In this document: piece by piece, positions 1 through 64,000 of the stretch
Numbering within the stretch: position 1 is the first letter of the stretch
Layout: each line of letters opens with the position of its first letter
Virus record (IMG/VR): IMGVR_UViG_3300037504_000149
Length of the DNA: 64,000 bases
Source of the DNA: a virus
Taxonomy: Duplodnaviria; Caudoviricetes
Reading direction: 5' to 3' (one strand)
Notes under the pieces: model-generated
What the model was told of the DNA's origin: nothing
Database searches by the model: none
Seen by the model: only the letters and a program-made list of their open reading frames with translations
Made by a program: the position numbers and the translations under genes

Positions 1-2092
1 CTGGTAATGGTATGTTTTGTTTTCTATATTGCTCTTTTAGATATTCAACTACAGTAAGATGCCCTCTACGAGCAGCCATACGTAATGCTTCACCATAACA
101 AGCATGTATATCAGCACCATGTTCAACTAAATATTCAACTACAGGAAGATGCCCCCTTCTAGCAGCCCAACGTAATGCATAATCATTACTAGCATGTATA
201 TTAGCATCATGCTCAACTAAATATTCAACTACAGGAAGATGTCCCTTCGCAGCAGCCGCACCTAACGCATAATCATTCTGAGCATGTATATTAGCATCAT
301 GTTCAACTAAATATTCAACTACAGGAAGATGCCCATACTCAGCAGCCCAACGTAATGCTTCATCATCGTTAGCATGTATATTTGCATCATGCTCAACTAA
401 ATATTCAACTACAGGAAGATGCTCTCTCAAAACAGCCCAACGTAATGCATGATCATCATCAGCATGTATATCAGCATCATGCTCAACTAAATATTCAACT
501 ACAGGAAGATGCCCATTCTCAGCAGCATAACGTAATGCATAATCATTCCTAGCATGTATATCAGCATCATGCTCTACTAAATATTCAACTACAGGAAAAC
601 GCCCATTCTCAGCAGCCCAACGTAATGCTTCATCATCCTTAGCATGTATATTTGCACCATGTTCAACTAAATATTCAACTACAGGAAGATGCCCATTCTC
701 AGCAGCATAACGTAATGCACTATCATTGCCAGCATGTATATCAGCATCATGCTCAATTAAATATTCAACTACAGGAAGATGCCCTTTACGAGCAGCCATA
801 CGTAATGCAGAATCATAATAAGCATATACATTAGCACCTTGCTCCACTAAATATTCAACTACAGGAAGATGCCCTTCTGAAGCAGCCAACCGTAATGCTG
901 CATTATCATCAGCATGTATATCAGCCCCATTATCTAACGCTTCTTTAACACCTTGTAGATCATTATTTTTAACAGCATTAATTAAATCCTTGTTAGATTT
1001 TATAGAAGGAATTGCTTTTAATAATGCATCTATTGCTCCTTTTAGTTCTTCATTATCAAAATCTATAGTATTACCTTCACTATTATAAAGTGTATCTACT
1101 GCTTTAACATAAGCTAATACAGGATTTCCTTGCTCAAAAACTATATACATACCTTCGCCAATATATTTCTCAGCATAATCTCTCTGCTTACCTGTACACC
1201 ACTTAGTTCCTTGACTATCCCTAAATAATGCTTCGACATCTAGATAATATCTAACTTCATAAGTATTATCTTGATATTTAACTTCATAACCTTCTTCTTT
1301 ACCTACTTCTTTAGTACCACCTATTTTAATATCAAAAACATTACTTAGTAGTATCTTAATATCATCTACATATAAATCTTGCGTATCTAAATTACTTAGA
1401 TTATCAAAATCTATACTTTTATCTATATTAACTGTTTCATTATTTTGATTTAGTAACTTACTCTCATAAGGATCCCAAAGGAATTTAACATTAGTAGAAG
1501 GAAATACAAATCCATAGTAAGAACCTTTATCTATCCATTCTTCTGCTATTCTAGGATTATTAGTATCTAGACTAGTTCCTCTACTAAACTCCATTAAGGC
1601 TTCTTTATTACTAAGCTCTAATATCTTGCATTCATTTAGATTAGTTTCTATATTATAAGCTAACTCACGAGTACCTTGATCAACTAAGTTTAACCATTGT
1701 TGTTTATTAGAAGTATAATCAATATTCTTCATTGTTTCTATTAAATCCTGCCAAGTATATTGTTGTATATCCTTAGAAGGTAATACACCTGGAATATCTT
1801 TAATAGTGTTAAAGTAATCTAGATATTTAGTTAGGGTATCTCCTTGTTCATCTAGATCTAAACCATACTTTAATACTTGAACTATTAACCAATGATTATA
1901 AGATGTTCCGGTAGGATCATATTGCTTAACTTGATCAATCAAGTTATAAGCATATTGCTCATCATAATCCTCACCCATGATATTTTGAATATCAGTAAGG
2001 AGCCGCTTATTAACAGCTAGAATGTTAAGCCAAGCAAGATAAGATGATGTTGTATTTTGAGTAATACAATACTTTATACCTGTTGTTCTCAT
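1..2092 (-). CDS. Ankyrin-repeat protein 1 (>697 aa, C-terminus runs off the window): N-terminal DPTG..Y..W region, two tandem GTxWCT-type domains, N-cap and 10 ankyrin repeats of 30 aa
   Basis: Absent from the ORF track because it is truncated. Manual translation from ATG 2092 (MRTTGIKYCITQ...) stays open to position 2 and ends ...HLTVVEYLKEQYRKQNIPLP. Repeat consensus xxDxALRxAAxxGHLPVVEYLVEH(D/G)A(D/N)IHA. Confidence 0.9.
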   Translation of the reverse strand, partial: MRTTGIKYCITQNTTSSYLAWLNILAVNKRLLTDIQNIMGEDYDEQYAYNLIDQVKQYDPTGTSYNHWLIVQVLKYGLDLDEQGDTLTKYLDYFNTIKDIPGVLPSKDIQQYTWQDLIETMKNIDYTSNKQQWLNLVDQGTRELAYNIETNLNECKILELSNKEALMEFSRGTSLDTNNPRIAEEWIDKGSYYGFVFPSTNVKFLWDPYESKLLNQNNETVNIDKSIDFDNLSNLDTQDLYVDDIKILLSNVFDIKIGGTKEVGKEEGYEVKYQDNTYEVRYYLDVEALFRDSQGTKWCTGKQRDYAEKYIGEGMYIVFEQGNPVLAYVKAVDTLYNSEGNTIDFDNEELKGAIDALLKAIPSIKSNKDLINAVKNNDLQGVKEALDNGADIHADDNAALRLAASEGHLPVVEYLVEQGANVYAYYDSALRMAARKGHLPVVEYLIEHDADIHAGNDSALRYAAENGHLPVVEYLVEHGANIHAKDDEALRWAAENGRFPVVEYLVEHDADIHARNDYALRYAAENGHLPVVEYLVEHDADIHADDDHALRWAVLREHLPVVEYLVEHDANIHANDDEALRWAAEYGHLPVVEYLVEHDANIHAQNDYALGAAAAKGHLPVVEYLVEHDANIHASNDYALRWAARRGHLPVVEYLVEHGADIHACYGEALRMAARRGHLTVVEYLKEQYRKQNIPLP
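31..960 (-). repeat. Coding tandem array of ten 90-bp ankyrin units plus N-cap
   Basis: The block 'atattcaactacaggaagat' recurs at exact 90-nt spacing (about 131, 221, 311 ... 851), with a variant copy at about 41. Confidence 0.95.
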
Positions 2093-2121
2093 TATTTAGA
2101 TCCTTCGGGTTCAGTGTACTA

Positions 2122-3006
2122 TTAGATGGTCCAGATATTATGGCCGAAGGGTACCATAGCCATTAAGATGAAGTTCTCTACATATCTTACACGTCTACCA
2201 AGTCCCATGTGTGAGCCTCCATCCTTGTACCTAGCAAGAGGACTCATCTCAAGATCTGATTGATATAATTGTTCGAACGTATCTGCTAAACGCATATAAT
2301 CTCGTTCTACACGTACACTAACTGGTGGTAGGTCGGCAGTATGTCTATTGGCTTCCTCCAAACTCTGCCTCACTCTAAATGCTTGTGCTAGAGATGAGTT
2401 AAGTAATAAATGCTCCAATTGTTCGGGAAAATCTTCTAAAGTCCACCCTCGTTCACCTAATGTGTGAGAATAGGCTGTATTCAAGCGAGCAAGAGATGTT
2501 TTAAGACACATGGCTAATTGAGAAGTAGACCAACGACCTGCTTCTTCCCAAAAGTTTACTCGCCATAGTTTAGGATTATGCTCAAATAACAGTAATCGTA
2601 ATGTTTGAAGAAAGTATTCTGGCCTAGAAACAGTACCTAGTTCAACTGTATCCTTTATTATTTGTAAATCTCCATGTTTAAATCCTCTAACTTCTATTTC
2701 ATAAACACCAGGTTCTAAATCTGCTGTTTGCAATTCTATTTTGTATGTACCATAACCACCTTCACTAGACTTAGGCTTAATGGTTACGTTACGTGGATTT
2801 ACTTCTTTACCATCTTTTGTAAACTTTACACTTATATCACGTGCTGTAGTTGCGTTACCTTGTTTACTTTCAAAGCCAGCAACATAAAAAGCAGCGTATT
2901 GCTCTATACCTGCAATATATGAAACTTGTGGACTAGATAAAGTTCTATACTCAGATGGTGCTAGTACGGTTCCGTTTAAATTGTCTAAATCAACTTGAGT
3001 TGTCAT
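2122..3006 (-). CDS. Probable neck/head-tail adaptor protein with N-terminal Ig-like beta domain
   Basis: Beta-rich N-terminal half (GYGTYKIEL..ADLEPGVYEIEV). Helical C-terminal half (WSTSQL..CL..SL.RLN...WTLEDFP..LEHLLL) resembles adaptor proteins of large phages. Lies downstream of the capsid gene. Confidence 0.45.
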   Translation of the reverse strand: MTTQVDLDNLNGTVLAPSEYRTLSSPQVSYIAGIEQYAAFYVAGFESKQGNATTARDISVKFTKDGKEVNPRNVTIKPKSSEGGYGTYKIELQTADLEPGVYEIEVRGFKHGDLQIIKDTVELGTVSRPEYFLQTLRLLLFEHNPKLWRVNFWEEAGRWSTSQLAMCLKTSLARLNTAYSHTLGERGWTLEDFPEQLEHLLLNSSLAQAFRVRQSLEEANRHTADLPPVSVRVERDYMRLADTFEQLYQSDLEMSPLARYKDGGSHMGLGRRVRYVENFILMAMVPFGHNIWTI

Positions 3007-3024
3007 TTATTATCACCTAAATAA

Positions 3025-3402
3025 TTAAAGTATGTCTTGAAGAGTACTATTAAGTATACCACTATCTAAAACACCTACACCACCGTCAGGTGTTTTGTAG
3101 GTTGTATTTTTATATAAATCATAATGCTCATTAATAATATATAATTGTTCTTGTGTAGCTTTTTTACCAGGCTGCATCAAATACCCAAAACAACTAACTT
3201 TAACCCATCCTTGATTTTCTAAATATTCTTCTGGATTATTAATAGAGTTTACTTTAGCTAATCCTTGATCTATTAGATCATAAACAATATGAAAAGTTGC
3301 ATCTATATGTCCAGCATATTCAACTGGATGATAATTACCATTAGGTTCCAGCCACATGAATAATGGTATTTTATGTTCATTAACACATATAAAATACATC
3401 AT
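3025..3402 (-). CDS. Hypothetical 125-aa protein, paralog of 4996..5373 (W-x-x-P-N-G...H...G-W/Y-V-x-V motif)
   Basis: Aligns end to end with 4996..5373. Confidence 0.8.
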   Translation of the reverse strand: MMYFICVNEHKIPLFMWLEPNGNYHPVEYAGHIDATFHIVYDLIDQGLAKVNSINNPEEYLENQGWVKVSCFGYLMQPGKKATQEQLYIINEHYDLYKNTTYKTPDGGVGVLDSGILNSTLQDIL

Positions 3403-3411
3403 AATATTCCT

Positions 3412-4971
3412 TTAATAAGCTGCTATTATATTCCAAATATAATACGTCTTTGTAAATTTACTACCTGTATGTATACCTTCGGGTAATGGTATGTTTTGTT
3501 TTTTATATTGTTCTTTTAGATATTCAACTACAGGAGTATGCTCATTTAAAACAGCTAGACGTAATGCCCAACCTTCCCAAACGTTTATATCAGCACCTTG
3601 CTCAACTAAGTATTTAACTATAGGAAGATTTCCTTTCTGAGAAGCTGCACGAAATGCAAAATCATAATCGGCATGTATATTCGCACCTTGCTCTACTAAA
3701 TATTTAACTACAGGAAGGTGTCCTCTCCAAGTAGCCTTACGTAACGCATAATCATCATCAGCACGTATATCAGCACCTTGCTCAACTAAGTATTTAACTA
3801 TAGGAAGGCGTCCATACCAAACAGCCCAACGTAATGCATAATCATCATCAGCATGTATCATCTTTTCTGCTGCTTCTTTACCCTCATTTTGTTTAATATA
3901 TTCTACTAAATATTTAACTACAGGAAGATATCCTTCCATAGCAGCATAACGTAATGCCTCATCATCCGCAGCATGTATATCAGCGCCCTGCTTAACTAAG
4001 TATTCAACTACAGGAAGATATCCTTCCATAGCAGCCCAACGTAATGCTTGATCATTGTTAGCGTGTATATCAGCACCCTGCTCTACTAAACATTCAACTA
4101 CAGGAAGTTGTCCATGATAAGCAGCAATACGTACTGCATAATCATCGTCAATGTGTATATCAGCACCATCATCTAGAGCTTTTTTAATTCCTTGCAGATC
4201 ATTACGTGCAATAGAACTTATTAACAATTGTGTTGCTTCTTTAATTTTTATAATCCTATCTTTATCCATTTCAGGATTTTTCATTAAATCAAATATTTCT
4301 CTAAGTTCTTCTTCGTCACTACTAAAATACTCAGCAACTGTTCCACCATGATGAGCAACATCTTTAATATGATCTATTAACATCATTCTTTTATCTACAT
4401 CTATTTCTTGTTCTATCTCTTGTAACTGATCTTCGATACCTTCGTGTACTCCATCTCCGGTCATTCTAGGAGTATTTTCTTCTCTAATAAGGTTAACTAG
4501 TTTATTAGCAAAGATATCTAATATCTTAGTAAATAGTTCAGGAGCTAGATTATTTAGATATAAATTTTTGTAATAATGATATAAATTTAACCATTCAAAA
4601 CCATTTAAAAATTCTATATTACCAAAAGCATCTTGCTCTAAAAATTCTATTGCTTCAGTTACAACAGGAGCTTCATAAACATCATCGACATAATTAGTAG
4701 TAGTATCATTAGGATGCTTATCTAATCTCATTATAATGTTTTGTAAATCATCATCTAGTAAATCTATATCTCCGTAAACTTTTGTAACATGATCTCTAAA
4801 TTCAGATAATGTGGTTATGGATTCCCCATTAGGAGAAATAACAGTCATACCATTATTTAGTTTAGTAGTATAACCCATGTTACTCATGATTTCTGCTATC
4901 TCATAAGTTTCATCTACATAAGAATAATAGTATTTCATACTAGTTTTAAACTTCATAATTATATTGTCCAA
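3412..4971 (-). CDS. Ankyrin-repeat protein 2: unrelated N-terminal domain, N-cap, 7 ankyrin repeats and the same C-cap as protein 1 (start may be ATG 4956)
   Basis: Repeats such as DDDYALRWAVWYGRLPIVKYLVEQGADIRA; C-cap EYLKEQYKKQNIPLP. Confidence 0.9.
   Translation of the reverse strand: MDNIIMKFKTSMKYYYSYVDETYEIAEIMSNMGYTTKLNNGMTVISPNGESITTLSEFRDHVTKVYGDIDLLDDDLQNIIMRLDKHPNDTTTNYVDDVYEAPVVTEAIEFLEQDAFGNIEFLNGFEWLNLYHYYKNLYLNNLAPELFTKILDIFANKLVNLIREENTPRMTGDGVHEGIEDQLQEIEQEIDVDKRMMLIDHIKDVAHHGGTVAEYFSSDEEELREIFDLMKNPEMDKDRIIKIKEATQLLISSIARNDLQGIKKALDDGADIHIDDDYAVRIAAYHGQLPVVECLVEQGADIHANNDQALRWAAMEGYLPVVEYLVKQGADIHAADDEALRYAAMEGYLPVVKYLVEYIKQNEGKEAAEKMIHADDDYALRWAVWYGRLPIVKYLVEQGADIRADDDYALRKATWRGHLPVVKYLVEQGANIHADYDFAFRAASQKGNLPIVKYLVEQGADINVWEGWALRLAVLNEHTPVVEYLKEQYKKQNIPLPEGIHTGSKFTKTYYIWNIIAAY
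3480..4200 (-). repeat. Second 90-bp ankyrin array (7 units, one carrying a 30-nt insertion)
   Basis: Periodic 'actaa..att.aacta.aggaag' blocks; the period is broken by +30 nt at about 3859-3900. Confidence 0.9.
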
Positions 4972-4995
4972 ATATGATAAATAAAAGTCTTATTT

Positions 4996-5373
4996 CTACA
5001 GTATTTTATTTAATGTGTAATCTAATCTATCCTTACTAAAGCGTATATTCATGGGACCATAATAATCAATAGACATGACTTTGTTGCAATACTTATCATA
5101 ATGAGCCATTATTACTTCAAATTGGTCATCGTTAATATGTAATCCATTAAGCATAAGATATCCAGCGTCAGTAACTCTTACATACCCTAATTGTTCTAGT
5201 AATAATTCAGGATCTTTATTGATAATAGATGTGTCCCCTGAATCAACCATCTTACTTACTATTGCCGCAGCTTTCTCACCATGTTCAGCATAATTCACAG
5301 GGTAGTAATCACCGTTTGGTGCGACCCACATAAAAGGTGGAATATAGTCATTAGTACAAATAAAATATATCAT
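4996..5373 (-). CDS. Hypothetical 125-aa protein, paralog of 3025..3402
   Basis: MIYFICTNDYIPPFMWVAPNGDYYPVNYAEH versus MMYFICVNEHKIPLFMWLEPNGNYHPVEYAGH. Confidence 0.8.
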   Translation of the reverse strand: MIYFICTNDYIPPFMWVAPNGDYYPVNYAEHGEKAAAIVSKMVDSGDTSIINKDPELLLEQLGYVRVTDAGYLMLNGLHINDDQFEVIMAHYDKYCNKVMSIDYYGPMNIRFSKDRLDYTLNKIL

Positions 5374-5519
5374 TCTGTTTTATCCTTATCATTATAATAC
5401 CTTTCAAAAATATAATCTTTATCTAAAGAATAAATTATATCTTCACCATCAACACAATATATATACTCCGTTTCTCCTCTTAAAAATATTTGAAAAGGCC
5501 CATCTTCCAATATAAGCAT
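5370..5519 (-). CDS. Small hypothetical protein (49 aa if the start is ATG 5519)
   Basis: The ORF-track TTG start at 5558 lies inside a hairpin/promoter. The stop overlaps the next start (ATGA). Confidence 0.5.
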   Translation of the reverse strand: MLILEDGPFQIFLRGETEYIYCVDGEDIIYSLDKDYIFERYYNDKDKTE

Positions 5520-5524
5520 GAGAA

Positions 5525-5566
5525 ACCCCGGATGTGGTACAGTATAATTATACCACAATCCGGGGT
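5525..5566 (-). terminator. GC-rich hairpin after the RNA ligase gene, containing an extended -10 box (TTGTGGTATAAT on the minus strand)
   Basis: accccggat-gtggta...taccac-a-atccggggt inverted repeat, followed on the minus strand by a short T run. Confidence 0.6.
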
Positions 5567-5584
5567 AACTAATAATATTTGATA

Positions 5585-6715
5585 CTACTCATCTAAAGAT
5601 AATAAATACTCTCTAGATATAGCTTTAAAGGACACATTGTACTGTTTTTTCTTAGTAACAGCCCTAGATCGTACAACTATTCCTTCCTGTAAAACAGTAG
5701 GAACTAATGTACTTTTACTATCAGCTAAGTTTAAAAAGTAAGCTGTATCCATATTCTTAGCCAATACTAACTTAGTATTGATAATAGGTACAGTTTGTAA
5801 TCCCACCTTATCACAAAGATTTACAATATCAGGAAATACTACATATTCCATACTATTAATTTTAAAAATATTAAATACAAAAAACTTAAGTTTGTTAAAC
5901 TTATAGTTATTCTTTTGTACTCGTGGCCCAACTATCTCCCCTTGGACTGCCACAGACTCACCTAGTAATGTACTCAATTGCTCCAACCGCTTGCGTAGTT
6001 CATATGAACGAGCAATATTCCAATAATTGGTATCATCTTCTATAGGTCGAGCTTTGTTACGAGAAGCTACGATAAACTTAGGACGAGAAAACCATCCTTT
6101 GGGCTTATAAAATGCAAAAGTACCACTTTGTCCATCGAGCTTTTCTGTGACGTAGCATTCTGTTCCAGCAGCTAGTTCACCTATATATGGTAAATTCTGG
6201 ATGCGTTCTTCATCTGTTTTAGGTATCTCAGGTGGGAACGTTCCTGTAGCATCTCCTACAAGCCTACTTCGTATAGCTCGGAAAACCTTAAACCGCATAA
6301 AGAAGTTAAAGATACCAGAACGTTTATTACTTTTAGGACTTTTAGAGGCTTGCTGACGTACATGAGGCTCATACTTTACTACTCCAATAATATCAGTAAC
6401 ATCTTGACCTATACTAAGATCAACTTTATGAGTTGTAAAATGTTCCAGTATATCCACCGGCATAGCTAAACCTTGAGATATCTGGCCTCTAAGTTTAATT
6501 GTCTTTACACGAAATTTACTCCTACGCATAAATTCAAACACAGGGTGGTCGGGAAGCACAGAATCAGTTTCAAAGAAAATACACTTATCCCCTACTTTAA
6601 ACTCGTTCTTCTTAGCAACAAGTTCCCATCCTTTAACTGTAATACATACAATTCTGTCAGCTCCCTTAATAAGAGAAATAGAATCTACACGCTGAATTGT
6701 AGCCAACTTACGCAT
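5585..6715 (-). CDS. ATP-dependent RNA ligase, DRB0094-like family (N-terminal OB domain plus nucleotidyltransferase domain)
   Basis: N-terminus MRKLATIQ..GADRI...GWELV.KKNEFKVGDKC.FFE.DS.LP; motif I TEKLDG; also QGEIVGP, EGIVV, SFKAIS. Confidence 0.88.
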   Translation of the reverse strand: MRKLATIQRVDSISLIKGADRIVCITVKGWELVAKKNEFKVGDKCIFFETDSVLPDHPVFEFMRRSKFRVKTIKLRGQISQGLAMPVDILEHFTTHKVDLSIGQDVTDIIGVVKYEPHVRQQASKSPKSNKRSGIFNFFMRFKVFRAIRSRLVGDATGTFPPEIPKTDEERIQNLPYIGELAAGTECYVTEKLDGQSGTFAFYKPKGWFSRPKFIVASRNKARPIEDDTNYWNIARSYELRKRLEQLSTLLGESVAVQGEIVGPRVQKNNYKFNKLKFFVFNIFKINSMEYVVFPDIVNLCDKVGLQTVPIINTKLVLAKNMDTAYFLNLADSKSTLVPTVLQEGIVVRSRAVTKKKQYNVSFKAISREYLLSLDE

Positions 6716-6735
6716 AACACACCACCTTTTGAGTA

Positions 6736-6769
6736 TAAAAAAGCCTGTACTAGTAGTATAGCACAGGCT
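6736..6769 (-). terminator. Rho-independent terminator
   Basis: Minus-strand RNA AGCCUGUGCUA-UACUAC-UAGUACAGGCU followed by a U run, after gene 6793..7446. Confidence 0.75.
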
Positions 6770-6783
6770 GCAAACTTTTTCAA
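6755..6783 (-). promoter_or_regulatory. Sigma70-type promoter TTGAAA-N17-TATACT for the RNA ligase gene, overlapping the terminator
   Basis: Exact 17-nt spacer; the same motif occurs at four other sites. Confidence 0.75.
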
Positions 6784-6792
6784 GTTTATTTT

Positions 6793-7446
6793 TTAATCAC
6801 GTGGTCGGTATGCTGGTGCAAACGGTTCAGCACGCTGTTCATCAGCATCTTTTTTAATCTTAGCTATCTGCTTATTATATTTTTCTTCATAAACAGAGTA
6901 AGGACAACGTACAGTTCCGCCAACGTTTTTAGGAACTTCGATAACGTCTTCTACCAACTCAACCTCATGTTTTCCAGGATCGAAATCTGGCCTTATCACA
7001 GCCACTCGTTTCCTTTCTATCGCGAAGCGTAAGCTCTTAGAAGTTTTAATACACGTATTCATTTCACGCATAAGCTCAAGCTGCAAAGATTCAAGCTCAT
7101 TATCGATACGTTCTTCAATCTCTTTAATTTTAGCCGGGTCTTCTACACCAAAAACAGCACTTTCTTTTTCTGCATAAATAGACTCAGCTTTTGCTTCTAT
7201 TTCGGCAGCTTTATGTGCTATAGTTTTATGGTAATTAGCTAAAATTTCATAAAGATCTACGACAGTATTAGGCGGAATGTTTACGTGGTTTCCGTTTCGC
7301 GCACCATCTGGATCAACTAGATCATCTAGAACAACGGACGCTCTTTTAGAAGCAATCCAACGCACGTCCTTCATGTTCCTTCCAGGACGCATTAGTTTGT
7401 AAGTATGAAGTTTAGTAGTTCCAACTTCTTTATTATCTGTACTCAT
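6793..7446 (-). CDS. Hypothetical protein downstream of the capsid gene
   Basis: 217-aa ORF with AAGGTAGG RBS. Confidence 0.75.
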   Translation of the reverse strand: MSTDNKEVGTTKLHTYKLMRPGRNMKDVRWIASKRASVVLDDLVDPDGARNGNHVNIPPNTVVDLYEILANYHKTIAHKAAEIEAKAESIYAEKESAVFGVEDPAKIKEIEERIDNELESLQLELMREMNTCIKTSKSLRFAIERKRVAVIRPDFDPGKHEVELVEDVIEVPKNVGGTVRCPYSVYEEKYNKQIAKIKKDADEQRAEPFAPAYRPRD

Positions 7447-7506
7447 ACTTTACCTACCTTGTTTACAAGTACCTATTTAACAACAATAAATTTAGGTACG
7501 TTACTG

Positions 7507-7821
7507 TTACTCATCTAGAACAAATATGGCTGATTCTTCAGGTTCACTAGTAAATAGTTCCATTATTTCACTAATGTTATCTTCTTCTAGTAACTCTGTT
7601 ATTTTATCTTTACCAACATCAGTTAAATCCATCATAGGTGAAGACTTACTAGAATCTTCAAGAAGTTCAATTATGGTTTCCCGAAGATCAGATAAGTGAT
7701 CCAAAACTAGTTCTAACTCTCCAGCATTAACTAAAGGTAATATCTCATCCATTAAGGTATTACTAATTTTTTCTAGTTCTAGTTTATATTTTTTACTATC
7801 TACTCTTAGTCTATCAGCCAT
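7507..7821 (-). CDS. Hypothetical acidic helical protein
   Basis: 104-aa ORF with GAGGTG RBS. Confidence 0.7.
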   Translation of the reverse strand: MADRLRVDSKKYKLELEKISNTLMDEILPLVNAGELELVLDHLSDLRETIIELLEDSSKSSPMMDLTDVGKDKITELLEEDNISEIMELFTSEPEESAIFVLDE

Positions 7822-7859
7822 ACCACACCTCTGTGATATACAAGAAGTGTAAAGTTATT

Positions 7860-7883
7860 GGGGCTGTTAGGGTTAACAGCCCC
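7860..7883 (-). terminator. Hairpin immediately after the major capsid gene (terminator or mRNA stabiliser)
   Basis: ggggctgtta-gggt-taacagcccc, a perfect 10-bp stem; the U-tract is weak. Confidence 0.6.
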
Positions 7884-7894
7884 TAGTGATTGTC

Positions 7895-8914
7895 TTAAGC
7901 CCAAACGTTTGTAGCATATGCACCGCGAGATACACCGTAAGAGTTCCATACGGACATACCACAACGTTGCCATGCAGCTACACCAATCAACATCTGGTCA
8001 GGATAGTTTACCATCTGTACCTTAGTTGTCTGCCTGATAGGCATCCATCCTAGGTGTTCATCGTCGGTAAGTGCGTAAACCTTTTCCTCGTTATTTGAAG
8101 ATGAAATCAAGTTAGTGACATGAATTTCTACGCCACCCCATGATCCGATATAACCTTGCTTATTTACTTCATCCAGCAAGTCTATACCTAGCTCTTGGAT
8201 CTGCCATGTCTGGATAGAACGTGGCAAGTTAGGTCCACCCAAGAAGGCTGTTACGTTCAGCCTGTGCTCTTCAATTTCCCTACGCATACCTGCTAGGAAT
8301 GTCCTAGTCGCTAGTGTAGAAACAGATGTTTCGGAGTTTGTTACGGTTGACTGAGCGTCTAGCAAGTTCAAGAAGCGGGTGTCTTCAAGCAAGGCCATAG
8401 CGATACCAGCCTTATCTTTCAACCTATCCACTACGTTGAACATTGTTTCAACGGTGTCTTCGTAACGCACGTATCCGTTAAAGGCGATGTTGAAAGGATC
8501 CAACTCTAGTCTACGAGCTATTAGGGTGTAATGATCTGCACGTCCATTGTCCGCTACGCGAGCAGCCATGACGTTATCCAGTTCACCAATTGCTCCCCAA
8601 GTTAGGTCGTAATCCCTACGCATAGGGATAGCTGGAGGGTATTCTTCAACAACCCACAAACTACGGTTGATTGGAGCATAATCGAGATAGTGCCTTAGAG
8701 GTGATACTAGCGTTGCAGCTAGGATTTCACGAGCACGAGGACTCCGTGCCGCAGCAGCAAAAGCACGCTTTAGCTGCCGACTTTCCTTGGCCTCTACCTG
8801 ACGATTAGCGATTCTTGCCATTGCAGGGTTTTTTGGCTTACTTTCTTCCTGCGCTTTTTGCAGTGCGCTAGCCAATATTTGCAATGCTTGGTTACTGTTA
8901 ATCTGTTGTGCCAT
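7895..8914 (-). CDS. Major capsid protein (HK97-like fold)
   Basis: Follows protease, scaffold and decoration genes. Motifs PLRHYLDY..INR.L.VVE, DRLKDKA..AM...ED.RF, G.IGSWGGVEIHV. Strong AGGAGGTG RBS, C/G-richer codon usage and a downstream hairpin suggest high expression. Confidence 0.8.
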   Translation of the reverse strand: MAQQINSNQALQILASALQKAQEESKPKNPAMARIANRQVEAKESRQLKRAFAAAARSPRAREILAATLVSPLRHYLDYAPINRSLWVVEEYPPAIPMRRDYDLTWGAIGELDNVMAARVADNGRADHYTLIARRLELDPFNIAFNGYVRYEDTVETMFNVVDRLKDKAGIAMALLEDTRFLNLLDAQSTVTNSETSVSTLATRTFLAGMRREIEEHRLNVTAFLGGPNLPRSIQTWQIQELGIDLLDEVNKQGYIGSWGGVEIHVTNLISSSNNEEKVYALTDDEHLGWMPIRQTTKVQMVNYPDQMLIGVAAWQRCGMSVWNSYGVSRGAYATNVWA

Positions 8915-8936
8915 TTGTATTATTCACCTCCTGGCG

Positions 8937-9428
8937 TTATGTTGTGATTAGACGGTCTAGGTAGAATACTACTTCCAGGTCACCATCAGAAGCAACGTCG
9001 CTTAGAACGTATCCTGCGATAAGCTGGTTTATACTACCACTACCTACTGCGTTATCCCATTTACCATTGTCAGAGATGTACAGCGGGTCACCGGCTGTCC
9101 ATGTACCGCCTGTAGGTGAAGTCTCGTATGGGTATGAATCCGTATAAGAGCTGGACATATTTTTAGGCGTTTCACTGCACAGCACGGCTTTTAGCGATCC
9201 TTGTGGACGGTAAATAGTAATCCTATCACTTGTACCAGCACGATAATTAAAGTAGTCATCGCAAAAAGCGAATAGACCGATAACAGTAGTGCTAGTAGTA
9301 TCCACAGTTATGATTTCCCCACTTGAATCCAATGCAGCAGGCATACCACCTTCAAAAGTACTTAAACTTGAAGAAGGCACCTGAGAAGCATCAGCAAACA
9401 TAGGGTTGTCAAGAGTTCTTATAGCCAT
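8937..9428 (-). CDS. Head decoration / capsid cement protein
   Basis: Small beta-rich protein directly upstream of the capsid gene; WTAGDPLYISDNGKW..IAGYV pattern. Confidence 0.6.
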   Translation of the reverse strand: MAIRTLDNPMFADASQVPSSSLSTFEGGMPAALDSSGEIITVDTTSTTVIGLFAFCDDYFNYRAGTSDRITIYRPQGSLKAVLCSETPKNMSSSYTDSYPYETSPTGGTWTAGDPLYISDNGKWDNAVGSGSINQLIAGYVLSDVASDGDLEVVFYLDRLITT

Positions 9429-9448
9429 TTATTGTTACACCTCCTAAA

Positions 9449-11503
9449 TTAGGGTAGGTCAGGGCGTGTATGGTCTCTTACACGTCCAAATATGTTTAGG
9501 TTCTTTGAAGCGTTCTGAGCTGTTTTTTCATCTAAATCAGCTACAGCTTCCATGTCTGTATACTCATCACTACTTTCTATCCTTCCTTCAGAGTACGCTT
9601 TATATGAATTAGCAATTTTTGTTGCTTGCGTAATCAAATCCTGGTCAGATAGTCCGTTTAAATGCTCCTTGAAGCGTTCTACATTTAGTTGCTTTTCTTC
9701 AGCAGTAGCTAATGTTTGTGCTAGATTAGCGGATACATTGATCCACTTTTCTCTCATCTCATCAGAAGCTATACGCTTGTTATCTACTTTAGAGCTTTCA
9801 TATATTGCTTCAGCTTGAGTAATGAATTCATCAGCAGCTTCGACATTAGCTTTTTCTGAATTAACATCACCTGATGCAGCTAGTATTTGTTCTTCTAGAC
9901 TTGTATCATTCTCCGCAGCTTCGATTTCTTCCATCATCTTTAAAGCTTCCTCAGAATCTTTACCGAATGTTGCTTCTAGATCTTCTTTAGATGCTCCAAA
10001 TGTGGATAGAATTTCCATAACCTCATCATCAGTTACGTCTACTTCTGTATTAGCCTTTTTCAAATCAGCATCATCGTCTAAAGATCCGGGTGCTTCTTTA
10101 CTAGGGCCATCATCTGGTTTAGGTTTATTCTTTGCTCCAGGTGGACGACCTCTACCGTCAGAACCACAATCTACGTCAAATTTATGTCCGCAATTAGGGC
10201 AAGTTACATTCTTTTTCTTGCTTCCCTTATCTGGACTATCTTTAGATTTGCTAGGTGCATCTTGAGGTGGTTTATCCATCTTAGGTGGCATACCATCCGA
10301 CTTAGGATCTGGCATAGGTGGTTCATCACCTATAGCTGTTTTCTCTATCCTATCAATCTTGATGGGGCTTGCTTCGTGAGGATATCTAATCTTTTTCTGA
10401 TTTTTGACTTTTCCAAAATTAGATTTATTAGACATCTTAACACCACCAGGAATTACTTCGCCACTCTGCCCGATCTGGTCCTTACCTTTCGGGTATGCTC
10501 TTTGAGTGCCTTTTTCATAAGGCTGTTGCATTGTTTCGGTTTGTTTCTGGGGCTTTGCTTTTTCAGCATCACTAAATTCCCTATCAAAATCACTAGTTCC
10601 TGTAGTTTCATAATTCTTGATAGGCCCCATACATTTTTCCATAGGGTTGTTAGCTGCTAAAAACTCTGCGGCCATCTGTGGATTGAAAGTAGGACTATCA
10701 GGATCAACAAACTTCGCGTACCAAGCTTTAACTTCTTTTTCCGTACTTGGAGTTTCAGTTGTGGTAGCGTTAGGAGTGTTTTCAGGCTGCTTAACATCTT
10801 CCTTCGCTGATCCGTCTTGATCGGCCTTTTTCTTCACATTAGTGGCCTGCATTCTATTAGACAACATAGCCCTTACTTTATTGTAAAGTTGCTTGTCTCC
10901 CATGCTTGTTGACCTCCTGATCTCTCGATTACCTGTAGCTATTGAAAATTCTCCGTCTGTTGCTACAGGTCTTGTTTGTTCCCCTTCACCTGGGTAAGTG
11001 TTAGGGACAGCTTTATTAGGTTTTGGTATCTTATTGTGTGTTTCACCAACGTCTTCATTTACGGCATGTTCATCTTTGATTTCTTCTTTAGTCTCTTCTT
11101 TATGTTTAGCTTTATACTTAGCTTTTGCTTGCTCTAACATCTGTTTACCAAATGCTTCACTAGTTAAGTCATCTTCGGCAAGATTACCATAACCGTCTAA
11201 GTAAGCTTCTTTATCTACTTCAGCAACTGGTAAACTAGCTACTTCTTCTTCACCATAGTAAAAATGCCATGTTGTATTTTCCTCATCATAAAGACAAGAC
11301 CATTTCTTTTCTTCTACTGGTTCTGGTGAACGTACTTTATCTGTGTCATCTAAATCTTTGTCATATGGTTGACGTACCATACCGTAGTCCCCGCCAGATG
11401 ATTGAGGGATTCCCCCCATACCAGGAACATTCTCATTTATAGATGGTTCGGCTGCCTCTTTTAGATAGGCAGGTATTCTTTTATTTTGTTTATTATTCAC
11501 CAT
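9449..11503 (-). CDS. Scaffold / prohead core-like protein
   Basis: 684 aa, low-complexity and acidic, with one CPNCG knuckle and a helical C-terminus; lies between protease and capsid genes. Confidence 0.6.
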   Translation of the reverse strand: MVNNKQNKRIPAYLKEAAEPSINENVPGMGGIPQSSGGDYGMVRQPYDKDLDDTDKVRSPEPVEEKKWSCLYDEENTTWHFYYGEEEVASLPVAEVDKEAYLDGYGNLAEDDLTSEAFGKQMLEQAKAKYKAKHKEETKEEIKDEHAVNEDVGETHNKIPKPNKAVPNTYPGEGEQTRPVATDGEFSIATGNREIRRSTSMGDKQLYNKVRAMLSNRMQATNVKKKADQDGSAKEDVKQPENTPNATTTETPSTEKEVKAWYAKFVDPDSPTFNPQMAAEFLAANNPMEKCMGPIKNYETTGTSDFDREFSDAEKAKPQKQTETMQQPYEKGTQRAYPKGKDQIGQSGEVIPGGVKMSNKSNFGKVKNQKKIRYPHEASPIKIDRIEKTAIGDEPPMPDPKSDGMPPKMDKPPQDAPSKSKDSPDKGSKKKNVTCPNCGHKFDVDCGSDGRGRPPGAKNKPKPDDGPSKEAPGSLDDDADLKKANTEVDVTDDEVMEILSTFGASKEDLEATFGKDSEEALKMMEEIEAAENDTSLEEQILAASGDVNSEKANVEAADEFITQAEAIYESSKVDNKRIASDEMREKWINVSANLAQTLATAEEKQLNVERFKEHLNGLSDQDLITQATKIANSYKAYSEGRIESSDEYTDMEAVADLDEKTAQNASKNLNIFGRVRDHTRPDLP

Positions 11504-11534
11504 TCACCTATGCATTGGCTACTTTTCTAATGTT

Positions 11535-11547
11535 ATTATAACATAAA
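11535..11547 (-). promoter_or_regulatory. Extended -10 promoter TTTATGTTATAAT upstream of the scaffold-capsid operon
   Basis: TTATGNTATAAT motif shared with 15687, 21256 and 46778; overlaps the palindrome ATGTTAT-T-ATAACAT. Confidence 0.65.
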
Positions 11548-11575
11548 TAGCTTTTTATAAATGAATTTCACAGAC

Positions 11576-12916
11576 TTACTTCCACCTATCTGGGATATAT
11601 TCAAAGTCTTCCTTCCATTTACCATCATCTTCATCATCATCTTTAGTATCTACAGCTAAATCTACACCAACTGGAATGTCCGTTTTTAGTAACTCTTCTT
11701 CATCGGCTTTTTTAGCAGAGTCTACACTATCAAGTTTAATATCTTTTAAATTACCGTGGAATGGTGCATCAAATTCCAGCGGTATCTCGTGTGCTTCTGG
11801 GGGAGGAGTGAAGTATGGGTTATCTTCAGAATCTCTATAATCAGCTATTCTTATTTTAGCTAAATTACCTATCATACGTTGTGCTTCTTTTATTTTTTGT
11901 GTAGCTTCTTTAAATATTGCTGCTTCATCACCGTGTAATATAATAGGTGTAGAGTTGTAATCCTCTGTATTTGTACTTATTACAGGAGCTGCTGTCTTCC
12001 TAATTAAAGCTTGACCAACTCTTGATGATCCTGAATCTAAGTATGCATTCCAGAAGTCTTTATTCTCTTTATCATCTTCATATTTCTTAATTATATCTTT
12101 AATATCTATGACAGAGTTTTCAATTACTTTATGACCACTATATACTTTCATAATCTTAGCATAAGGGTCGGCTCCTCCGCCAATAGGTGCTTGTGTGGTT
12201 ATTATAGAGTCTTCAAAGAATAAGAAATCTTTAACTATTTCATAAACATCCCTTGATAATGCTCCATATTTCATCAATTCATGTTTATCTTTTAAGTGTA
12301 CACAAAAATCATTTAAATCGTATATTTGTTTACCACACACACTACATGTAGAATACGCAGCCACACACCCCATACTGGTGTCTGTAACTACACCGCCTGT
12401 AATTAATGTTGGTAAACTAGGGAATTTCTTCTCAGCAGTAAGTACATCTATGATGCACACATTATCTACATATACTGCTCGTGGATCTTCCGGGTAGAAT
12501 ACGGATGGTCGTAAAGCTGAATCATATACTACACCTATTTTATTGTTATCGAAATCTCCATTATCATGATCTATAAATACAGCGGAACCTAAAAACGTTT
12601 TATACCTGTCCCTCAAATCAACTCCCATAAATCCATCGTGGTTTAAATTAGGACCGGAATCTTCTATAGAAGACATAGCTCTAGTTCTGTAATACAAATA
12701 TCTATCAGGATATAGCTTTACAGCACTTGCTGCCTTCTTCAAGAAATTGTCAGCAGCATCATCATTTAATGCTAGTTTTACAGGAACATCCTGTATATCT
12801 TGTACATTGAACGCTGAGCTAAGTATTCTACGACTGCGTTTAGTTACGTTTAATGGATGTGCACCATAAAATCTACGTTTATAATTATCTGGGTTTATAT
12901 TTCTTAAACTTGCCAT
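11576..12916 (-). CDS. Prohead maturation protease
   Basis: N.NHDGF...YKTF.G..VFIDHDN, TSMGC...CSVCG...CVH, FFEDS...GADP.A: the His/Ser protease pattern with a Zn knuckle seen in large phages; sits in the head operon. Confidence 0.75.
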   Translation of the reverse strand: MASLRNINPDNYKRRFYGAHPLNVTKRSRRILSSAFNVQDIQDVPVKLALNDDAADNFLKKAASAVKLYPDRYLYYRTRAMSSIEDSGPNLNHDGFMGVDLRDRYKTFLGSAVFIDHDNGDFDNNKIGVVYDSALRPSVFYPEDPRAVYVDNVCIIDVLTAEKKFPSLPTLITGGVVTDTSMGCVAAYSTCSVCGKQIYDLNDFCVHLKDKHELMKYGALSRDVYEIVKDFLFFEDSIITTQAPIGGGADPYAKIMKVYSGHKVIENSVIDIKDIIKKYEDDKENKDFWNAYLDSGSSRVGQALIRKTAAPVISTNTEDYNSTPIILHGDEAAIFKEATQKIKEAQRMIGNLAKIRIADYRDSEDNPYFTPPPEAHEIPLEFDAPFHGNLKDIKLDSVDSAKKADEEELLKTDIPVGVDLAVDTKDDDEDDGKWKEDFEYIPDRWK

Positions 12917-14529
12917 AATGCTTCCTTTAATATATTTGAGGGTGCATGACGAATTGTGTCAATTACACTACGATCATTTATTACAAATGTAACTTTAGAT
13001 GCGTTTACGTTTATTGGTTCTTCGGTGTCCTCTTCGTCCATAGTAGCTTGTTCTTTAGTGTCTTGACTACGTATAGTTTTTAATAATGTTTCGGCATAGT
13101 CACTCAACGATTGTTTAATATTATCTAAATCTGATTTGTTACGGACAGTTCCATTATTGAACGCTTGCATAATAGCAGATTCTATAGATTTTAAAGGGAA
13201 GTCTAGAACATCACCCTCTGTAGGGATAGTGAATGCTCTTGGTATTCCTTGTGAGGTAAGTGACGTTGCTTTACTATAGTCTAGAGTCATTCTTTGTAAT
13301 TCACCTAAGAAAAACCTACTAAAAATAGCAATCATCCATTCTACAAAGTTTTGGGAAGATTCTATAATATAATTATAACCATTGAAGTATTTATATAATT
13401 GTGTACTCTCTGCATCCTTACCTCTAAGATCTTTTGTTATATCATATGTTTGGTTATACACACTATCGTTAATATATGTGATTACGTTAGAAAGATTAAA
13501 TACATCTTCTATTGTTTCAGGATTAAATATATTTAATGTTGATATAATTAAATCATTACTATCGAAAGTATTTATTAAACTATATACCGCTTTTTCTAAG
13601 TATTCTACATTTGTAGTGTCACCAGACAACATTATTTTCACTAAATTTTCATTATTACTTAATATATCAAAGTATGGTAAGAATCTTTCTTCAACAGAAG
13701 AGTATAAGATCAAAGCACCTTTATAAGCTGAATACTCCTTAACATACTTATATATATTAGGTACACTATTTTTAAAATTTTCTAGTATATCATATGCCTC
13801 ATCCACAGTTATATCAAGTTCGCTCTCAGCTATAGCATTTTGTATTTTAGATTCTTCTTCTGTAGCATCTCTACGCATACCGGTTCCGTAATCCTTACCG
13901 ATATCTGTAGCAAAAGATGTATCTTCTGTAATACTTTCTAATGGCGCATATGATAGAGATGTACTAAGATCTATATTATCCCACACACCTAATTCAAAAA
14001 CTTCTTTAGCATATCCAGCTTGCATAGTTTCTCGTAAACCAATAAAGAAGTCGTATACAATAGCCGCAGCTTTTACGGCTGTTGTATACTTAAAATTATT
14101 ATCAATATAATCTAGTATATTATCTACCTGTACTGTGTCCATCTCATTTACATAATTAGATATTTGTGTATCATCATAACCTAATTGTTGCCCGTAATGA
14201 TTAATAGTTTCGTATATAAGATTACTGGCAGGAGCTTTAACTAATTCTATTCTTTGTAAAGCCTCATTTATATCACTACTAGTTGAAAATGTATCGCTTA
14301 AAAGTAATAATGCTTCAAGTTGTTTGGTATCTAGTTCCCTATAATCTATAGTGTCTATACTTTCTATTATTTCGTTAAGCTCATCTTCATCAGTATAAGT
14401 ACCCGATACATTACTTTCTAAACCGTCGGCTGTTTTTTTATACTTTAACGGTATGTTAAAGCTAGGAGACACAAATAGCGGTTCTCCCCCTAAAGCGGCG
14501 ACAATACTTCTAGTAGTGATTGCTCTCAT
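12904..14529 (-). CDS. Hypothetical acidic protein, probably head-associated
   Basis: 541 aa; overlaps the protease start. Confidence 0.7.
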   Translation of the reverse strand: MRAITTRSIVAALGGEPLFVSPSFNIPLKYKKTADGLESNVSGTYTDEDELNEIIESIDTIDYRELDTKQLEALLLLSDTFSTSSDINEALQRIELVKAPASNLIYETINHYGQQLGYDDTQISNYVNEMDTVQVDNILDYIDNNFKYTTAVKAAAIVYDFFIGLRETMQAGYAKEVFELGVWDNIDLSTSLSYAPLESITEDTSFATDIGKDYGTGMRRDATEEESKIQNAIAESELDITVDEAYDILENFKNSVPNIYKYVKEYSAYKGALILYSSVEERFLPYFDILSNNENLVKIMLSGDTTNVEYLEKAVYSLINTFDSNDLIISTLNIFNPETIEDVFNLSNVITYINDSVYNQTYDITKDLRGKDAESTQLYKYFNGYNYIIESSQNFVEWMIAIFSRFFLGELQRMTLDYSKATSLTSQGIPRAFTIPTEGDVLDFPLKSIESAIMQAFNNGTVRNKSDLDNIKQSLSDYAETLLKTIRSQDTKEQATMDEEDTEEPINVNASKVTFVINDRSVIDTIRHAPSNILKEALWQV

Positions 14530-15249
14530 TTATGAATCGGCTTTAACTTTACTTAGTACTTTATCAAACTTTTTAACACTTTTACTCGTAAATTTTTCCA
14601 GTATAGATTTATTTCTAGAACCGTTAGGTATAAATTCGAAAAAGTACCTTACGTCTAAGTAACCTGTTAAATACTTACCTAATCCATGAGTATAACTATA
14701 TCTGTATTTAGGATCATTAATATACTGATCTAGTTCTTTTAAATTGGCTGATAAATCATTTATAAGATCTTCAGCGTTATCAGCGTGCTGGATAGCTTCA
14801 ATAATACCTGCGGTGACATCATAATCACCTGCTGATTTACGCCTAACATAATCTATAATCTTTATCATTTTCTGATCATTTTTATATGTTTGGCGTAAAA
14901 CTTTATATGCATCTTCAAATTCATCCATTCTTTTTTTCAATAATTTAGAAGGGAGATTGTAATATGCATGTATTATAGCTACTCCACTATGGTCACCATA
15001 CTCCATCTCATACAGACAAGGAAATGAAACAGCGAATGCTTGCTCTCGCTTTTTGGGTTTAGGTGTTTTATTCGCTATAGCCTTATATTCATCACTAAAG
15101 CTATAAGTATTTATACCCTGATCTTTTACTCTATCCAATACGTCAATAGCAAACTGACTATACAGCGCTGCTTCGTTAGCATTAAATTCTCTATTATACT
15201 GCAAGCTATCATCTACAATGTTTTCGATCAGTAGTGTTATGTTATCCAT
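14530..15249 (-). CDS. Hypothetical protein
   Basis: 239-aa ORF abutting its neighbours. Confidence 0.7.
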   Translation of the reverse strand: MDNITLLIENIVDDSLQYNREFNANEAALYSQFAIDVLDRVKDQGINTYSFSDEYKAIANKTPKPKKREQAFAVSFPCLYEMEYGDHSGVAIIHAYYNLPSKLLKKRMDEFEDAYKVLRQTYKNDQKMIKIIDYVRRKSAGDYDVTAGIIEAIQHADNAEDLINDLSANLKELDQYINDPKYRYSYTHGLGKYLTGYLDVRYFFEFIPNGSRNKSILEKFTSKSVKKFDKVLSKVKADS

Positions 15250-15649
15250 TGTTCTTTTCCCTATATACTTTATTTAGTATTGAAACTGCTTTACGAATAT
15301 GTCCTACAAAATAACTCTGTGTTAGTGACATCTTACGATATGCCTCCGATTCCTTACCGTCAATATTATTTAAATGACTTTTTGCTTGTTCAGTAAGAAC
15401 TACAATACCTTTCAAGGCATCTATTAAAAATCGTAAATCAGGAATATCTTCACTAGTTAAATTTTTTGGCAAAAAACCTTCGACAGGTTCTGTAGGTATT
15501 TTACCTATCCTCAAAGAGAACGATGTACCACAAGTAGGACAAAACCCTAAGTCATCTACGTCATTTTCTATACGGGGTATAATTGCTTTATTACTTAAGT
15601 CAGGTTTAGTTATATAACGTTCTATAAAGTCTTCGTGTGTTTCATCCAT
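15242..15649 (-). CDS. Hypothetical protein with one CPTCG motif
   Basis: AAGGAG RBS; first gene after the promoter at 15687. Confidence 0.7.
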   Translation of the reverse strand: MDETHEDFIERYITKPDLSNKAIIPRIENDVDDLGFCPTCGTSFSLRIGKIPTEPVEGFLPKNLTSEDIPDLRFLIDALKGIVVLTEQAKSHLNNIDGKESEAYRKMSLTQSYFVGHIRKAVSILNKVYREKNNG

Positions 15650-15686
15650 CAGTTATCTCCTTAATATAATTGTTGCTTCATCTACT

Positions 15687-15698
15687 ATTATACCATAA
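15687..15698 (-). promoter_or_regulatory. Extended -10 promoter TTATGGTATAAT
   Basis: Motif match immediately after the terminator. Confidence 0.65.
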
Positions 15699-15702
15699 TA
15701 GA

Positions 15703-15733
15703 TAAAAAAACAGCCCTTATAACAAGAGCTGTT
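15703..15733 (-). terminator. Rho-independent terminator
   Basis: Minus strand caacagctcttgttataagggctgttttttt. Confidence 0.75.
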
Positions 15734-15753
15734 GATTTATACTTTATATTTAT

Positions 15754-16380
15754 TTAACTAGTCCATAATATATGCCACCTAGCTTGTGGTTTATTTGTTT
15801 TCTTAAACCCATATAACTTACCACTTTCTAGTTTATTCCTAACTGTAGCGGTAGTTACGTTTAGTTGTTCTGCTATAAATTTAGTATTTGTTACTTTAAT
15901 ACGTGGATCCGCTAAGAGTATACTCACACTACGTGCATATTTAGGTGACTTATCTTGATCACTATCCTCTAAAACCACACGGACATAGTCTCCATGATAT
16001 TCTATTAAAGAAATATAAATACTATCTGTATCTATAACTGGAAAATTATCAGATATGATCAAATCCTTAGAAGGTATATCCGTATCCGAGTGAGTCAGTG
16101 ATTGTATTTCCCTAAGCATTTGATCTGCTTCCTTTGATAATTCAGGGTCTTTATCGGCATATTCTCGTAATGCGTAGTTTACCGTAGCTTCAACCATCTC
16201 CTTTTTCATGTCTAAAGCTTGGTTAAGTAATTCAATATCATTAGATTGTGCATCTATATCGTACTTAGGTATATCTATATCTGTGCCGAAAGACTTACGT
16301 AACCATACTACAAGTTTATACCATACTCTTTTAAACCATAATCCTATTTTTCTAAACATACTATTCCTCCGTTTGATCAC
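15754..16380 (-). CDS. Protein with C-terminal excisionase/MerR-like helix-turn-helix (start probably ATG 16359)
   Basis: NTKFIAEQLNVTTATVRNKLESGKLYGFK...RWHI; GGAGG RBS before MFRK. Confidence 0.6.
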   Translation of the reverse strand: MIKRRNSMFRKIGLWFKRVWYKLVVWLRKSFGTDIDIPKYDIDAQSNDIELLNQALDMKKEMVEATVNYALREYADKDPELSKEADQMLREIQSLTHSDTDIPSKDLIISDNFPVIDTDSIYISLIEYHGDYVRVVLEDSDQDKSPKYARSVSILLADPRIKVTNTKFIAEQLNVTTATVRNKLESGKLYGFKKTNKPQARWHILWTS

Positions 16381-17674
16381 TACGGTTTCTAAATACTGGT
16401 GTTTTTACTCCGCGTTCATTAGCTTTCCACTCTTTAGGATTATCTAACCATACCTTCTCTTCCATTATAACACCTTCGTGTTCATGTATAGTTAGTAATT
16501 TTTGGCTTGGTCGAGAGCATAAACGTTTTTCTGCTGCAAATGGTGATGTCCCTACCCAACTTCCGTTAATGTAAGTGTAACTGTTATTATCGCTTATAGT
16601 TGCATCTCGATGGTGATGTCCTATTTTAAACAAGTCTGCCTGTTCTCCAAAAAACTGTCCATACTGTGCATTGGCTCTATCAATACCATAATATGGAATA
16701 CCTCTACTATAAGACCGTATATTATCTCCGTGTGTTATTAAATGTAACCACTTAGGTATTTCATCTAATCGATATAAAATACCACCAGTCTTCGCATAAA
16801 CTAAATCTATACCATCTACATCCATAAACTTTAATCTTAGCATTTCAGCTACTAGATTGTCAAAGTTATCAGCTTTATGATGATGCTTAGAGAATCTACC
16901 ATGATTACCTGGCACCATCTGTATTAATATTCTATTAAACCACTTCTTCAATGTAACTATCATTTGTACGAACATATCAGTAACTACATAAACTTGTTCA
17001 AGTACAGAGTTAATTGCGTAGTTACGTTGTCCAGGATAAATAGATACACCCTCTATCAAATCACCTAAGAAATCCATACATAATGTATTTATAGGAAAAG
17101 CTTTACGCTTTATCTCCGTAAGTTGGATTATCTTTTCAGTGAGTTTTTTACCCCTCTCTAACATAATGTCCATATTGTAGGGGGCTACACCTTGGGCATC
17201 GGTAGTTTTAAATACTGTACCTCCTTGAACATCTCCAATAACAATATTAGCTACATAAGCTTCGTCGGAATCAATCTTAGGTACAACTTGCTCTACTTTA
17301 ATAGGCTTACGTTTAGCTTCATAGCGTGCTATCTCAGCCCTCATTAGTTCCCAAAAATCTTTTAAACGTTTATTTTCAGCTAATACTTTCTTTAATTGCT
17401 TTTCAGTTTCTACACTTTGAACAATATCTTTACCATACTTCTTGACAAATTCTGCTCTATCCCGTAATCCAAAGTCTTCTCTAACTTTATCCATTAAGCC
17501 AGCTCTACGTAACTTACCACGCACAGCATCACCAGAAGGAGCACCAACTATTTCTGCTACTTTAGCAAACGCTTCTGTATATGTAGAAGATTTTACTTCA
17601 AAAACTGTTTTGTAATATAGTTCTTCTGGTGATATATTATCCCAAGATATGTTGTTCAATAAGTCTTTAGACAT
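16361..17674 (-). CDS. Calcineurin-like metallophosphoesterase with N-terminal helical/coiled region
   Basis: Motifs GDVQGG, LGDLIEG, GNHGR, HGD, GHHH, NGS. Confidence 0.8.
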   Translation of the reverse strand: MSKDLLNNISWDNISPEELYYKTVFEVKSSTYTEAFAKVAEIVGAPSGDAVRGKLRRAGLMDKVREDFGLRDRAEFVKKYGKDIVQSVETEKQLKKVLAENKRLKDFWELMRAEIARYEAKRKPIKVEQVVPKIDSDEAYVANIVIGDVQGGTVFKTTDAQGVAPYNMDIMLERGKKLTEKIIQLTEIKRKAFPINTLCMDFLGDLIEGVSIYPGQRNYAINSVLEQVYVVTDMFVQMIVTLKKWFNRILIQMVPGNHGRFSKHHHKADNFDNLVAEMLRLKFMDVDGIDLVYAKTGGILYRLDEIPKWLHLITHGDNIRSYSRGIPYYGIDRANAQYGQFFGEQADLFKIGHHHRDATISDNNSYTYINGSWVGTSPFAAEKRLCSRPSQKLLTIHEHEGVIMEEKVWLDNPKEWKANERGVKTPVFRNRSDQTEE

Positions 17675-17685
17675 GAAAACTCCTT

Positions 17686-18123
17686 TTAATCTACAATTGG
17701 ATTCTTCTCGTAATGTTTTAACTTAGTTAAAAATTTAATAGGTAATACTTTTACACAGTTTGCACATTCTAAATTATTTAATTGACCTGTACCACTACAC
17801 TTAGTGTTCCAATAATTACAACAATTTTCACATACTCCTCCTATGATTATACTTGCTAAAACTGTTTGGTAATCTAAAATATTAGTAACTATTTCATTAG
17901 TAAGCTCACCAAATTTACTTTCAAATAATTCTACTATATTACGATTAGTGTCTCTTCTTACAGCTTCTTTACGTAAAAATTTATCGAAAGTAACTCTAGC
18001 TATTGGATGAAATCTTTTTGTTTCCTTTAATAATTTATATATATTAAAGCCTAACGGATGTTCGTTTATAATAATCCTTATAGCCTCTAACTTATTTTGT
18101 GTCACCTGTGTCATTTGAATCAT
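17686..18123 (-). CDS. Hypothetical protein with Cys-rich C-terminus (CENC...C...CANC)
   Basis: ORF translation. Confidence 0.6.
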   Translation of the reverse strand: MIQMTQVTQNKLEAIRIIINEHPLGFNIYKLLKETKRFHPIARVTFDKFLRKEAVRRDTNRNIVELFESKFGELTNEIVTNILDYQTVLASIIIGGVCENCCNYWNTKCSGTGQLNNLECANCVKVLPIKFLTKLKHYEKNPIVD

Positions 18124-18505
18124 CTACTTCAATTTTGCTAAGAGCATCAACTGTTATTTTAGATAGCTCTTCCCAATTTTCACGAACGATAATTCCCGGA
18201 ACACTAACTGAAACACTTCTGTTGCCCGTAAGTATATTTACATCATCTAATATATCCTCTAAACTATTAGATATAGTTTCTTGTACAGTATTGTCAAACA
18301 CTTTACGGTAATCTAAATATACTTTTTGGTATTTTCCATCAAACAACAATTTTAGTTTTTTACTAGTTATTTTATCTAATTTAAATTTACTTAATCTACT
18401 ATCCATAGATCTGAAAATAGTATCTACAAATTCTATAAATAACTTTTCTAAAACTGTATCATTTAATTCTGTAGACAAAGATACTGTAAACATACTAATC
18501 TCCAT
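18092..18505 (-). CDS. Hypothetical protein
   Basis: ORF in an operon; GGAG RBS before MFTV. Confidence 0.65.
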   Translation of the reverse strand: MEISMFTVSLSTELNDTVLEKLFIEFVDTIFRSMDSRLSKFKLDKITSKKLKLLFDGKYQKVYLDYRKVFDNTVQETISNSLEDILDDVNILTGNRSVSVSVPGIIVRENWEELSKITVDALSKIEVDDSNDTGDTK

Positions 18506-18947
18506 ATCTGCATTTGACTAATTTATGTTTTTTACGTGCTTTCATATACAACAAGGTAGCACTACTTAACATATTATCAACGTCTAACATAAGTTCGTCT
18601 GTACTATTAATTACAGTGCGTAAATACTTTCTATAATATTTATAAGCCTTATCAATATTTTCATAATCTTCACTTGTAAAATTAAAATCTGTATCATCAT
18701 TTTTACTGGAAATATCTAGTAAACTATTATACTTCCTGTATATTGATGCGGCTCTAAACTTGCTAGTATATCTTTTACCAAATATAAACTCATCTAACAA
18801 GTAATCATATCTATCATTAATATACCTAGTTTTCTCATCTACTTCCATACCTTTAGGTATGTCTATATTAAAACTTATGTATTCAGTAAATGCTGCTACC
18901 ATCTCTATAATTTTATGTACATAATCTCTTTCTTTATCAGACAACAT
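18495..18947 (-). CDS. Hypothetical protein
   Basis: GAGGAG RBS; 150 aa. Confidence 0.7.
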   Translation of the reverse strand: MLSDKERDYVHKIIEMVAAFTEYISFNIDIPKGMEVDEKTRYINDRYDYLLDEFIFGKRYTSKFRAASIYRKYNSLLDISSKNDDTDFNFTSEDYENIDKAYKYYRKYLRTVINSTDELMLDVDNMLSSATLLYMKARKKHKLVKCRYGD

Positions 18948-19087
18948 TAAGACTCCTCCTCTTTATCATCATAAAATTCACATTCATCTTTAAACTTACA
19001 ATGTTTACAATGTTTAGTGTCTATTGGTTTAGATATACATTTATGATTTATTTCAGCATCAGGTTTAATTCCTCTAAATATTCTCAT
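18947..19087 (-). CDS. Small Cys-rich protein, 46 aa (MRIFRGIKPDAEINHKCISKPIDTKHCKHCKFKDECEFYDDKEEES)
   Basis: Below the ORF-track cutoff. GGAGGTG RBS after the portal stop; TAATG coupling to the next gene. Confidence 0.7.
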   Translation of the reverse strand: MRIFRGIKPDAEINHKCISKPIDTKHCKHCKFKDECEFYDDKEEES

Positions 19088-19107
19088 AGTTAGTAATAAC
19101 ACCTCCC

Positions 19108-21225
19108 TTAAGACGGCATACTTGTTGGTGGTGTAGGCATATCTCCTCCCATATCTTCTCCACCCGCAGCAGACTCACCCATACCCTCTCCTTCAAGCGG
19201 TGCTCCGCCTGGTATAGATTCAATGGATTTAGGTAATCCATTACCTGGGCTAACTTTACTAGGTTGGTTTGCAGGGTTGCCTCCAGGTAATCCTCCACCC
19301 AGACCGCCAGGACCAGTACTGATATTTGGTGTTCCTCCTTTTGTGGGTTGGGCTTGCTTACCACCTTGTTGTGATTGACGTAATGTCTCATACTGGATAG
19401 GATTTTTCATGTATAGAGTACCATACGCAGGATCCATAATTGTGCGTTGCAGTTCTACAGTATCTTTAAATACTTCATCAAATGGTATGTTTAATCGCTT
19501 CATTAACCAAGGTAAGAAGTTTAAGGCAACTTTACCAGTAGACATTAATTTCATGATTGTTTCAACTTGTAATGTTTCTAATTGTGTCCTAATTCTATCG
19601 TTAAATATAATACCTTCTTGTTCAGTAGGTACATCATACTGTACTCTGGTAGCCGTTTTAGGTGTACGCAAGTTTCCATCTGTGTAAAGACTAGCTACCC
19701 TTTTTGTTAAAGGTAATGATTCTTCTGCTTCTTTTAATGCTTTTTCTACAAATGCTGCTGTTTTAACATTTTTATTGTGTCTATCAGCTTCTTCAAGCAT
19801 TTTACTTAGTACTTCAGGTGTAATATCCTCATCAGTAATTTTGCTAGAATAATGCAGTTTAGGCATATAGTACCCTGTAGGTGTTGTTCTAACATTATGT
19901 TGTATATCTGCTTGCTTTCTACGATAGTATCCTCTAGCTATTGCTACAGGCATTAATATTTTATCCGTAATTAATCTAGCAAACCTAGCTCTATGTACAG
20001 CATAACGTTGTTCCCTTACCTCATTCTTTATAAATTCTGAAGCATAGGAATAAGCTCTACTACCAGAAGATTCATCAACACCACTCCACAAACCCAAAGC
20101 TATCATTTTACGGCAATATTCTAATTCACCAGTTAACGGCAATAATCTCATGCCACTTGAACTAGTTTCTATTCTCACGTCGTCGGGAGCTACAACAACA
20201 GCATTTGGATGAGATGCGGCTGACTGGAACATAGCTCTAACTTGTGCTATTCGATCGTCTGAAGCATAACCTTGGTAAGTATTATCACCAACTAAGATTA
20301 AGTCTGGATATTTCAACCTATCTCTTGCTATCCTATAATTAGCGTTCATCAACACTCGTTCATAAAGTAAATAATTTAATACACATAGTACTAAACTTTC
20401 TCCGCGTACTGTAGAGGATACGCCTCGATTAGTTGCTTCCCATACGAAGAATGGGTTTATAGTAAATCTATCATTACCAGCAAACTGTAACATACCAGAG
20501 AAATAAATATCACTAGTAACAGCTTGCATAGTTTTACCCTGCCACTCTCTGTGTAAGTCTCTATGATAAACATAGTTACGCATAACTGAAGGGAGGGGAT
20601 CAGTTAATCTTGCAGATGGATCTTCGTGCTCTGTAATAGTGAAAGCATGAGGTGGTATATGATTACATTTTTCCCATCCTCGGAGTGTACTACTCCATCG
20701 TCCTACAGTGATAGATTCACCAAACAAGAAATAACTAAGAATCATTCCAAGTAACTCATCACCATAGATACCTAAATTATGTAACATATCGTTATATTCA
20801 CGTTGTATAGCTTTATCGTCACAATTTAAAGTATAAGGTGAGTAAGTTATTTGAGAATGTAGATCTATACTATTCCTAACATACGGATGCTGTTTATAGA
20901 ATGTGTATATCATATTATTTAAAAAGTGCCTGCTTCGAGGTAGTACAAGGTCTATCTCGGACAGCCACGATTCAAATCCTACGTCATCAGGGATATAAGC
21001 ATTACCTGTATTAGAAGTTCCACCTCCAGTCCCTAATTCCGCAGTTCTAATCTGTGATTCATAACGTACTTCTTCTTGGGGAAGCATTGCTGCTTTATGC
21101 AATATATCCCCATTAATAGGCTCTTCCGTCCCACCAACATGTAGCGTATTTTTGGACGCATTAGTTTTGGTAGAAGGTTTATAATACTCGCCTAATTTAA
21201 TTTGTAAATTATTTGTGTCTTTCAC
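19108..21225 (-). CDS. Portal protein
   Basis: FYKQHPYVRNSIDLH, YFLFGE, RGESLV..VL..L, clip region VVAPDDVRIE; Gly/Pro-rich C-terminal tail; upstream of the head genes. Confidence 0.75.
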   Translation of the reverse strand: MKDTNNLQIKLGEYYKPSTKTNASKNTLHVGGTEEPINGDILHKAAMLPQEEVRYESQIRTAELGTGGGTSNTGNAYIPDDVGFESWLSEIDLVLPRSRHFLNNMIYTFYKQHPYVRNSIDLHSQITYSPYTLNCDDKAIQREYNDMLHNLGIYGDELLGMILSYFLFGESITVGRWSSTLRGWEKCNHIPPHAFTITEHEDPSARLTDPLPSVMRNYVYHRDLHREWQGKTMQAVTSDIYFSGMLQFAGNDRFTINPFFVWEATNRGVSSTVRGESLVLCVLNYLLYERVLMNANYRIARDRLKYPDLILVGDNTYQGYASDDRIAQVRAMFQSAASHPNAVVVAPDDVRIETSSSGMRLLPLTGELEYCRKMIALGLWSGVDESSGSRAYSYASEFIKNEVREQRYAVHRARFARLITDKILMPVAIARGYYRRKQADIQHNVRTTPTGYYMPKLHYSSKITDEDITPEVLSKMLEEADRHNKNVKTAAFVEKALKEAEESLPLTKRVASLYTDGNLRTPKTATRVQYDVPTEQEGIIFNDRIRTQLETLQVETIMKLMSTGKVALNFLPWLMKRLNIPFDEVFKDTVELQRTIMDPAYGTLYMKNPIQYETLRQSQQGGKQAQPTKGGTPNISTGPGGLGGGLPGGNPANQPSKVSPGNGLPKSIESIPGGAPLEGEGMGESAAGGEDMGGDMPTPPTSMPS

Positions 21226-21255
21226 TATTATCCACCTAAAAATATCTACGCATCT

Positions 21256-21267
21256 ATTATAACATAA
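21256..21267 (-). promoter_or_regulatory. Extended -10 promoter TTATGTTATAAT upstream of the portal gene
   Basis: Motif match in the intergenic gap. Confidence 0.65.
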
Positions 21268-21282
21268 GCCACCTTTCTAGGG

Positions 21283-21738
21283 TTAGCTCCGTAATTCTGG
21301 ATACTTTTGATAAAATTCGTTCCACTTTCTGTGGTAATCTCCGTTATTACGCGAGATACGTTTATTTAGTTTGTGTATTTCTGAAGGTGTACTTACATCT
21401 TCTTCTTTTAACTTGAATAGTTTTAGTTGAGACCAATAATCTAATATTTCCTGAAAGCGCCTAGGTATAGTCAACATAACTAAAACAGAATTATTGTCTT
21501 TATCTTCCTTAATTTCTTCAATACCTAAACTGTTTCTTAAATCATTATTCCATACATTAATAGATCCTGAGTATAAACAACTAGGACCACTCAAGTATAA
21601 CGCACTTACTCTACGATAAACTTCATCTGTTAAATATTTGACTCTACTTTCTTTATCCATAGATTCTGGTATATCTATAGTCATTATAAGTGTTATGTTA
21701 TCTTTTAAACCCATAGATTGTTTGATACGAGGTAACAT
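21283..21738 (-). CDS. Hypothetical protein
   Basis: 151-aa ORF with AAGGAG RBS. Confidence 0.7.
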   Translation of the reverse strand: MLPRIKQSMGLKDNITLIMTIDIPESMDKESRVKYLTDEVYRRVSALYLSGPSCLYSGSINVWNNDLRNSLGIEEIKEDKDNNSVLVMLTIPRRFQEILDYWSQLKLFKLKEEDVSTPSEIHKLNKRISRNNGDYHRKWNEFYQKYPELRS

Positions 21739-21740
21739 TA

Positions 21741-22004
21741 TTACTCCTTAGATGTTTGATCTGCTCTTTTTAATACACTTTCTTTAATTCTTGGTAAGTC
21801 TTCTTTTTCAGGTATCCCACCCGCAGCACCGGGACTAGCACCACCTGGTACTTTAACAAATCCACTACCCCCAGTAATACGCCTTACTAATCCTCTTTTC
21901 TTACAACGAGGACAATGTACATAGGGATCTATCATCATGCTATGTGTAGTTTCGAATTCGTAACCACACTCTTTACAAACATAAATATACACCGCCATAA
22001 TCAC
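21741..22004 (-). CDS. FmdB-family zinc-ribbon protein
   Basis: YIYVCKECGYEFE...CPRC...LVRRI.G. Confidence 0.8.
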   Translation of the reverse strand: MIMAVYIYVCKECGYEFETTHSMMIDPYVHCPRCKKRGLVRRITGGSGFVKVPGGASPGAAGGIPEKEDLPRIKESVLKRADQTSKE

Positions 22005-23413
22005 TCCTTAAGTATGTTTAGTAGTTCTTCATAATACATCTGTATGACTGAATATCCTTTATCTTGGTATAGTTTCTTTCGTTGGGATGATTGTCTTCGT
22101 AATGTATAATCATATCTATCTAAAAAATCAATAATAATTACTTCATTTGGACCTTCCCGCTTTCGAGTCAGGGCACGTCCAGTACCCTGATAAACTTTTA
22201 CTGGTGACTTTCCGGCTGCAGTATATACCAAAACTCTGATATTTTCAATGTCCAGTCCCTCACCCGCCACTTTGGAGTTCGCTATTACAATGGGAACCCT
22301 TCCTGCGTCGAAGTCTTCTTGTATTTTCTGGCGTTTGGGCAAGGGTGTACTGCCTTGGATAAATGGTGCATTTAGTTGTTTACTTAAATACTTTCCATGC
22401 TTTTTTCTATCAACTAATATAAATGTTGGTAAGTTTGTATTTTTTGCAATATTAATTATAGCTTTGTTCCTGTTATCATTATCTACAATACACTTCTTAT
22501 ACTTCTGCATATAATTATCTTTAGGTACTAATGACCTTGGTCTACGCTCTACCGGGATCATAATTACTTGTGGTTTAGCTACATATCCTTCCTCAATAGC
22601 TTGAGCTGTAGTATAAGTGTAGATGCATGGTCCAGTAACTGCACGTACTGCCATATCGTTTAGTAAAGAGACGCCTTTAGGTGTATCAGAAAACCCTAAT
22701 CTATAGTAAGCCTCGCTTTCCATACTATACTCAAACCAATAACCCTCATGGTTTATATGGTGTGCCTCATCTATAATTAACACATCAGCAGATTTGAACA
22801 ACTCCCTGGCTTTATTTCTAGCTTTTTCACGTGAGAATTTAGGGATGGAGACACACATAATTTTACCGTCTCTATGATCTCCTCCTACCGTATACCCAAC
22901 CTCCTGACCTAATAATTTACTTAATTTATCTACTTGCTGGTATAATAACATTCGCTTATCGAAATAATAAACTACATTTAAGTCTGGTAGATTAGCTAAA
23001 ACCATCGCTATAATTTCTGTTTTACCTCCCCTGATAGTTACTTGCGATGTTCCTCTACCTTTGATAAGACATTGTTTAGCACACTCCATTTGATAGTCTC
23101 TAGGCTCTCTTTCTATCGCTAAATCATATGTTATATCTGAGGGATTAATTGGTAAAGGATTTACACCTTTATAATCTATTTTGAGAGAATTAAATAGTTT
23201 AGCATTTTCCTCAATTACTGATATTAATCCAGAAGGGAAATACTTACCTTCATAATTATAAAATCTATGCTTCCCATCCCACATACCTTGCTCGAATGCG
23301 GGGTTATACTTAGCATTAGGTACGTCTACAGTAAATAAATCATTCACGATTTTAGATTCATCTACCGTGCTATCGGTCACATAAGCATGATTATTATAGA
23401 CTTCTATGTACAT
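22001..23413 (-). CDS. Superfamily 2 DEAH helicase (UvsW-like)
   Basis: WDGK N-terminal motif, PRDYQ, GGKT, DEAHH, GEGLDI, QGTGR. Confidence 0.88.
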   Translation of the reverse strand: MYIEVYNNHAYVTDSTVDESKIVNDLFTVDVPNAKYNPAFEQGMWDGKHRFYNYEGKYFPSGLISVIEENAKLFNSLKIDYKGVNPLPINPSDITYDLAIEREPRDYQMECAKQCLIKGRGTSQVTIRGGKTEIIAMVLANLPDLNVVYYFDKRMLLYQQVDKLSKLLGQEVGYTVGGDHRDGKIMCVSIPKFSREKARNKARELFKSADVLIIDEAHHINHEGYWFEYSMESEAYYRLGFSDTPKGVSLLNDMAVRAVTGPCIYTYTTAQAIEEGYVAKPQVIMIPVERRPRSLVPKDNYMQKYKKCIVDNDNRNKAIINIAKNTNLPTFILVDRKKHGKYLSKQLNAPFIQGSTPLPKRQKIQEDFDAGRVPIVIANSKVAGEGLDIENIRVLVYTAAGKSPVKVYQGTGRALTRKREGPNEVIIIDFLDRYDYTLRRQSSQRKKLYQDKGYSVIQMYYEELLNILKE

Positions 23414-23476
23414 AGATTTCCTAAAGAGGGTTTGTGTTATACTTTATCGCAGAAAGCTCCAGCGGCGATCGTAGTC

Positions 23477-23505
23477 ATTATAGCATATAACTCAATAAAT
23501 TTCAA
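23477..23505 (-). promoter_or_regulatory. Sigma70-type promoter TTGAAA-N17-TATAAT for the leftward arm
   Basis: Minus strand ttgaaa tttattgagttatatgc tataat. Confidence 0.75.
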
Positions 23506-23521
23506 TACAAAGCGGGTTAAA

Positions 23522-24184
23522 ATGACAACTTTTTCAGATTTTAATGAAATTCCTATAGTTGGATTTGATGTAGGATTAACGTGTATGGGTATATCTTCTG
23601 TAATGTGTGACACGAATACATTAATTAGTGTGCACGATATGACATATATTAAATTTAACCATGATAGAACATCACGTATATTAGTAGATTACGCCAATAG
23701 ACTTAAACAAAATAAAGATATTTATGGAGGAGTACTAACATATTTGAATGAAAGTATATACCATAGAGTACAGCAACAACTGCCTAAAATATTTACTTTT
23801 ATCGACTCTTTTATAGAGTATATTCCTAGAGATGAACCTTTGTACTTTGCTTTAGAACAACCTTTTATGGCAGGGTCTAAATTAGTTAAAGCTTTTCAAA
23901 AACAAGTTTTGTTAAATGGTTACCTTACTATACTTTTAAAAACACGATATCCACAAGCTACAATAATAGGGGTGGAAAATAGGATAGCAAAATTGTCTAC
24001 TATAGGTAAGGCGATAAAAGATAAGGAGAAGATAGTAAAATTGATGATTGATTTATTCCCTACCCTTGGTAAAATTACTAAAAACTTCTCTAAAGAAGGA
24101 AGACAATCTAGTATTGAAGGTGTGATGATAGCGATCGGAGCACTTGGAGGAATCACATTTTTAAGTAACATTCCACGATCATAA
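23522..24184 (+). CDS. RuvC-like Holliday junction resolvase (start ATG 23522 rather than 23387)
   Basis: IVGFDVGLTCMGIS, ALEQPF, K...GK..KDKE, EGVMIA: RNase H-fold motifs. Confidence 0.7.
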   Translation: MTTFSDFNEIPIVGFDVGLTCMGISSVMCDTNTLISVHDMTYIKFNHDRTSRILVDYANRLKQNKDIYGGVLTYLNESIYHRVQQQLPKIFTFIDSFIEYIPRDEPLYFALEQPFMAGSKLVKAFQKQVLLNGYLTILLKTRYPQATIIGVENRIAKLSTIGKAIKDKEKIVKLMIDLFPTLGKITKNFSKEGRQSSIEGVMIAIGALGGITFLSNIPRS

Positions 24185-24456
24185 GCAAAAAGTTTGTGCT
24201 AAATTTCTCGAACTGCTTATACAGCGCGTCTAGGCTGCTCATAATCTTCGGAGTTTATATGGCGTTGTGGTCCTTCTCCCCCTAGTATAATATTATATTA
24301 TATATTATATTAGATCCTACATAATATTTTATGTAATGCAGAATCAGAATCATAATGCTTATTTCTCTTCACAAGCTTGTGCCCCATTTCACAATCTCCA
24401 CCTTTTCGCGCTGCCGCGCTCAAAGTTGTCGATCGCCTCCGGCGGTGAAGAAAAAC
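24185..24456. other. Candidate replication origin or structured non-coding region
   Basis: Largest intergenic gap; AT-rich core with inverted repeats at 24282-24313 and 24318-24335; directly upstream of the helicase/primase operon. Confidence 0.4.
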
Positions 24457-24485
24457 TTGAAATTTTTGAAATGAGAGACTATACT
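24457..24485 (+). promoter_or_regulatory. Sigma70-type promoter TTGAAA-N17-TATACT for the replication operon
   Basis: ttgaaa tttttgaaatgagagac tatact. Confidence 0.7.
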
Positions 24486-24494
24486 GAGTGGACG

Positions 24495-25280
24495 ATGAAC
24501 CTAGATCACTTTGACAGTTTTGAGCAGGAGAGTATATTTTGGGAAATCGTGCGTGTGTACGAGTACCAAGCTTCACGTTATCAAAAATACAAAACTTACA
24601 TAATCAATCGTCGTACATCTTTATCTAACAATCGTAATTTTAAAATTATTAAAAGTATAGCTGATTTCATTATAGATAATGGTATCCAAGATGATATACC
24701 TAACTTCATCGCAGCTCAATTCAACCACTTAAAAGGTAACGATGATAGAACTAAATGGAATTATCCTTGGTTAAATAAACTAAAATCTAAGAAAGCTTTA
24801 AATAAATATCTACAATACAAGAAAAAAGCAAATCAAGATAATGTTACACCAATATGGAAACAGAGATTATTACAAGATTATGAAACTATAAATTATGAAG
24901 TGTATAGAGAGATTCCAAATGATATAACTAGTTATCAAGAAGCAGAAAATTATGTCTATGATACTGTGATTAAGTTAATTTACCACCCAGCCATAACTAT
25001 ATCACCTTATTATTTTATAGCTACAACTAAAATATTAAATAACTTAGTAGAAGCGTATGATCAATTTATAACATTACAACCAAGTCATGCACTGTATGAT
25101 TATTTAGGTGCATTAATTATACCAACTTTCAAAAACATTAAAGAGGTAGTAGATGGTTTGCCAGATGTTTTTTATACTAGATTAATACAGGAACGTACTA
25201 GATTAGATAAAGTATATAATTTTAAATATGAGAGTTTTATAGTATATTATAGTTTCAGGAGTGTGGCAAGTGGTAGATAA
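24495..25280 (+). CDS. Hypothetical protein upstream of DnaB (possible loader/initiator); start probably ATG 24495
   Basis: Same frame as ORF 24336..25280. A promoter lies inside the annotated 5' part. The function is inferred from position only. Confidence 0.6.
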   Translation: MNLDHFDSFEQESIFWEIVRVYEYQASRYQKYKTYIINRRTSLSNNRNFKIIKSIADFIIDNGIQDDIPNFIAAQFNHLKGNDDRTKWNYPWLNKLKSKKALNKYLQYKKKANQDNVTPIWKQRLLQDYETINYEVYREIPNDITSYQEAENYVYDTVIKLIYHPAITISPYYFIATTKILNNLVEAYDQFITLQPSHALYDYLGALIIPTFKNIKEVVDGLPDVFYTRLIQERTRLDKVYNFKYESFIVYYSFRSVASGR

Positions 25281-26631
25281 AATAACTAAACTACAAACTA
25301 CAGAAGAGTTACAAGAAGAGATAGTAAGGTTGTTATTAAGTAATAAAGTATTTTACTTCAGTGTAAGTAATCATTTACTACCCAAAGCATTTGTCTCGGA
25401 TTATGGAAGAATAATTAGTGCTCTTGTAGCTTATGAAGAAAAGTACCATACTTACCCTTCAGGTAAAGCTTTTAGAGATTTTGCAGATAAATTATTTAGA
25501 TCATATGGTTGGAAGGAAGATAATGTATCTAAACTTATAGAAGTCATACAACAATATCAAGCTAGTGGAACAGAAGATATAGACGAAGAGTCTATAGCTT
25601 ATTATATTCATTTAATTAAACGTCACAAAGCACAACATAATGTAGTAAATATGTTTAGGGAAGCAGGTAGTCTATTAGAAGATCAAACTTCTGACCTTAC
25701 GCAACTTACTACAATGATTTATGATGCTGTAAGTCCTCTGTTGGAGAACGATACAGAGGAAGTAACAGACCTACTAGATCCAGATACACTTAAACAAAAC
25801 TTAGATGAAGTATATTCTAATGAAGAACATAACAAGTATTTCAGAACTGGTATACCAAAAATAGATAATCTTGTTCTGCGAGGTGGATTAAACGAATCAC
25901 AATTAGGAATATTTATAGGTGCTACAGGTTCAGGTAAATCTTTCATGTTGCAAAATTGTGCTTTAATGGGAGCATTAGACGGGTACAAAGTATTACATAT
26001 TAACTGCGAAATGAACAGTAGTAGTATGGTAGATCGCTTCTATCGTGCTATGTCCGCACGTACTCATGAGGAAATTAAAAACGATCTAGATGGTGCGTAC
26101 CAGATACTAGCTAATAATATAAATCTATTCAAGCAAGAATCAGATAGTCAATTAGTTACATGGAAAGCAGCAGAAAATAAATCGATAATGGGTATTGAGA
26201 ATAGATTAAGAAGGGATAAACTAAAGGGTAAAGAATGGGATTTACTAGTTATTGATTATGCTGATGAATTAGTTGAATCTGGTAATTCACAAGATTGGGA
26301 AAAAGTACTTAATGTGTATAGAGGCTTAAAGAGAATAATGGATATATACAAAGTAGGTATATGGACTGCTAGCCAGATGGAGTCTATGGCGGCTGTACAG
26401 ATGGCATTAGGAGAAAGGGATGTAATTACGAGCTATGATCAGGCACATTCAAAACGTAAAGCTTATTACATGGATTATGGTTTTGCAATGAAACAAACTG
26501 CAGAAGAAGATGAATCTGGAAAGATAAGAATCTCTATCACTAAAGCTCGTCACAGTGCTAAAATAAGTGAAGTTGTGATATATAAAGACTTTGATAGAGC
26601 GTCTTTCAAAACTGAAATGGGAGATATATAA
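25261..26631 (+). CDS. dnaB: Replicative DnaB-like (SF4) helicase
   Basis: TGIPKID...GGL, GATGSGKS, EM, LVIDYAD, WTASQ, KAR. Confidence 0.9.
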   Translation: MWQVVDKITKLQTTEELQEEIVRLLLSNKVFYFSVSNHLLPKAFVSDYGRIISALVAYEEKYHTYPSGKAFRDFADKLFRSYGWKEDNVSKLIEVIQQYQASGTEDIDEESIAYYIHLIKRHKAQHNVVNMFREAGSLLEDQTSDLTQLTTMIYDAVSPLLENDTEEVTDLLDPDTLKQNLDEVYSNEEHNKYFRTGIPKIDNLVLRGGLNESQLGIFIGATGSGKSFMLQNCALMGALDGYKVLHINCEMNSSSMVDRFYRAMSARTHEEIKNDLDGAYQILANNINLFKQESDSQLVTWKAAENKSIMGIENRLRRDKLKGKEWDLLVIDYADELVESGNSQDWEKVLNVYRGLKRIMDIYKVGIWTASQMESMAAVQMALGERDVITSYDQAHSKRKAYYMDYGFAMKQTAEEDESGKIRISITKARHSAKISEVVIYKDFDRASFKTEMGDI

Positions 26632-27188
26632 TGACTGTGTATAATGATTTATCTAATTGTGATAAAACATACAAGACTATATATGCTGACCCACCGTGGA
26701 ATGAAGCAGGTGGAGGTAAAATAAAGCGTGGAGCTGATAAACATTATACTTTAATGAAGACTAAAGATATAATAGCTTTAGCTCCTAAAGTTAAAAATAT
26801 AACACATAATGATGGTGCACATTTATACTTATGGGTAACCAATAATTATCTACTTGATGGGTTAAAAGTTGTAGAAGAATGGGGCTTTAAGTATATTACA
26901 ATGATAACTTGGATGAAAGAACGCATGGGTTTAGGCCAGTATTTTAGAGGAATTACAGAACATTGCATTTTTGCTAGAACGCCTAAGAAAATTCTTCCTT
27001 ATAAAAAACGAGAAGATGGCAAGCGAGCAACTGAAACTACAGGATTTAATGCACCTAAAACAACACACAGTCGTAAACCAGAGGAAATGAGACGGCGTAT
27101 TGAGTCTATTTCACACGCTCCTCGGATTGAGTTGTTTGCACGTAACGTTGTAGATGGTTGGGATTGTTGGGGTAATGAGGTATCTTAA
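26631..27188 (+). CDS. MT-A70-family N6-adenine methyltransferase
   Basis: IYADPPW, LYLWVTN, WGFKY, GLGQYFR..TEH, HSRKP, IELFAR, GWDCWGNE. Confidence 0.9.
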   Translation: MTVYNDLSNCDKTYKTIYADPPWNEAGGGKIKRGADKHYTLMKTKDIIALAPKVKNITHNDGAHLYLWVTNNYLLDGLKVVEEWGFKYITMITWMKERMGLGQYFRGITEHCIFARTPKKILPYKKREDGKRATETTGFNAPKTTHSRKPEEMRRRIESISHAPRIELFARNVVDGWDCWGNEVS

Positions 27189-28071
27189 TAAAATAAAGCA
27201 AAAGTTTGATATCGTAAAAGTTGCCCCTAACACGGGGGAAGTACTGTGTCATTGTGACTCAACTGTTTGTATAGATAAAAAACCAGCTCTTTACGCAAAT
27301 GCGAAAACGGGATGGTATTTCTGCCACCGATGTTTACGTAAAGGAAAATTAACTGTAGAAGATTTTGAAGAAACGTTACTTGAACCTTTAACTAAAGAAA
27401 AACCTAAAAGAATTACAGATATAGATATCTATAAAAATGCATTACAGATTAATACTGAATACACGCCACCATATTTTATTAAAGGGTTACATTATTTAGA
27501 AGATAGAGGTTTTAGTTTAAAAGAATTAAAGGAGTATAATGTAAGAATAACTGGTATGGTTAATGGTAAGAAGTATAAAAATCGTATATTATTTCCGTGT
27601 TTTTATCACGGTAAGATGGTGTCATTTATAGCTAGAACTTTTGTGAATGATTCTCCTAAATACTTAATATCTCCCACAATAGATGGTAATGAATATATTT
27701 ACAATTATGACTTAGCAGCTATATCAAAAAACACATTAGTTATTACGGAGGGAGTAGTAGACTCAATTGCTGTTTCTCGACTGGAAAATTTTACAGGTGT
27801 AGGTTTGTTGGGTAAGTTTTTATCTGAAAGAAAATTAGCACATATACGTGATTTGGCTGGAAAAATTCGAGCAAATCGTATATACTTGTTTTACGATGGA
27901 GATGTTCAGCGAAAGATAGTTTATGACACCGCTGCTAAGCTCACTGATTTATATGGGTATAGCAACACTTACATTGTTAAACCACCCCCAGGTAGAGATG
28001 CAGGAGACATGAATCCATCGGAGCTGGAAGAGTTACTTAGTAATAGTCATAATATGTTTTATCTTGTGTAA
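27154..28071 (+). CDS. DNA primase (Zn finger plus TOPRIM; start probably ATG 27175)
   Basis: C.C...C...CHRC, RILFP, PKY, ITEGVVD, YDGD, D.GD. Confidence 0.85.
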   Translation: MVGIVGVMRYLNKIKQKFDIVKVAPNTGEVLCHCDSTVCIDKKPALYANAKTGWYFCHRCLRKGKLTVEDFEETLLEPLTKEKPKRITDIDIYKNALQINTEYTPPYFIKGLHYLEDRGFSLKELKEYNVRITGMVNGKKYKNRILFPCFYHGKMVSFIARTFVNDSPKYLISPTIDGNEYIYNYDLAAISKNTLVITEGVVDSIAVSRLENFTGVGLLGKFLSERKLAHIRDLAGKIRANRIYLFYDGDVQRKIVYDTAAKLTDLYGYSNTYIVKPPPGRDAGDMNPSELEELLSNSHNMFYLV

Positions 28072-28080
28072 GGAGTTAGT

Positions 28081-31000
28081 ATGAAGCCGGGATATGAGTG
28101 TGAACACTGTAAACGATGTGGTTTAGCGTGTGAAGGTAATCGTAATAACTTTATGCCCATGACTCAGGGTAGTAATTCAAATTCTATTTTAGTAGTAGGA
28201 GAAGCTCCGGGAGCTAACGAGGATCGTATAGGACGACAGTTTGTCGGTAAATCCGGTGAAAAATTACGAGAAATACTAGATGTAGTATTGGATGGTGAGC
28301 ATTCATCTGGTAAAACTATGGATGATGTAGCCTTTACTAATGCTTGTAGATGTAGACCACCTAAGAATGCTACTCCTAGTTTAGTGCAGATAAATGCATG
28401 TAGACATTTCTTGTATCAGGATATACTAGAAGCAGATCCTATATTGTTAATAGCGGTAGGGACTGTTCCTGTAAAAGCCTTAATCAATAAGACAATTAAA
28501 ATTGGAAACACACATGGTACTATAGAACGGGTAAAAGTAACTGGTGTAGATTCAGATGGTGAAGATATAGTTCGTTACTACCCCTGCCTCATCACATACC
28601 ATCCCGCAGCTACTTTTTACAGTAAGCATATAACACCAGAGGATATTGGACGAGACATTATAGCTGGTGTTAATTTGATTAATGTTAAGCAGTCTGGTGT
28701 GGAAACTGATTATGTACTTGTAGACAACGAGCAAAAGCTGGCTAAGTGTAAAAAGGAAATGCTATCAGCCGAATGGATAGCTTTCGATATCGAAACAACA
28801 GGGTTGTCTCCTTTCTTAGATGATGACCCTCGTGTATTAGGAGTATCATTAAGCGTTGCAAAAAACAAAGCTTACTTCATACCTGTTGATCACGATGAGT
28901 CTCCGTGGAAGACTAAAGAGGAAGACTTATTAACAGGTGTAGTTAATAATAATGATTTTATTATAGGGGAGCTTAAGGATATACTTGAGAATGATATACC
29001 TAAAGTTGGTCATAATGTTAAATTTGATTGTATGTATTTAAAAACAGCATTAGATATAAACCCTACTAATGTAGAGTATGATACAATGCTGGCTTATTAT
29101 ATGTTAGATGAGCGTCATAGAGCTACATCACTGAAAGACTTAGCGGTACTTTATACTAATATACCTAATTATGAAGATCCGTTGTATATCTATTTTGATA
29201 AAGAATTAGATGGTAAGCGAGAATTTGGTAAAGTTCCATTAAATGAATTATATAAGTATGCTTGTGGTGATACAGATGCTACACTACAAGTTATGCATAA
29301 ACTAGATAAAGAATTTGAAAACCTTATAGATGATAAACCTTATACTATATTTAAGAATTTGATGATGCCAGCTTCAGATATGTTAGCTGATGTAGAATGT
29401 AATGGTATGCATACTGATTTTGCGTACTTACTTAATGTTCAGCGGCAGTTTGAAGATGCAGAAGATGAATTACGTCGTAGAATATATAAATTTGAAAGTG
29501 TACAGAAATGTGTATTAGAACATCATTCGGTATTTGCCAAGAATACGTTAAAAATTGCCAGGAATATATATGCTTTAGCTGGGCAAAAGTTTACATTACA
29601 TCAAATATATGATACACATAGTAGGATGTTTAATGTAAATAAAGGTACTGCGCCAGATAAAAAAGCTAAATATAAATGTTTACAGAATATATTAGGTATA
29701 AGTGATGAAACTATATCTATATATAAAAAGCAACGACGCGCAAAGTTAAAAGCTGCAAGAAATGAAGTTGCTTATACCGGGGAGGATATAGGTAGTACAG
29801 AGAAAGTAGTTATAACTAAAGAATATATTGATTTTATAGTTGATAACTATAAGGAAGAAGTTAAACTTGGATCATCTACAAAGAAAGCGGAAATTCTATT
29901 TGATTTTGAACGACTACCACCTGTAAGATTCACAGAAGCAGAAGCACGGAGTACGGATAAGAAAACTCTTGAGGAACTGGCTAATGTAGATTCCATGATG
30001 TTAAACGTACTTGAGTATGAAAAATATATAGACGAAGGGATTCTTGATGATGGTGAAGAAATTCGTGGGAGTAAACTAGCATTAATTTTCCTTATCTATA
30101 GTATTGTATTATCTGCTTTAAGTAAGTCATTGCGGACATTACCGAAATTTATAGATGAAGAGGAGAGAGTACATTCTACATTTAATTTAGCGTTTACAGT
30201 TACAGGACGACTATCTTCCTCTAATCCTAACTTACAGAACATTGCTTCTGATAAGAGAGTTAAAAATATATTTTGCGTTCCTGAAGGTTACCAATTGTTA
30301 CAAGCTGACCTTTCGCAGGCTGAGTTGCGTGTACTCGCAGTAACTACTATGGACAAAAATCTTATTGAATTGTATAAACGGGGGGATGATATCCACAGTA
30401 CTGTAGCTTCAGCTATTTTTAATAAGCCACCTCATGAAATTACGAAAGATGAGCGTCGTCGAGCAAAGACACTTAACTTCGGTATGATCTACGGTATGAT
30501 GGAATCAACATACGCTACACGTGCTGGTATATCAATCGATGAAGCGCGTGAAATGTATAATAGATTCTATGGACAGTTTCCAGGTGTTAGTAAATGGCAT
30601 AAGTATGTTGTGTCTAAAGCACAGGATGAAGGTATAGTACGTTCTGTAGTAGGGAGAATAAGACATACATTCGAATCCACACAAGCTATGAATATGCCTA
30701 TTCAGTCTACTGCCAGTGATTTATTTCTCCTTAGCGTTAATGAATTACATCAGTTTATACATAACGAGTGGAAGCATAGTGGAGTGAAGATTGTCAACTT
30801 AGTACACGATGCTGTGTATTTAGAAGTACCTAATCATCTAGTTAAGGAAGCAGCTATTGTAACTAATAAATTTATGGAAACTCCTATGATTCAGTCTATT
30901 GTAGATTCTGGCGTACCAATTGTATCTGACTTAGAATTAGGTGAACGTTGGGGAAGTCTAAAACCACTATGGATAGTTGACCAGGATTCTGATCTATGGA

Positions 31001-31083
31001 ACAATGGAGAGGACACTTATATAAATAACGTAAGGCTAACGGAACATGAAGAGGAAGGATCACTGTACGTAACTACTAAGTAA
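28081..31083 (+). CDS. polA: Family A DNA polymerase with N-terminal family-4 uracil-DNA glycosylase domain and 3'-5' exonuclease (SPO1-like architecture)
   Basis: UDG: VGEAPG.NED...FVG.SG, CRPP.N, YHPA. Exonuclease: DIETTG, HNVKFD, YA..D. Polymerase: TGRLSS.NPNLQN, DLSQAELR, R..AK..NFG..YG, VHD. Confidence 0.93.
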   Translation: MKPGYECEHCKRCGLACEGNRNNFMPMTQGSNSNSILVVGEAPGANEDRIGRQFVGKSGEKLREILDVVLDGEHSSGKTMDDVAFTNACRCRPPKNATPSLVQINACRHFLYQDILEADPILLIAVGTVPVKALINKTIKIGNTHGTIERVKVTGVDSDGEDIVRYYPCLITYHPAATFYSKHITPEDIGRDIIAGVNLINVKQSGVETDYVLVDNEQKLAKCKKEMLSAEWIAFDIETTGLSPFLDDDPRVLGVSLSVAKNKAYFIPVDHDESPWKTKEEDLLTGVVNNNDFIIGELKDILENDIPKVGHNVKFDCMYLKTALDINPTNVEYDTMLAYYMLDERHRATSLKDLAVLYTNIPNYEDPLYIYFDKELDGKREFGKVPLNELYKYACGDTDATLQVMHKLDKEFENLIDDKPYTIFKNLMMPASDMLADVECNGMHTDFAYLLNVQRQFEDAEDELRRRIYKFESVQKCVLEHHSVFAKNTLKIARNIYALAGQKFTLHQIYDTHSRMFNVNKGTAPDKKAKYKCLQNILGISDETISIYKKQRRAKLKAARNEVAYTGEDIGSTEKVVITKEYIDFIVDNYKEEVKLGSSTKKAEILFDFERLPPVRFTEAEARSTDKKTLEELANVDSMMLNVLEYEKYIDEGILDDGEEIRGSKLALIFLIYSIVLSALSKSLRTLPKFIDEEERVHSTFNLAFTVTGRLSSSNPNLQNIASDKRVKNIFCVPEGYQLLQADLSQAELRVLAVTTMDKNLIELYKRGDDIHSTVASAIFNKPPHEITKDERRRAKTLNFGMIYGMMESTYATRAGISIDEAREMYNRFYGQFPGVSKWHKYVVSKAQDEGIVRSVVGRIRHTFESTQAMNMPIQSTASDLFLLSVNELHQFIHNEWKHSGVKIVNLVHDAVYLEVPNHLVKEAAIVTNKFMETPMIQSIVDSGVPIVSDLELGERWGSLKPLWIVDQDSDLWNNGEDTYINNVRLTEHEEEGSLYVTTK

Positions 31084-31097
31084 TAAAAGAGGGAAAT

Positions 31098-31565
31098 ATG
31101 TTAGATATCACTAAAGAGAGTATTATAACGGAAGAAGTCTCTGTTGATTATTTTGGTGAAATCATAGAGATGATTGGGAAAACTAAACATCCTGATTGGA
31201 CAATAGACAGGACTAATGTTATAGAAGATATGTTAGACATGCCTAGAGTTATTCAAAAATGGGGAGCTATCTCAGCCCATGCAGATTATGCATATAGTTT
31301 AGCTAAACACTCATTAGAGATAGTAGAAAAATCATTGTTTAGTATTGTGGAGCAAGATTTTAAAGATAAAGGGAAGAAGGTGCTTAAGAAGAGCATTGAA
31401 GGCGCTGTTCTAGAATCAGAAGAGTATCAAGATGCACTGATAGAAAAGTACCGTGCAGAACGACGAGCAGCGCTAGCTAAGGCGTGTTTAAGTGCTGTAT
31501 ATAATAAGCGCGATGTGTTGAAAGAGCTGGCTACACGAGAAAGATACGAAAATAGTGTGCAATAA
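31098..31565 (+). CDS. UvsY-like recombination mediator (helical)
   Basis: Size, helical pattern (IEGAVL.SEEYQ...KRDVL) and position between polymerase and SSB. Confidence 0.45.
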   Translation: MLDITKESIITEEVSVDYFGEIIEMIGKTKHPDWTIDRTNVIEDMLDMPRVIQKWGAISAHADYAYSLAKHSLEIVEKSLFSIVEQDFKDKGKKVLKKSIEGAVLESEEYQDALIEKYRAERRAALAKACLSAVYNKRDVLKELATRERYENSVQ

Positions 31566-31566
31566 T

Positions 31567-31595
31567 TTGAAATTACCGAAGACTTACGCTATACT
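31567..31595 (+). promoter_or_regulatory. Sigma70-type promoter TTGAAA-N17-TATACT
   Basis: ttgaaa ttaccgaagacttacgc tatact, upstream of the SSB gene. Confidence 0.75.
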
Positions 31596-31650
31596 ATAAG
31601 CGTCTGAACTTCCTAAACCGGCCATGAGGCCAAAGCCCAAGGAGAAGTAA

Positions 31651-32838
31651 ATGGACATACAAGAAGATACACGTAGTAAGCTGCTGAGTCGGCTGAATAA
31701 CAGTAAGGGGATGTACGACTCTCAGAGGTCATTTGAGACAGCGAAAGTTCCTTACGACGGAAAAGATCACTACTATGTGATTCTGCCTATGGTAAATGGG
31801 GACATAGGTATACAAGCTAACTTCCACTTCAATTTCCACTATCTTAACGCTAAGAGTAAAAAGGTTTCTATACCCTGTCCTCGCGGCACTAGGCTACACC
31901 TTCCCGATGACACGAGCATGGGTAAGTGTCCTATTTGTGAAGAGTTTTTCAATCTTAAAGATAAGGCAGATCACACTGCTAATCAACAAGAGCGAGAAGC
32001 TATACTAGATAGTGCAGACTATTATCGATCTTCTAACGCTTTCAATTGTTACGCGATCGAGATAGATCCACGTAACCCAGACAGAGAATACAATGTTAGT
32101 GAAGTTGTTATACTTCGACTACCTTATAGTCACTTTTCTGTTCTGCAAAACGGATTGATTAAGTCTCCTGAAGAGCTATTTAGTAGTACTATATTAAAAG
32201 CTCTCGAAGCGGATGGTATTGCATTAGATGTACCTTTGGCGTTGTATTTAGATAATAATACACCAAAGGAAGATAGGAGATACTTCCTGTTTAAGTCTAA
32301 CCGTCCTGAAAAGATGAAGTATGGTAACGGTGGATGGGATCCATCTTACGTTGAAGCCAAGTATATCCCTGAAGAGATTTTAGACTCTTTACGTCCTTTA
32401 GCTGATTGGTACTTAAACTTCCATAAGTTGCCTGATTCGGATGACCCAAAAGATATCTTCGACGAGAAGTTAGTACAGAGATCGTTGTATGCTTATCAGT
32501 TGGAGGAAGCAGGTGAAGGAAGTTGGGAAACTTGTTATGATCTAGCTCTAGAATTAGTTAATGATTCTAAAACTGCAAAGACGTTGAGTAGTGTTGTGTC
32601 AAAGGCTGCGTCTGCGGTAGACACATCTGACAAGTCCGATTCTACAAGCTCTGCTACGGAATCTTCGGATACTGAAAGTGAAGATGTTACTGAAGTTGAT
32701 GTGACAGATTCTGAAGATGAGGATACTGAGTCGAAGATTGTAAAACAAGTTAAGGAAGAAGACAGTAGTTCTAAGAAAGTTTCTACGTTATTGCAACGTT
32801 TACACGAAAAGAACGAAGAAAAGAAAGCTAAGATATAG
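31651..32838 (+). CDS. Single-stranded DNA-binding protein (gp32-like)
   Basis: ILP, H...CP...CPICE Zn site, long acidic C-terminal region; has its own promoter and a downstream hairpin. Confidence 0.7.
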   Translation: MDIQEDTRSKLLSRLNNSKGMYDSQRSFETAKVPYDGKDHYYVILPMVNGDIGIQANFHFNFHYLNAKSKKVSIPCPRGTRLHLPDDTSMGKCPICEEFFNLKDKADHTANQQEREAILDSADYYRSSNAFNCYAIEIDPRNPDREYNVSEVVILRLPYSHFSVLQNGLIKSPEELFSSTILKALEADGIALDVPLALYLDNNTPKEDRRYFLFKSNRPEKMKYGNGGWDPSYVEAKYIPEEILDSLRPLADWYLNFHKLPDSDDPKDIFDEKLVQRSLYAYQLEEAGEGSWETCYDLALELVNDSKTAKTLSSVVSKAASAVDTSDKSDSTSSATESSDTESEDVTEVDVTDSEDEDTESKIVKQVKEEDSSSKKVSTLLQRLHEKNEEKKAKI

Positions 32839-32845
32839 CTTTGAT

Positions 32846-32871
32846 GGGTGGGGTAGATATCTACCTCACCC
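32846..32871 (+). terminator. Hairpin after the SSB gene
   Basis: gggtggggtag-atat-ctacctcaccc; no clear U-tract. Confidence 0.55.
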
Positions 32872-32891
32872 CAACCTTAAAGGAAAGAATA

Positions 32892-33128
32892 ATGGCTGAT
32901 TACACGGAAGTTAAAATACGTCTTGGTGGACAATATATAGCTGATATGCCTTTCGGCAGTGAATTTGAAAAAATTAAACCAGAGGCACATGTAGAAGTTG
33001 TTTATGATGGTGAACCTTCTGAAGAAAATATACGTGACCTGAGAGAAAGATTATCTATACTACTAGAACAATCAACTTCAGCTCTATTAGAGAGTTATGC
33101 TGATTTCAAAGATTGCTTGGATGAGTAG
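32892..33128 (+). CDS. Hypothetical protein (start MADYTEVK at 32892)
   Basis: The ORF-track start lies in the hairpin; AAGGA RBS precedes 32892. Confidence 0.65.
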   Translation: MADYTEVKIRLGGQYIADMPFGSEFEKIKPEAHVEVVYDGEPSEENIRDLRERLSILLEQSTSALLESYADFKDCLDE

Positions 33129-33140
33129 GAAGTTTGTTGC

Positions 33141-34166
33141 ATGGATATATTGTTCTTTACAGATACGCACATAAAAAATTCTAGTGTTGGCGGTTACACT
33201 AACTTTAAGAAGATGTTTCTTCATTTACTTAAAGTTTGTGATGACCACAATGTAGAGTTTGTGGTGTTTGGTGGAGACTTGTTTGATGCACGAGGCAATA
33301 TACCTTATGAAGCTTTCAACTTGGCAATGTGGTTCATAAAAGAATTAGTTAATAGAAATATTAAAATCTTTGCTACGGTAGGGAATCATGATCGTTTAGG
33401 TAATTACAAAACGTATACTACACATGCAATGGAAGCATTCGAGTGTGCGTTTCCAGACAACTTTAAATGTTTTAAAGAACCAATCTATATATTTAATCGA
33501 GACACTTGTACTAATGTTATTGATGGTGAAACAGATATCTCTGTTATAGAAACTGATGATAGTGATGATTTATATTCTATAGCTATGTTGCATCATGATG
33601 TACAAGGATATGATTTTGGTGGATACATTTGTGAGGATGGACTGGACCTCGAACACTTCAAAGATATTTGTGATTTAGTTTGTGTAGGGCATTACCACAA
33701 TGCAAGCAGTAAAGGTAAAGTAAGATATTTAGGATCGTTACACCATATGACACGTAATGATGCTAATACTACAAAGTATTATTATATTTTCAACACACAA
33801 ACTAGAGAGTTTATAGCACATGAAATGCCTCAATTCCACCCAACATATATAACTGTGTCTATAGATAATATTGATAGTTTCGAACTTGATAACATAGGAA
33901 ATAGTATTGTTTGTTTTGAATCTAACGAAGAAGTTTCACAAGAGCATATTGTAGAGCTTATAGAAGCTGTTAAAGATTCTGGAGCCATTAGCGCTGAATT
34001 TAAATTATCTAGTGTTACACGCAGTGCTGTAGTAGAATTAAGTACAGGTGATGATATAGACACTGTAGATGAAGCTTTAGGTGTTTTAGAAGAGTGGTTG
34101 ACCAAAAAAGATTATGATACAGATAAAATATTACAAACTAAGAAATTGGTAAAGGAGATAGTATAA
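33141..34166 (+). CDS. SbcD/Mre11-like nuclease
   Basis: DTH, GGDLFD, GNHD, HH, GHYH, YLGS. Confidence 0.88.
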   Translation: MDILFFTDTHIKNSSVGGYTNFKKMFLHLLKVCDDHNVEFVVFGGDLFDARGNIPYEAFNLAMWFIKELVNRNIKIFATVGNHDRLGNYKTYTTHAMEAFECAFPDNFKCFKEPIYIFNRDTCTNVIDGETDISVIETDDSDDLYSIAMLHHDVQGYDFGGYICEDGLDLEHFKDICDLVCVGHYHNASSKGKVRYLGSLHHMTRNDANTTKYYYIFNTQTREFIAHEMPQFHPTYITVSIDNIDSFELDNIGNSIVCFESNEEVSQEHIVELIEAVKDSGAISAEFKLSSVTRSAVVELSTGDDIDTVDEALGVLEEWLTKKDYDTDKILQTKKLVKEIV

Positions 34167-34775
34167 ATGCTAGCAGATACGGCAGCACACATATATTTTG
34201 TAGCTTCGGCTATGGATGAGTTGGTACATAATAATTATAGTATATATGCTGCTACAGATGTACTGTTTGGTCCAGGAATACCTAAAGTTGCTGAGGGTTC
34301 ATATGATGTATTATACACTGATCCTACAGCATTTTATGGTATTTATCCATCTGGAAGTTTAGATTTAGATGACTTTGTAGGACGTATAGATGCTGATATT
34401 GACGGCGATAAACTGGACTTTGTACCATTAAATTCTATTGCAGGTTACGAGAAGACATCTTTACCACTATTTAGAGTAGGAATACAAGAAGGTTTTAAAC
34501 GTATTGCAATGTATACTGTAACATATGACACAGACTTAGCCGATGTTGAATTACTGAGTGCTGGTGTTTGTGGAAAGTGGTTTTCAGGTACAGCTAATTT
34601 GCCAAATATATTACATTATACAACAGCACAGTTTAAATCATATCTGAAAGATAGCTTGAGCTATATGTATATAACTAAGGATAGTCTATTTTTACATATT
34701 ACTGATGGTAATATACATAGCTTTACTGAGTTACTTCCTACTAACTATATTTTTGAATACGATGATAAAGATTAA
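34167..34775 (+). CDS. Hypothetical protein between SbcD and SbcC
   Basis: AAGGAG RBS; 202 aa. Confidence 0.7.
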   Translation: MLADTAAHIYFVASAMDELVHNNYSIYAATDVLFGPGIPKVAEGSYDVLYTDPTAFYGIYPSGSLDLDDFVGRIDADIDGDKLDFVPLNSIAGYEKTSLPLFRVGIQEGFKRIAMYTVTYDTDLADVELLSAGVCGKWFSGTANLPNILHYTTAQFKSYLKDSLSYMYITKDSLFLHITDGNIHSFTELLPTNYIFEYDDKD

Positions 34776-36510
34776 GTATATAAAAGCTAAGAACTTTATG
34801 AGTTTTGGTAACTTGGATTTAAATATCGAAGAGTTGCCTAACGGGGTATGTGTAGTTACGGGAAGAAATGATGATACATCTGATTCTGATAGTAATGGAG
34901 CAGGTAAATCTACTCTCTTTGAAGTAATTAGTTGGACAATATATGGTAGAACACATAAAGGTGTAGGTAAGGATAGTATAATTAAAGATGGTACATCTGA
35001 GACATATGGTGAAGTTTGTTTAGAAGTAGGTTCTACTACTGTTAAGGTTATTCGTCATAAGAAATTTAATAAGGCAGAAAAATTAGAAGTGTTTATTGAT
35101 GATGAAGAAATATGTAATACTGAAAGATTACGTCAAACTCAGCATAGACTAGATGAGATACTTAATATATCGTATGAGAAATTTGTAAATATAGTATATT
35201 TATCTTCATCAACCTATGGTAGTTTTGGTAATTCAACTGATAAAGATAAGAAGGATATACTACAACAATTTGTACCTACTATCTTCAATACTATTTATAC
35301 TAAAACTAGTGCAGTTTACTCTGAAGTTTCTAATGAACTAAGAAGATTAGAGACTGGCAAAGATTATCTAGATAAATCTATCCGTGAAGCAAAGACTAAT
35401 TTAAATAATAAAAACGAGGAATTAGTTAAGGTTACTGATGGAATAGAGGAATTAAGTATTCCAAATGAGGTTAAAGTAGATAGTGATGATTTATTACAGA
35501 GAATAACACATTACACTTCTGTTATAGATAATGTCGAATCAGCTAAAAGAAGACTTAAGGTATTTACAACTGAACTTGATGAACTTGAAAAGAAAATATT
35601 AGAAATAAGTAATAGACCAGCAGATGTTTGTTATGTGTGTGGTCAAGAATGGAAAGATGCTGAGAAGCATAACTTTGCTGAATTAGAAAAACTTACTGTT
35701 AAATATACTGCATTAGAAGATAAGATAGATAAATTTAAAGATGATAATAATGATAATCTAGAAAAGAATATCGAAGATTTGAAGAGAAAAAGAAGAGATC
35801 TTCAAACAGAATTAAAGAAGTATAATGCAAGTAATAAGAAAAGAGAAGAAGCTTTAAAGACAAAACATAAACTTGAAGGTAATAGGGAAAGTTTAGCTAA
35901 AACTATTGAAGAGTTACAATCTAATATTGTAAAATATGAAGAAGAACTATCTACTATTACACAAGAGTTACAAGATACTGAAAGTAAATTAGAAGTATTA
36001 GACATAATCAAGGCTGCGTTTTCCAGGAATGGGATACCTGCCGCAGTATTAGATAGTATTCTAGAAGAAATTCAAAATAGAATAAATTATTATTTGGAAC
36101 AATTATATAACAATGCATTATCTGTTACTATAAATTCTACTAGAGAATTGAAGAGTGGCGATAGTAAAGAAGAAATAGAGTTTATAATAAGGTCACCTAA
36201 AGGTATACGTGATTATAAAACATTATCTGGCGGAGAAAAGCGTAGAATTGACGTAGCATTTATATTAGCCTTACGTGAAGCGTATTTGACTAAAAAAGAT
36301 TTAGCCTTTAACATATTAGTGTTAGATGAGATATTTGATGCGTTAGATGTTACGGGAGGAAAACGTATACTAGATGTATTAAGTAATGCCTTAAAAGTAG
36401 ATCATGTATTTGTTATAGCACCTACAGATGAATATAAGCTATTGATAGACAATAATATTTGCGTTACTAAATCAAATGGCAATTCAGTATTAGAAACAGG
36501 AGATATTTAA
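34762..36510 (+). CDS. SbcC/Rad50-like ATPase (start ATG 34762)
   Basis: KNFMSF, NGAGKST, coiled coil with CYVC zinc hook, LSGGE, LDEIFD.LD. Confidence 0.9.
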   Translation: MIKIKYIKAKNFMSFGNLDLNIEELPNGVCVVTGRNDDTSDSDSNGAGKSTLFEVISWTIYGRTHKGVGKDSIIKDGTSETYGEVCLEVGSTTVKVIRHKKFNKAEKLEVFIDDEEICNTERLRQTQHRLDEILNISYEKFVNIVYLSSSTYGSFGNSTDKDKKDILQQFVPTIFNTIYTKTSAVYSEVSNELRRLETGKDYLDKSIREAKTNLNNKNEELVKVTDGIEELSIPNEVKVDSDDLLQRITHYTSVIDNVESAKRRLKVFTTELDELEKKILEISNRPADVCYVCGQEWKDAEKHNFAELEKLTVKYTALEDKIDKFKDDNNDNLEKNIEDLKRKRRDLQTELKKYNASNKKREEALKTKHKLEGNRESLAKTIEELQSNIVKYEEELSTITQELQDTESKLEVLDIIKAAFSRNGIPAAVLDSILEEIQNRINYYLEQLYNNALSVTINSTRELKSGDSKEEIEFIIRSPKGIRDYKTLSGGEKRRIDVAFILALREAYLTKKDLAFNILVLDEIFDALDVTGGKRILDVLSNALKVDHVFVIAPTDEYKLLIDNNICVTKSNGNSVLETGDI

Positions 36511-37562
36511 TGCCTAGTGAAAAAGTAGAGAAACTGTTAAAGAAACTTAATAACGATAAAAATATATCTAATATATTAGACGGTAATAAATTAGGAACCG
36601 TTAAAGATTATGTACCTCCTCGTAAGAACGTTATCTCTACTGGGTCATTAGTGTTTGATTACAGCGTACTGAATATAGGCGGGATACCAAAAGGGTGTAT
36701 CACAGAGTTGTTCGGACCAGAAGGTGCAGGGAAAACAACTATGGCTATGTTGCTAGTAGCTGAGGCTCAACGTAATGGTATACCTTGTATGTATTTAGAT
36801 ACTGAATGTAGTGTTGACCTATCTTATTCTGAGAAACTAGGTGTAGATATTGATGACCTTATATACCGAAAGCCTGAGACTGCTGAACGAGCACTAGATC
36901 TTATTTATCACGCATCTAAACTAGGTGGTGTTGGACTTATAGTTCTCGATACAATAGCGTCTATGATACCTACAGCGTCTTTAGAAGCTAGTGCAGATGA
37001 TGTGCAGGTAGCACTTATTGCTCGTTTATTGAGCGCTAACTTACCTAAGATTAGAACAGCTTTAAATAAAAATGATGTAGCATTATTGTGTGTAAATCAG
37101 GTAAGAGAAAAAATTGGAGGGTATTCTTCCTATGCCGCTACAACAACACCTGGTGGACGGGCTATGCGGCATTATACAGATTTACGCGTGGAAATAAGTA
37201 GGTCTGATCTAGAAAAAGATGGAGGTAATATAATTGGACAGGTCATTAGAATGAGTTTAAAAAAGACTCGATTCGGATCTCCTTATAAGAAAGGCACTGC
37301 TAAGTTAATTTATGGGGAAGGGTTTTCAGTTGGTGATGAGATTATAGAAGTTGCAGAGATGTGTGGTATTATTGAACGGAAAGGCGCTCATTATTATTAT
37401 AATGGTCAGAGACTAGGTATGGGTAAGTTAAAATCTACTAAATATATGAAAGAACATGGTATATTTGAAGAGATAAAAGAGGCCGTAGAAACAACACTCT
37501 TACCTGATAACGATGAAACCGAAGAAGGTATCGTTATCAAAAACACTGAGGATGAAGAATGA
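36510..37562 (+). CDS. recA: RecA recombinase
   Basis: ISTGSL..D...GG.PKG.I.E.FGPEGAGKTT, NQVREKIG, TTPGGRA. Confidence 0.95.
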   Translation: MPSEKVEKLLKKLNNDKNISNILDGNKLGTVKDYVPPRKNVISTGSLVFDYSVLNIGGIPKGCITELFGPEGAGKTTMAMLLVAEAQRNGIPCMYLDTECSVDLSYSEKLGVDIDDLIYRKPETAERALDLIYHASKLGGVGLIVLDTIASMIPTASLEASADDVQVALIARLLSANLPKIRTALNKNDVALLCVNQVREKIGGYSSYAATTTPGGRAMRHYTDLRVEISRSDLEKDGGNIIGQVIRMSLKKTRFGSPYKKGTAKLIYGEGFSVGDEIIEVAEMCGIIERKGAHYYYNGQRLGMGKLKSTKYMKEHGIFEEIKEAVETTLLPDNDETEEGIVIKNTEDEE

Positions 37563-38035
37563 CGTACAAGCCCCAGCAGATAGTCGAAGATCTGAAGTCT
37601 TTTGTAGCTCGTTACCTTTACAGTGGTGACTTGAAACTGCAAGCTATAGATTATGTAACTCCAAGTGCTTTTAAACAGAGATTTATATTTCACTGGGATG
37701 ATCCTAAAGGTACTATGACGTGCAGTGCATACTTACCTACACACATAAATATTACAAAGGATTCTAACCCATGTGATTTACTGGAGTTGTATAGCAGATC
37801 TGCATTATCGCTTGGGATATTGCCGAAGATGATAAGTATACACTCTTTAGGGGGCAAGTTCAAAGATAAGTTTAGGTATCGTGCTAAGATAAAAGTAGCT
37901 GTATGTAAAGAAGATGTTGAAGCTAAGTATACAGTACCTTATAATTCTATCTGTACACTAGACGCAATAGCACGTAAACCTTGGTACGAGCTTACTGATA
38001 TAGATTTAGTTAAATTATACAGAGGGAGTACGTAG
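37559..38035 (+). CDS. Hypothetical protein
   Basis: ATGA-coupled to recA. Confidence 0.65.
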   Translation: MTYKPQQIVEDLKSFVARYLYSGDLKLQAIDYVTPSAFKQRFIFHWDDPKGTMTCSAYLPTHINITKDSNPCDLLELYSRSALSLGILPKMISIHSLGGKFKDKFRYRAKIKVAVCKEDVEAKYTVPYNSICTLDAIARKPWYELTDIDLVKLYRGST

Positions 38036-38036
38036 A

Positions 38037-39146
38037 ATGGAAACTGTACAAGATAGCCAGAAAAATTTACGATGGAACGAGATGAATGAACCTTATAACT
38101 TAATCAGTTATGAATACGAAAGGGTTAAGTTAAAGGATTTAGAACTAACACCAAGTCTATATAATGGTGTTAAACTAAACAAACTTACTATGACTGGAGG
38201 AGAGTACGTTCCTATAACTGCCTCTGCCTACAAAGACTTACTTAAATATATCGGAGTATCTAGTAGTACTGCGAAGAAGATGGAAGGCACAAAACTATTA
38301 GATACGTTAATCCATACTAGATTACAAGACATCATAGAAGAATCTCCAGATAGAGAATTAGTGTTTGCATTAGCTCCGTGGGATGATCCATCTGGATACT
38401 GTATACGTGGTGTATCTTTGAAGCAACCGCTAGCAGATCCTAAAACAGTATTAAACTTATGGAGTAAAAAGGTAGACTCTTTAGTAGATAGTAGGGTTTT
38501 ATATAGCGTACAAGATACTCGCAGTATATGGATGTACAAGTTGCGAGATAGTATGTGTGCTAAGTTTTTACCCGATAGGTTTAGTTTATTGCTTGTACTT
38601 GATTACGATGATATTAATTGTGTACTAAACGAACGTATAGCTTTACGTTATTTTGAAGAGAATTATACAGAGGCTGTAATAGAAGGCAGTACAGAGACAA
38701 TGGTAATCCCAGATCATAAAGAATACACAGGTTCATTTTGGAGAAAAGGTATTGTTCCTTGTGTGGAATACCGTAACTTAAATAAGATAGATGTAAATAC
38801 ACTCTCTGAAAAGATGGATGAAAACAAACTTCTAAAATATACAGATCTAGAATCCTGCTTTACACCAGTAATAGAAGCTATTACAACAACTAAGTTATTT
38901 GACTTTACTGATTATCCAGTATTAGATATGAAAGCTAAGAAAGCTATGGGTAAAAAGGCTTATGAGCAGTCTAACTTACGTAGTGAAGTTGGTGGAGATT
39001 ATGTTAGGAATAATTTACCTTTACATGAATGGTTGATTGAGGTAGGAGATTCTATGTTTGATATGGAAACATTGAAGAAGAGTGTTAAACTACGCCATTT
39101 TGTAGGTGACGTACTAACTTATGTTACGGAGGAGTACACATCATGA
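38037..39146 (+). CDS. Hypothetical protein (N-terminus weakly DUF932-like)
   Basis: IT.SAY.DL..Y.GV and IRGVS pattern; the similarity is weak. Confidence 0.6.
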   Translation: METVQDSQKNLRWNEMNEPYNLISYEYERVKLKDLELTPSLYNGVKLNKLTMTGGEYVPITASAYKDLLKYIGVSSSTAKKMEGTKLLDTLIHTRLQDIIEESPDRELVFALAPWDDPSGYCIRGVSLKQPLADPKTVLNLWSKKVDSLVDSRVLYSVQDTRSIWMYKLRDSMCAKFLPDRFSLLLVLDYDDINCVLNERIALRYFEENYTEAVIEGSTETMVIPDHKEYTGSFWRKGIVPCVEYRNLNKIDVNTLSEKMDENKLLKYTDLESCFTPVIEAITTTKLFDFTDYPVLDMKAKKAMGKKAYEQSNLRSEVGGDYVRNNLPLHEWLIEVGDSMFDMETLKKSVKLRHFVGDVLTYVTEEYTS

Positions 39147-39865
39147 AAAGTAAAGCAACATTATCTGTTGTGTTAGCCTTTCTTATAGGGAGTGTAGGTA
39201 CATTAATTGGTGTTAAAATTTATGATTATTTCAATACTGTTAATGCTGTTCAAGTATCTAAAGACACAATGACTTATATTACAGATCAAATTGTGGCATT
39301 ACGCGCAGCTTATGCAAAACGTATAAGTTTACTGGTTATAGATAATGAAGACTTGCGAAAGGAGTTGAAGAATCGTCCTGTTGAGATAATTGAAACTATT
39401 GAAGTTGTAGAAAAAGAACACACTGTGGAAGTTCCTGTGTATGTTGAAGAGCTTCCAGACGATAACGGATATGTATTGTGGTTTACTACAACTGAATTAC
39501 CTGATGAAGACAACTTATATGTAGAGGGCAATATAACTCTAGACCATTTTGATGTAAGAGAGGTTACTGACCCGATAGCTAGTATAACACAACTAGAACA
39601 TAGTATACCTATACAAATTATCAAAACAGAAGATGGCCAGTGGTATGTTTCGACCACCAGTCCGCATATAACATTTACAGATGTTAGTGTAGTAGAAACA
39701 CCTGAAGAAGAAAGTGTTTTTGTAGGAGGACACATAGCAGGTTACACTACACCAGATGTGGGTATTGGTTTAGATGCTATGTATAATAACTGGTGTGGCA
39801 GTATAGAGTATTTATTTAAACATGAAGATCTTAGACTAGAAATTGGTTATATGTGGGAGTTTTAA
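39143..39865 (+). CDS. Envelope protein: N-terminal TM helix, coiled coil, C-terminal amphipathic beta strands ending in Phe (spanin-like candidate)
   Basis: LSVVLAFLIGSVGTLIGV; ...VGIGLDAMY...LRLEIGYMWEF. Confidence 0.5.
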   Translation: MKSKATLSVVLAFLIGSVGTLIGVKIYDYFNTVNAVQVSKDTMTYITDQIVALRAAYAKRISLLVIDNEDLRKELKNRPVEIIETIEVVEKEHTVEVPVYVEELPDDNGYVLWFTTTELPDEDNLYVEGNITLDHFDVREVTDPIASITQLEHSIPIQIIKTEDGQWYVSTTSPHITFTDVSVVETPEEESVFVGGHIAGYTTPDVGIGLDAMYNNWCGSIEYLFKHEDLRLEIGYMWEF

Positions 39866-39866
39866 A

Positions 39867-40892
39867 ATGAGTGATAATAAAGATTTGCAAAAGACATTAA
39901 ATAAAGTTGTAGATAGGTATTATTCTGATAAGTACAATCCTTATGTTGTTATAGATTTTGTAAAAGATAGGTATGTAGATCGAGTAGAAGATGGTATAAA
40001 AACTATAGCTTCTATGGAAGCCGTGAGGGATTTCTTTACTGTAGTGGGGAATGGTCTTCCAGGAAACTTTAAATCTTTTAATGATTTTAGAACTACACAT
40101 GTTGATAGTGAGCTACCATCTACAGACGATACCGATACTCTAAATGAGTTTATTTTGTATGAATTTACATCATATAATATTAATGGTGTACCATTTAACA
40201 GGACCGAGATAGAAGATGTAAATTTTGTATTAACTAATTTAGATAAACTTTCACTTAGTTTACCGTTATCTACCAATATGTTATTACTAGGTTTAGGTGG
40301 CGGAGTATGGGATCCTAATAGTGAAGATCACATATACATTGAATTACTAAATTACCGTAAAAAGTATATGGAGAAATATGGTAAGTATCTATCGAAGTAT
40401 GTACCTATAAATCATTTATATAGTACTGATGTAATGCTTGCTATGTTATACGGTATATACAAGTTGAAAAGGTTTGGTATAGCTAATTTTGTTTACAAAG
40501 AATTTAAAGATAATATAGATAGTGATAAGGACGTAGATAGAATAATTAACTTCTTCGATGAATTAAAAATTGGGTTAGGTGAACCTATAACAGAATTGTA
40601 TAACAATCCAGAAATGGATAAAACAGATTACTATAACTCGAAAGTTAGACCAGTTGTAGTAGAATTACTGAATACCTATCCTAATTATTTATTAGAGTTT
40701 ACTGATGCTTTTAAGGAGCATAAACTTTCTGGTAAGGCAGATGATGTTACCCCGTCGGAAGTGATTAAGGAAAGTATAGTTGACGTGTATCAATTTATTC
40801 TACCCGAAACTGTGAGTGTGGATTATGCCTACAAAGATGGAGAAGCAGAAAAGGATCCAGGAAAAGTTAAAGATCAAGAGGAAGACACTTAG
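39867..40892 (+). CDS. Hypothetical protein (start MSDNK)
   Basis: GGGAG RBS before ATG 39867. Confidence 0.7.
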   Translation: MSDNKDLQKTLNKVVDRYYSDKYNPYVVIDFVKDRYVDRVEDGIKTIASMEAVRDFFTVVGNGLPGNFKSFNDFRTTHVDSELPSTDDTDTLNEFILYEFTSYNINGVPFNRTEIEDVNFVLTNLDKLSLSLPLSTNMLLLGLGGGVWDPNSEDHIYIELLNYRKKYMEKYGKYLSKYVPINHLYSTDVMLAMLYGIYKLKRFGIANFVYKEFKDNIDSDKDVDRIINFFDELKIGLGEPITELYNNPEMDKTDYYNSKVRPVVVELLNTYPNYLLEFTDAFKEHKLSGKADDVTPSEVIKESIVDVYQFILPETVSVDYAYKDGEAEKDPGKVKDQEEDT

Positions 40893-41355
40893 AGATAGAA
40901 TATCTAAATCAACTAGTCATAATTCTGGTGGATTTTCTTGGGTATCTACAATTCTTATATTAGTTGTAGTGGGATTATGTTGGTGGAATATAAGTTTACA
41001 CCGTAGATTAGAAGTATGCAAAGATTATGATACATCTAATTATACTGAGATACAACATACGATTTTAAACGATGATGATGCTGGTTACGTAGCAGAGTTG
41101 AAAAATTTTTCCGTTATCAGCTACAACGAACATATGGGAAATTACACAACGGTATGGGGAACACCCCTTACACCTAACAAATCATGCGCAGTTGATCCAA
41201 GAGTTATTCCTTATGGTGCGTATGTTATAATAGACGGAGAGATGTATGTTGCTGAAGACACTGGAGAATTTGTAGAAGGTGAGCGTATCATAGGTATTTG
41301 TACTACAGAATTTCGTCCATCTAAAATTACTGATGTATTGGTTATTGTAGACTAA
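40816..41355 (+). CDS. Membrane-anchored 3D-domain (MltA-like) cell-wall protein
   Basis: TM segment followed by T..GT....CAVDPRVIPYG..V.IDG..YVAEDTG. Confidence 0.75.
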   Translation: MWIMPTKMEKQKRIQEKLKIKRKTLRDRISKSTSHNSGGFSWVSTILILVVVGLCWWNISLHRRLEVCKDYDTSNYTEIQHTILNDDDAGYVAELKNFSVISYNEHMGNYTTVWGTPLTPNKSCAVDPRVIPYGAYVIIDGEMYVAEDTGEFVEGERIIGICTTEFRPSKITDVLVIVD

Positions 41356-41367
41356 GAAAGGTATTGT

Positions 41368-42474
41368 ATGAAGATATTAATCCAAAAGAGTAAAACAGGT
41401 AATGGTGAAGACGTAGTACAGGAAGTAGTTATACCGGAAAATCTAGTTCCACTATACTCAGAGTTTCCGCATGTAGAAATTGAGGATTTAGGAGATAGAG
41501 TAGAAGAGTATACTGGACAAGATTTAGATGATAAGTCTCTACTTATTTCAAGATTTGGTGGTGGAGGTGATTTACTAGTAATTACGTCTGTCGCTAAATA
41601 TCTAAGATATTTGTATCCTCAATCACGGATAGCTTTGACAGCCGATCCTACATGGTTACAATTATTTAATTCACAAGATAACGTATATGATAAATGGCAT
41701 AGATACCCTATACCTGCTAGTGTATTAGATGAGTATGATTACTTGTTAACGTTTGAGGGTGTAGTCGAAGGTTCTGGTAAGGAGGGTGTACCTGGACCAT
41801 CAGATAATATTTACGATTTATTTATGGAGAAAGCAGGACTTAATCCTCAACTTATAGATGATAAACATAAGATTCCTTACTTTAATTTAACTAAACGTAC
41901 TATTAAAAAGGCTAAGAAAGAATTAGGTAAGCGCCATATAAAGCTAGGAACAAAGAAGAACACTAAAAAAGATACTATTATAGCTGTGCAATGGATGGCT
42001 AGTTCACCTATACGAACTTATCCCCCTAATAAACTCCAAGATGTATGTATTGGTTTAGCGGATAAAGGATACCAGGTAGTTATACTAGGCCAAAGAAAGT
42101 ATGTTAGACCAGATATAGTGCATAAAAAAGTACATTATCTATTAGATCTTAATGGTGGTGTAACAGAAGCTATAAGTATACTTAAATATACTGACTTACT
42201 ATTAGCTCCTGATTCATTGTTTGTACACGCTGCGGCTGCTTGGAATGTACCTACTGTCGCTTTATATGGACCCTTCACTAGGCATAGTCGAACTGAATAT
42301 TATCCTAACTGTACTACGTTAGAAGCGGAAGCTGATTGTGCACCTTGCTTTTTACATGGGCATAAACCTTGTCCAAACGCACGAGGATTGTATGGTGAAT
42401 GCTGGGATAGCTTACCACCTGAAGTAATTATAGATGAGTGTGTAAAGGTCTTATCTAGTCAGGAGAAAAAATGA
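41368..42474 (+). CDS. Glycosyltransferase family 9 (heptosyltransferase-like)
   Basis: RFGGGGDLL, R.YP, DS..VH.AAA.NVPTVALYGP, C.PC...C...C. Confidence 0.85.
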   Translation: MKILIQKSKTGNGEDVVQEVVIPENLVPLYSEFPHVEIEDLGDRVEEYTGQDLDDKSLLISRFGGGGDLLVITSVAKYLRYLYPQSRIALTADPTWLQLFNSQDNVYDKWHRYPIPASVLDEYDYLLTFEGVVEGSGKEGVPGPSDNIYDLFMEKAGLNPQLIDDKHKIPYFNLTKRTIKKAKKELGKRHIKLGTKKNTKKDTIIAVQWMASSPIRTYPPNKLQDVCIGLADKGYQVVILGQRKYVRPDIVHKKVHYLLDLNGGVTEAISILKYTDLLLAPDSLFVHAAAAWNVPTVALYGPFTRHSRTEYYPNCTTLEAEADCAPCFLHGHKPCPNARGLYGECWDSLPPEVIIDECVKVLSSQEKK

Positions 42475-43034
42475 AAGGTAGATTTGGTACATGGTTAAAA
42501 ACATATTGGTGGATTATACCAATTATGTTAGCCGTAGCTTTAATATCAGTTTATAGTATTGGTAAACTATTTGGTTTATACACTAGTTTATATAATGATG
42601 GATTAGTTTGGTTTTTTACACTAAGTATTATAGGTTCTGAGATAGGTGGTTTATCAGTAGTAGCACGTATGCATACTTTGGAATTTACTGGACGTAAACG
42701 TGATATCGCATTATCTTGGTTAGCTGTAGGATTAATAGTAGCATATGAAGTACTTGGTAATTATGGTGGCTCTATATCTACTATGTATGGTGTAGAGGGT
42801 GATGTAGCCTTAAGCATGGGGTCGTTCGGACTTATACCGCCCAATACCGCAGGAGTTATATTTGCTCTTATAACGGCTACTGTATTAGGTATAACTAATT
42901 TTATCTACATCAAGATAGTTACAGGTATGGTCATTGCACGTAAGGAATTAATACTAGTAGATGAAACGGACTCTATAAGTGATACTGATGAAGATGGAGT
43001 AGATGAGGAGGCTACTCCAGATAAACCCTTTTGA
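42471..43034 (+). CDS. Four-TM membrane protein (holin-like candidate)
   Basis: Four hydrophobic segments and an acidic C-terminal tail. Confidence 0.55.
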   Translation: MKGRFGTWLKTYWWIIPIMLAVALISVYSIGKLFGLYTSLYNDGLVWFFTLSIIGSEIGGLSVVARMHTLEFTGRKRDIALSWLAVGLIVAYEVLGNYGGSISTMYGVEGDVALSMGSFGLIPPNTAGVIFALITATVLGITNFIYIKIVTGMVIARKELILVDETDSISDTDEDGVDEEATPDKPF

Positions 43035-43461
43035 GTTAGATATAACTGAAGATACTAATATAGAAGAGGCTGATGAAATGGTAGAAGAGATTACCGAATC
43101 TTTAAATAAAAAAATTGCTGAATTAGAAGATCGATTAAAAGAAACAGAGAAACAAAAAGAAGATTTAATGGAAGAAAATGTATCTTTAAAGAAATCTATT
43201 ACATCTAAAGATACTACTATCAAAAAACTTAAAGAAGAAGTTAATAAGCCAATTCCCGCAGTTGTGGAGGATAAAGTATCTTTCGTTGCAAAAGACTATA
43301 ACTTGAAAGATGCTGAGAAACGTTGGAAAGATGATTCTATTTATGTTATAGTAGATGGTGTACATAAAGTTAAGGGTAAAGATAAGCCTCGTTTAGAAAT
43401 AAATTTCAGAAGGCTTAATGTAGATGCATCCAGATTGAATATTATAAGACCAAATAACTAA
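43003..43461 (+). CDS. Coiled-coil hypothetical protein
   Basis: Heptad-rich middle region; GGAG RBS. Confidence 0.65.
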   Translation: MRRLLQINPFELDITEDTNIEEADEMVEEITESLNKKIAELEDRLKETEKQKEDLMEENVSLKKSITSKDTTIKKLKEEVNKPIPAVVEDKVSFVAKDYNLKDAEKRWKDDSIYVIVDGVHKVKGKDKPRLEINFRRLNVDASRLNIIRPNN

Positions 43462-43994
43462 TGCCAGAAGAACTACCAGAAGGTGTAGTGCCTGAAGAAG
43501 AATTTAATCCGTGGGCACAAGAGATAGATAAAGCACATCAAGCGTGGGAGGAAGCGTTTAACTTGCCTCAAACGTTGCGTTATGCTGCGTGGCATTACAA
43601 AACAGTTACGATGACATTCAGTCGGCAGACCGGAGACATATACCCACCTGGTGTTGTTACACGACGCGTGGTGCTGTATAGTCTCCGTAAGTCTATTAAC
43701 CGCCAGCCAATACAACCAGTTTATTCATTATTAGTTTTCTTCTTTAATTTTGACTTAGACACAAGTCGTAGTGATTATCAAAAAACTGAGTCGTGCAACA
43801 TCAATAACATTACTGACGTAGTTATTAACCACGACGATGATATAAGAGCTTCAGGAGCACCTTTATATCGTGGAGCTACTGATGGTGTGCATGAGGAATT
43901 GGTTGATCAAATAACTGAATCTGGTGGAATAATAGGAGCTAAAGTACCAATATGGCGACCAGCATCAGCACGGAGAGGACCACATGGCTTCTAA
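43461..43994 (+). CDS. WYL-like domain protein
   Basis: LRYAA....VTMTF....G....R.V..YSL......L.FF.F...........S....NI..V resembles the WYL pattern. Confidence 0.4.
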   Translation: MPEELPEGVVPEEEFNPWAQEIDKAHQAWEEAFNLPQTLRYAAWHYKTVTMTFSRQTGDIYPPGVVTRRVVLYSLRKSINRQPIQPVYSLLVFFFNFDLDTSRSDYQKTESCNINNITDVVINHDDDIRASGAPLYRGATDGVHEELVDQITESGGIIGAKVPIWRPASARRGPHGF

Positions 43995-44724
43995 AGATTT
44001 AGTTTCTCGTAATACGACAGATTTAGTACGTCAAGGGGATCCTTGTGAAGCGTACAAAAAGTCGTGCCCAGAGTGTGGTTTTGTTTACAAGGGAACTTAT
44101 GAGGATGATAGAGTGTGTCCTATGTGTCATGCTGAAAGGCCGCGCTGTCAGCGTACAGTGTGTAAGGAAGCCAGAGCGGCAGGACATATGCTATGTTATG
44201 CTCACTGGAGAATGAAGTATCCAGAACTCAAAGGGATAGTAGATGTAGCTGAATCTAGGCGTATACCTTTCATAGAGGAATCTATTAGACAATTTGGTGA
44301 TAATAACGCACCAGATTTAAGTCCTGAGATTATTCAATTAAGAGAGATGATACAGAGGTCATACGAAGGCAATACATTAAACGCTGCTGAATATGGAAGA
44401 TTAATAAATTCATTAGCAACTGTCTCTGAAACTAATAAAAGGATACAAGAAAAGAATAGAGATATAGAAAAAGCTGTACAAAAGATTGTAGATGAGAAGC
44501 GTAAAGATGATGCTGTATATTACATGGCATATATGTTACTGCTTATCTTAGGACAGTTTGGTTGGAACAGTGACGAGGCAAAGTTTATCAAATCAAGATT
44601 GCTTTATTTAAATACTCCTTGGTTTAGAGAAATTATTAAAGCTGCGGAGGATATACGCGATAATGAGATAGTTGAATTTGCCGAAGATGAGGTAGATAAC
44701 ACAATAGATGAAGATACAGGATAA
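43984..44724 (+). CDS. Probable terminase small subunit with Cys/His Zn motifs
   Basis: Overlaps the large-subunit start; C...C..H module followed by DLS.EI..LR helices. Confidence 0.55.
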   Translation: MASKDLVSRNTTDLVRQGDPCEAYKKSCPECGFVYKGTYEDDRVCPMCHAERPRCQRTVCKEARAAGHMLCYAHWRMKYPELKGIVDVAESRRIPFIEESIRQFGDNNAPDLSPEIIQLREMIQRSYEGNTLNAAEYGRLINSLATVSETNKRIQEKNRDIEKAVQKIVDEKRKDDAVYYMAYMLLLILGQFGWNSDEAKFIKSRLLYLNTPWFREIIKAAEDIRDNEIVEFAEDEVDNTIDEDTG

Positions 44725-46747
44725 AAGATTAGTTGAGTTTCTAGATTCACTACCTAAACCTGATAGGATAGAAGGTGAAACCATATGGGAGGGGACTCCC
44801 CCTGTTTCATTTGAAGATTTTCTAACGGCACAAAGGTATTTGAAGGGAGAAGTTATACCTTCTCCTAACCAGATGAAAATATGTAAAGCTATATTAGGCC
44901 AAAAACCTTCTGACTTATTTGACGACAAGCGACATATATCTCGTATAGTTGTAGCTGCCGGTAAGGGTGGTGGGAAGGATGAGATAATTTCGTTAGTATT
45001 TGTTTATGCTGTATATTTACTTCTTAAATTACGAAATCCACGGTCATACTTACAGGGAAAAACCGATCTAACTACTTCAGATATACGATCATCTGGTAGC
45101 TCTATTGACTTATTAAATGTTGCTACTTCTTCTGGACAAGCTGAGGGTGTTTTCTTTAATTACTTTTCCAATAAAGTACTTAACTGTGAATGGTTTAAAG
45201 ATAATTTTGTAATTAAACAATCAGGAAGGACAATAAGTATACCTAAACAGTATGAAGGTATGCGTATACATAATACACCTCGCATTGAAGTATCTACCAG
45301 TTCTATTATATTTCCAAAAGGTATACGTGCATTCACCTTAAACTCAAATTCAGAACGTTTAGAGGGATATAATACTTTCTTATGGTGTATGGATGAAGCT
45401 TCCGGTTTCGTAGATTCTAGTGGTCGCAGAAACGCACAAGCTGTATATGATAATCTTAACTCTTCTATGAAATCTAGGTTTGGATTAGTAGGTAAAGGTT
45501 TGATTATATCTTACCCCCGATCAACTACCGGAGACTTTACGTTACAAATGTATGATAGAAGCCAGATACCAGAGGGAGAACCTGGGTATGAAGATGACTT
45601 GATAGGGTTTAAATTCACTACATGGGAGATGCGTAAAGGAGCGCCTACTAACACTAAGTATGATTACAATAGAGATGGAACACCATTAGATTATGTACCT
45701 CACACATTAGTTAATGTTCCGGGAGAGGTTGAAGTAGAAGTACCTTCCTTCCTTGCAGCAGAGTTTGCATCAGATCCTGCTGACTCAGAGATGCGGTATA
45801 TGTGCTTACCTCCCCCTGTTAAACATAGATTTATTGAAGATGTTGCTGCTATATTTGATACCTATGATCCATCTATTAGACCAATGTTTTCTACTTCATC
45901 TAAAATTATACAAACTAATGGACGGCGAAGTATAGCTGTAGACATATATAATAAAGTACCTATAACTAATAAAGAGCGTAAAGAAGTAAAGTATTTTATG
46001 GCTATAGATAAAAGTAACATAAACCACCGTACTGTAGTTATGGTAGGCCATACTATGCATAAGCCTTCTGAAGTGTATGATGAGTTTAATAAAGTAACAT
46101 GGGTAGACTCGGCAGGAAGTAAATTAGTTATAGATGGTATAGCTGTTTGGACACCAGATCCTAAGCAACATATATATGTGTCCCATAGTAATGTAGCAGA
46201 GGTTATAGTTCATTTAGCTCGTTATTTTGGCATACATAACGATAACATTAATGCTGACCACTGGGATGCGGCATTACCAGATCAGTTAGTTAAACATGGT
46301 GTCACAGTAAATCTTACACGATCTAAGAATGCGGATTGGAACGTACTAAAGACAGCGGTGTTGAATCGACGTATATTACATGGCTATGATCCTGAGTTAG
46401 GTGGTATAGGTGCTGCCATCGAGTATGACTTAACTAATTTAGTACGTGAGGGAAGTAGAATAGGTTTCCCTAAAGCCAAAAAGAATACTGAGTCTCCAGA
46501 TATAGCTACATGTATGAATCGTTTACTTATGATGGCGTCTGATAGTTTAGGAAAAGAAACTAAGCTTCCTGGAATGGATATGTATGTTATGGGTCCATCA
46601 AGAGGTGGAAGTCCTATGCCTCCTCCAACCAAAAGAACATCTGACCAAGGTGTAAATGCGGAGGGGTCACCAGATTATCAGAGATTACCTAAAGAACGTC
46701 AACAGCGTAAGCCACCTAAATTGCAAATGTTTATATATGGTAAGTAG
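44708..46747 (+). CDS. terL: Terminase large subunit
   Basis: Walker A AGKGGGKD, Walker B WCMDEAS, coupling motif ISYPR, nuclease AIDKS...D.W...D.A.C. Confidence 0.85.
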   Translation: MKIQDKRLVEFLDSLPKPDRIEGETIWEGTPPVSFEDFLTAQRYLKGEVIPSPNQMKICKAILGQKPSDLFDDKRHISRIVVAAGKGGGKDEIISLVFVYAVYLLLKLRNPRSYLQGKTDLTTSDIRSSGSSIDLLNVATSSGQAEGVFFNYFSNKVLNCEWFKDNFVIKQSGRTISIPKQYEGMRIHNTPRIEVSTSSIIFPKGIRAFTLNSNSERLEGYNTFLWCMDEASGFVDSSGRRNAQAVYDNLNSSMKSRFGLVGKGLIISYPRSTTGDFTLQMYDRSQIPEGEPGYEDDLIGFKFTTWEMRKGAPTNTKYDYNRDGTPLDYVPHTLVNVPGEVEVEVPSFLAAEFASDPADSEMRYMCLPPPVKHRFIEDVAAIFDTYDPSIRPMFSTSSKIIQTNGRRSIAVDIYNKVPITNKERKEVKYFMAIDKSNINHRTVVMVGHTMHKPSEVYDEFNKVTWVDSAGSKLVIDGIAVWTPDPKQHIYVSHSNVAEVIVHLARYFGIHNDNINADHWDAALPDQLVKHGVTVNLTRSKNADWNVLKTAVLNRRILHGYDPELGGIGAAIEYDLTNLVREGSRIGFPKAKKNTESPDIATCMNRLLMMASDSLGKETKLPGMDMYVMGPSRGGSPMPPPTKRTSDQGVNAEGSPDYQRLPKERQQRKPPKLQMFIYGK

Positions 46748-46777
46748 TATTCTGTAGAAATCTTTTTATTCGTTGTA

Positions 46778-46790
46778 TTTATGCTATAAT
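46778..46790 (+). promoter_or_regulatory. Extended -10 promoter TTTATGCTATAAT inside a long imperfect inverted repeat (46765-46827)
   Basis: Motif match; arms tttatt.gttgtatt / aatacaac.aataaa. Confidence 0.65.
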
Positions 46791-46856
46791 TAAACTGAAG
46801 GTTAATTGAATAGAATACAACAATAAAGTTGTTAAATAATTAATGAGGGTACACCA

Positions 46857-48821
46857 ATGCCAGATGAAAAACTTTATGATAATCCGCTAGGGGATGCTTT
46901 ACTTACAGATGAAGTGTCTGTAATAATGGACGGTCATGAGAACACTATGGATATGTTCTCCCAACTATTTCATCCTTTACCAAGACGAGTACTTTCTAGA
47001 GGCATGATAGTTTATACACCGCCTGATTACAAAATGGGAAGAATAGTACGCATAACTCCTGATAGGCTTTATGTAAGTATATTGGGTAATGAGGCGGAAG
47101 ATTCTCAAAGAGTAATTGAACGTACTTCTAAAGATATAGATAAAATGGAAGTAGTTCTACCTCAGATTAGTACTAACCCAATTTTCAATCCTCCTACAAT
47201 AGGAACGCTAAGTAAAGCGGCTAGTAAAACTAAAAACATTAAAGTTAGTTTTAAAGAATGTTTTGCTTTTCCTTTGAAGTTTGCAATGACTACTCCTGTT
47301 GTAGATGATTTAGGTTTCTCTGGGTATATCGTTGGTGCTACAATGGACGGGTATACTATTAAGGGTACGGATGGTAGATTGTTTGAGAGGAAAGAAGCTG
47401 ATATTAAAAGTGTAGGACCGCCTATACACACACCTATATGGTTAAATAAACATAAATCATTCTGCAAGCTTGTACGTACCTCATCTATAGGTAATAAAGA
47501 GTACAGAGGTAAAGGGGCTATTATCAAAGAAATGGATCCTGTTACGGGACTAGCAGAGTATATGCTGCCTGGAGTGCTAGATAAGGATACATTGATAGCA
47601 CCATTATCAGTTATTGAGTATCCAGAGACTGCCGATGAACAATTACATCAAGCTGAGACTATTTTAGCTGATGCGTCTATGTACGGTGTAACGCCACCAG
47701 CGTATGGTGATGTAAGTGCGCCCTCTGGTATGGATTCTGAAAGTACTGGAATACCTGTGCACGAAGATAATATGGAATTAGGCATCGGGGATTCTGTGGT
47801 AATGCAAACAACTGATATGGAGGATTCCATGCCTGCCACTGTATCGCGTGTTTATGATGATGGATCAGTAGATGTAGAATATGCAAGTGGTTTAGGTAGT
47901 ATGGAAACTAAAAGATTGTCTCGTGAAGAGTTATATGACTTATCAGCAGAAGGAACACCTGGTGAAATATATAAGACTAGCCATCATTTAAGTTTCAGAA
48001 ATATTGGGGAACGCGCAAGTGATATGCCTATGTTTAAAATGGTAGAGGATAATCCAGTTAATCCTCATGCTGATAACAACATATTAAATACTGTAAGTAA
48101 GTATGCTAGAATTGTTAAATCTAAGGGTGGTAAGTATAATATAGTAAGTACTGCTGGTAAAATAGTAGATATCGCTAGCAATAAAAGAGAAGCAATGAGA
48201 AAGTTAGCTAGGTATGCAGCTAAAGAAATTAAAAAGATAAAGACCATTCTAGCTAAATTAGAAGAAGGCTTCCCAGTTGATACAAGATTAAAGGTTTCGC
48301 GTAATATGATGGGCGTTCCATTATATGTTAAGATAGTCGAACCAGTACACAAAAGACCTGTACTATCTAAAGTGATGGTTAATCCTGAAGTGTACTACTT
48401 AGAGTTAGAAGATAGGGAAAATAAGGATATACTTGTATCTACATTAAATACATATAACAATCAGCCACCTATAAATCTTAAATGGGCATCTACCCGCCTA
48501 CCATATGTTGTTGAGGTAGATAAGGATAGCTTAGAGAAGTTAGCACAGATAGGTGTATTTTCCTTAGTATCATGGCCTGGAGAAGATAAAATAGATGACG
48601 ATCAACAAGCACAGCAAGCGCCTCAACGTACACCAGGTGGTTTAGCAACACCACGTATAAGTAAGAAAACTGCTGCAATACCAAAGTATCCTTTCGATCA
48701 AGCCGAGTTTATGGCTACTGTTAGGTTAAAGGATGGTACTAAAGCAATTATACGTAAGTACGCTGTTAAGAATTACAACGACAATCATCCAGATAATCCA
48801 ATTGTAGAAATTATAGATTAA
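46857..48821 (+). CDS. Large hypothetical protein with several SH3/KOW-like beta modules, probably virion-associated
   Basis: Modules such as IGDSVV...ATVSRVYDDGSVDVEY; follows the putative late promoter. Confidence 0.65.
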   Translation: MPDEKLYDNPLGDALLTDEVSVIMDGHENTMDMFSQLFHPLPRRVLSRGMIVYTPPDYKMGRIVRITPDRLYVSILGNEAEDSQRVIERTSKDIDKMEVVLPQISTNPIFNPPTIGTLSKAASKTKNIKVSFKECFAFPLKFAMTTPVVDDLGFSGYIVGATMDGYTIKGTDGRLFERKEADIKSVGPPIHTPIWLNKHKSFCKLVRTSSIGNKEYRGKGAIIKEMDPVTGLAEYMLPGVLDKDTLIAPLSVIEYPETADEQLHQAETILADASMYGVTPPAYGDVSAPSGMDSESTGIPVHEDNMELGIGDSVVMQTTDMEDSMPATVSRVYDDGSVDVEYASGLGSMETKRLSREELYDLSAEGTPGEIYKTSHHLSFRNIGERASDMPMFKMVEDNPVNPHADNNILNTVSKYARIVKSKGGKYNIVSTAGKIVDIASNKREAMRKLARYAAKEIKKIKTILAKLEEGFPVDTRLKVSRNMMGVPLYVKIVEPVHKRPVLSKVMVNPEVYYLELEDRENKDILVSTLNTYNNQPPINLKWASTRLPYVVEVDKDSLEKLAQIGVFSLVSWPGEDKIDDDQQAQQAPQRTPGGLATPRISKKTAAIPKYPFDQAEFMATVRLKDGTKAIIRKYAVKNYNDNHPDNPIVEIID

Positions 48822-48830
48822 GGAGAGTCA

Positions 48831-49709
48831 ATGGATAATAATGTAAAGAACAATGATATTGAGCAAGTAGAGCTTGAAAAAGAAACTGGTGTTTCTATTG
48901 ATATGTTAGCCAAAAAGATAGTAGAATATAAAGAAACAATGGCTGCTAAGAAACAAGCTTTGAAAAAGAAAAAAGAAATGTTAATTGAAAAAGGTACTTT
49001 GCCTGATGAAGCACGGGCAATGTTTAAGGATGAGTTACAGAAAGCAGCTACTGAAGCGGCAGGAGATATATTGGGTGAGTTAAAATTTTCGCCTGATGAA
49101 GAGTTATATATTAGCGATGGCGACGATCATAATGTTATACTTCATAATGCTGTAATTGATACGGCTGGTAGTGATACATCTGTTGTAATAGCATCATTAT
49201 ATGTTGATGGATACATAGAGCAGAGGTATGGTATACTTAATAAAACTATACCAAAAGAATCGTATCCCAACCCCACATGGTGGTTAATGATGCATTATAA
49301 AGATTTTACATTTTACAATTATATGAAAGATATAGTTAAGCCTCAAGCTAAACAGAAGTTAGCAGAGGTTACTAAAGCATGGAACTTATATAAAGGTAAG
49401 GTTTTACCAACTTCTGATTTAACAGAATTTGATGTAAAGGATGTTAAGTCTATTATAGGAAGGTTTAAAATAGGAGAGCTTAACGGAGCAGAAGATATAT
49501 ATTTATTTAAAGATTATATAGAGTTCGCTCTTTCGGCGATTGATACATATCTAAAAGCCTCACCTAAAAGAAGGCAAGCGCTATGGCGTAGTGGTATGAT
49601 AAAATACAAGGAAAAGAATCCGGATATTACTGCTAAATTAGAGAAGCAGCTAATAGGTATACGTGCTGCCGAACAGGAATATTCTTTCAATAGTGAGGAG
49701 GAAAATTAG
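48831..49709 (+). CDS. Hypothetical protein
   Basis: AAGGAG RBS. Confidence 0.75.
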   Translation: MDNNVKNNDIEQVELEKETGVSIDMLAKKIVEYKETMAAKKQALKKKKEMLIEKGTLPDEARAMFKDELQKAATEAAGDILGELKFSPDEELYISDGDDHNVILHNAVIDTAGSDTSVVIASLYVDGYIEQRYGILNKTIPKESYPNPTWWLMMHYKDFTFYNYMKDIVKPQAKQKLAEVTKAWNLYKGKVLPTSDLTEFDVKDVKSIIGRFKIGELNGAEDIYLFKDYIEFALSAIDTYLKASPKRRQALWRSGMIKYKEKNPDITAKLEKQLIGIRAAEQEYSFNSEEEN

Positions 49710-49710
49710 T

Positions 49711-50757
49711 ATGTTTAATTTCGATCCAAATAAGTATGGGTTACCAAAACATGTGGAACCATTTTTGAAGAGTTTAGAATCTGGTAAGTATAATCAAGAT
49801 GCTGCCTATGGTAAAATATATTATAGGAAGAGTAGTTCAAGCGCACAAGATTCATATAATAGATCTGCAAGTGCTTTAGCAGAGGCGGGAATTACTCGTT
49901 CTAAATATGAATCTGAATGGGAAAAAGGATTAAAAGATAGTTCTATAGATAATTCACTAATTTATGGTGACTCTAGTCAAATGAGACTAGAGAAATTCTA
50001 TGAAGATTATGATCCAAGTTCTAATGAGGGTAAGTTAATAAGCGCCGAAGTTTTAATTAATCCTCCCAGAGGATGGTCTAGCAATATCAATCATCATAAA
50101 GGTATAGTTACTGCGATTAAAGCTAATGATATGGTAGAGGTAACCTCAGTTGATGGATCTAGTATTGATGTTCCGCGTAAATGGGTACAGATTATTAGTG
50201 GTGGACATGGTAAGTCTAGAAAACCGGTTAAAGCCACACTTAAATCAAGTAGAGATATTATGTCGTGGACTAACAGGGGAGATGCTGATGCAATAGTTTA
50301 CGAAGATGATCAGGTATTAGAATTCGCGCCCCAAGATCCAGACTTACGTATTGTAGATAAGATGGAAGATCCATATTATGATAACAAAGAACGTAATCTT
50401 AACGCTTATAAAAAGGATGTAGTTGCGGGAAAAGAAGATGTAACAGACATATCTGAGGTAGTAGTTACTAGAAAAACAGAAACTGGACCAAATCAGCAAT
50501 CCCAGTATGAAGATGAAGACGATAGGTCTACAGTAACGTTTGGGGATAAGTTAGATGCCGATGATCCCAATGTAGATGTAAAGAAATTAGTTAAAGCATT
50601 TAAGTATAGTAAAGCGGTGTGTGAAAAGCTAGAGGAAACTATAGCTAACACAGAAAATATAGAAGAAAAAGTAGAGCTATATACTAAACTTACTGCAGAA
50701 GCTAAAAAATTAGCAAGGTACAAAAAGAGCTTAACTAAAATAGCTATTAAGAATTAA
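49711..50757 (+). CDS. Hypothetical protein (start MFNFDP) with an SH3-like module
   Basis: GAGGAGG RBS before 49711. Confidence 0.7.
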   Translation: MFNFDPNKYGLPKHVEPFLKSLESGKYNQDAAYGKIYYRKSSSSAQDSYNRSASALAEAGITRSKYESEWEKGLKDSSIDNSLIYGDSSQMRLEKFYEDYDPSSNEGKLISAEVLINPPRGWSSNINHHKGIVTAIKANDMVEVTSVDGSSIDVPRKWVQIISGGHGKSRKPVKATLKSSRDIMSWTNRGDADAIVYEDDQVLEFAPQDPDLRIVDKMEDPYYDNKERNLNAYKKDVVAGKEDVTDISEVVVTRKTETGPNQQSQYEDEDDRSTVTFGDKLDADDPNVDVKKLVKAFKYSKAVCEKLEETIANTENIEEKVELYTKLTAEAKKLARYKKSLTKIAIKN

Positions 50758-50768
50758 ATGAGGCTACT

Positions 50769-51269
50769 ATGGATACCTATGAACAAACACCGTTTGATGG
50801 TGTATACGATGAGTCACATGAGCTAGATTTTAACTTGGTGGATAGTATAATAGAAATTAATCCTATGCAACCAAGTAATTCAGTTAGAGGCTTTAAGGGT
50901 GAGGATATGCACGTTAACAGAAGTGCTAGTATGGATCGCGTAGTATATGCAATTAAAGACGCTATAAGTCATCCTAATTGCACACTATCAAAATTTTCTC
51001 TAACAATGCCTAGTGTAATAGAGAGTAACATTACTAAGATTGATGAGAGTGATAACGAAGTGTTGTCAGGTACGTTCAAGATAGCTTATGTGGTAGCTGA
51101 TGAAGGTATCGGAGAATCTATAACTATTGAACTAGATGTAGATGTTGAGGACGGTGTAATGGTTAAATTACCTAAAAAGGTATTTGTAGAAGAATTAAAT
51201 AAGAGTATAAAGCTTAAGCCAGACACTATTAGAAAGGCTATAGCACAGACTAAGCTGACTTATCAGTAA
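50769..51269 (+). CDS. Hypothetical protein
   Basis: 166-aa ORF. Confidence 0.7.
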   Translation: MDTYEQTPFDGVYDESHELDFNLVDSIIEINPMQPSNSVRGFKGEDMHVNRSASMDRVVYAIKDAISHPNCTLSKFSLTMPSVIESNITKIDESDNEVLSGTFKIAYVVADEGIGESITIELDVDVEDGVMVKLPKKVFVEELNKSIKLKPDTIRKAIAQTKLTYQ

Positions 51270-51280
51270 GAGGTTTTAAT

Positions 51281-51679
51281 ATGGCAAGTGAATACACAGT
51301 AGATGTTACTATAGACGTAACCTCATCATCATCTTTAGTTAATCCAGTAGAGATATCCAAATCAGATGATTTTAGTATACTATCTCAAGACGGATTGATT
51401 GAGGGAAATGTTAAAGTAGTAGCAGATAGTACATCATATATACCTATACCGTTTGGAGCACTATCTTATATCCAAATGTTGATGATAATTACTGACTATC
51501 CAGTTAAACTATTCTTAAACGGAACAACTGGTGTAGATGCTATACCTATTCATTCAGCATTTTTAGATACATTTGGTGATTCAAACAATGATGGTAAGGG
51601 AAAGATTACGTCTGCTTACTTGCGTAATGATGGTAATACAAGAGCCACATGTACTATAAGATTGTGTGGTAAAGAATAA
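51281..51679 (+). CDS. Small all-beta protein, probably virion structural
   Basis: Jelly-roll-like strand pattern. Confidence 0.55.
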   Translation: MASEYTVDVTIDVTSSSSLVNPVEISKSDDFSILSQDGLIEGNVKVVADSTSYIPIPFGALSYIQMLMIITDYPVKLFLNGTTGVDAIPIHSAFLDTFGDSNNDGKGKITSAYLRNDGNTRATCTIRLCGKE

Positions 51680-51694
51680 CTAAATATATAAGGA

Positions 51695-52471
51695 GTGATG
51701 TTTATGCCACCTATTTGGGCAAAAGATGAAAGACTATATCGTTTAGCAACTGAAGAGGCGAGAAAAAAGCATCGTGCTAATGTTATTAAAGATGGTCCTA
51801 GGTACTGGAAAGTAGTTAAAGAAATATATAATAGATTAGAGAGTGAAGCACTCATGTCTATTAATACTGATGAAGCTGTAAAAGAGGACAAGAAGCTTGA
51901 AAATAATGAGTATAGTGAACCGGAAGTTTTATCTTATGAAGTAGAAGATAAAACTACATTTGAAGAAAATGAATGTTATGAGCCAGATCAACAATGTGTA
52001 TGTATAGATTCTTATTCATTGCATACAATAGACGATACAGAAGTATTGAAGTATGGTTACCATACTGGTATCATTTATGTAGATACTGATATTAACACAG
52101 GAGATTACTTAACTGTTAAAGTTGAATCTCCTAACGTAGCTCGACTAAGTACACCAGGTATTGATGAATCATTGTGGTTATGCCGTTCAGACGACGAAAA
52201 GGTATCTAATAGTTATTCTATTGGACTAGAAGAAAATGATAAGATTTACATTCTAGATAATTATAATGAGGAAGTCACCGAGATATATAAAGATTACCCC
52301 CCGTTCGGTATGGTTATCTTTTATTGGTTGACCGATAAACTTGGTGTCAAGGTATCTAAAGTAGTTGGAGAAGACTTCCACTATACACTTAAGGAACCCG
52401 ATGGTTCTAAAATAAGTAAAGCTAAACGGCGTTTGTGTCAGAGTTATAAAGCGGCGGTTAATAAAGGCTAA
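51695..52471 (+). CDS. Protein with N-terminal ChaB-like helical hairpin
   Basis: PIWAKDERLYRLA.EEA.K....YWKVVKEIY.RL. Confidence 0.45.
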   Translation: MMFMPPIWAKDERLYRLATEEARKKHRANVIKDGPRYWKVVKEIYNRLESEALMSINTDEAVKEDKKLENNEYSEPEVLSYEVEDKTTFEENECYEPDQQCVCIDSYSLHTIDDTEVLKYGYHTGIIYVDTDINTGDYLTVKVESPNVARLSTPGIDESLWLCRSDDEKVSNSYSIGLEENDKIYILDNYNEEVTEIYKDYPPFGMVIFYWLTDKLGVKVSKVVGEDFHYTLKEPDGSKISKAKRRLCQSYKAAVNKG

Positions 52472-52476
52472 GTATA

Positions 52477-53172
52477 ATGGCTACTATACCCAGACTAGAG
52501 ACTTCAGGCTTAGAGCCTGTAAGCATCATGGAAGAAACTGCTATGGGTATAGTAGCTCATTCTTCCATACAATATAATGGTTACTTTTCTCTTCTAATTA
52601 TAGGTACTAGAAGAGGGGAGTGGCTATTTCGTTTATACAATTATATAGTACCAGCACACGTTAGTGGAGGTAATATAGTTGCAGTGGATAATATACATTG
52701 GGATGGTAGACCTTTTAATTACCAAGAAGGAAGGGATTTACTAACTCCTAGAGAAGCTGAAGAAAATGGAAGATATGTAACTAGTATTATTCACAATTAT
52801 AATTTACAAAACATAACTCTACATACGAAAGGTAGTACTGATTATTTTGCAAACCATAATGACACATTTGATTGTGTAATACTTAATGGTGCTCGTGGGT
52901 ATAGTGAATTTTCTAGTGATCTAACCAGTGCTTACGCTGTACTTAATGATAAAGGTACAATTGCTGTACCATTTTACGGTAAGACAATTAATGGTTTACG
53001 TACAGATAATAATCTTACTAAAGCTGTAGATGAGTTTTCCGATAAAACATGTAGAAAACGGCGAGTACGCTGTGCAACTGGTATGATGTTGATGAGAAAG
53101 TTTACGGAAAAGACAAGAAAGTTGAATGGTCCGGGAGGAAAAATAGATTACAATTGTAATCTTCCTGGTTGA
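52477..53172 (+). CDS. Class I SAM methyltransferase-like protein (Methyltransf_24 type) with degenerate motifs
   Basis: LIIGT.RG, IVAVD, KGS, FDCVILNGA.GY....DL..AY..L..KG.I, V..AVDEF. Confidence 0.6.
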   Translation: MATIPRLETSGLEPVSIMEETAMGIVAHSSIQYNGYFSLLIIGTRRGEWLFRLYNYIVPAHVSGGNIVAVDNIHWDGRPFNYQEGRDLLTPREAEENGRYVTSIIHNYNLQNITLHTKGSTDYFANHNDTFDCVILNGARGYSEFSSDLTSAYAVLNDKGTIAVPFYGKTINGLRTDNNLTKAVDEFSDKTCRKRRVRCATGMMLMRKFTEKTRKLNGPGGKIDYNCNLPG

Positions 53173-53197
53173 AAATTTTCGTGGAATATGCTATACT
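53169..53197 (+). promoter_or_regulatory. Sigma70-type promoter TTGAAA-N17-TATACT
   Basis: ttgaaa attttcgtggaatatgc tatact. Confidence 0.75.
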
Positions 53198-53250
53198 GGA
53201 AGTGTGAATGGGTTGTTTGTAAGCCATTTACATAAGGACGATAGCTTCGC

Positions 53251-53388
53251 ATGATACCACGATTGACGAGACGAACATCTAAATGGGATTCTTTACTTTC
53301 GGAAATAAATTGGCTTAGATTTTACACCATCGCTAAACGTTATATTGATTTAAATGTAAAACAATTTAGGCGACGAGAAAATAAATAG
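53251..53388 (+). CDS. Small basic protein, 45 aa (MIPRLTRRTSKWDSLLSEINWLRFYTIAKRYIDLNVKQFRRRENK)
   Basis: Fills the gap after the promoter; its stop overlaps the next gene's AGGAG RBS. Confidence 0.5.
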   Translation: MIPRLTRRTSKWDSLLSEINWLRFYTIAKRYIDLNVKQFRRRENK

Positions 53389-53399
53389 GAGAGTTTACT

Positions 53400-54290
53400 G
53401 TGTATAGAACTAAATTACCTTTATATGTGCGTAAATTATTTGGGTTAGATATAGAAGATAGTTCATCTTTTATTGATATAGTTGGGCACACGCTTGAAGA
53501 GCGGTTAGATACTATAAGCCGCGTATGTATTAAACAGACAGATAAGATGTCTAAAGAGTATAAAGTATCATTAGCTAAATTATATGATGAGACTCGTGTA
53601 CAACAAGAAAAAGAAGACTTTAGTACTCTACATAATCTACAATCTTTACGATATAGATTTTTTAATGCTTTAAAAGCTATAACAGATAGCTTAAATCCTA
53701 TGAGCTTACGCACTATAGGAGTGATACCCCCTCCAGATATTCTTTCTGCATATCGAGATGCCTTCCAGACATATATCCCGCTGATTTATCAGGTTTACGA
53801 ATCATTATCCCCAAGTTTAAAAATAAAGTTAAATGAAATAATTCCACATAAAAGCTTCTTAGTTGATGGAATTTTAAATACTAACAATAAAAAATTACTA
53901 ACAACTGCGGATATAACAGCAGCCGCATTGTCTGTGTTACCAGCTCAAAGATGGAGTATTATTCCAGTTGACGGAACTAGTGAGGCAGAGGATGAGGATA
54001 GTAATCTACCGGACGTAGTTGTGTTATTAAGAAATGTCAATTCACCATACCTTCAGATGAATCCAGACAACCAAGAAAACACAGATGACATGACTAAGTT
54101 GAAGGATTACTTTAAGAAAAATATTGTTGGTAAAGAATATTATAATATAATTCCTATCTACGAAGAGTTTGTGTTAGGTATACATGGTTACACAGCTTTA
54201 TACGATGGTAAAACTTACAAACCATGCATCGACGCACGCATAGATTGTGAACACAACGGTGTTTGCCGAATTTTGACCGAACACGCTTGA
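53400..54290 (+). CDS. Hypothetical protein
   Basis: AGGAG RBS; GTG start. Confidence 0.7.
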   Translation: MYRTKLPLYVRKLFGLDIEDSSSFIDIVGHTLEERLDTISRVCIKQTDKMSKEYKVSLAKLYDETRVQQEKEDFSTLHNLQSLRYRFFNALKAITDSLNPMSLRTIGVIPPPDILSAYRDAFQTYIPLIYQVYESLSPSLKIKLNEIIPHKSFLVDGILNTNNKKLLTTADITAAALSVLPAQRWSIIPVDGTSEAEDEDSNLPDVVVLLRNVNSPYLQMNPDNQENTDDMTKLKDYFKKNIVGKEYYNIIPIYEEFVLGIHGYTALYDGKTYKPCIDARIDCEHNGVCRILTEHA

Positions 54291-54315
54291 CAGGGAAGGC
54301 CGATTGTGTTATACT
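54287..54315 (+). promoter_or_regulatory. Near-consensus sigma70 promoter TTGACA-N17-TATACT with extended TG
   Basis: ttgaca gggaaggccgattgtgt tatact; overlaps the GTG start of 54306..54779. Confidence 0.6.
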
Positions 54316-54779
54316 CGTATAAGTTAAGCTCGTTACTGCAGACTGCGAAACCGTCCCTACCCACTATTATTACCATAACGGATGATTGCGATGAGATTGA
54401 ACTGGTCAACGATTTAAATTTGGCTTGCAGTTTATATTTCTATAATTACGATAAGAATAACATAACTGAATCGTATGAATTATTGGTGAAGTACTCGGTT
54501 GTACGTACAGGTAAGTGTATGGCGATGGAAATGTCTTCGATAGAAGATGTAGGTTTATTAGTGGTAGTAGGAGATATAACTAAAGATCTTGAACGGCACG
54601 TAGGTTTTACCTCAGCTAAGTTATTGTTTATACCACGGAGTAATAATGTTACTGATAAACAGCTATCAGAAATACAAGATAAGACCGTCGAAAAGGTACA
54701 TACCAGAAGAACTGAAGATACTGGAAGCTCTACAAAGTCTAGTAGGAGAAGCACTGGTCGTAGGCTCTGGGAACTATAG
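54306..54779 (+). CDS. Hypothetical protein (start and 3' tail uncertain)
   Basis: Open frame with a protein-like core; 134-nt overlap with the next gene. Confidence 0.45.
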   Translation: MLYSYKLSSLLQTAKPSLPTIITITDDCDEIELVNDLNLACSLYFYNYDKNNITESYELLVKYSVVRTGKCMAMEMSSIEDVGLLVVVGDITKDLERHVGFTSAKLLFIPRSNNVTDKQLSEIQDKTVEKVHTRRTEDTGSSTKSSRRSTGRRLWEL

Positions 54780-55281
54780 TGTCTGTTACACATTAGAATA
54801 TAGTTTTCCTGTAGAAAACTATAACCCTGAAAATATTACATTAGAAAAATATATTACCGATACACACACGGTGTCGGAAGACGGTGTGTATGGTGTAACT
54901 ATCCCCGAAGACAGAGGCGTACCAATACCAACGCAAAATATGCATGGTAATATGTTGGGCGTCTTTAATTATCCTCATATGCCGAGAAACTATATGTTCG
55001 ATAAATGGCTAGGGTTAGGGATAAGACATTTTGCACTGTGTGGACTTAGTAGACATAGTGGTTTAATTAAAACTGCTGAAGCAATTAGACAATATTCACG
55101 TTATTATGAGATAGAGAAGGAAGTTAAAGTAGGTATTGTAGAAGATGCTAGTATGTCTATAAACTGTGATAACGATACAACTGTGCAAGTAAGTACTCGC
55201 TGTGATGAGTTTACCTCTCTTATGGTACAAACCGTTGTTGCTGAAGATACACAACAGTTGGCGGAGTTCCTTGATCGTTAG
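54646..55281 (+). CDS. Isochorismatase/nicotinamidase-fold protein lacking catalytic residues
   Basis: N-terminal LLINSYQ (compare LLVIDMQ) and LGIRHFALCGLSRHSGLIKTA...VGIVEDA (compare GI..L.V.G...D.CV..TA...V.VV.DA). Confidence 0.45.
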   Translation: MLLINSYQKYKIRPSKRYIPEELKILEALQSLVGEALVVGSGNYSVCYTLEYSFPVENYNPENITLEKYITDTHTVSEDGVYGVTIPEDRGVPIPTQNMHGNMLGVFNYPHMPRNYMFDKWLGLGIRHFALCGLSRHSGLIKTAEAIRQYSRYYEIEKEVKVGIVEDASMSINCDNDTTVQVSTRCDEFTSLMVQTVVAEDTQQLAEFLDR

Positions 55282-55286
55282 GGGAT

Positions 55287-55730
55287 ATGATGGAACGCAA
55301 GAAATCAGCGGTAGGTAGTCGTGCATGGTCGTGGGCCTTTAACAAACTTCCGCAACTTACTGCTATATTATTTTGGCTTATCGTTAGCGTAGCAGTAGGG
55401 TGGTCTACGGAATGGATCTATGGGGTGATACTAGGGGGAGGGCTTGTAGTAGGCTTACTGGTTGTATGGGTTATTGGATTGATTATACCTAGCAAGAGTA
55501 AAGAAGAGACGGCTCTCGATACTTTTCACGAGTATAAAAACTCTACAGATGCAATCATTGCGAAGAGGGAAAGGATTAAAAGTACTTATGATGTGATTGT
55601 TAGTTACTCACAACTACAAGAGTTTATACTGCGGTCGCCTGAAAACATGAATCGAGTGATAACTATGGTAAATGATATTAAAGCTTCTCAGGGAGAGGCT
55701 ACGATTCCGAAGGTGGTTGATGATGGATAA
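55287..55730 (+). CDS. Two-TM membrane protein
   Basis: Hydrophobic hairpin at about residues 24-67. Confidence 0.7.
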   Translation: MMERKKSAVGSRAWSWAFNKLPQLTAILFWLIVSVAVGWSTEWIYGVILGGGLVVGLLVVWVIGLIIPSKSKEETALDTFHEYKNSTDAIIAKRERIKSTYDVIVSYSQLQEFILRSPENMNRVITMVNDIKASQGEATIPKVVDDG

Positions 55731-56043
55731 TATCTCAACAGATAGTCCAATGGATGGTAAATTAGCATATCAAATTGTAAAAAGTTTACAGATAGAAATA
55801 GGACAAGATGGGTTGGAGGATACTTTTAAGTATCTGACAGTGGAAAATTTGAATGAAATATGGGAAACTGTACTGACGCAAACTAAAGGATTTACATATG
55901 ACAGGATTGAGTTAGATGAAGCAGTACCTGTATCGGTAGCAGGTAGGGTCTCTATAGTGAGGCAACACGATATACAAGAAGCATTAGCTTTGTTTGTTCA
56001 AGCTGTGGTGGATCAGATTAAACAAGCTCAAGCTAGGGAATAA
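55672..56043 (+). CDS. Hypothetical protein (start probably about 55720)
   Basis: AAGGTGG RBS before MMDN. Confidence 0.6.
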   Translation: MILKLLRERLRFRRWLMMDNISTDSPMDGKLAYQIVKSLQIEIGQDGLEDTFKYLTVENLNEIWETVLTQTKGFTYDRIELDEAVPVSVAGRVSIVRQHDIQEALALFVQAVVDQIKQAQARE

Positions 56044-56333
56044 TGTATAATACTATTTACAGATTATTATCTTCTAGTGGTGCTATACTTTTCGAAGGCA
56101 CTATAGATATTAATTATGCTTTAGATAGTGAAATTGTTGAGCTAGATGCTAAGGAGTTTAAATCTGGAGCAAAAGTAGCTGATGATAAATTGTATTTAAT
56201 AAATGAATTAGTAACTAATTTTCCTACAAGTGAAGATTTCTTTAAATGTTTAGTAGGGGATAAATGTATAAAAATTATATTAATACAACGACGGAAGGAC
56301 TTAAATGAATCCAAACCAGAGGAACCTACTTAA
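56043..56333 (+). CDS. Hypothetical protein
   Basis: TAATG coupling. Confidence 0.6.
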   Translation: MYNTIYRLLSSSGAILFEGTIDINYALDSEIVELDAKEFKSGAKVADDKLYLINELVTNFPTSEDFFKCLVGDKCIKIILIQRRKDLNESKPEEPT

Positions 56334-57015
56334 TTTAACTGACTTCTCATATGATCCTACTAAGGTATTAGAGAAGACTATAGATACTACACGAGATTTA
56401 TTTTTAAGCGGTATTATAGATAGTAGAATGTCTTTATATATTTGTGCAGCTTTAAAAGTAATTACATCATGGCAACAGGAGGAGACCCAAGAACGAGTAA
56501 ATTCACTTAGTGCTATAGTCAAGCAAGAAGATATGGAGCAAGTACAGTACATGATTCCTTCTACCGCTATATATATTAATAGTAGTGGAGGATATTTAGG
56601 TGCATCTTCAGCTATAATAAATGCAATTCATGAAACACCATATCATGTAATATCTATAGCTGCGGGAGATGTATTTAGTGCAGCCGCATATGTATATGCA
56701 TCAGCAGATTTGAGGTTAGCTTCTCCTTTATCTATGTTTATGATACATGAACCAAGTTATATGCAGCAAGGAGAATTATCAAAACACAAAGGACGATGGG
56801 AAGCTATTGAACGGCAACAGGATAGGTGGCTTAGCTATTTTGCCAGTCGGACTAATAAACCTGTAGAGTTTTGGAAAGATAAATTAAATGATGAGCATGA
56901 TTACTATATGACTGCTGATGAAGCATTAGAATTAGGATTGGTTGATGAGATTATAGATTATAATGATACTAAACTCGGACTAGACAAGAAGGATAACGAT
57001 GGTAAATCAAAATAA
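56305..57015 (+). CDS. ClpP-family serine protease
   Basis: IYINSSGG, FSAA (Ser), FMIHEP (His), YMTADEALELGLVDEI. Confidence 0.88.
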   Translation: MNPNQRNLLNLTDFSYDPTKVLEKTIDTTRDLFLSGIIDSRMSLYICAALKVITSWQQEETQERVNSLSAIVKQEDMEQVQYMIPSTAIYINSSGGYLGASSAIINAIHETPYHVISIAAGDVFSAAAYVYASADLRLASPLSMFMIHEPSYMQQGELSKHKGRWEAIERQQDRWLSYFASRTNKPVEFWKDKLNDEHDYYMTADEALELGLVDEIIDYNDTKLGLDKKDNDGKSK

Positions 57016-58987
57016 GTTTTCACTAACTAAGAATTTTATACGGAAATATAAAAAGAAAACACCACCATTCGGATATAATGGTCTCGGAGAGATTGTGTAT
57101 ATGCGCACATACTCTCGTAAGAAAGAAGACGGTACTAAAGAACAATGGTGGGAAACTGTTAAAAGAGTAGTTGAAGGTACATACAATTTACAGAAGGAAT
57201 GGATTGAGCATTGGGGACTAGGCTGGAACCCTTGGAAAGGCCAGAAAAGTGCCCAGGAAATGTATGACAAGATATTTAATATGAAGTTCCTCCCCCCAGG
57301 TCGTGGCTTATGGGCTATGGGTACAGACATTATAGATAAGAAACGATTAATCATTGCTTTGAATAACTGTGCTTTTGTATCCACAGAAACAATTAAAGAT
57401 GATCCTGCCAAGCCATTTGCATTTATTATGGATGTAAGTATGTTAGGTGTAGGGTGTGGATTCGACACTAGAGGCGCAGGGACTATAGTTATACAAGGGC
57501 CAGATGAATCTAGGGAGACTGAAACATATACCATTCCAGACACCAGAGAGGGGTGGGTAGAATCAGTTAGTTTATTACTAGAGTCATACTTTAGAGGTTC
57601 ACATCCTATAGAGTTTAACTATGATGAGGTAAGACCTGAAGGTGTCCCTATTAAAACATTTGGCGGTATTAGTAGTGGTCCTGGACCTTTAAGAGATTTA
57701 CATAATAATATAAGGAACCTATTAGACAATAAGGTTGGTGAGCCTTTAGCAGATACTACTATAGTAGATATAGCTAATATGATAGGTGTTTGTGTAGTTA
57801 GTGGAGGTGTACGGCGTACTGCTCTACTGGCTTTAGGAGATCATGAATCTGATGAATATTTGGATTTAAAAGACTACGAACTTAATCCTGATCGTGTAGC
57901 TTACGGATGGTCATCTAATAATTCTATACTAAGTAAGCTAGGTATGGATTATGGACCAATAGCGGAGAGGATACGTAATAACGGTGAACCTGGTATAGTG
58001 TGGATGGACAACGTACACGCTTACTCTAGGATGAACGGCGTAGTAGATAATAAAGATATTCGAGCTAAAGGAGTTAACCCTTGTGCCGAGCAACCGTTAG
58101 ATTCTTATGAGGTATGTAACCTTGTTGAAACGTTCCCAGCACGTCATGATAGTTTAGAAGAATATATGCGTACTTTAAAATATGCTTATTTATACGCTAA
58201 AACTGTTTCTTTAGGGAACACTCATTGGCCTGAAACAAACCGAGTGTTACTGCGCAATAGACGTATAGGCTGTTCTATAAGCGGTGTAGCTCAATTTTTA
58301 GCTAAACACGACATACATACACTACGTGAATGGTTACTTGAAGGGTACAATTATATACAAGATTTAGATAAAGAATACTCCGACTGGATGGCAGTACCTC
58401 GTTCTATAAAAACAACAACAGTTAAACCTAGTGGGACTGTATCATTATTAGCAGGTTCAACTCCCGGAGTGCATTATCCTATCTCTAGGTATTACATACG
58501 CCGAGTACGGTTGAATAAAAACAACTTCATGGTTAAGGTGTTAGAGAAGGCAAATTATTCTATTGAGCCTGCGGTTGATGCGCCAGAAAGTACAGTAGTA
58601 GTAAGTATCCCTATTGATGTTGGTGAAGGTGTTCGCTCTTTAGAAGAAGTATCTATGTGGGAACAATTAAACTTGACTGCATTTATACAAGAACATTGGT
58701 CAGATAATGCGGTATCTAGTACCATATCTTTTAAGCCAGAAACTGAGGGTAAAGACATAGAACGAGCTTTAGATATGTTTCAGTATCGTTTGAAAGATGT
58801 ATCGTTCTTACCTAATGTTGAGGGTGGTGCGTATAAGCAGATGCCGTATGAAGCGATAGATGAGCAGACATACAAGAGTGAACTGTCTAAATTAAGCAAT
58901 ATAGATTACACTATCTTATCTGAAGAAGAAGCAGAAGATGGTATAGGTGAGAAGTATTGTGATGGAGATTCCTGTCAACTAACTTAG
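56999..58987 (+). CDS. nrdJ: Class II (adenosylcobalamin-dependent) ribonucleotide reductase
   Basis: RTYSR, P.GRGLW, NNC, VVSGGVRRTA, NPCAEQ.L...CNL.E, VKPSGTVS, C-terminal CDGDSC. Confidence 0.92.
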   Translation: MVNQNKFSLTKNFIRKYKKKTPPFGYNGLGEIVYMRTYSRKKEDGTKEQWWETVKRVVEGTYNLQKEWIEHWGLGWNPWKGQKSAQEMYDKIFNMKFLPPGRGLWAMGTDIIDKKRLIIALNNCAFVSTETIKDDPAKPFAFIMDVSMLGVGCGFDTRGAGTIVIQGPDESRETETYTIPDTREGWVESVSLLLESYFRGSHPIEFNYDEVRPEGVPIKTFGGISSGPGPLRDLHNNIRNLLDNKVGEPLADTTIVDIANMIGVCVVSGGVRRTALLALGDHESDEYLDLKDYELNPDRVAYGWSSNNSILSKLGMDYGPIAERIRNNGEPGIVWMDNVHAYSRMNGVVDNKDIRAKGVNPCAEQPLDSYEVCNLVETFPARHDSLEEYMRTLKYAYLYAKTVSLGNTHWPETNRVLLRNRRIGCSISGVAQFLAKHDIHTLREWLLEGYNYIQDLDKEYSDWMAVPRSIKTTTVKPSGTVSLLAGSTPGVHYPISRYYIRRVRLNKNNFMVKVLEKANYSIEPAVDAPESTVVVSIPIDVGEGVRSLEEVSMWEQLNLTAFIQEHWSDNAVSSTISFKPETEGKDIERALDMFQYRLKDVSFLPNVEGGAYKQMPYEAIDEQTYKSELSKLSNIDYTILSEEEAEDGIGEKYCDGDSCQLT

Positions 58988-59001
58988 AAAGTTGAGACAA
59001 G

Positions 59002-60897
59002 ATGGATAGTGTAAAAGATATACGCGATATAATTGAGAAGAATTTTAACATATACGCAAAGTATGTTATTACATCTAGGGCTTTACCTTCTGCTTTAGAC
59101 GGGTTGAAAGATTCTCAGCGTAAACTATTGTGGACTCTTTATAATTGTAAGAGAGAAATATATCAGAAGGTTACTAAAGTAGCCGGACAAGCAATGGCAT
59201 ATTACGTACATGGGCCAGCTAGTGCTGAGAAAGCATTAGTGGCCCTATATCATAAAACTTTACCATTGATTGATGGGCAGGGTAATTTTGGTAATTATAT
59301 ATTAGATATGCCAGCGGCTGCTGGGCGATACATTGAAGCGCGATTATCAGAAAAATATAAGGATTATCTATTTGATAATAAGATAACTACGTTTGTAGAT
59401 TCTTATGATGGGCAGTCCAAGGAGCCAGCATTACTACCCACTAAATTGCCTCTATTGCTCTGTAATGGGGCGGAAGGCATTGCGGTGGGGATGAGTACCT
59501 TGATATTTCCCCACGCTCCTAGAGAAGTTATAGACGCCGTGTGCAAGCATTTATCGGGAGTGGCGTTCCGTAAAATTCCTTTACCTGATTTTCAAGATAG
59601 TAAATGTAAGATTGATGCTACTACATACAAAGAGGATGGTCGTATAACTTGCCAAGCTATTATAGAGAAGGTAACAGATAAAGAGTTAAAAATTATTGGC
59701 CTTCCACCCCAAGTTAAAATACCTAAGTTACTAGATGAAATAGAGAACGTAAATACAAAATATGCTTTAGGTATTACCGATGTAGGTGACTATACTAGTA
59801 AGGATGATATAAGTAATAACAGGATAGATTTACGTATTAAGTTTGTTAATGGAAATTATTCAAAAGTATTACGAGCATTATTAGGAGATACCAGTTGTAC
59901 TATGACTATGGTATCTAATAATATAGCTTTAGATAAAACATCCAAACCCAAAGAATATACTATCCAAGACTTAGTTATTGAAGCGGCAGAATATATAGCG
60001 TATATATTCAAGTCCATAGACGAGAAAGAAGCTGCTAATATTGAAGAAAAGATAAATAGTTGGGAAAGATTTATCAATTTCTATACTGCGGTTAAGAATA
60101 ATGATTTAGATACCTATACTAAAGATGAGTTGATTTTACTTGCAGAAAATTGTGGTGATAAAGAATTATACAATACACCTACATATAAGATGACTGAATC
60201 ATATGTTGAAGACTTAGAAGAACGTAAGAAGGTTTTAGTTAAAGAACTTGATCTTTTACATAAATCATTAAAGAATAAAGATTATAAAATTAAAGCAATT
60301 AATTTCTTAGAAGAAGTAAAAGGTAATCTACCGAAGCGCAATTGTGAAATTGTGAACGATGATATAGATGATGTAGAAGTACCAACAATTGAGAATAAGT
60401 TAGAGTTTTATTATAGGACAGGTGATGTGGCGCTAATATCTCCAAACAAGACAAGTGGATTAAGTAAACTAGAATGTACACCAAAAGATAAAGTAGTAGT
60501 AGTTTATGATACAGGTGAGCATGTCCAGATTATTGCAGACACTATCACATCTATTGTATATTTGAATAGTTTAGTAAATGATGGTAATGTTATTGGTGTA
60601 TTTGTTTTAGATGAAGATGACGAATACTTAGTAGCTAGTGAATGTGGTAGAATTGCCAGACTGTACTTCGTATCTAAATGGAGTAATAGAGCTTACAAAT
60701 ATTTTAATATTACTGATAAGGTAATTTTCTTTGCTAAGAGACCAGAAGAATTAAAAGGTAGTATACATTATCTTACTAGTAAGCGAGAGAAGGAAGATAG
60801 CTTAGAAGTTTATGATACTATATCATTACAGAAGATAGGTAGTAAAGGAACTCGTAAATATAAATACGGTATAATTGATGTATGTTTAGACAAATAG
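59002..60897 (+). CDS. Type IIA topoisomerase subunit A (ParC/GyrA-like)
   Basis: RALP...DGLK.SQR, HG, GQGNFG, AAGRYIEAR (catalytic Tyr), NGAEGIAVG. Confidence 0.9.
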   Translation: MDSVKDIRDIIEKNFNIYAKYVITSRALPSALDGLKDSQRKLLWTLYNCKREIYQKVTKVAGQAMAYYVHGPASAEKALVALYHKTLPLIDGQGNFGNYILDMPAAAGRYIEARLSEKYKDYLFDNKITTFVDSYDGQSKEPALLPTKLPLLLCNGAEGIAVGMSTLIFPHAPREVIDAVCKHLSGVAFRKIPLPDFQDSKCKIDATTYKEDGRITCQAIIEKVTDKELKIIGLPPQVKIPKLLDEIENVNTKYALGITDVGDYTSKDDISNNRIDLRIKFVNGNYSKVLRALLGDTSCTMTMVSNNIALDKTSKPKEYTIQDLVIEAAEYIAYIFKSIDEKEAANIEEKINSWERFINFYTAVKNNDLDTYTKDELILLAENCGDKELYNTPTYKMTESYVEDLEERKKVLVKELDLLHKSLKNKDYKIKAINFLEEVKGNLPKRNCEIVNDDIDDVEVPTIENKLEFYYRTGDVALISPNKTSGLSKLECTPKDKVVVVYDTGEHVQIIADTITSIVYLNSLVNDGNVIGVFVLDEDDEYLVASECGRIARLYFVSKWSNRAYKYFNITDKVIFFAKRPEELKGSIHYLTSKREKEDSLEVYDTISLQKIGSKGTRKYKYGIIDVCLDK

Positions 60898-61481
60898 AAA
60901 AGACTAAAGAAGAGATAGATAACATAAAAGATAACCTAGACGTATCTGTAGGTATTGCAGATATAAGTTTTAGGATTATAAAATATAGACCTGCTGCATT
61001 GTTTAAAAATATACATTTTATACCATCTACTTTACACGATATAGCTACTAAAGTGTTTATGAATGTATATACTTTTCCGTGGCATAAGATATTGAATCAT
61101 GATATGTTTCGTATAGATGAAGGCACAATAGCATTATCTAGATATTTACACGGATCTAATGATGGTGACATATCTATATATAGTTGTAGTGGGGATGAGT
61201 ACCGGAATGTATTAACAATACTTGACGGGGTATGTGGTGAAAATATAACAGATGTTGAATTACTACCATGTGAAGGTGATGAGTTTTATGAGTATATGTA
61301 TTATGTAGCAGATAGTATAACTATTAAGTTTATTAAACAACTACATAATTATAGAAATACAATGGTAGAAGAATATAGTTATGATAATTTAGAAGCACGA
61401 CCTAATGGTAAAGTATATATCTTTTATGCTAAGTACCCTCTTTATGCTTTGACTCCAGGAGATAGTTTACGTGACTGTTAG
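60882..61481 (+). CDS. Hypothetical protein between the topoisomerase subunits
   Basis: Overlaps both neighbours. Confidence 0.65.
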   Translation: MFRQIEKTKEEIDNIKDNLDVSVGIADISFRIIKYRPAALFKNIHFIPSTLHDIATKVFMNVYTFPWHKILNHDMFRIDEGTIALSRYLHGSNDGDISIYSCSGDEYRNVLTILDGVCGENITDVELLPCEGDEFYEYMYYVADSITIKFIKQLHNYRNTMVEEYSYDNLEARPNGKVYIFYAKYPLYALTPGDSLRDC

Positions 61482-63261
61482 AAAATACACAGAAAAGGAT
61501 ATACAAACTCTTGAAGGGTTAGAACATATTCGTCAATGTCCATCGATGTATATAGGGGATACCTCTATAGGTGGAGTATTACAATTATTTATTGAAATAG
61601 TTTCGAATTCTATTGATGAAATTCTACAAGGTAATACCAAAAAACGTATTGATATTACTACTGATGGATTCTCTATAACTATACGTGATTACGGTAGAGG
61701 TATACCGTTAGGTAAGTTAACTGATGCTTGTTCTGTACCAAACACAGGTGGAAAGTTTGATAGTGATGGAGCGTATAGTGGTATTCAAACAGGTTTACAT
61801 GGTCTTGGATTAAAAGTAGTTAATGCACTTAGTGAAAAGTTTGATATAGTAAGTTATTACAACGGCAAGCGAAAGCAAGTCACGTTTGAACAAGGCGAAG
61901 AAACTTATGCCAGTAGAAGAAACAAGACAAAAGAACATAATGGAGTAGAAGTAACCTTTACACCTGATACAACTATCTTTAATGTAGAGGAGTGGCCGTA
62001 TAGTAAACTACATACAATTTGCGATGATTATTGTTATGTATTGCCAGGACTTACAATTTCATTAAATGGCGAGATATTAGAGCATCCAGAAGGATTGAAG
62101 GGCAAGTTACATTCATTAACATCTAAGGAGTTTTTATACGATCCTATTGAAATTAAGGAAGATGGATTGCAGATAGTATTTTCACATGTAGATGATTTTT
62201 CTGAAAAGATGGTCAGCTATGCTAATATGGTTCGTACAACGGATGGTGGTACTCACGTTACGTCGTTTAAGACAGCATTAACACAAGCCATTAATCAATT
62301 AGCTGATGATAAATTTACGGGAAAAGATGTAAGGAGTGGCATAGTATGTGTAATCTCCCTGTTTATTAATGACGCAGAATTTGAAGGACAAACTAAGCGT
62401 AAGCTGAATACTGACATGGGAGGAGTAGTTAAGCAGTGGAGAGAGTATATCATACGCACATTGATAAAGAATAATGACGCTAAAGATATAATTATTAAAG
62501 CTGCTGCTATGTACCATGAGTTGAAAAAGAGATCTAAGTTAGTTAAAGATAAAATACGTCAAGCAAATAGAAGTGTAAGCTTTAAGAGTAAACTATTAAA
62601 AGATTGTTTATCTAAGAATGTTGAGGATAGAGAAGTATTTATTGTAGAGGGGAATAGTGCTAGTGGTACTATAGTAGCAGCTAGGGATAAAAATACCCAA
62701 GCAGTTTACCCACTGAAAGGTAAGCTTAAAAACGTGCTTAACAGTTCTCCAGAAGTATTGTACAAGAATGAGACATTGTTTGGTTTGGTACACTCATTAG
62801 GTATATCTGAGGATATAGATAACTTAAAGTACAATAAAATTATTTTAACAACAGATGCTGACGAAGATGGTTATCATATACAAAATTTGTTACTAACGTT
62901 CTTTTATCATTTCTTTCCAGAAATAATAGATGCTGGACATTTATATATACTTAACACACCATTATTCAGATGTCAGAATTCAAAGGGGGAAATAGTATAT
63001 TGCTACAATCAAAAAGAGTTAGAAAAAGTTTTAAGTAAAGGCGATTATGGTATAATAACTAGGCACAAAGGTTTAGGTGAAGTGGATAGTCAGGACATGG
63101 CTATGTTCATAGATCCTTCTACACGCAGTTTAATCAATATCACAATTGATTGCTGGGATAACCTTGAAGATGACATAGAATTTTTCTGTGGGCATCGACG
63201 TTCTAAAGCACGTAAGAAATACTTGTTACGTAAATTTAAGGAGAAAGATAGCGGGGATTAG
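61471..63261 (+). CDS. Type IIA topoisomerase subunit B (ParE/GyrB-like)
   Basis: EI.SNSIDE, DYGRGIP, GGKF, GLHGLG, VEGNSA, PLKGK, DADEDG.HI, KGLGE. Confidence 0.92.
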   Translation: MTVRKYTEKDIQTLEGLEHIRQCPSMYIGDTSIGGVLQLFIEIVSNSIDEILQGNTKKRIDITTDGFSITIRDYGRGIPLGKLTDACSVPNTGGKFDSDGAYSGIQTGLHGLGLKVVNALSEKFDIVSYYNGKRKQVTFEQGEETYASRRNKTKEHNGVEVTFTPDTTIFNVEEWPYSKLHTICDDYCYVLPGLTISLNGEILEHPEGLKGKLHSLTSKEFLYDPIEIKEDGLQIVFSHVDDFSEKMVSYANMVRTTDGGTHVTSFKTALTQAINQLADDKFTGKDVRSGIVCVISLFINDAEFEGQTKRKLNTDMGGVVKQWREYIIRTLIKNNDAKDIIIKAAAMYHELKKRSKLVKDKIRQANRSVSFKSKLLKDCLSKNVEDREVFIVEGNSASGTIVAARDKNTQAVYPLKGKLKNVLNSSPEVLYKNETLFGLVHSLGISEDIDNLKYNKIILTTDADEDGYHIQNLLLTFFYHFFPEIIDAGHLYILNTPLFRCQNSKGEIVYCYNQKELEKVLSKGDYGIITRHKGLGEVDSQDMAMFIDPSTRSLINITIDCWDNLEDDIEFFCGHRRSKARKKYLLRKFKEKDSGD

Positions 63262-63299
63262 TGTGAAATCTAACTCTGCTCAAAATAAGGAGATGTTTT

Positions 63300-64000
63300 A
63301 TGCTAGGGATGCAAAATGAGAAACTAGATAAACACACACAAACTATTGTGGATATACTTGAGGTAGTAGTATCCAAATATACTAAGTTTTTAATAACTAA
63401 AAACGATTCTATTTTAAGTAAAAGAATTAAGTTAATGTCGTTGGATGGTAACACTAGGATTAAATTATGTAAATTGACTGATAAGGCACACCCAAATCTA
63501 TACTTAGCTATATGTCATTTACTAAATAACGATACTGAAAAGGCTAAGAATTGCCTTGTGTTAGATTTTAATTTTGCCGTAAGTATGTCTGGTATACTAG
63601 ATAGTTTAGAATGTACCATGAGCGATATTCGAGAAGATTTAAAAAAAGCTGATTGGACAAAAGTTTGTGGGTTTATAAAATCACATTACAGACGGTTACT
63701 TAAAGGTAAAGATATTATACTACCGTGGAATAAGTGGTATGTAGAAGGAATATTATATAGGAATCAGTCAATCAACTCAGCTATTACATCCAGAATACGT
63801 GATTATGATAAACTTTGTGAAAAGGTTATTATACCTGATAAATCACATGAAGTAAGTGAAGCGAGTGAAGTGAAATTACCTACTGAAGTTGGTGAATATG
63901 TAGAAATACCTCCTTCAGTATATGATACAAAGCGTAAATCTTTAGAAACTGGTTACAAGCACGAGAGACTACTAGAAATGCTTGGGGCTGTAGATAAGAT
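63300..64000 (+). CDS. Hypothetical protein, truncated by the window end
   Basis: AAGGAG RBS; ATG 63300 (MLGMQNEKLDKH...); the frame is open to the end. Confidence 0.7.
   Translation, partial: MLGMQNEKLDKHTQTIVDILEVVVSKYTKFLITKNDSILSKRIKLMSLDGNTRIKLCKLTDKAHPNLYLAICHLLNNDTEKAKNCLVLDFNFAVSMSGILDSLECTMSDIREDLKKADWTKVCGFIKSHYRRLLKGKDIILPWNKWYVEGILYRNQSINSAITSRIRDYDKLCEKVIIPDKSHEVSEASEVKLPTEVGEYVEIPPSVYDTKRKSLETGYKHERLLEMLGAVDK

Follow-up and report, generated by a model that had tools for sequence, protein, structure and literature searches.

Fungal NOD-like receptors of the Podospora HET-E/NWD family carry ankyrin (ANK), TPR and WD repeats of the highly internally conserved (HIC) type (Dyrka et al. 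2014, PMC4986451; PMC12222747), for which the criterion is 85% identity over at least 100 aa (Dyrka et al., PMC4986451). In the fungal ANK repeats five positions are positively selected, and all but one of them lie on the inner helices and the loop of the concave face (PMC4986451; PMC12222747). Short ankyrins with a 30-aa repeat occur in giant viruses (Mimiviridae and others) and in Harpellales, as tandem paralogues and with arrays joined to constant domains, and engineered DARPins have a fixed framework that is capped on either side and diversified in its turn and along helix 1. A comparable logic is found in the TAL effectors, which are built from 34-aa units of near-identical DNA, hold their specificity in a repeat-variable di-residue and evolve by recombination among units; these proteins have another fold, read DNA bases and are bacterial type III effectors. 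Among tailed phages, ankyrins are represented by ANKp of the sponge 'Ankyphage' and by those of Wolbachia WO, which have been proposed to be host-manipulating binders; in the accessible text of that report (10.1101/608950) ANKp is described as small, two sponge-phage ankyrins have signal peptides and are thought to be secreted toward eukaryotic cells, and no pattern of frozen framework and hypervariable codons is reported for them.

Here we describe two paralogous ankyrin genes, ANK1 and ANK2, from a 64-kb stretch of tailed phage DNA (the window). Their arrays share with the fungal HIC repeats near-identical repeat DNA, polymorphism in repeat number, apparent exchange within and between paralogues, few diversifying positions per repeat and a variable repeat domain placed on different constant domains. 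They differ in being carried by a tailed phage, in having neither NACHT nor NB-ARC and in having a 30-aa repeat with a shortened turn, and the phage side of the comparison consists of two lineages. Because the mean amino acid identity of the ANK1 repeats (72.5%) is under the 85% criterion, we describe ANK1 as working like the HIC type but leave it outside that class. The pattern, of a binding module that is re-tuned rapidly, is known from fungal immune receptors, and demonstrations of it in phages are rare.

DARPins and consensus ANK designs (6mol, 5le2 and 4o60) were the best matches of the ANK1 array in the PDB, both by sequence and by fold. Like the DARPins, ANK1 has a fixed framework, a cap at each end and diversified turn and helix 1 positions, but it is natural, its variation extends to positions 4 and 8 (T6 and L10 in DARPins), and the array is joined to a 364-aa domain on one side and a conserved tail on the other. 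As its beta-turn is three residues shorter than that of DARPins, it has no finger loop. The giant-virus and Harpellales ankyrins belong to the same 30-aa subtype, with 45–63% identity to the array and, as here, tandem paralogues and arrays joined to constant domains (contig L003), although the type of genome differs. At the one giant-virus locus that was tested there was no excess of change at the variable sites, because the synonymous sites of the framework had themselves diverged (dS 0.6–0.7).

Organisation of the ANK1 gene and protein

The start of the window cuts ANK1, leaving 697 of its 714 aa inside; the full-length record lies on a 229,864-bp contig, which puts the phage genome at roughly 230 kb. 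The protein consists, in order, of an N-terminal domain, an N-cap, nine internal 30-aa repeats, a C-cap and a conserved tail (Table 1). The initial annotation had listed ten 30-aa units, all of which proved to be real and in frame on the minus strand, being the nine internal repeats and the C-cap; the N-cap had been left uncounted, and the total is eleven. Its mention of 17 repeats corresponds to these ten plus the seven of ANK2. The minus strand, the N-terminal domain (half of the protein) and the fungal NLR ankyrin precedent (PMC4986451) had been overlooked. Two small plus-strand open reading frames, 382..552 and 652..834, merely mirror the reading frame of the repeats, and neither is a gene.

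Table 1. Features of the two ankyrin genes and the genes between and beside them (window coordinates).
Feature	Position	Strand	Basis or remark
ANK1	2..2092	−	ORF list; cut by window start; full protein is P0003
ANK1 N-terminal domain, aa 1–364	1001..2092	−	Alignment, AF2
ANK1 N-terminal capping repeat A00 (KSNKDLINAVKNNDLQGVKEALDNGADIHA)	911..1000	−	Codon table
ANK1 internal 90-bp ankyrin repeats A01–A09	101..910	−	Codon table, Nei-Gojobori counts
ANK1 C-terminal capping repeat A10 (CYGEALRMAARRGHLTVVEYLKEQYRKQNI)	11..100	−	Codons 13–33 match the ANK2 C-cap at 56/63 nt
Start of conserved C-terminal tail (PLP...)	2..10	−	Remainder GIYTSSKLTRIYYIYDE past window edge, from P0003
294-aa gene	2122..3006	−	Between the two ankyrin genes; Pfam/PHROG without match
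Second 125-aa paralogue	3025..3402	−	Between ANK2 and ANK1
ANK2 paralogue	3412..4971	−	Likely start ATG at 4956
ANK2 repeats B01–B07	4149..3490	−	B03 with a 10-aa insert
ANK2 N-cap	4239..4150	−
125-aa gene upstream of ANK2	4996..5373	−	Paralogue of 3025..3402 (43% identity, E 7e-26)

Tandem Repeats Finder reported a period of 90 in the ANK1 array, with 9.8 copies and 83% matches over 41..925. Pfam profiles recognised it strongly (Ank_2, 305.2 bits against a cut-off of 27.3, E 1e-92; Ank, 172 bits against 21.1). Each unit measures exactly 30 aa, where the canonical one with its beta-hairpin finger has 33, and in phmmer alignments to DARPins each repeat lacked three residues in its turn. The AF2 model of the array (pLDDT 80.2, pTM 0.72) had two helices per 30 aa and no strands, and Foldseek returned DARPins and ankyrin-1 as best matches at probability 1.00, with a maximum TM of 0.76 to 7v0x. 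The array belongs to the ankyrin repeat superfamily and, on the evidence of Pfam, AF2, Foldseek and the sequence matches, is a genuine solenoid of the short 30-aa kind common in giant viruses, in line with the initial annotation.

In the AF2 model helix 1 occupies repeat positions 4–12. Positions 4, 8, 11 and 12 fall inside a 100-degree arc of the helical wheel, and alignment to DARPins pairs positions 11 and 12 with x13 and x14 and position 1 with x33. Of the six variable positions, four are predicted to share the exposed face of this helix, and the other two to lie in the loop before it. Taken from secondary-structure register and alignment, these are the sites by which ankyrins and DARPins bind their targets, in agreement with the initial annotation.

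A frozen framework with variable codons

The framework of the repeats was said to be nearly identical even at synonymous sites, and this was confirmed by several measures. Among the ANK1 repeats nucleotide identity was 92.7% in the framework and 46.8% at codons 1, 2, 4, 8, 11 and 12, the six variable codons of each repeat, which were picked by eye at first. Framework dS was 0.12 and dN 0.06 (Nei-Gojobori), whereas pN at the variable codons was 0.55. Where two repeats shared a framework residue the codon was also the same in 91% of cases, whereas the codon usage of the phage predicts 44.5%, and the shared codons included rare ones (GGG, 11% of Gly; CTT, 13% of Leu). Codon bias was accordingly ruled out as the source of the identity (0.91 observed, 0.445 expected), which is best understood, from these codon comparisons, as identity by descent. 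At the protein level the ANK1 repeats are less uniform, with pairwise identities of 57–87% and 70–90% identity to the consensus.

The differences from the consensus were concentrated in the six codons, which carried 59 of 86 where 17 were expected. In 20,000 shuffles this concentration was never reached (0/20,000), even when the six most variable codons of each were chosen post hoc, and since the top six were picked after the fact the result does not depend on the choice of sites by eye. The earlier claim that the six positions change by whole codons needs correcting at position 2, which is restricted to D, N or Y, reached by single-base changes, and position 14 is moderately variable too (H, Y, R, Q or N). 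Each of the 24 repeats compared had a unique set of six residues (24/24), and Tyr or Trp made up 29 of the 108 residues at variable positions.

Selection and turnover of the arrays in related phages

Relatives of the phage were reached through a protein match (P0075) and 90% clusters of neighbouring genes. No close relative came to light among GenBank phages by megablast, IMG/VR gave no match to the ANK1 N-terminal domain, to the 294-aa gene or to the major head protein, and the exact framework DNA pattern was not found in IMG/VR and JGI metagenomes. Three Logan contigs (L001, L004 and L006) encode N-terminal domains 88–93% identical to those of the window, at dS 0.12–0.24, and their arrays differ. 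In the sister phage ANK2 has five repeats where the window has seven, and the insert is absent, while its N-terminal domain is about 93% identical. The framework of sister ANK2 is nearer to window ANK1 (dS 0.18) than to window ANK2 (dS 0.35), and its C-cap is A10-like. Sister ANK1 is known for its first 2.8 repeats, and its N-cap A00 is conserved (28/30 aa, dN 0.03). The C-terminal tail is common to ANK1, ANK2 and sister ANK2 while the arrays change. An array invariant in related phages, which would have counted against the initial annotation, was thus not observed; the number of repeats differs and, as far as these sequences go, there are signs of exchange between the paralogues ANK1 and ANK2.

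Rates at the six codons were then compared with synonymous rates in the framework. Within ANK1 dN at the six codons was 0.98 against a framework dS of 0.12, within window ANK2 it was 0.82 against 0.31, and within sister ANK2 it was 0.92 against 0.26. Between window and sister ANK1 (positional repeats 1–3) it was 1.03, against a framework dS of 0.25 and a dS of 0.24 for the N-terminal domain, although as positional orthology between the phages is uncertain, part of this high dN may stem from units that were replaced by non-orthologous ones, and not from point substitution. Over all pairings, in which the repeats are non-independent samples and two phage lineages are compared, dN at the six codons was 0.8–1.03 and dS 0.12–0.35, with omega above 1 throughout. 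Control arrays with the same repeat type (L002 and L003) had a framework dS of 0.6–0.9 and a ratio near 1. Within the ANK2 array of three near-identical strains there were four distinct SNPs, a small count, at repeat positions 4, 12, 14 and 14, and all four were non-synonymous. The dN/dS check that had been asked for at the variable positions thus exceeded 1 in each comparison, and this, together with the differing arrays of the sister phage, supports the origin that had been proposed, by recombination and diversifying selection. Neutral models failed to fit, and the comparisons show selection for novel residues at some six positions in each repeat.

The N-terminal module

The N-terminal domain contains one full but degenerate copy of a phage module (aa ~35–200), in which the W-C has been lost, and one partial copy (aa ~250–340) that keeps GTKWCT. 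The module has the consensus DPT..W..KQ..LPED..KDIN.Y..GTxWCT..YL..GPLY and bears no family name; 38 representatives were found. Pfam has no family for it and gave no match in ANK1 aa 1–364, NACHT and NB-ARC included, nor any catalytic domain in the protein, which comprises the unnamed module and the ANK domain only. AF2 folded the module with confidence (pLDDT 90.6). Foldseek found nothing below E 0.001, VIA reached at best a Z of 5.4 over 69 residues, and PDB sequences searched with a profile gave no match below E 0.1. A PcfJ-like identity found no support, as hhalign against a PcfJ+ANK protein gave a probability of 0.8%. In other phage proteins the module is fused to several kinds of repeat domains, and one relative is a polyvalent protein that carries ART-PolyVal. 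Being confidently folded yet without a match among solved structures, it is worth characterising for itself.

Interpretation and alternatives

We consider it likely that ANK1 of this tailed jumbo phage joins a conserved N-terminal module to an 11-repeat short-ankyrin solenoid that serves as a protein-binding surface of variable specificity. The 90-bp units that make up the array have near-identical framework DNA, and this homology lets them recombine within ANK1 and with ANK2, so that close phages come to differ in the number, the order and the framework type of their repeats. Selection favours novel residues at about six positions of each unit, and each repeat consequently presents its own residue set, in which Tyr, Trp, Asp and Asn are frequent. 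The target bound by the variable stripe in the concave groove would itself vary and would most likely be a host protein encountered during infection, and the N-terminal module may anchor the resulting complex or act on it. The host defence proteins and the programmable character put forward in the initial annotation are conjectural, beyond the recombination and selection supported here. If this reading holds, phages share with eukaryotic innate-immune sensors a device for quick change of specificity, in which repeats homogenised at the DNA level form the scaffold and positive selection acts on a small number of codons, and the array would be a tractable entry to the interfaces of phage–host arms races, the natural alleles differing mainly in six residues per repeat. 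A natural 30-aa ankyrin scaffold with caps and one face tolerant of wide variation would also be useful for binder engineering. Going further, tailed phages might keep a recombination-driven binder repertoire like fungal NLR sensors or lamprey VLRs, with 90-bp units shuffled within and between two genes so that new binding faces come to sit on different constant 'effector' domains. The proteins, brought in with the virion, would neutralise host proteins that evolve fast, for example defence systems, or retarget them; we regard this broader scheme as speculative and would not expect it to hold as a whole.

How such a protein would reach its target bears on a first alternative, that ANK1 and ANK2 are virion-borne, packed in the head and injected or else decorating the particle, with the tail as a packaging or docking signal and the variable face meeting host molecules at entry. 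The ankyrin genes close the block of head genes on the same strand, with the major head protein, head protease and portal encoded 5–19 kb upstream, and the tail is conserved across three paralogues or orthologues despite the changing arrays. The ART-PolyVal relative of the module points the same way, since packaging and injection have been predicted for polyvalent proteins encoded close to virion genes (PMC5512222). Polyvalent proteins unite a number of disparate catalytic domains in a single polypeptide (Iyer et al. 2017), a feature that ANK1, with its module and ANK domain, does not share. On the other hand, an RNA ligase is encoded within the same block, and a terminator-like hairpin and a promoter-like site at 6742..6783 may split the block from the head genes, although the counts in the promoter and terminator scan that found them were at chance level. 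Delivery with the virion is a possibility suggested by the head-gene neighbourhood and by the occurrence of the module in at least one polyvalent protein, but we rate the virion-borne account as a whole as somewhat unlikely. As it concerns delivery only, it is compatible with a variable binding surface.

The target might instead be eukaryotic, the phage infecting a symbiont or intracellular bacterium and the ankyrin manipulating the eukaryotic host, as proposed for ANKp and Wolbachia WO. By sequence the nearest arrays belong to giant viruses, to fungi of the Harpellales and to a Coxiellaceae MAG, Wolbachia WO supplied the sole matches among GenBank phages (26–31% identical), and ANKp lowered phagocytosis and cytokine expression in macrophage assays (10.1101/608950). 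ANK1 is, however, unlike the two small sponge-phage ankyrin proteins with signal peptides described there; it starts with a 364-aa, cytoplasmic-looking and phage-specific domain, has no obvious signal peptide by eye, and its gene has the G+C of the genome. We consider a eukaryotic target unlikely.

That short reads collapsed or mis-ordered the repeats, so that their number, their order and some hybrids are unreal, was also considered. Highly conserved repeat domains of Podospora could not be reconstructed from Illumina-based assemblies (PMC12222747), the Logan contigs of the window phage and of its sister end within or just ahead of the arrays, and repeats A03–A10 come from a single metagenomic assembly, the independent Logan contigs ending at window 690. 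Those contigs nevertheless showed 0 mismatches over 690..3615, and the independent assembly L005 was identical to ANK2 over aa 1–393. The ANK1 array contains no repeated 77-mer, its longest exact internal repeat being 57 nt, and as no internal exact repeat in the sister ANK2 array exceeds 19 nt, that array is unambiguous at k=31. Nor could mis-joining create 24 distinct residue sets. We judge an artefact improbable.

Still less probable is an ordinary old ankyrin array, with a framework driven by the fold, unconstrained variable sites and neither diversifying selection nor concerted evolution. Conserved structural and variable surface positions are general to ankyrin repeats, and the same six positions vary in the unrelated short-ankyrin arrays L002 and L003. 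Purifying selection on the protein, however, leaves synonymous sites free, yet the repeats agree in their framework codons at 0.91, with 0.445 expected, and have rare codons in common; moreover, framework dS (0.12–0.31) is far under the variable-codon dN (0.8–1.0), where the control arrays have a ratio near 1. This explanation is contradicted by the codon-usage null, the control arrays and the comparison with sister ANK1. Finally, although a few variable codons within an otherwise fixed sequence resemble the variable regions of a diversity-generating retroelement (DGR), we give hardly any credence to such a system or another codon-directed mutator writing these codons and rejected it on template, motif and base-pattern evidence, as the 64-kb window, the part of the roughly 230-kb genome that was covered, holds no additional, template copy of the unit outside ANK1 and ANK2 and no IGNxxSQ reverse-transcriptase motif, variation in these codons involves each of the three positions and each of the four bases, beyond adenine-templated positions, and ten or more tandem targets are unlike the DGR layout.

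ANK2 and the neighbouring genes

The N-terminal domain of ANK2 is unrelated to that of ANK1, whereas the C-cap and tail are the same in both. The sister phage carries a nearly unchanged copy (126 aa) of the 125-aa gene upstream of ANK2, despite its different ANK2 array. The 125-aa product was considered as the ligand of the array and rejected, as its gene is nearly constant in the sister though every variable residue of ANK2 differs there, and sister ANK1 has no such neighbour. The second 125-aa paralogue and the 294-aa gene lie between ANK2 and ANK1 here but not so in the sister phage; the 294-aa gene, missing from that position in L001 and L004, was found on a separate contig, L008.

A repeat array with a near-identical framework and six variable codons

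An ankyrin repeat array, as proposed in the initial annotation, is present at the start of the window and lies on the minus strand: Tandem Repeats Finder returned a period of 90 with 9.8 copies, and Pfam Ank_2 matched the encoded protein, ANK1, at 305 bits. The layout of ANK1 and its paralogue ANK2 is given in the table; the full ANK1 product (P0003, 714 aa) is encoded on a 229,864-bp contig.

Layout of the two ankyrin genes (window coordinates unless a contig is named)
Feature	Coordinates	Strand	Remarks
ANK1 open reading frame	2..2092	-	open at window start
ANK1 N-terminal domain	1001..2092	-	aa 1-364
ANK1 N-cap	1000..911	-
ANK1 internal 30-aa repeats A01-A09	910..101	-	n = 9
ANK1 C-cap A10	100..11	-
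ANK1 C-terminal tail	after A10	-	IPLPGIYTSSKLTRIYYIYDE
ANK2 paralogue	3412..4971	-	seven repeats; caps and tail same as in ANK1; N-terminal domain unrelated to that of ANK1
Conserved C-cap and tail	2..54; 3415..3533; L001:5056-5175	- (window copies)

The possibility that such an array was produced by misassembly is partly excluded, as repeated 77-mers are absent from it and independent contigs are concordant with the window; however, A03-A10 rest on a single assembly, and short-read assembly of repeat domains of this kind is known to be difficult (PMC12222747).

Among A01-A09 the 24 framework codons were 92.7% identical at the DNA level (dS 0.12, dN 0.06), in line with the annotated near-identity that extends to synonymous sites. 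Codon bias was ruled out as the source of this identity because, where two ANK1 repeats had the same residue, the codon was also the same in 91% of pairs compared to 44.5% expected from the phage's own usage; two rare codons, GGG and CTT (11% of Gly and 13% of Leu codons, respectively), were among those shared. The framework is thus identical by descent or through homogenisation. At codons 1, 2, 4, 8, 11 and 12, DNA identity was 46.8% (pN 0.55, dN about 0.98), and these six codons held 59 of the 86 departures from the ANK1 consensus, a count reached in none of 20,000 shuffles using any six codons (maximum 41). Change is therefore focused on the six codons to an extent that exceeds any neutral expectation. 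The annotated change by whole codons needs correcting at position 2, where only single-base changes (D/N/Y) were found. Position 14 was moderately variable, and Tyr and Trp together provided 29/108 residues at the variable positions. Taken as a whole, an array with a near-identical framework and variable codons is well supported as a real feature.

The process that had been suggested, recombination or gene conversion combined with diversifying selection, stands on the framework identity, the focus on six codons and the turnover of arrays described below. Conversion alone is unable to skip codons interleaved at a spacing of 3-9 nt, and selection for diversity at the six codons is therefore required. 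This applies both to a young framework that arose by recent amplification and to one under ongoing homogenisation. A DGR was rejected, as the 64-kb window has neither a template copy nor an RT motif and adenine bias was absent.

Predicted position of the variable residues

A confident single-sequence AF2 model of ANK1 aa 355-714 (pLDDT 80, pTM 0.72) had two helices per repeat, helix 1 formed by repeat positions 4-12 and helix 2 by 15-23, and Foldseek matched it to DARPins and ankyrin-1 (TM up to 0.76). Alignment to DARPin modules with phmmer, which left a 3-residue gap in the turn of every ANK1 repeat, placed positions 11/12 at the randomised x13/x14, 1 at x33, 8 at L10 and 4 at T6. On a helical wheel of helix 1, positions 4, 8, 11 and 12 fell within 100 degrees and conserved residues occupied the remainder. 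From this register and established ankyrin architecture, rather than from coordinates, the variable positions would be expected to lie on the concave face, and the variable stripe is predicted to be the surface that binds a variable target.

Array turnover in a sister phage

The ANK2 orthologue P0075 was found by a protein search with the array, and further contigs were obtained via 90% clusters of neighbouring genes. Contigs L005 and L007 represent the window's own phage (no mismatch over ANK2 aa 1-393 or over window 690..3615). L001, L004 and L006 stem from three runs with a sister phage and are 7-11 SNPs apart from one another. When the window was compared with the sister lineage, neighbouring genes had dS 0.12-0.34 and dN 0.02-0.05, and the N-terminal domains were 88% (ANK1) and about 93% (ANK2) identical.

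Arrays turn over between these close relatives, with exchange between paralogues. The sister ANK2 array has five repeats as against seven and does not have the 10-aa insert; framework divergence is lower against window ANK1 (dS 0.18) than against window ANK2 (dS 0.35), and the C-cap most resembles A10. In ANK1 the N-cap is kept (dN 0.03), whereas repeats 1-3 differ, with dN 1.03 at the six codons against a framework dS of 0.25, so that here as within the window dN/dS at the variable positions is above 1. All 24 repeats from window and sister have different six-residue sets. Among the three near-identical sister strains, 4/4 distinct SNPs in the ANK2 array (a small count) were non-synonymous, at repeat positions 14, 12, 14 and 4, and SNP density was about fivefold that of the flanks, again on small counts.

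Despite their differing arrays, ANK1, ANK2 and sister ANK2 have a common C-cap and tail (EYLKEQY.KQNIPLP.(G)I.T.SK.T..YY..), and this region may act as a signal for docking or packaging.

Control arrays and known systems

Arrays of the same repeat subtype, variable at the same positions, were found in L002, a phage-like contig (PcfJ+ANK), and L003, a giant-virus contig, but their ratio was near 1 because framework dS was 0.6-0.9. Not every ankyrin array is flagged by the dN/dS statistic. On L003 (ENA NODE_685, 16,140 bp), which also encodes an NCLDV capsid and a D5-like primase, two neighbouring paralogues combine a nearly identical C-terminal domain with N-terminal short-ankyrin arrays that differ in length and residues; P0048, on a different contig, is a third allele.

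The repeats of fungal NOD-like receptors are polymorphic in number and evolve in concert, both within paralogues and between them; five positions in their ANK repeats are positively selected, all but one on the concave face (PMC4986451; PMC12222747). The ANK1 array works alike, although its identity of 72.5% is below their 85% criterion and ANK1 has no NOD domain. Phage-encoded ankyrins are already known (ANKp, 10.1101/608950; also Wolbachia WO) and giant viruses are rich in short ankyrins.

The N-terminal module

ANK1 aa 35-200 belong to an unnamed phage module (consensus DPT..W..KQ..LPED..KDIN.Y..GTxWCT..YL..GPLY) that recurs in 38 cluster representatives, 250-2,521 aa in length. P0003 has a full but degenerate copy that has lost Trp-Cys (aa 30-205) and a partial copy that keeps GTKWCT (aa 245-345). 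In none of the 38 representatives did a Pfam family cover the module, and ART-PolyVal was present in 1/38. The model was confident (pLDDT 90.6), with no fold match among solved structures in the PDB; kinship with PcfJ was tested and not supported. In Atlas neighbours, taken as a lead only, look-alike domains are fused to repeats of the Ank, LRV, WG-beta or DUF4116 type. P0004 (530 aa, Logan) combines the same N-terminal module with about nine downstream repeats of ~35 aa (motif G(R/P)WPEAE); here the constant domain seen in ANK1 is joined to another type of repeat.

Genome setting and neighbouring genes

The window comes from a tailed phage: it encodes a PolA-type DNA polymerase, an SbcC-like nuclease, an RNA ligase, a weak portal match, a major head protein and a head protease; no close relative was found among GenBank sequences. 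G+C is 32-41% throughout (34% over the ANK1 array) and is raised, at 0.41 against ~0.34, in 8001..12000, a stretch that includes a 684-aa ORF without a PHROG hit (9449..11503, minus strand) between the head protease and major head protein genes. The RNA ligase (PHA02142 OB-fold + RNA_ligase; 5585..6715, minus strand) heads the ankyrin-gene block, and just upstream of it a terminator-like hairpin with an 11-bp stem (6742..6783, minus strand) overlaps a TTGAAA-17-TATACT site.

Between ANK2 and ANK1 lies a pair of genes of 125 and 294 aa (2122..3402, minus strand). The sister phage lacks the pair at this position, and ANK1 begins there 74 nt past ANK2 (L001:5176-5249); in the sister samples the pair is found on its own 1,382-bp contig, L008, both ends of which carry the same ~28 nt (RBS + ATGATGTATTTTA). 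Such an arrangement points to an indel or to a cassette arranged in tandem. The 125-aa protein has a paralogue upstream of ANK2 (3025..3402 and 4996..5373, both minus strand; 43% identical, starting MMYFIC and MIYFIC), and neither matched a Pfam family. In the sister phage, the gene upstream of ANK2 has hardly changed.
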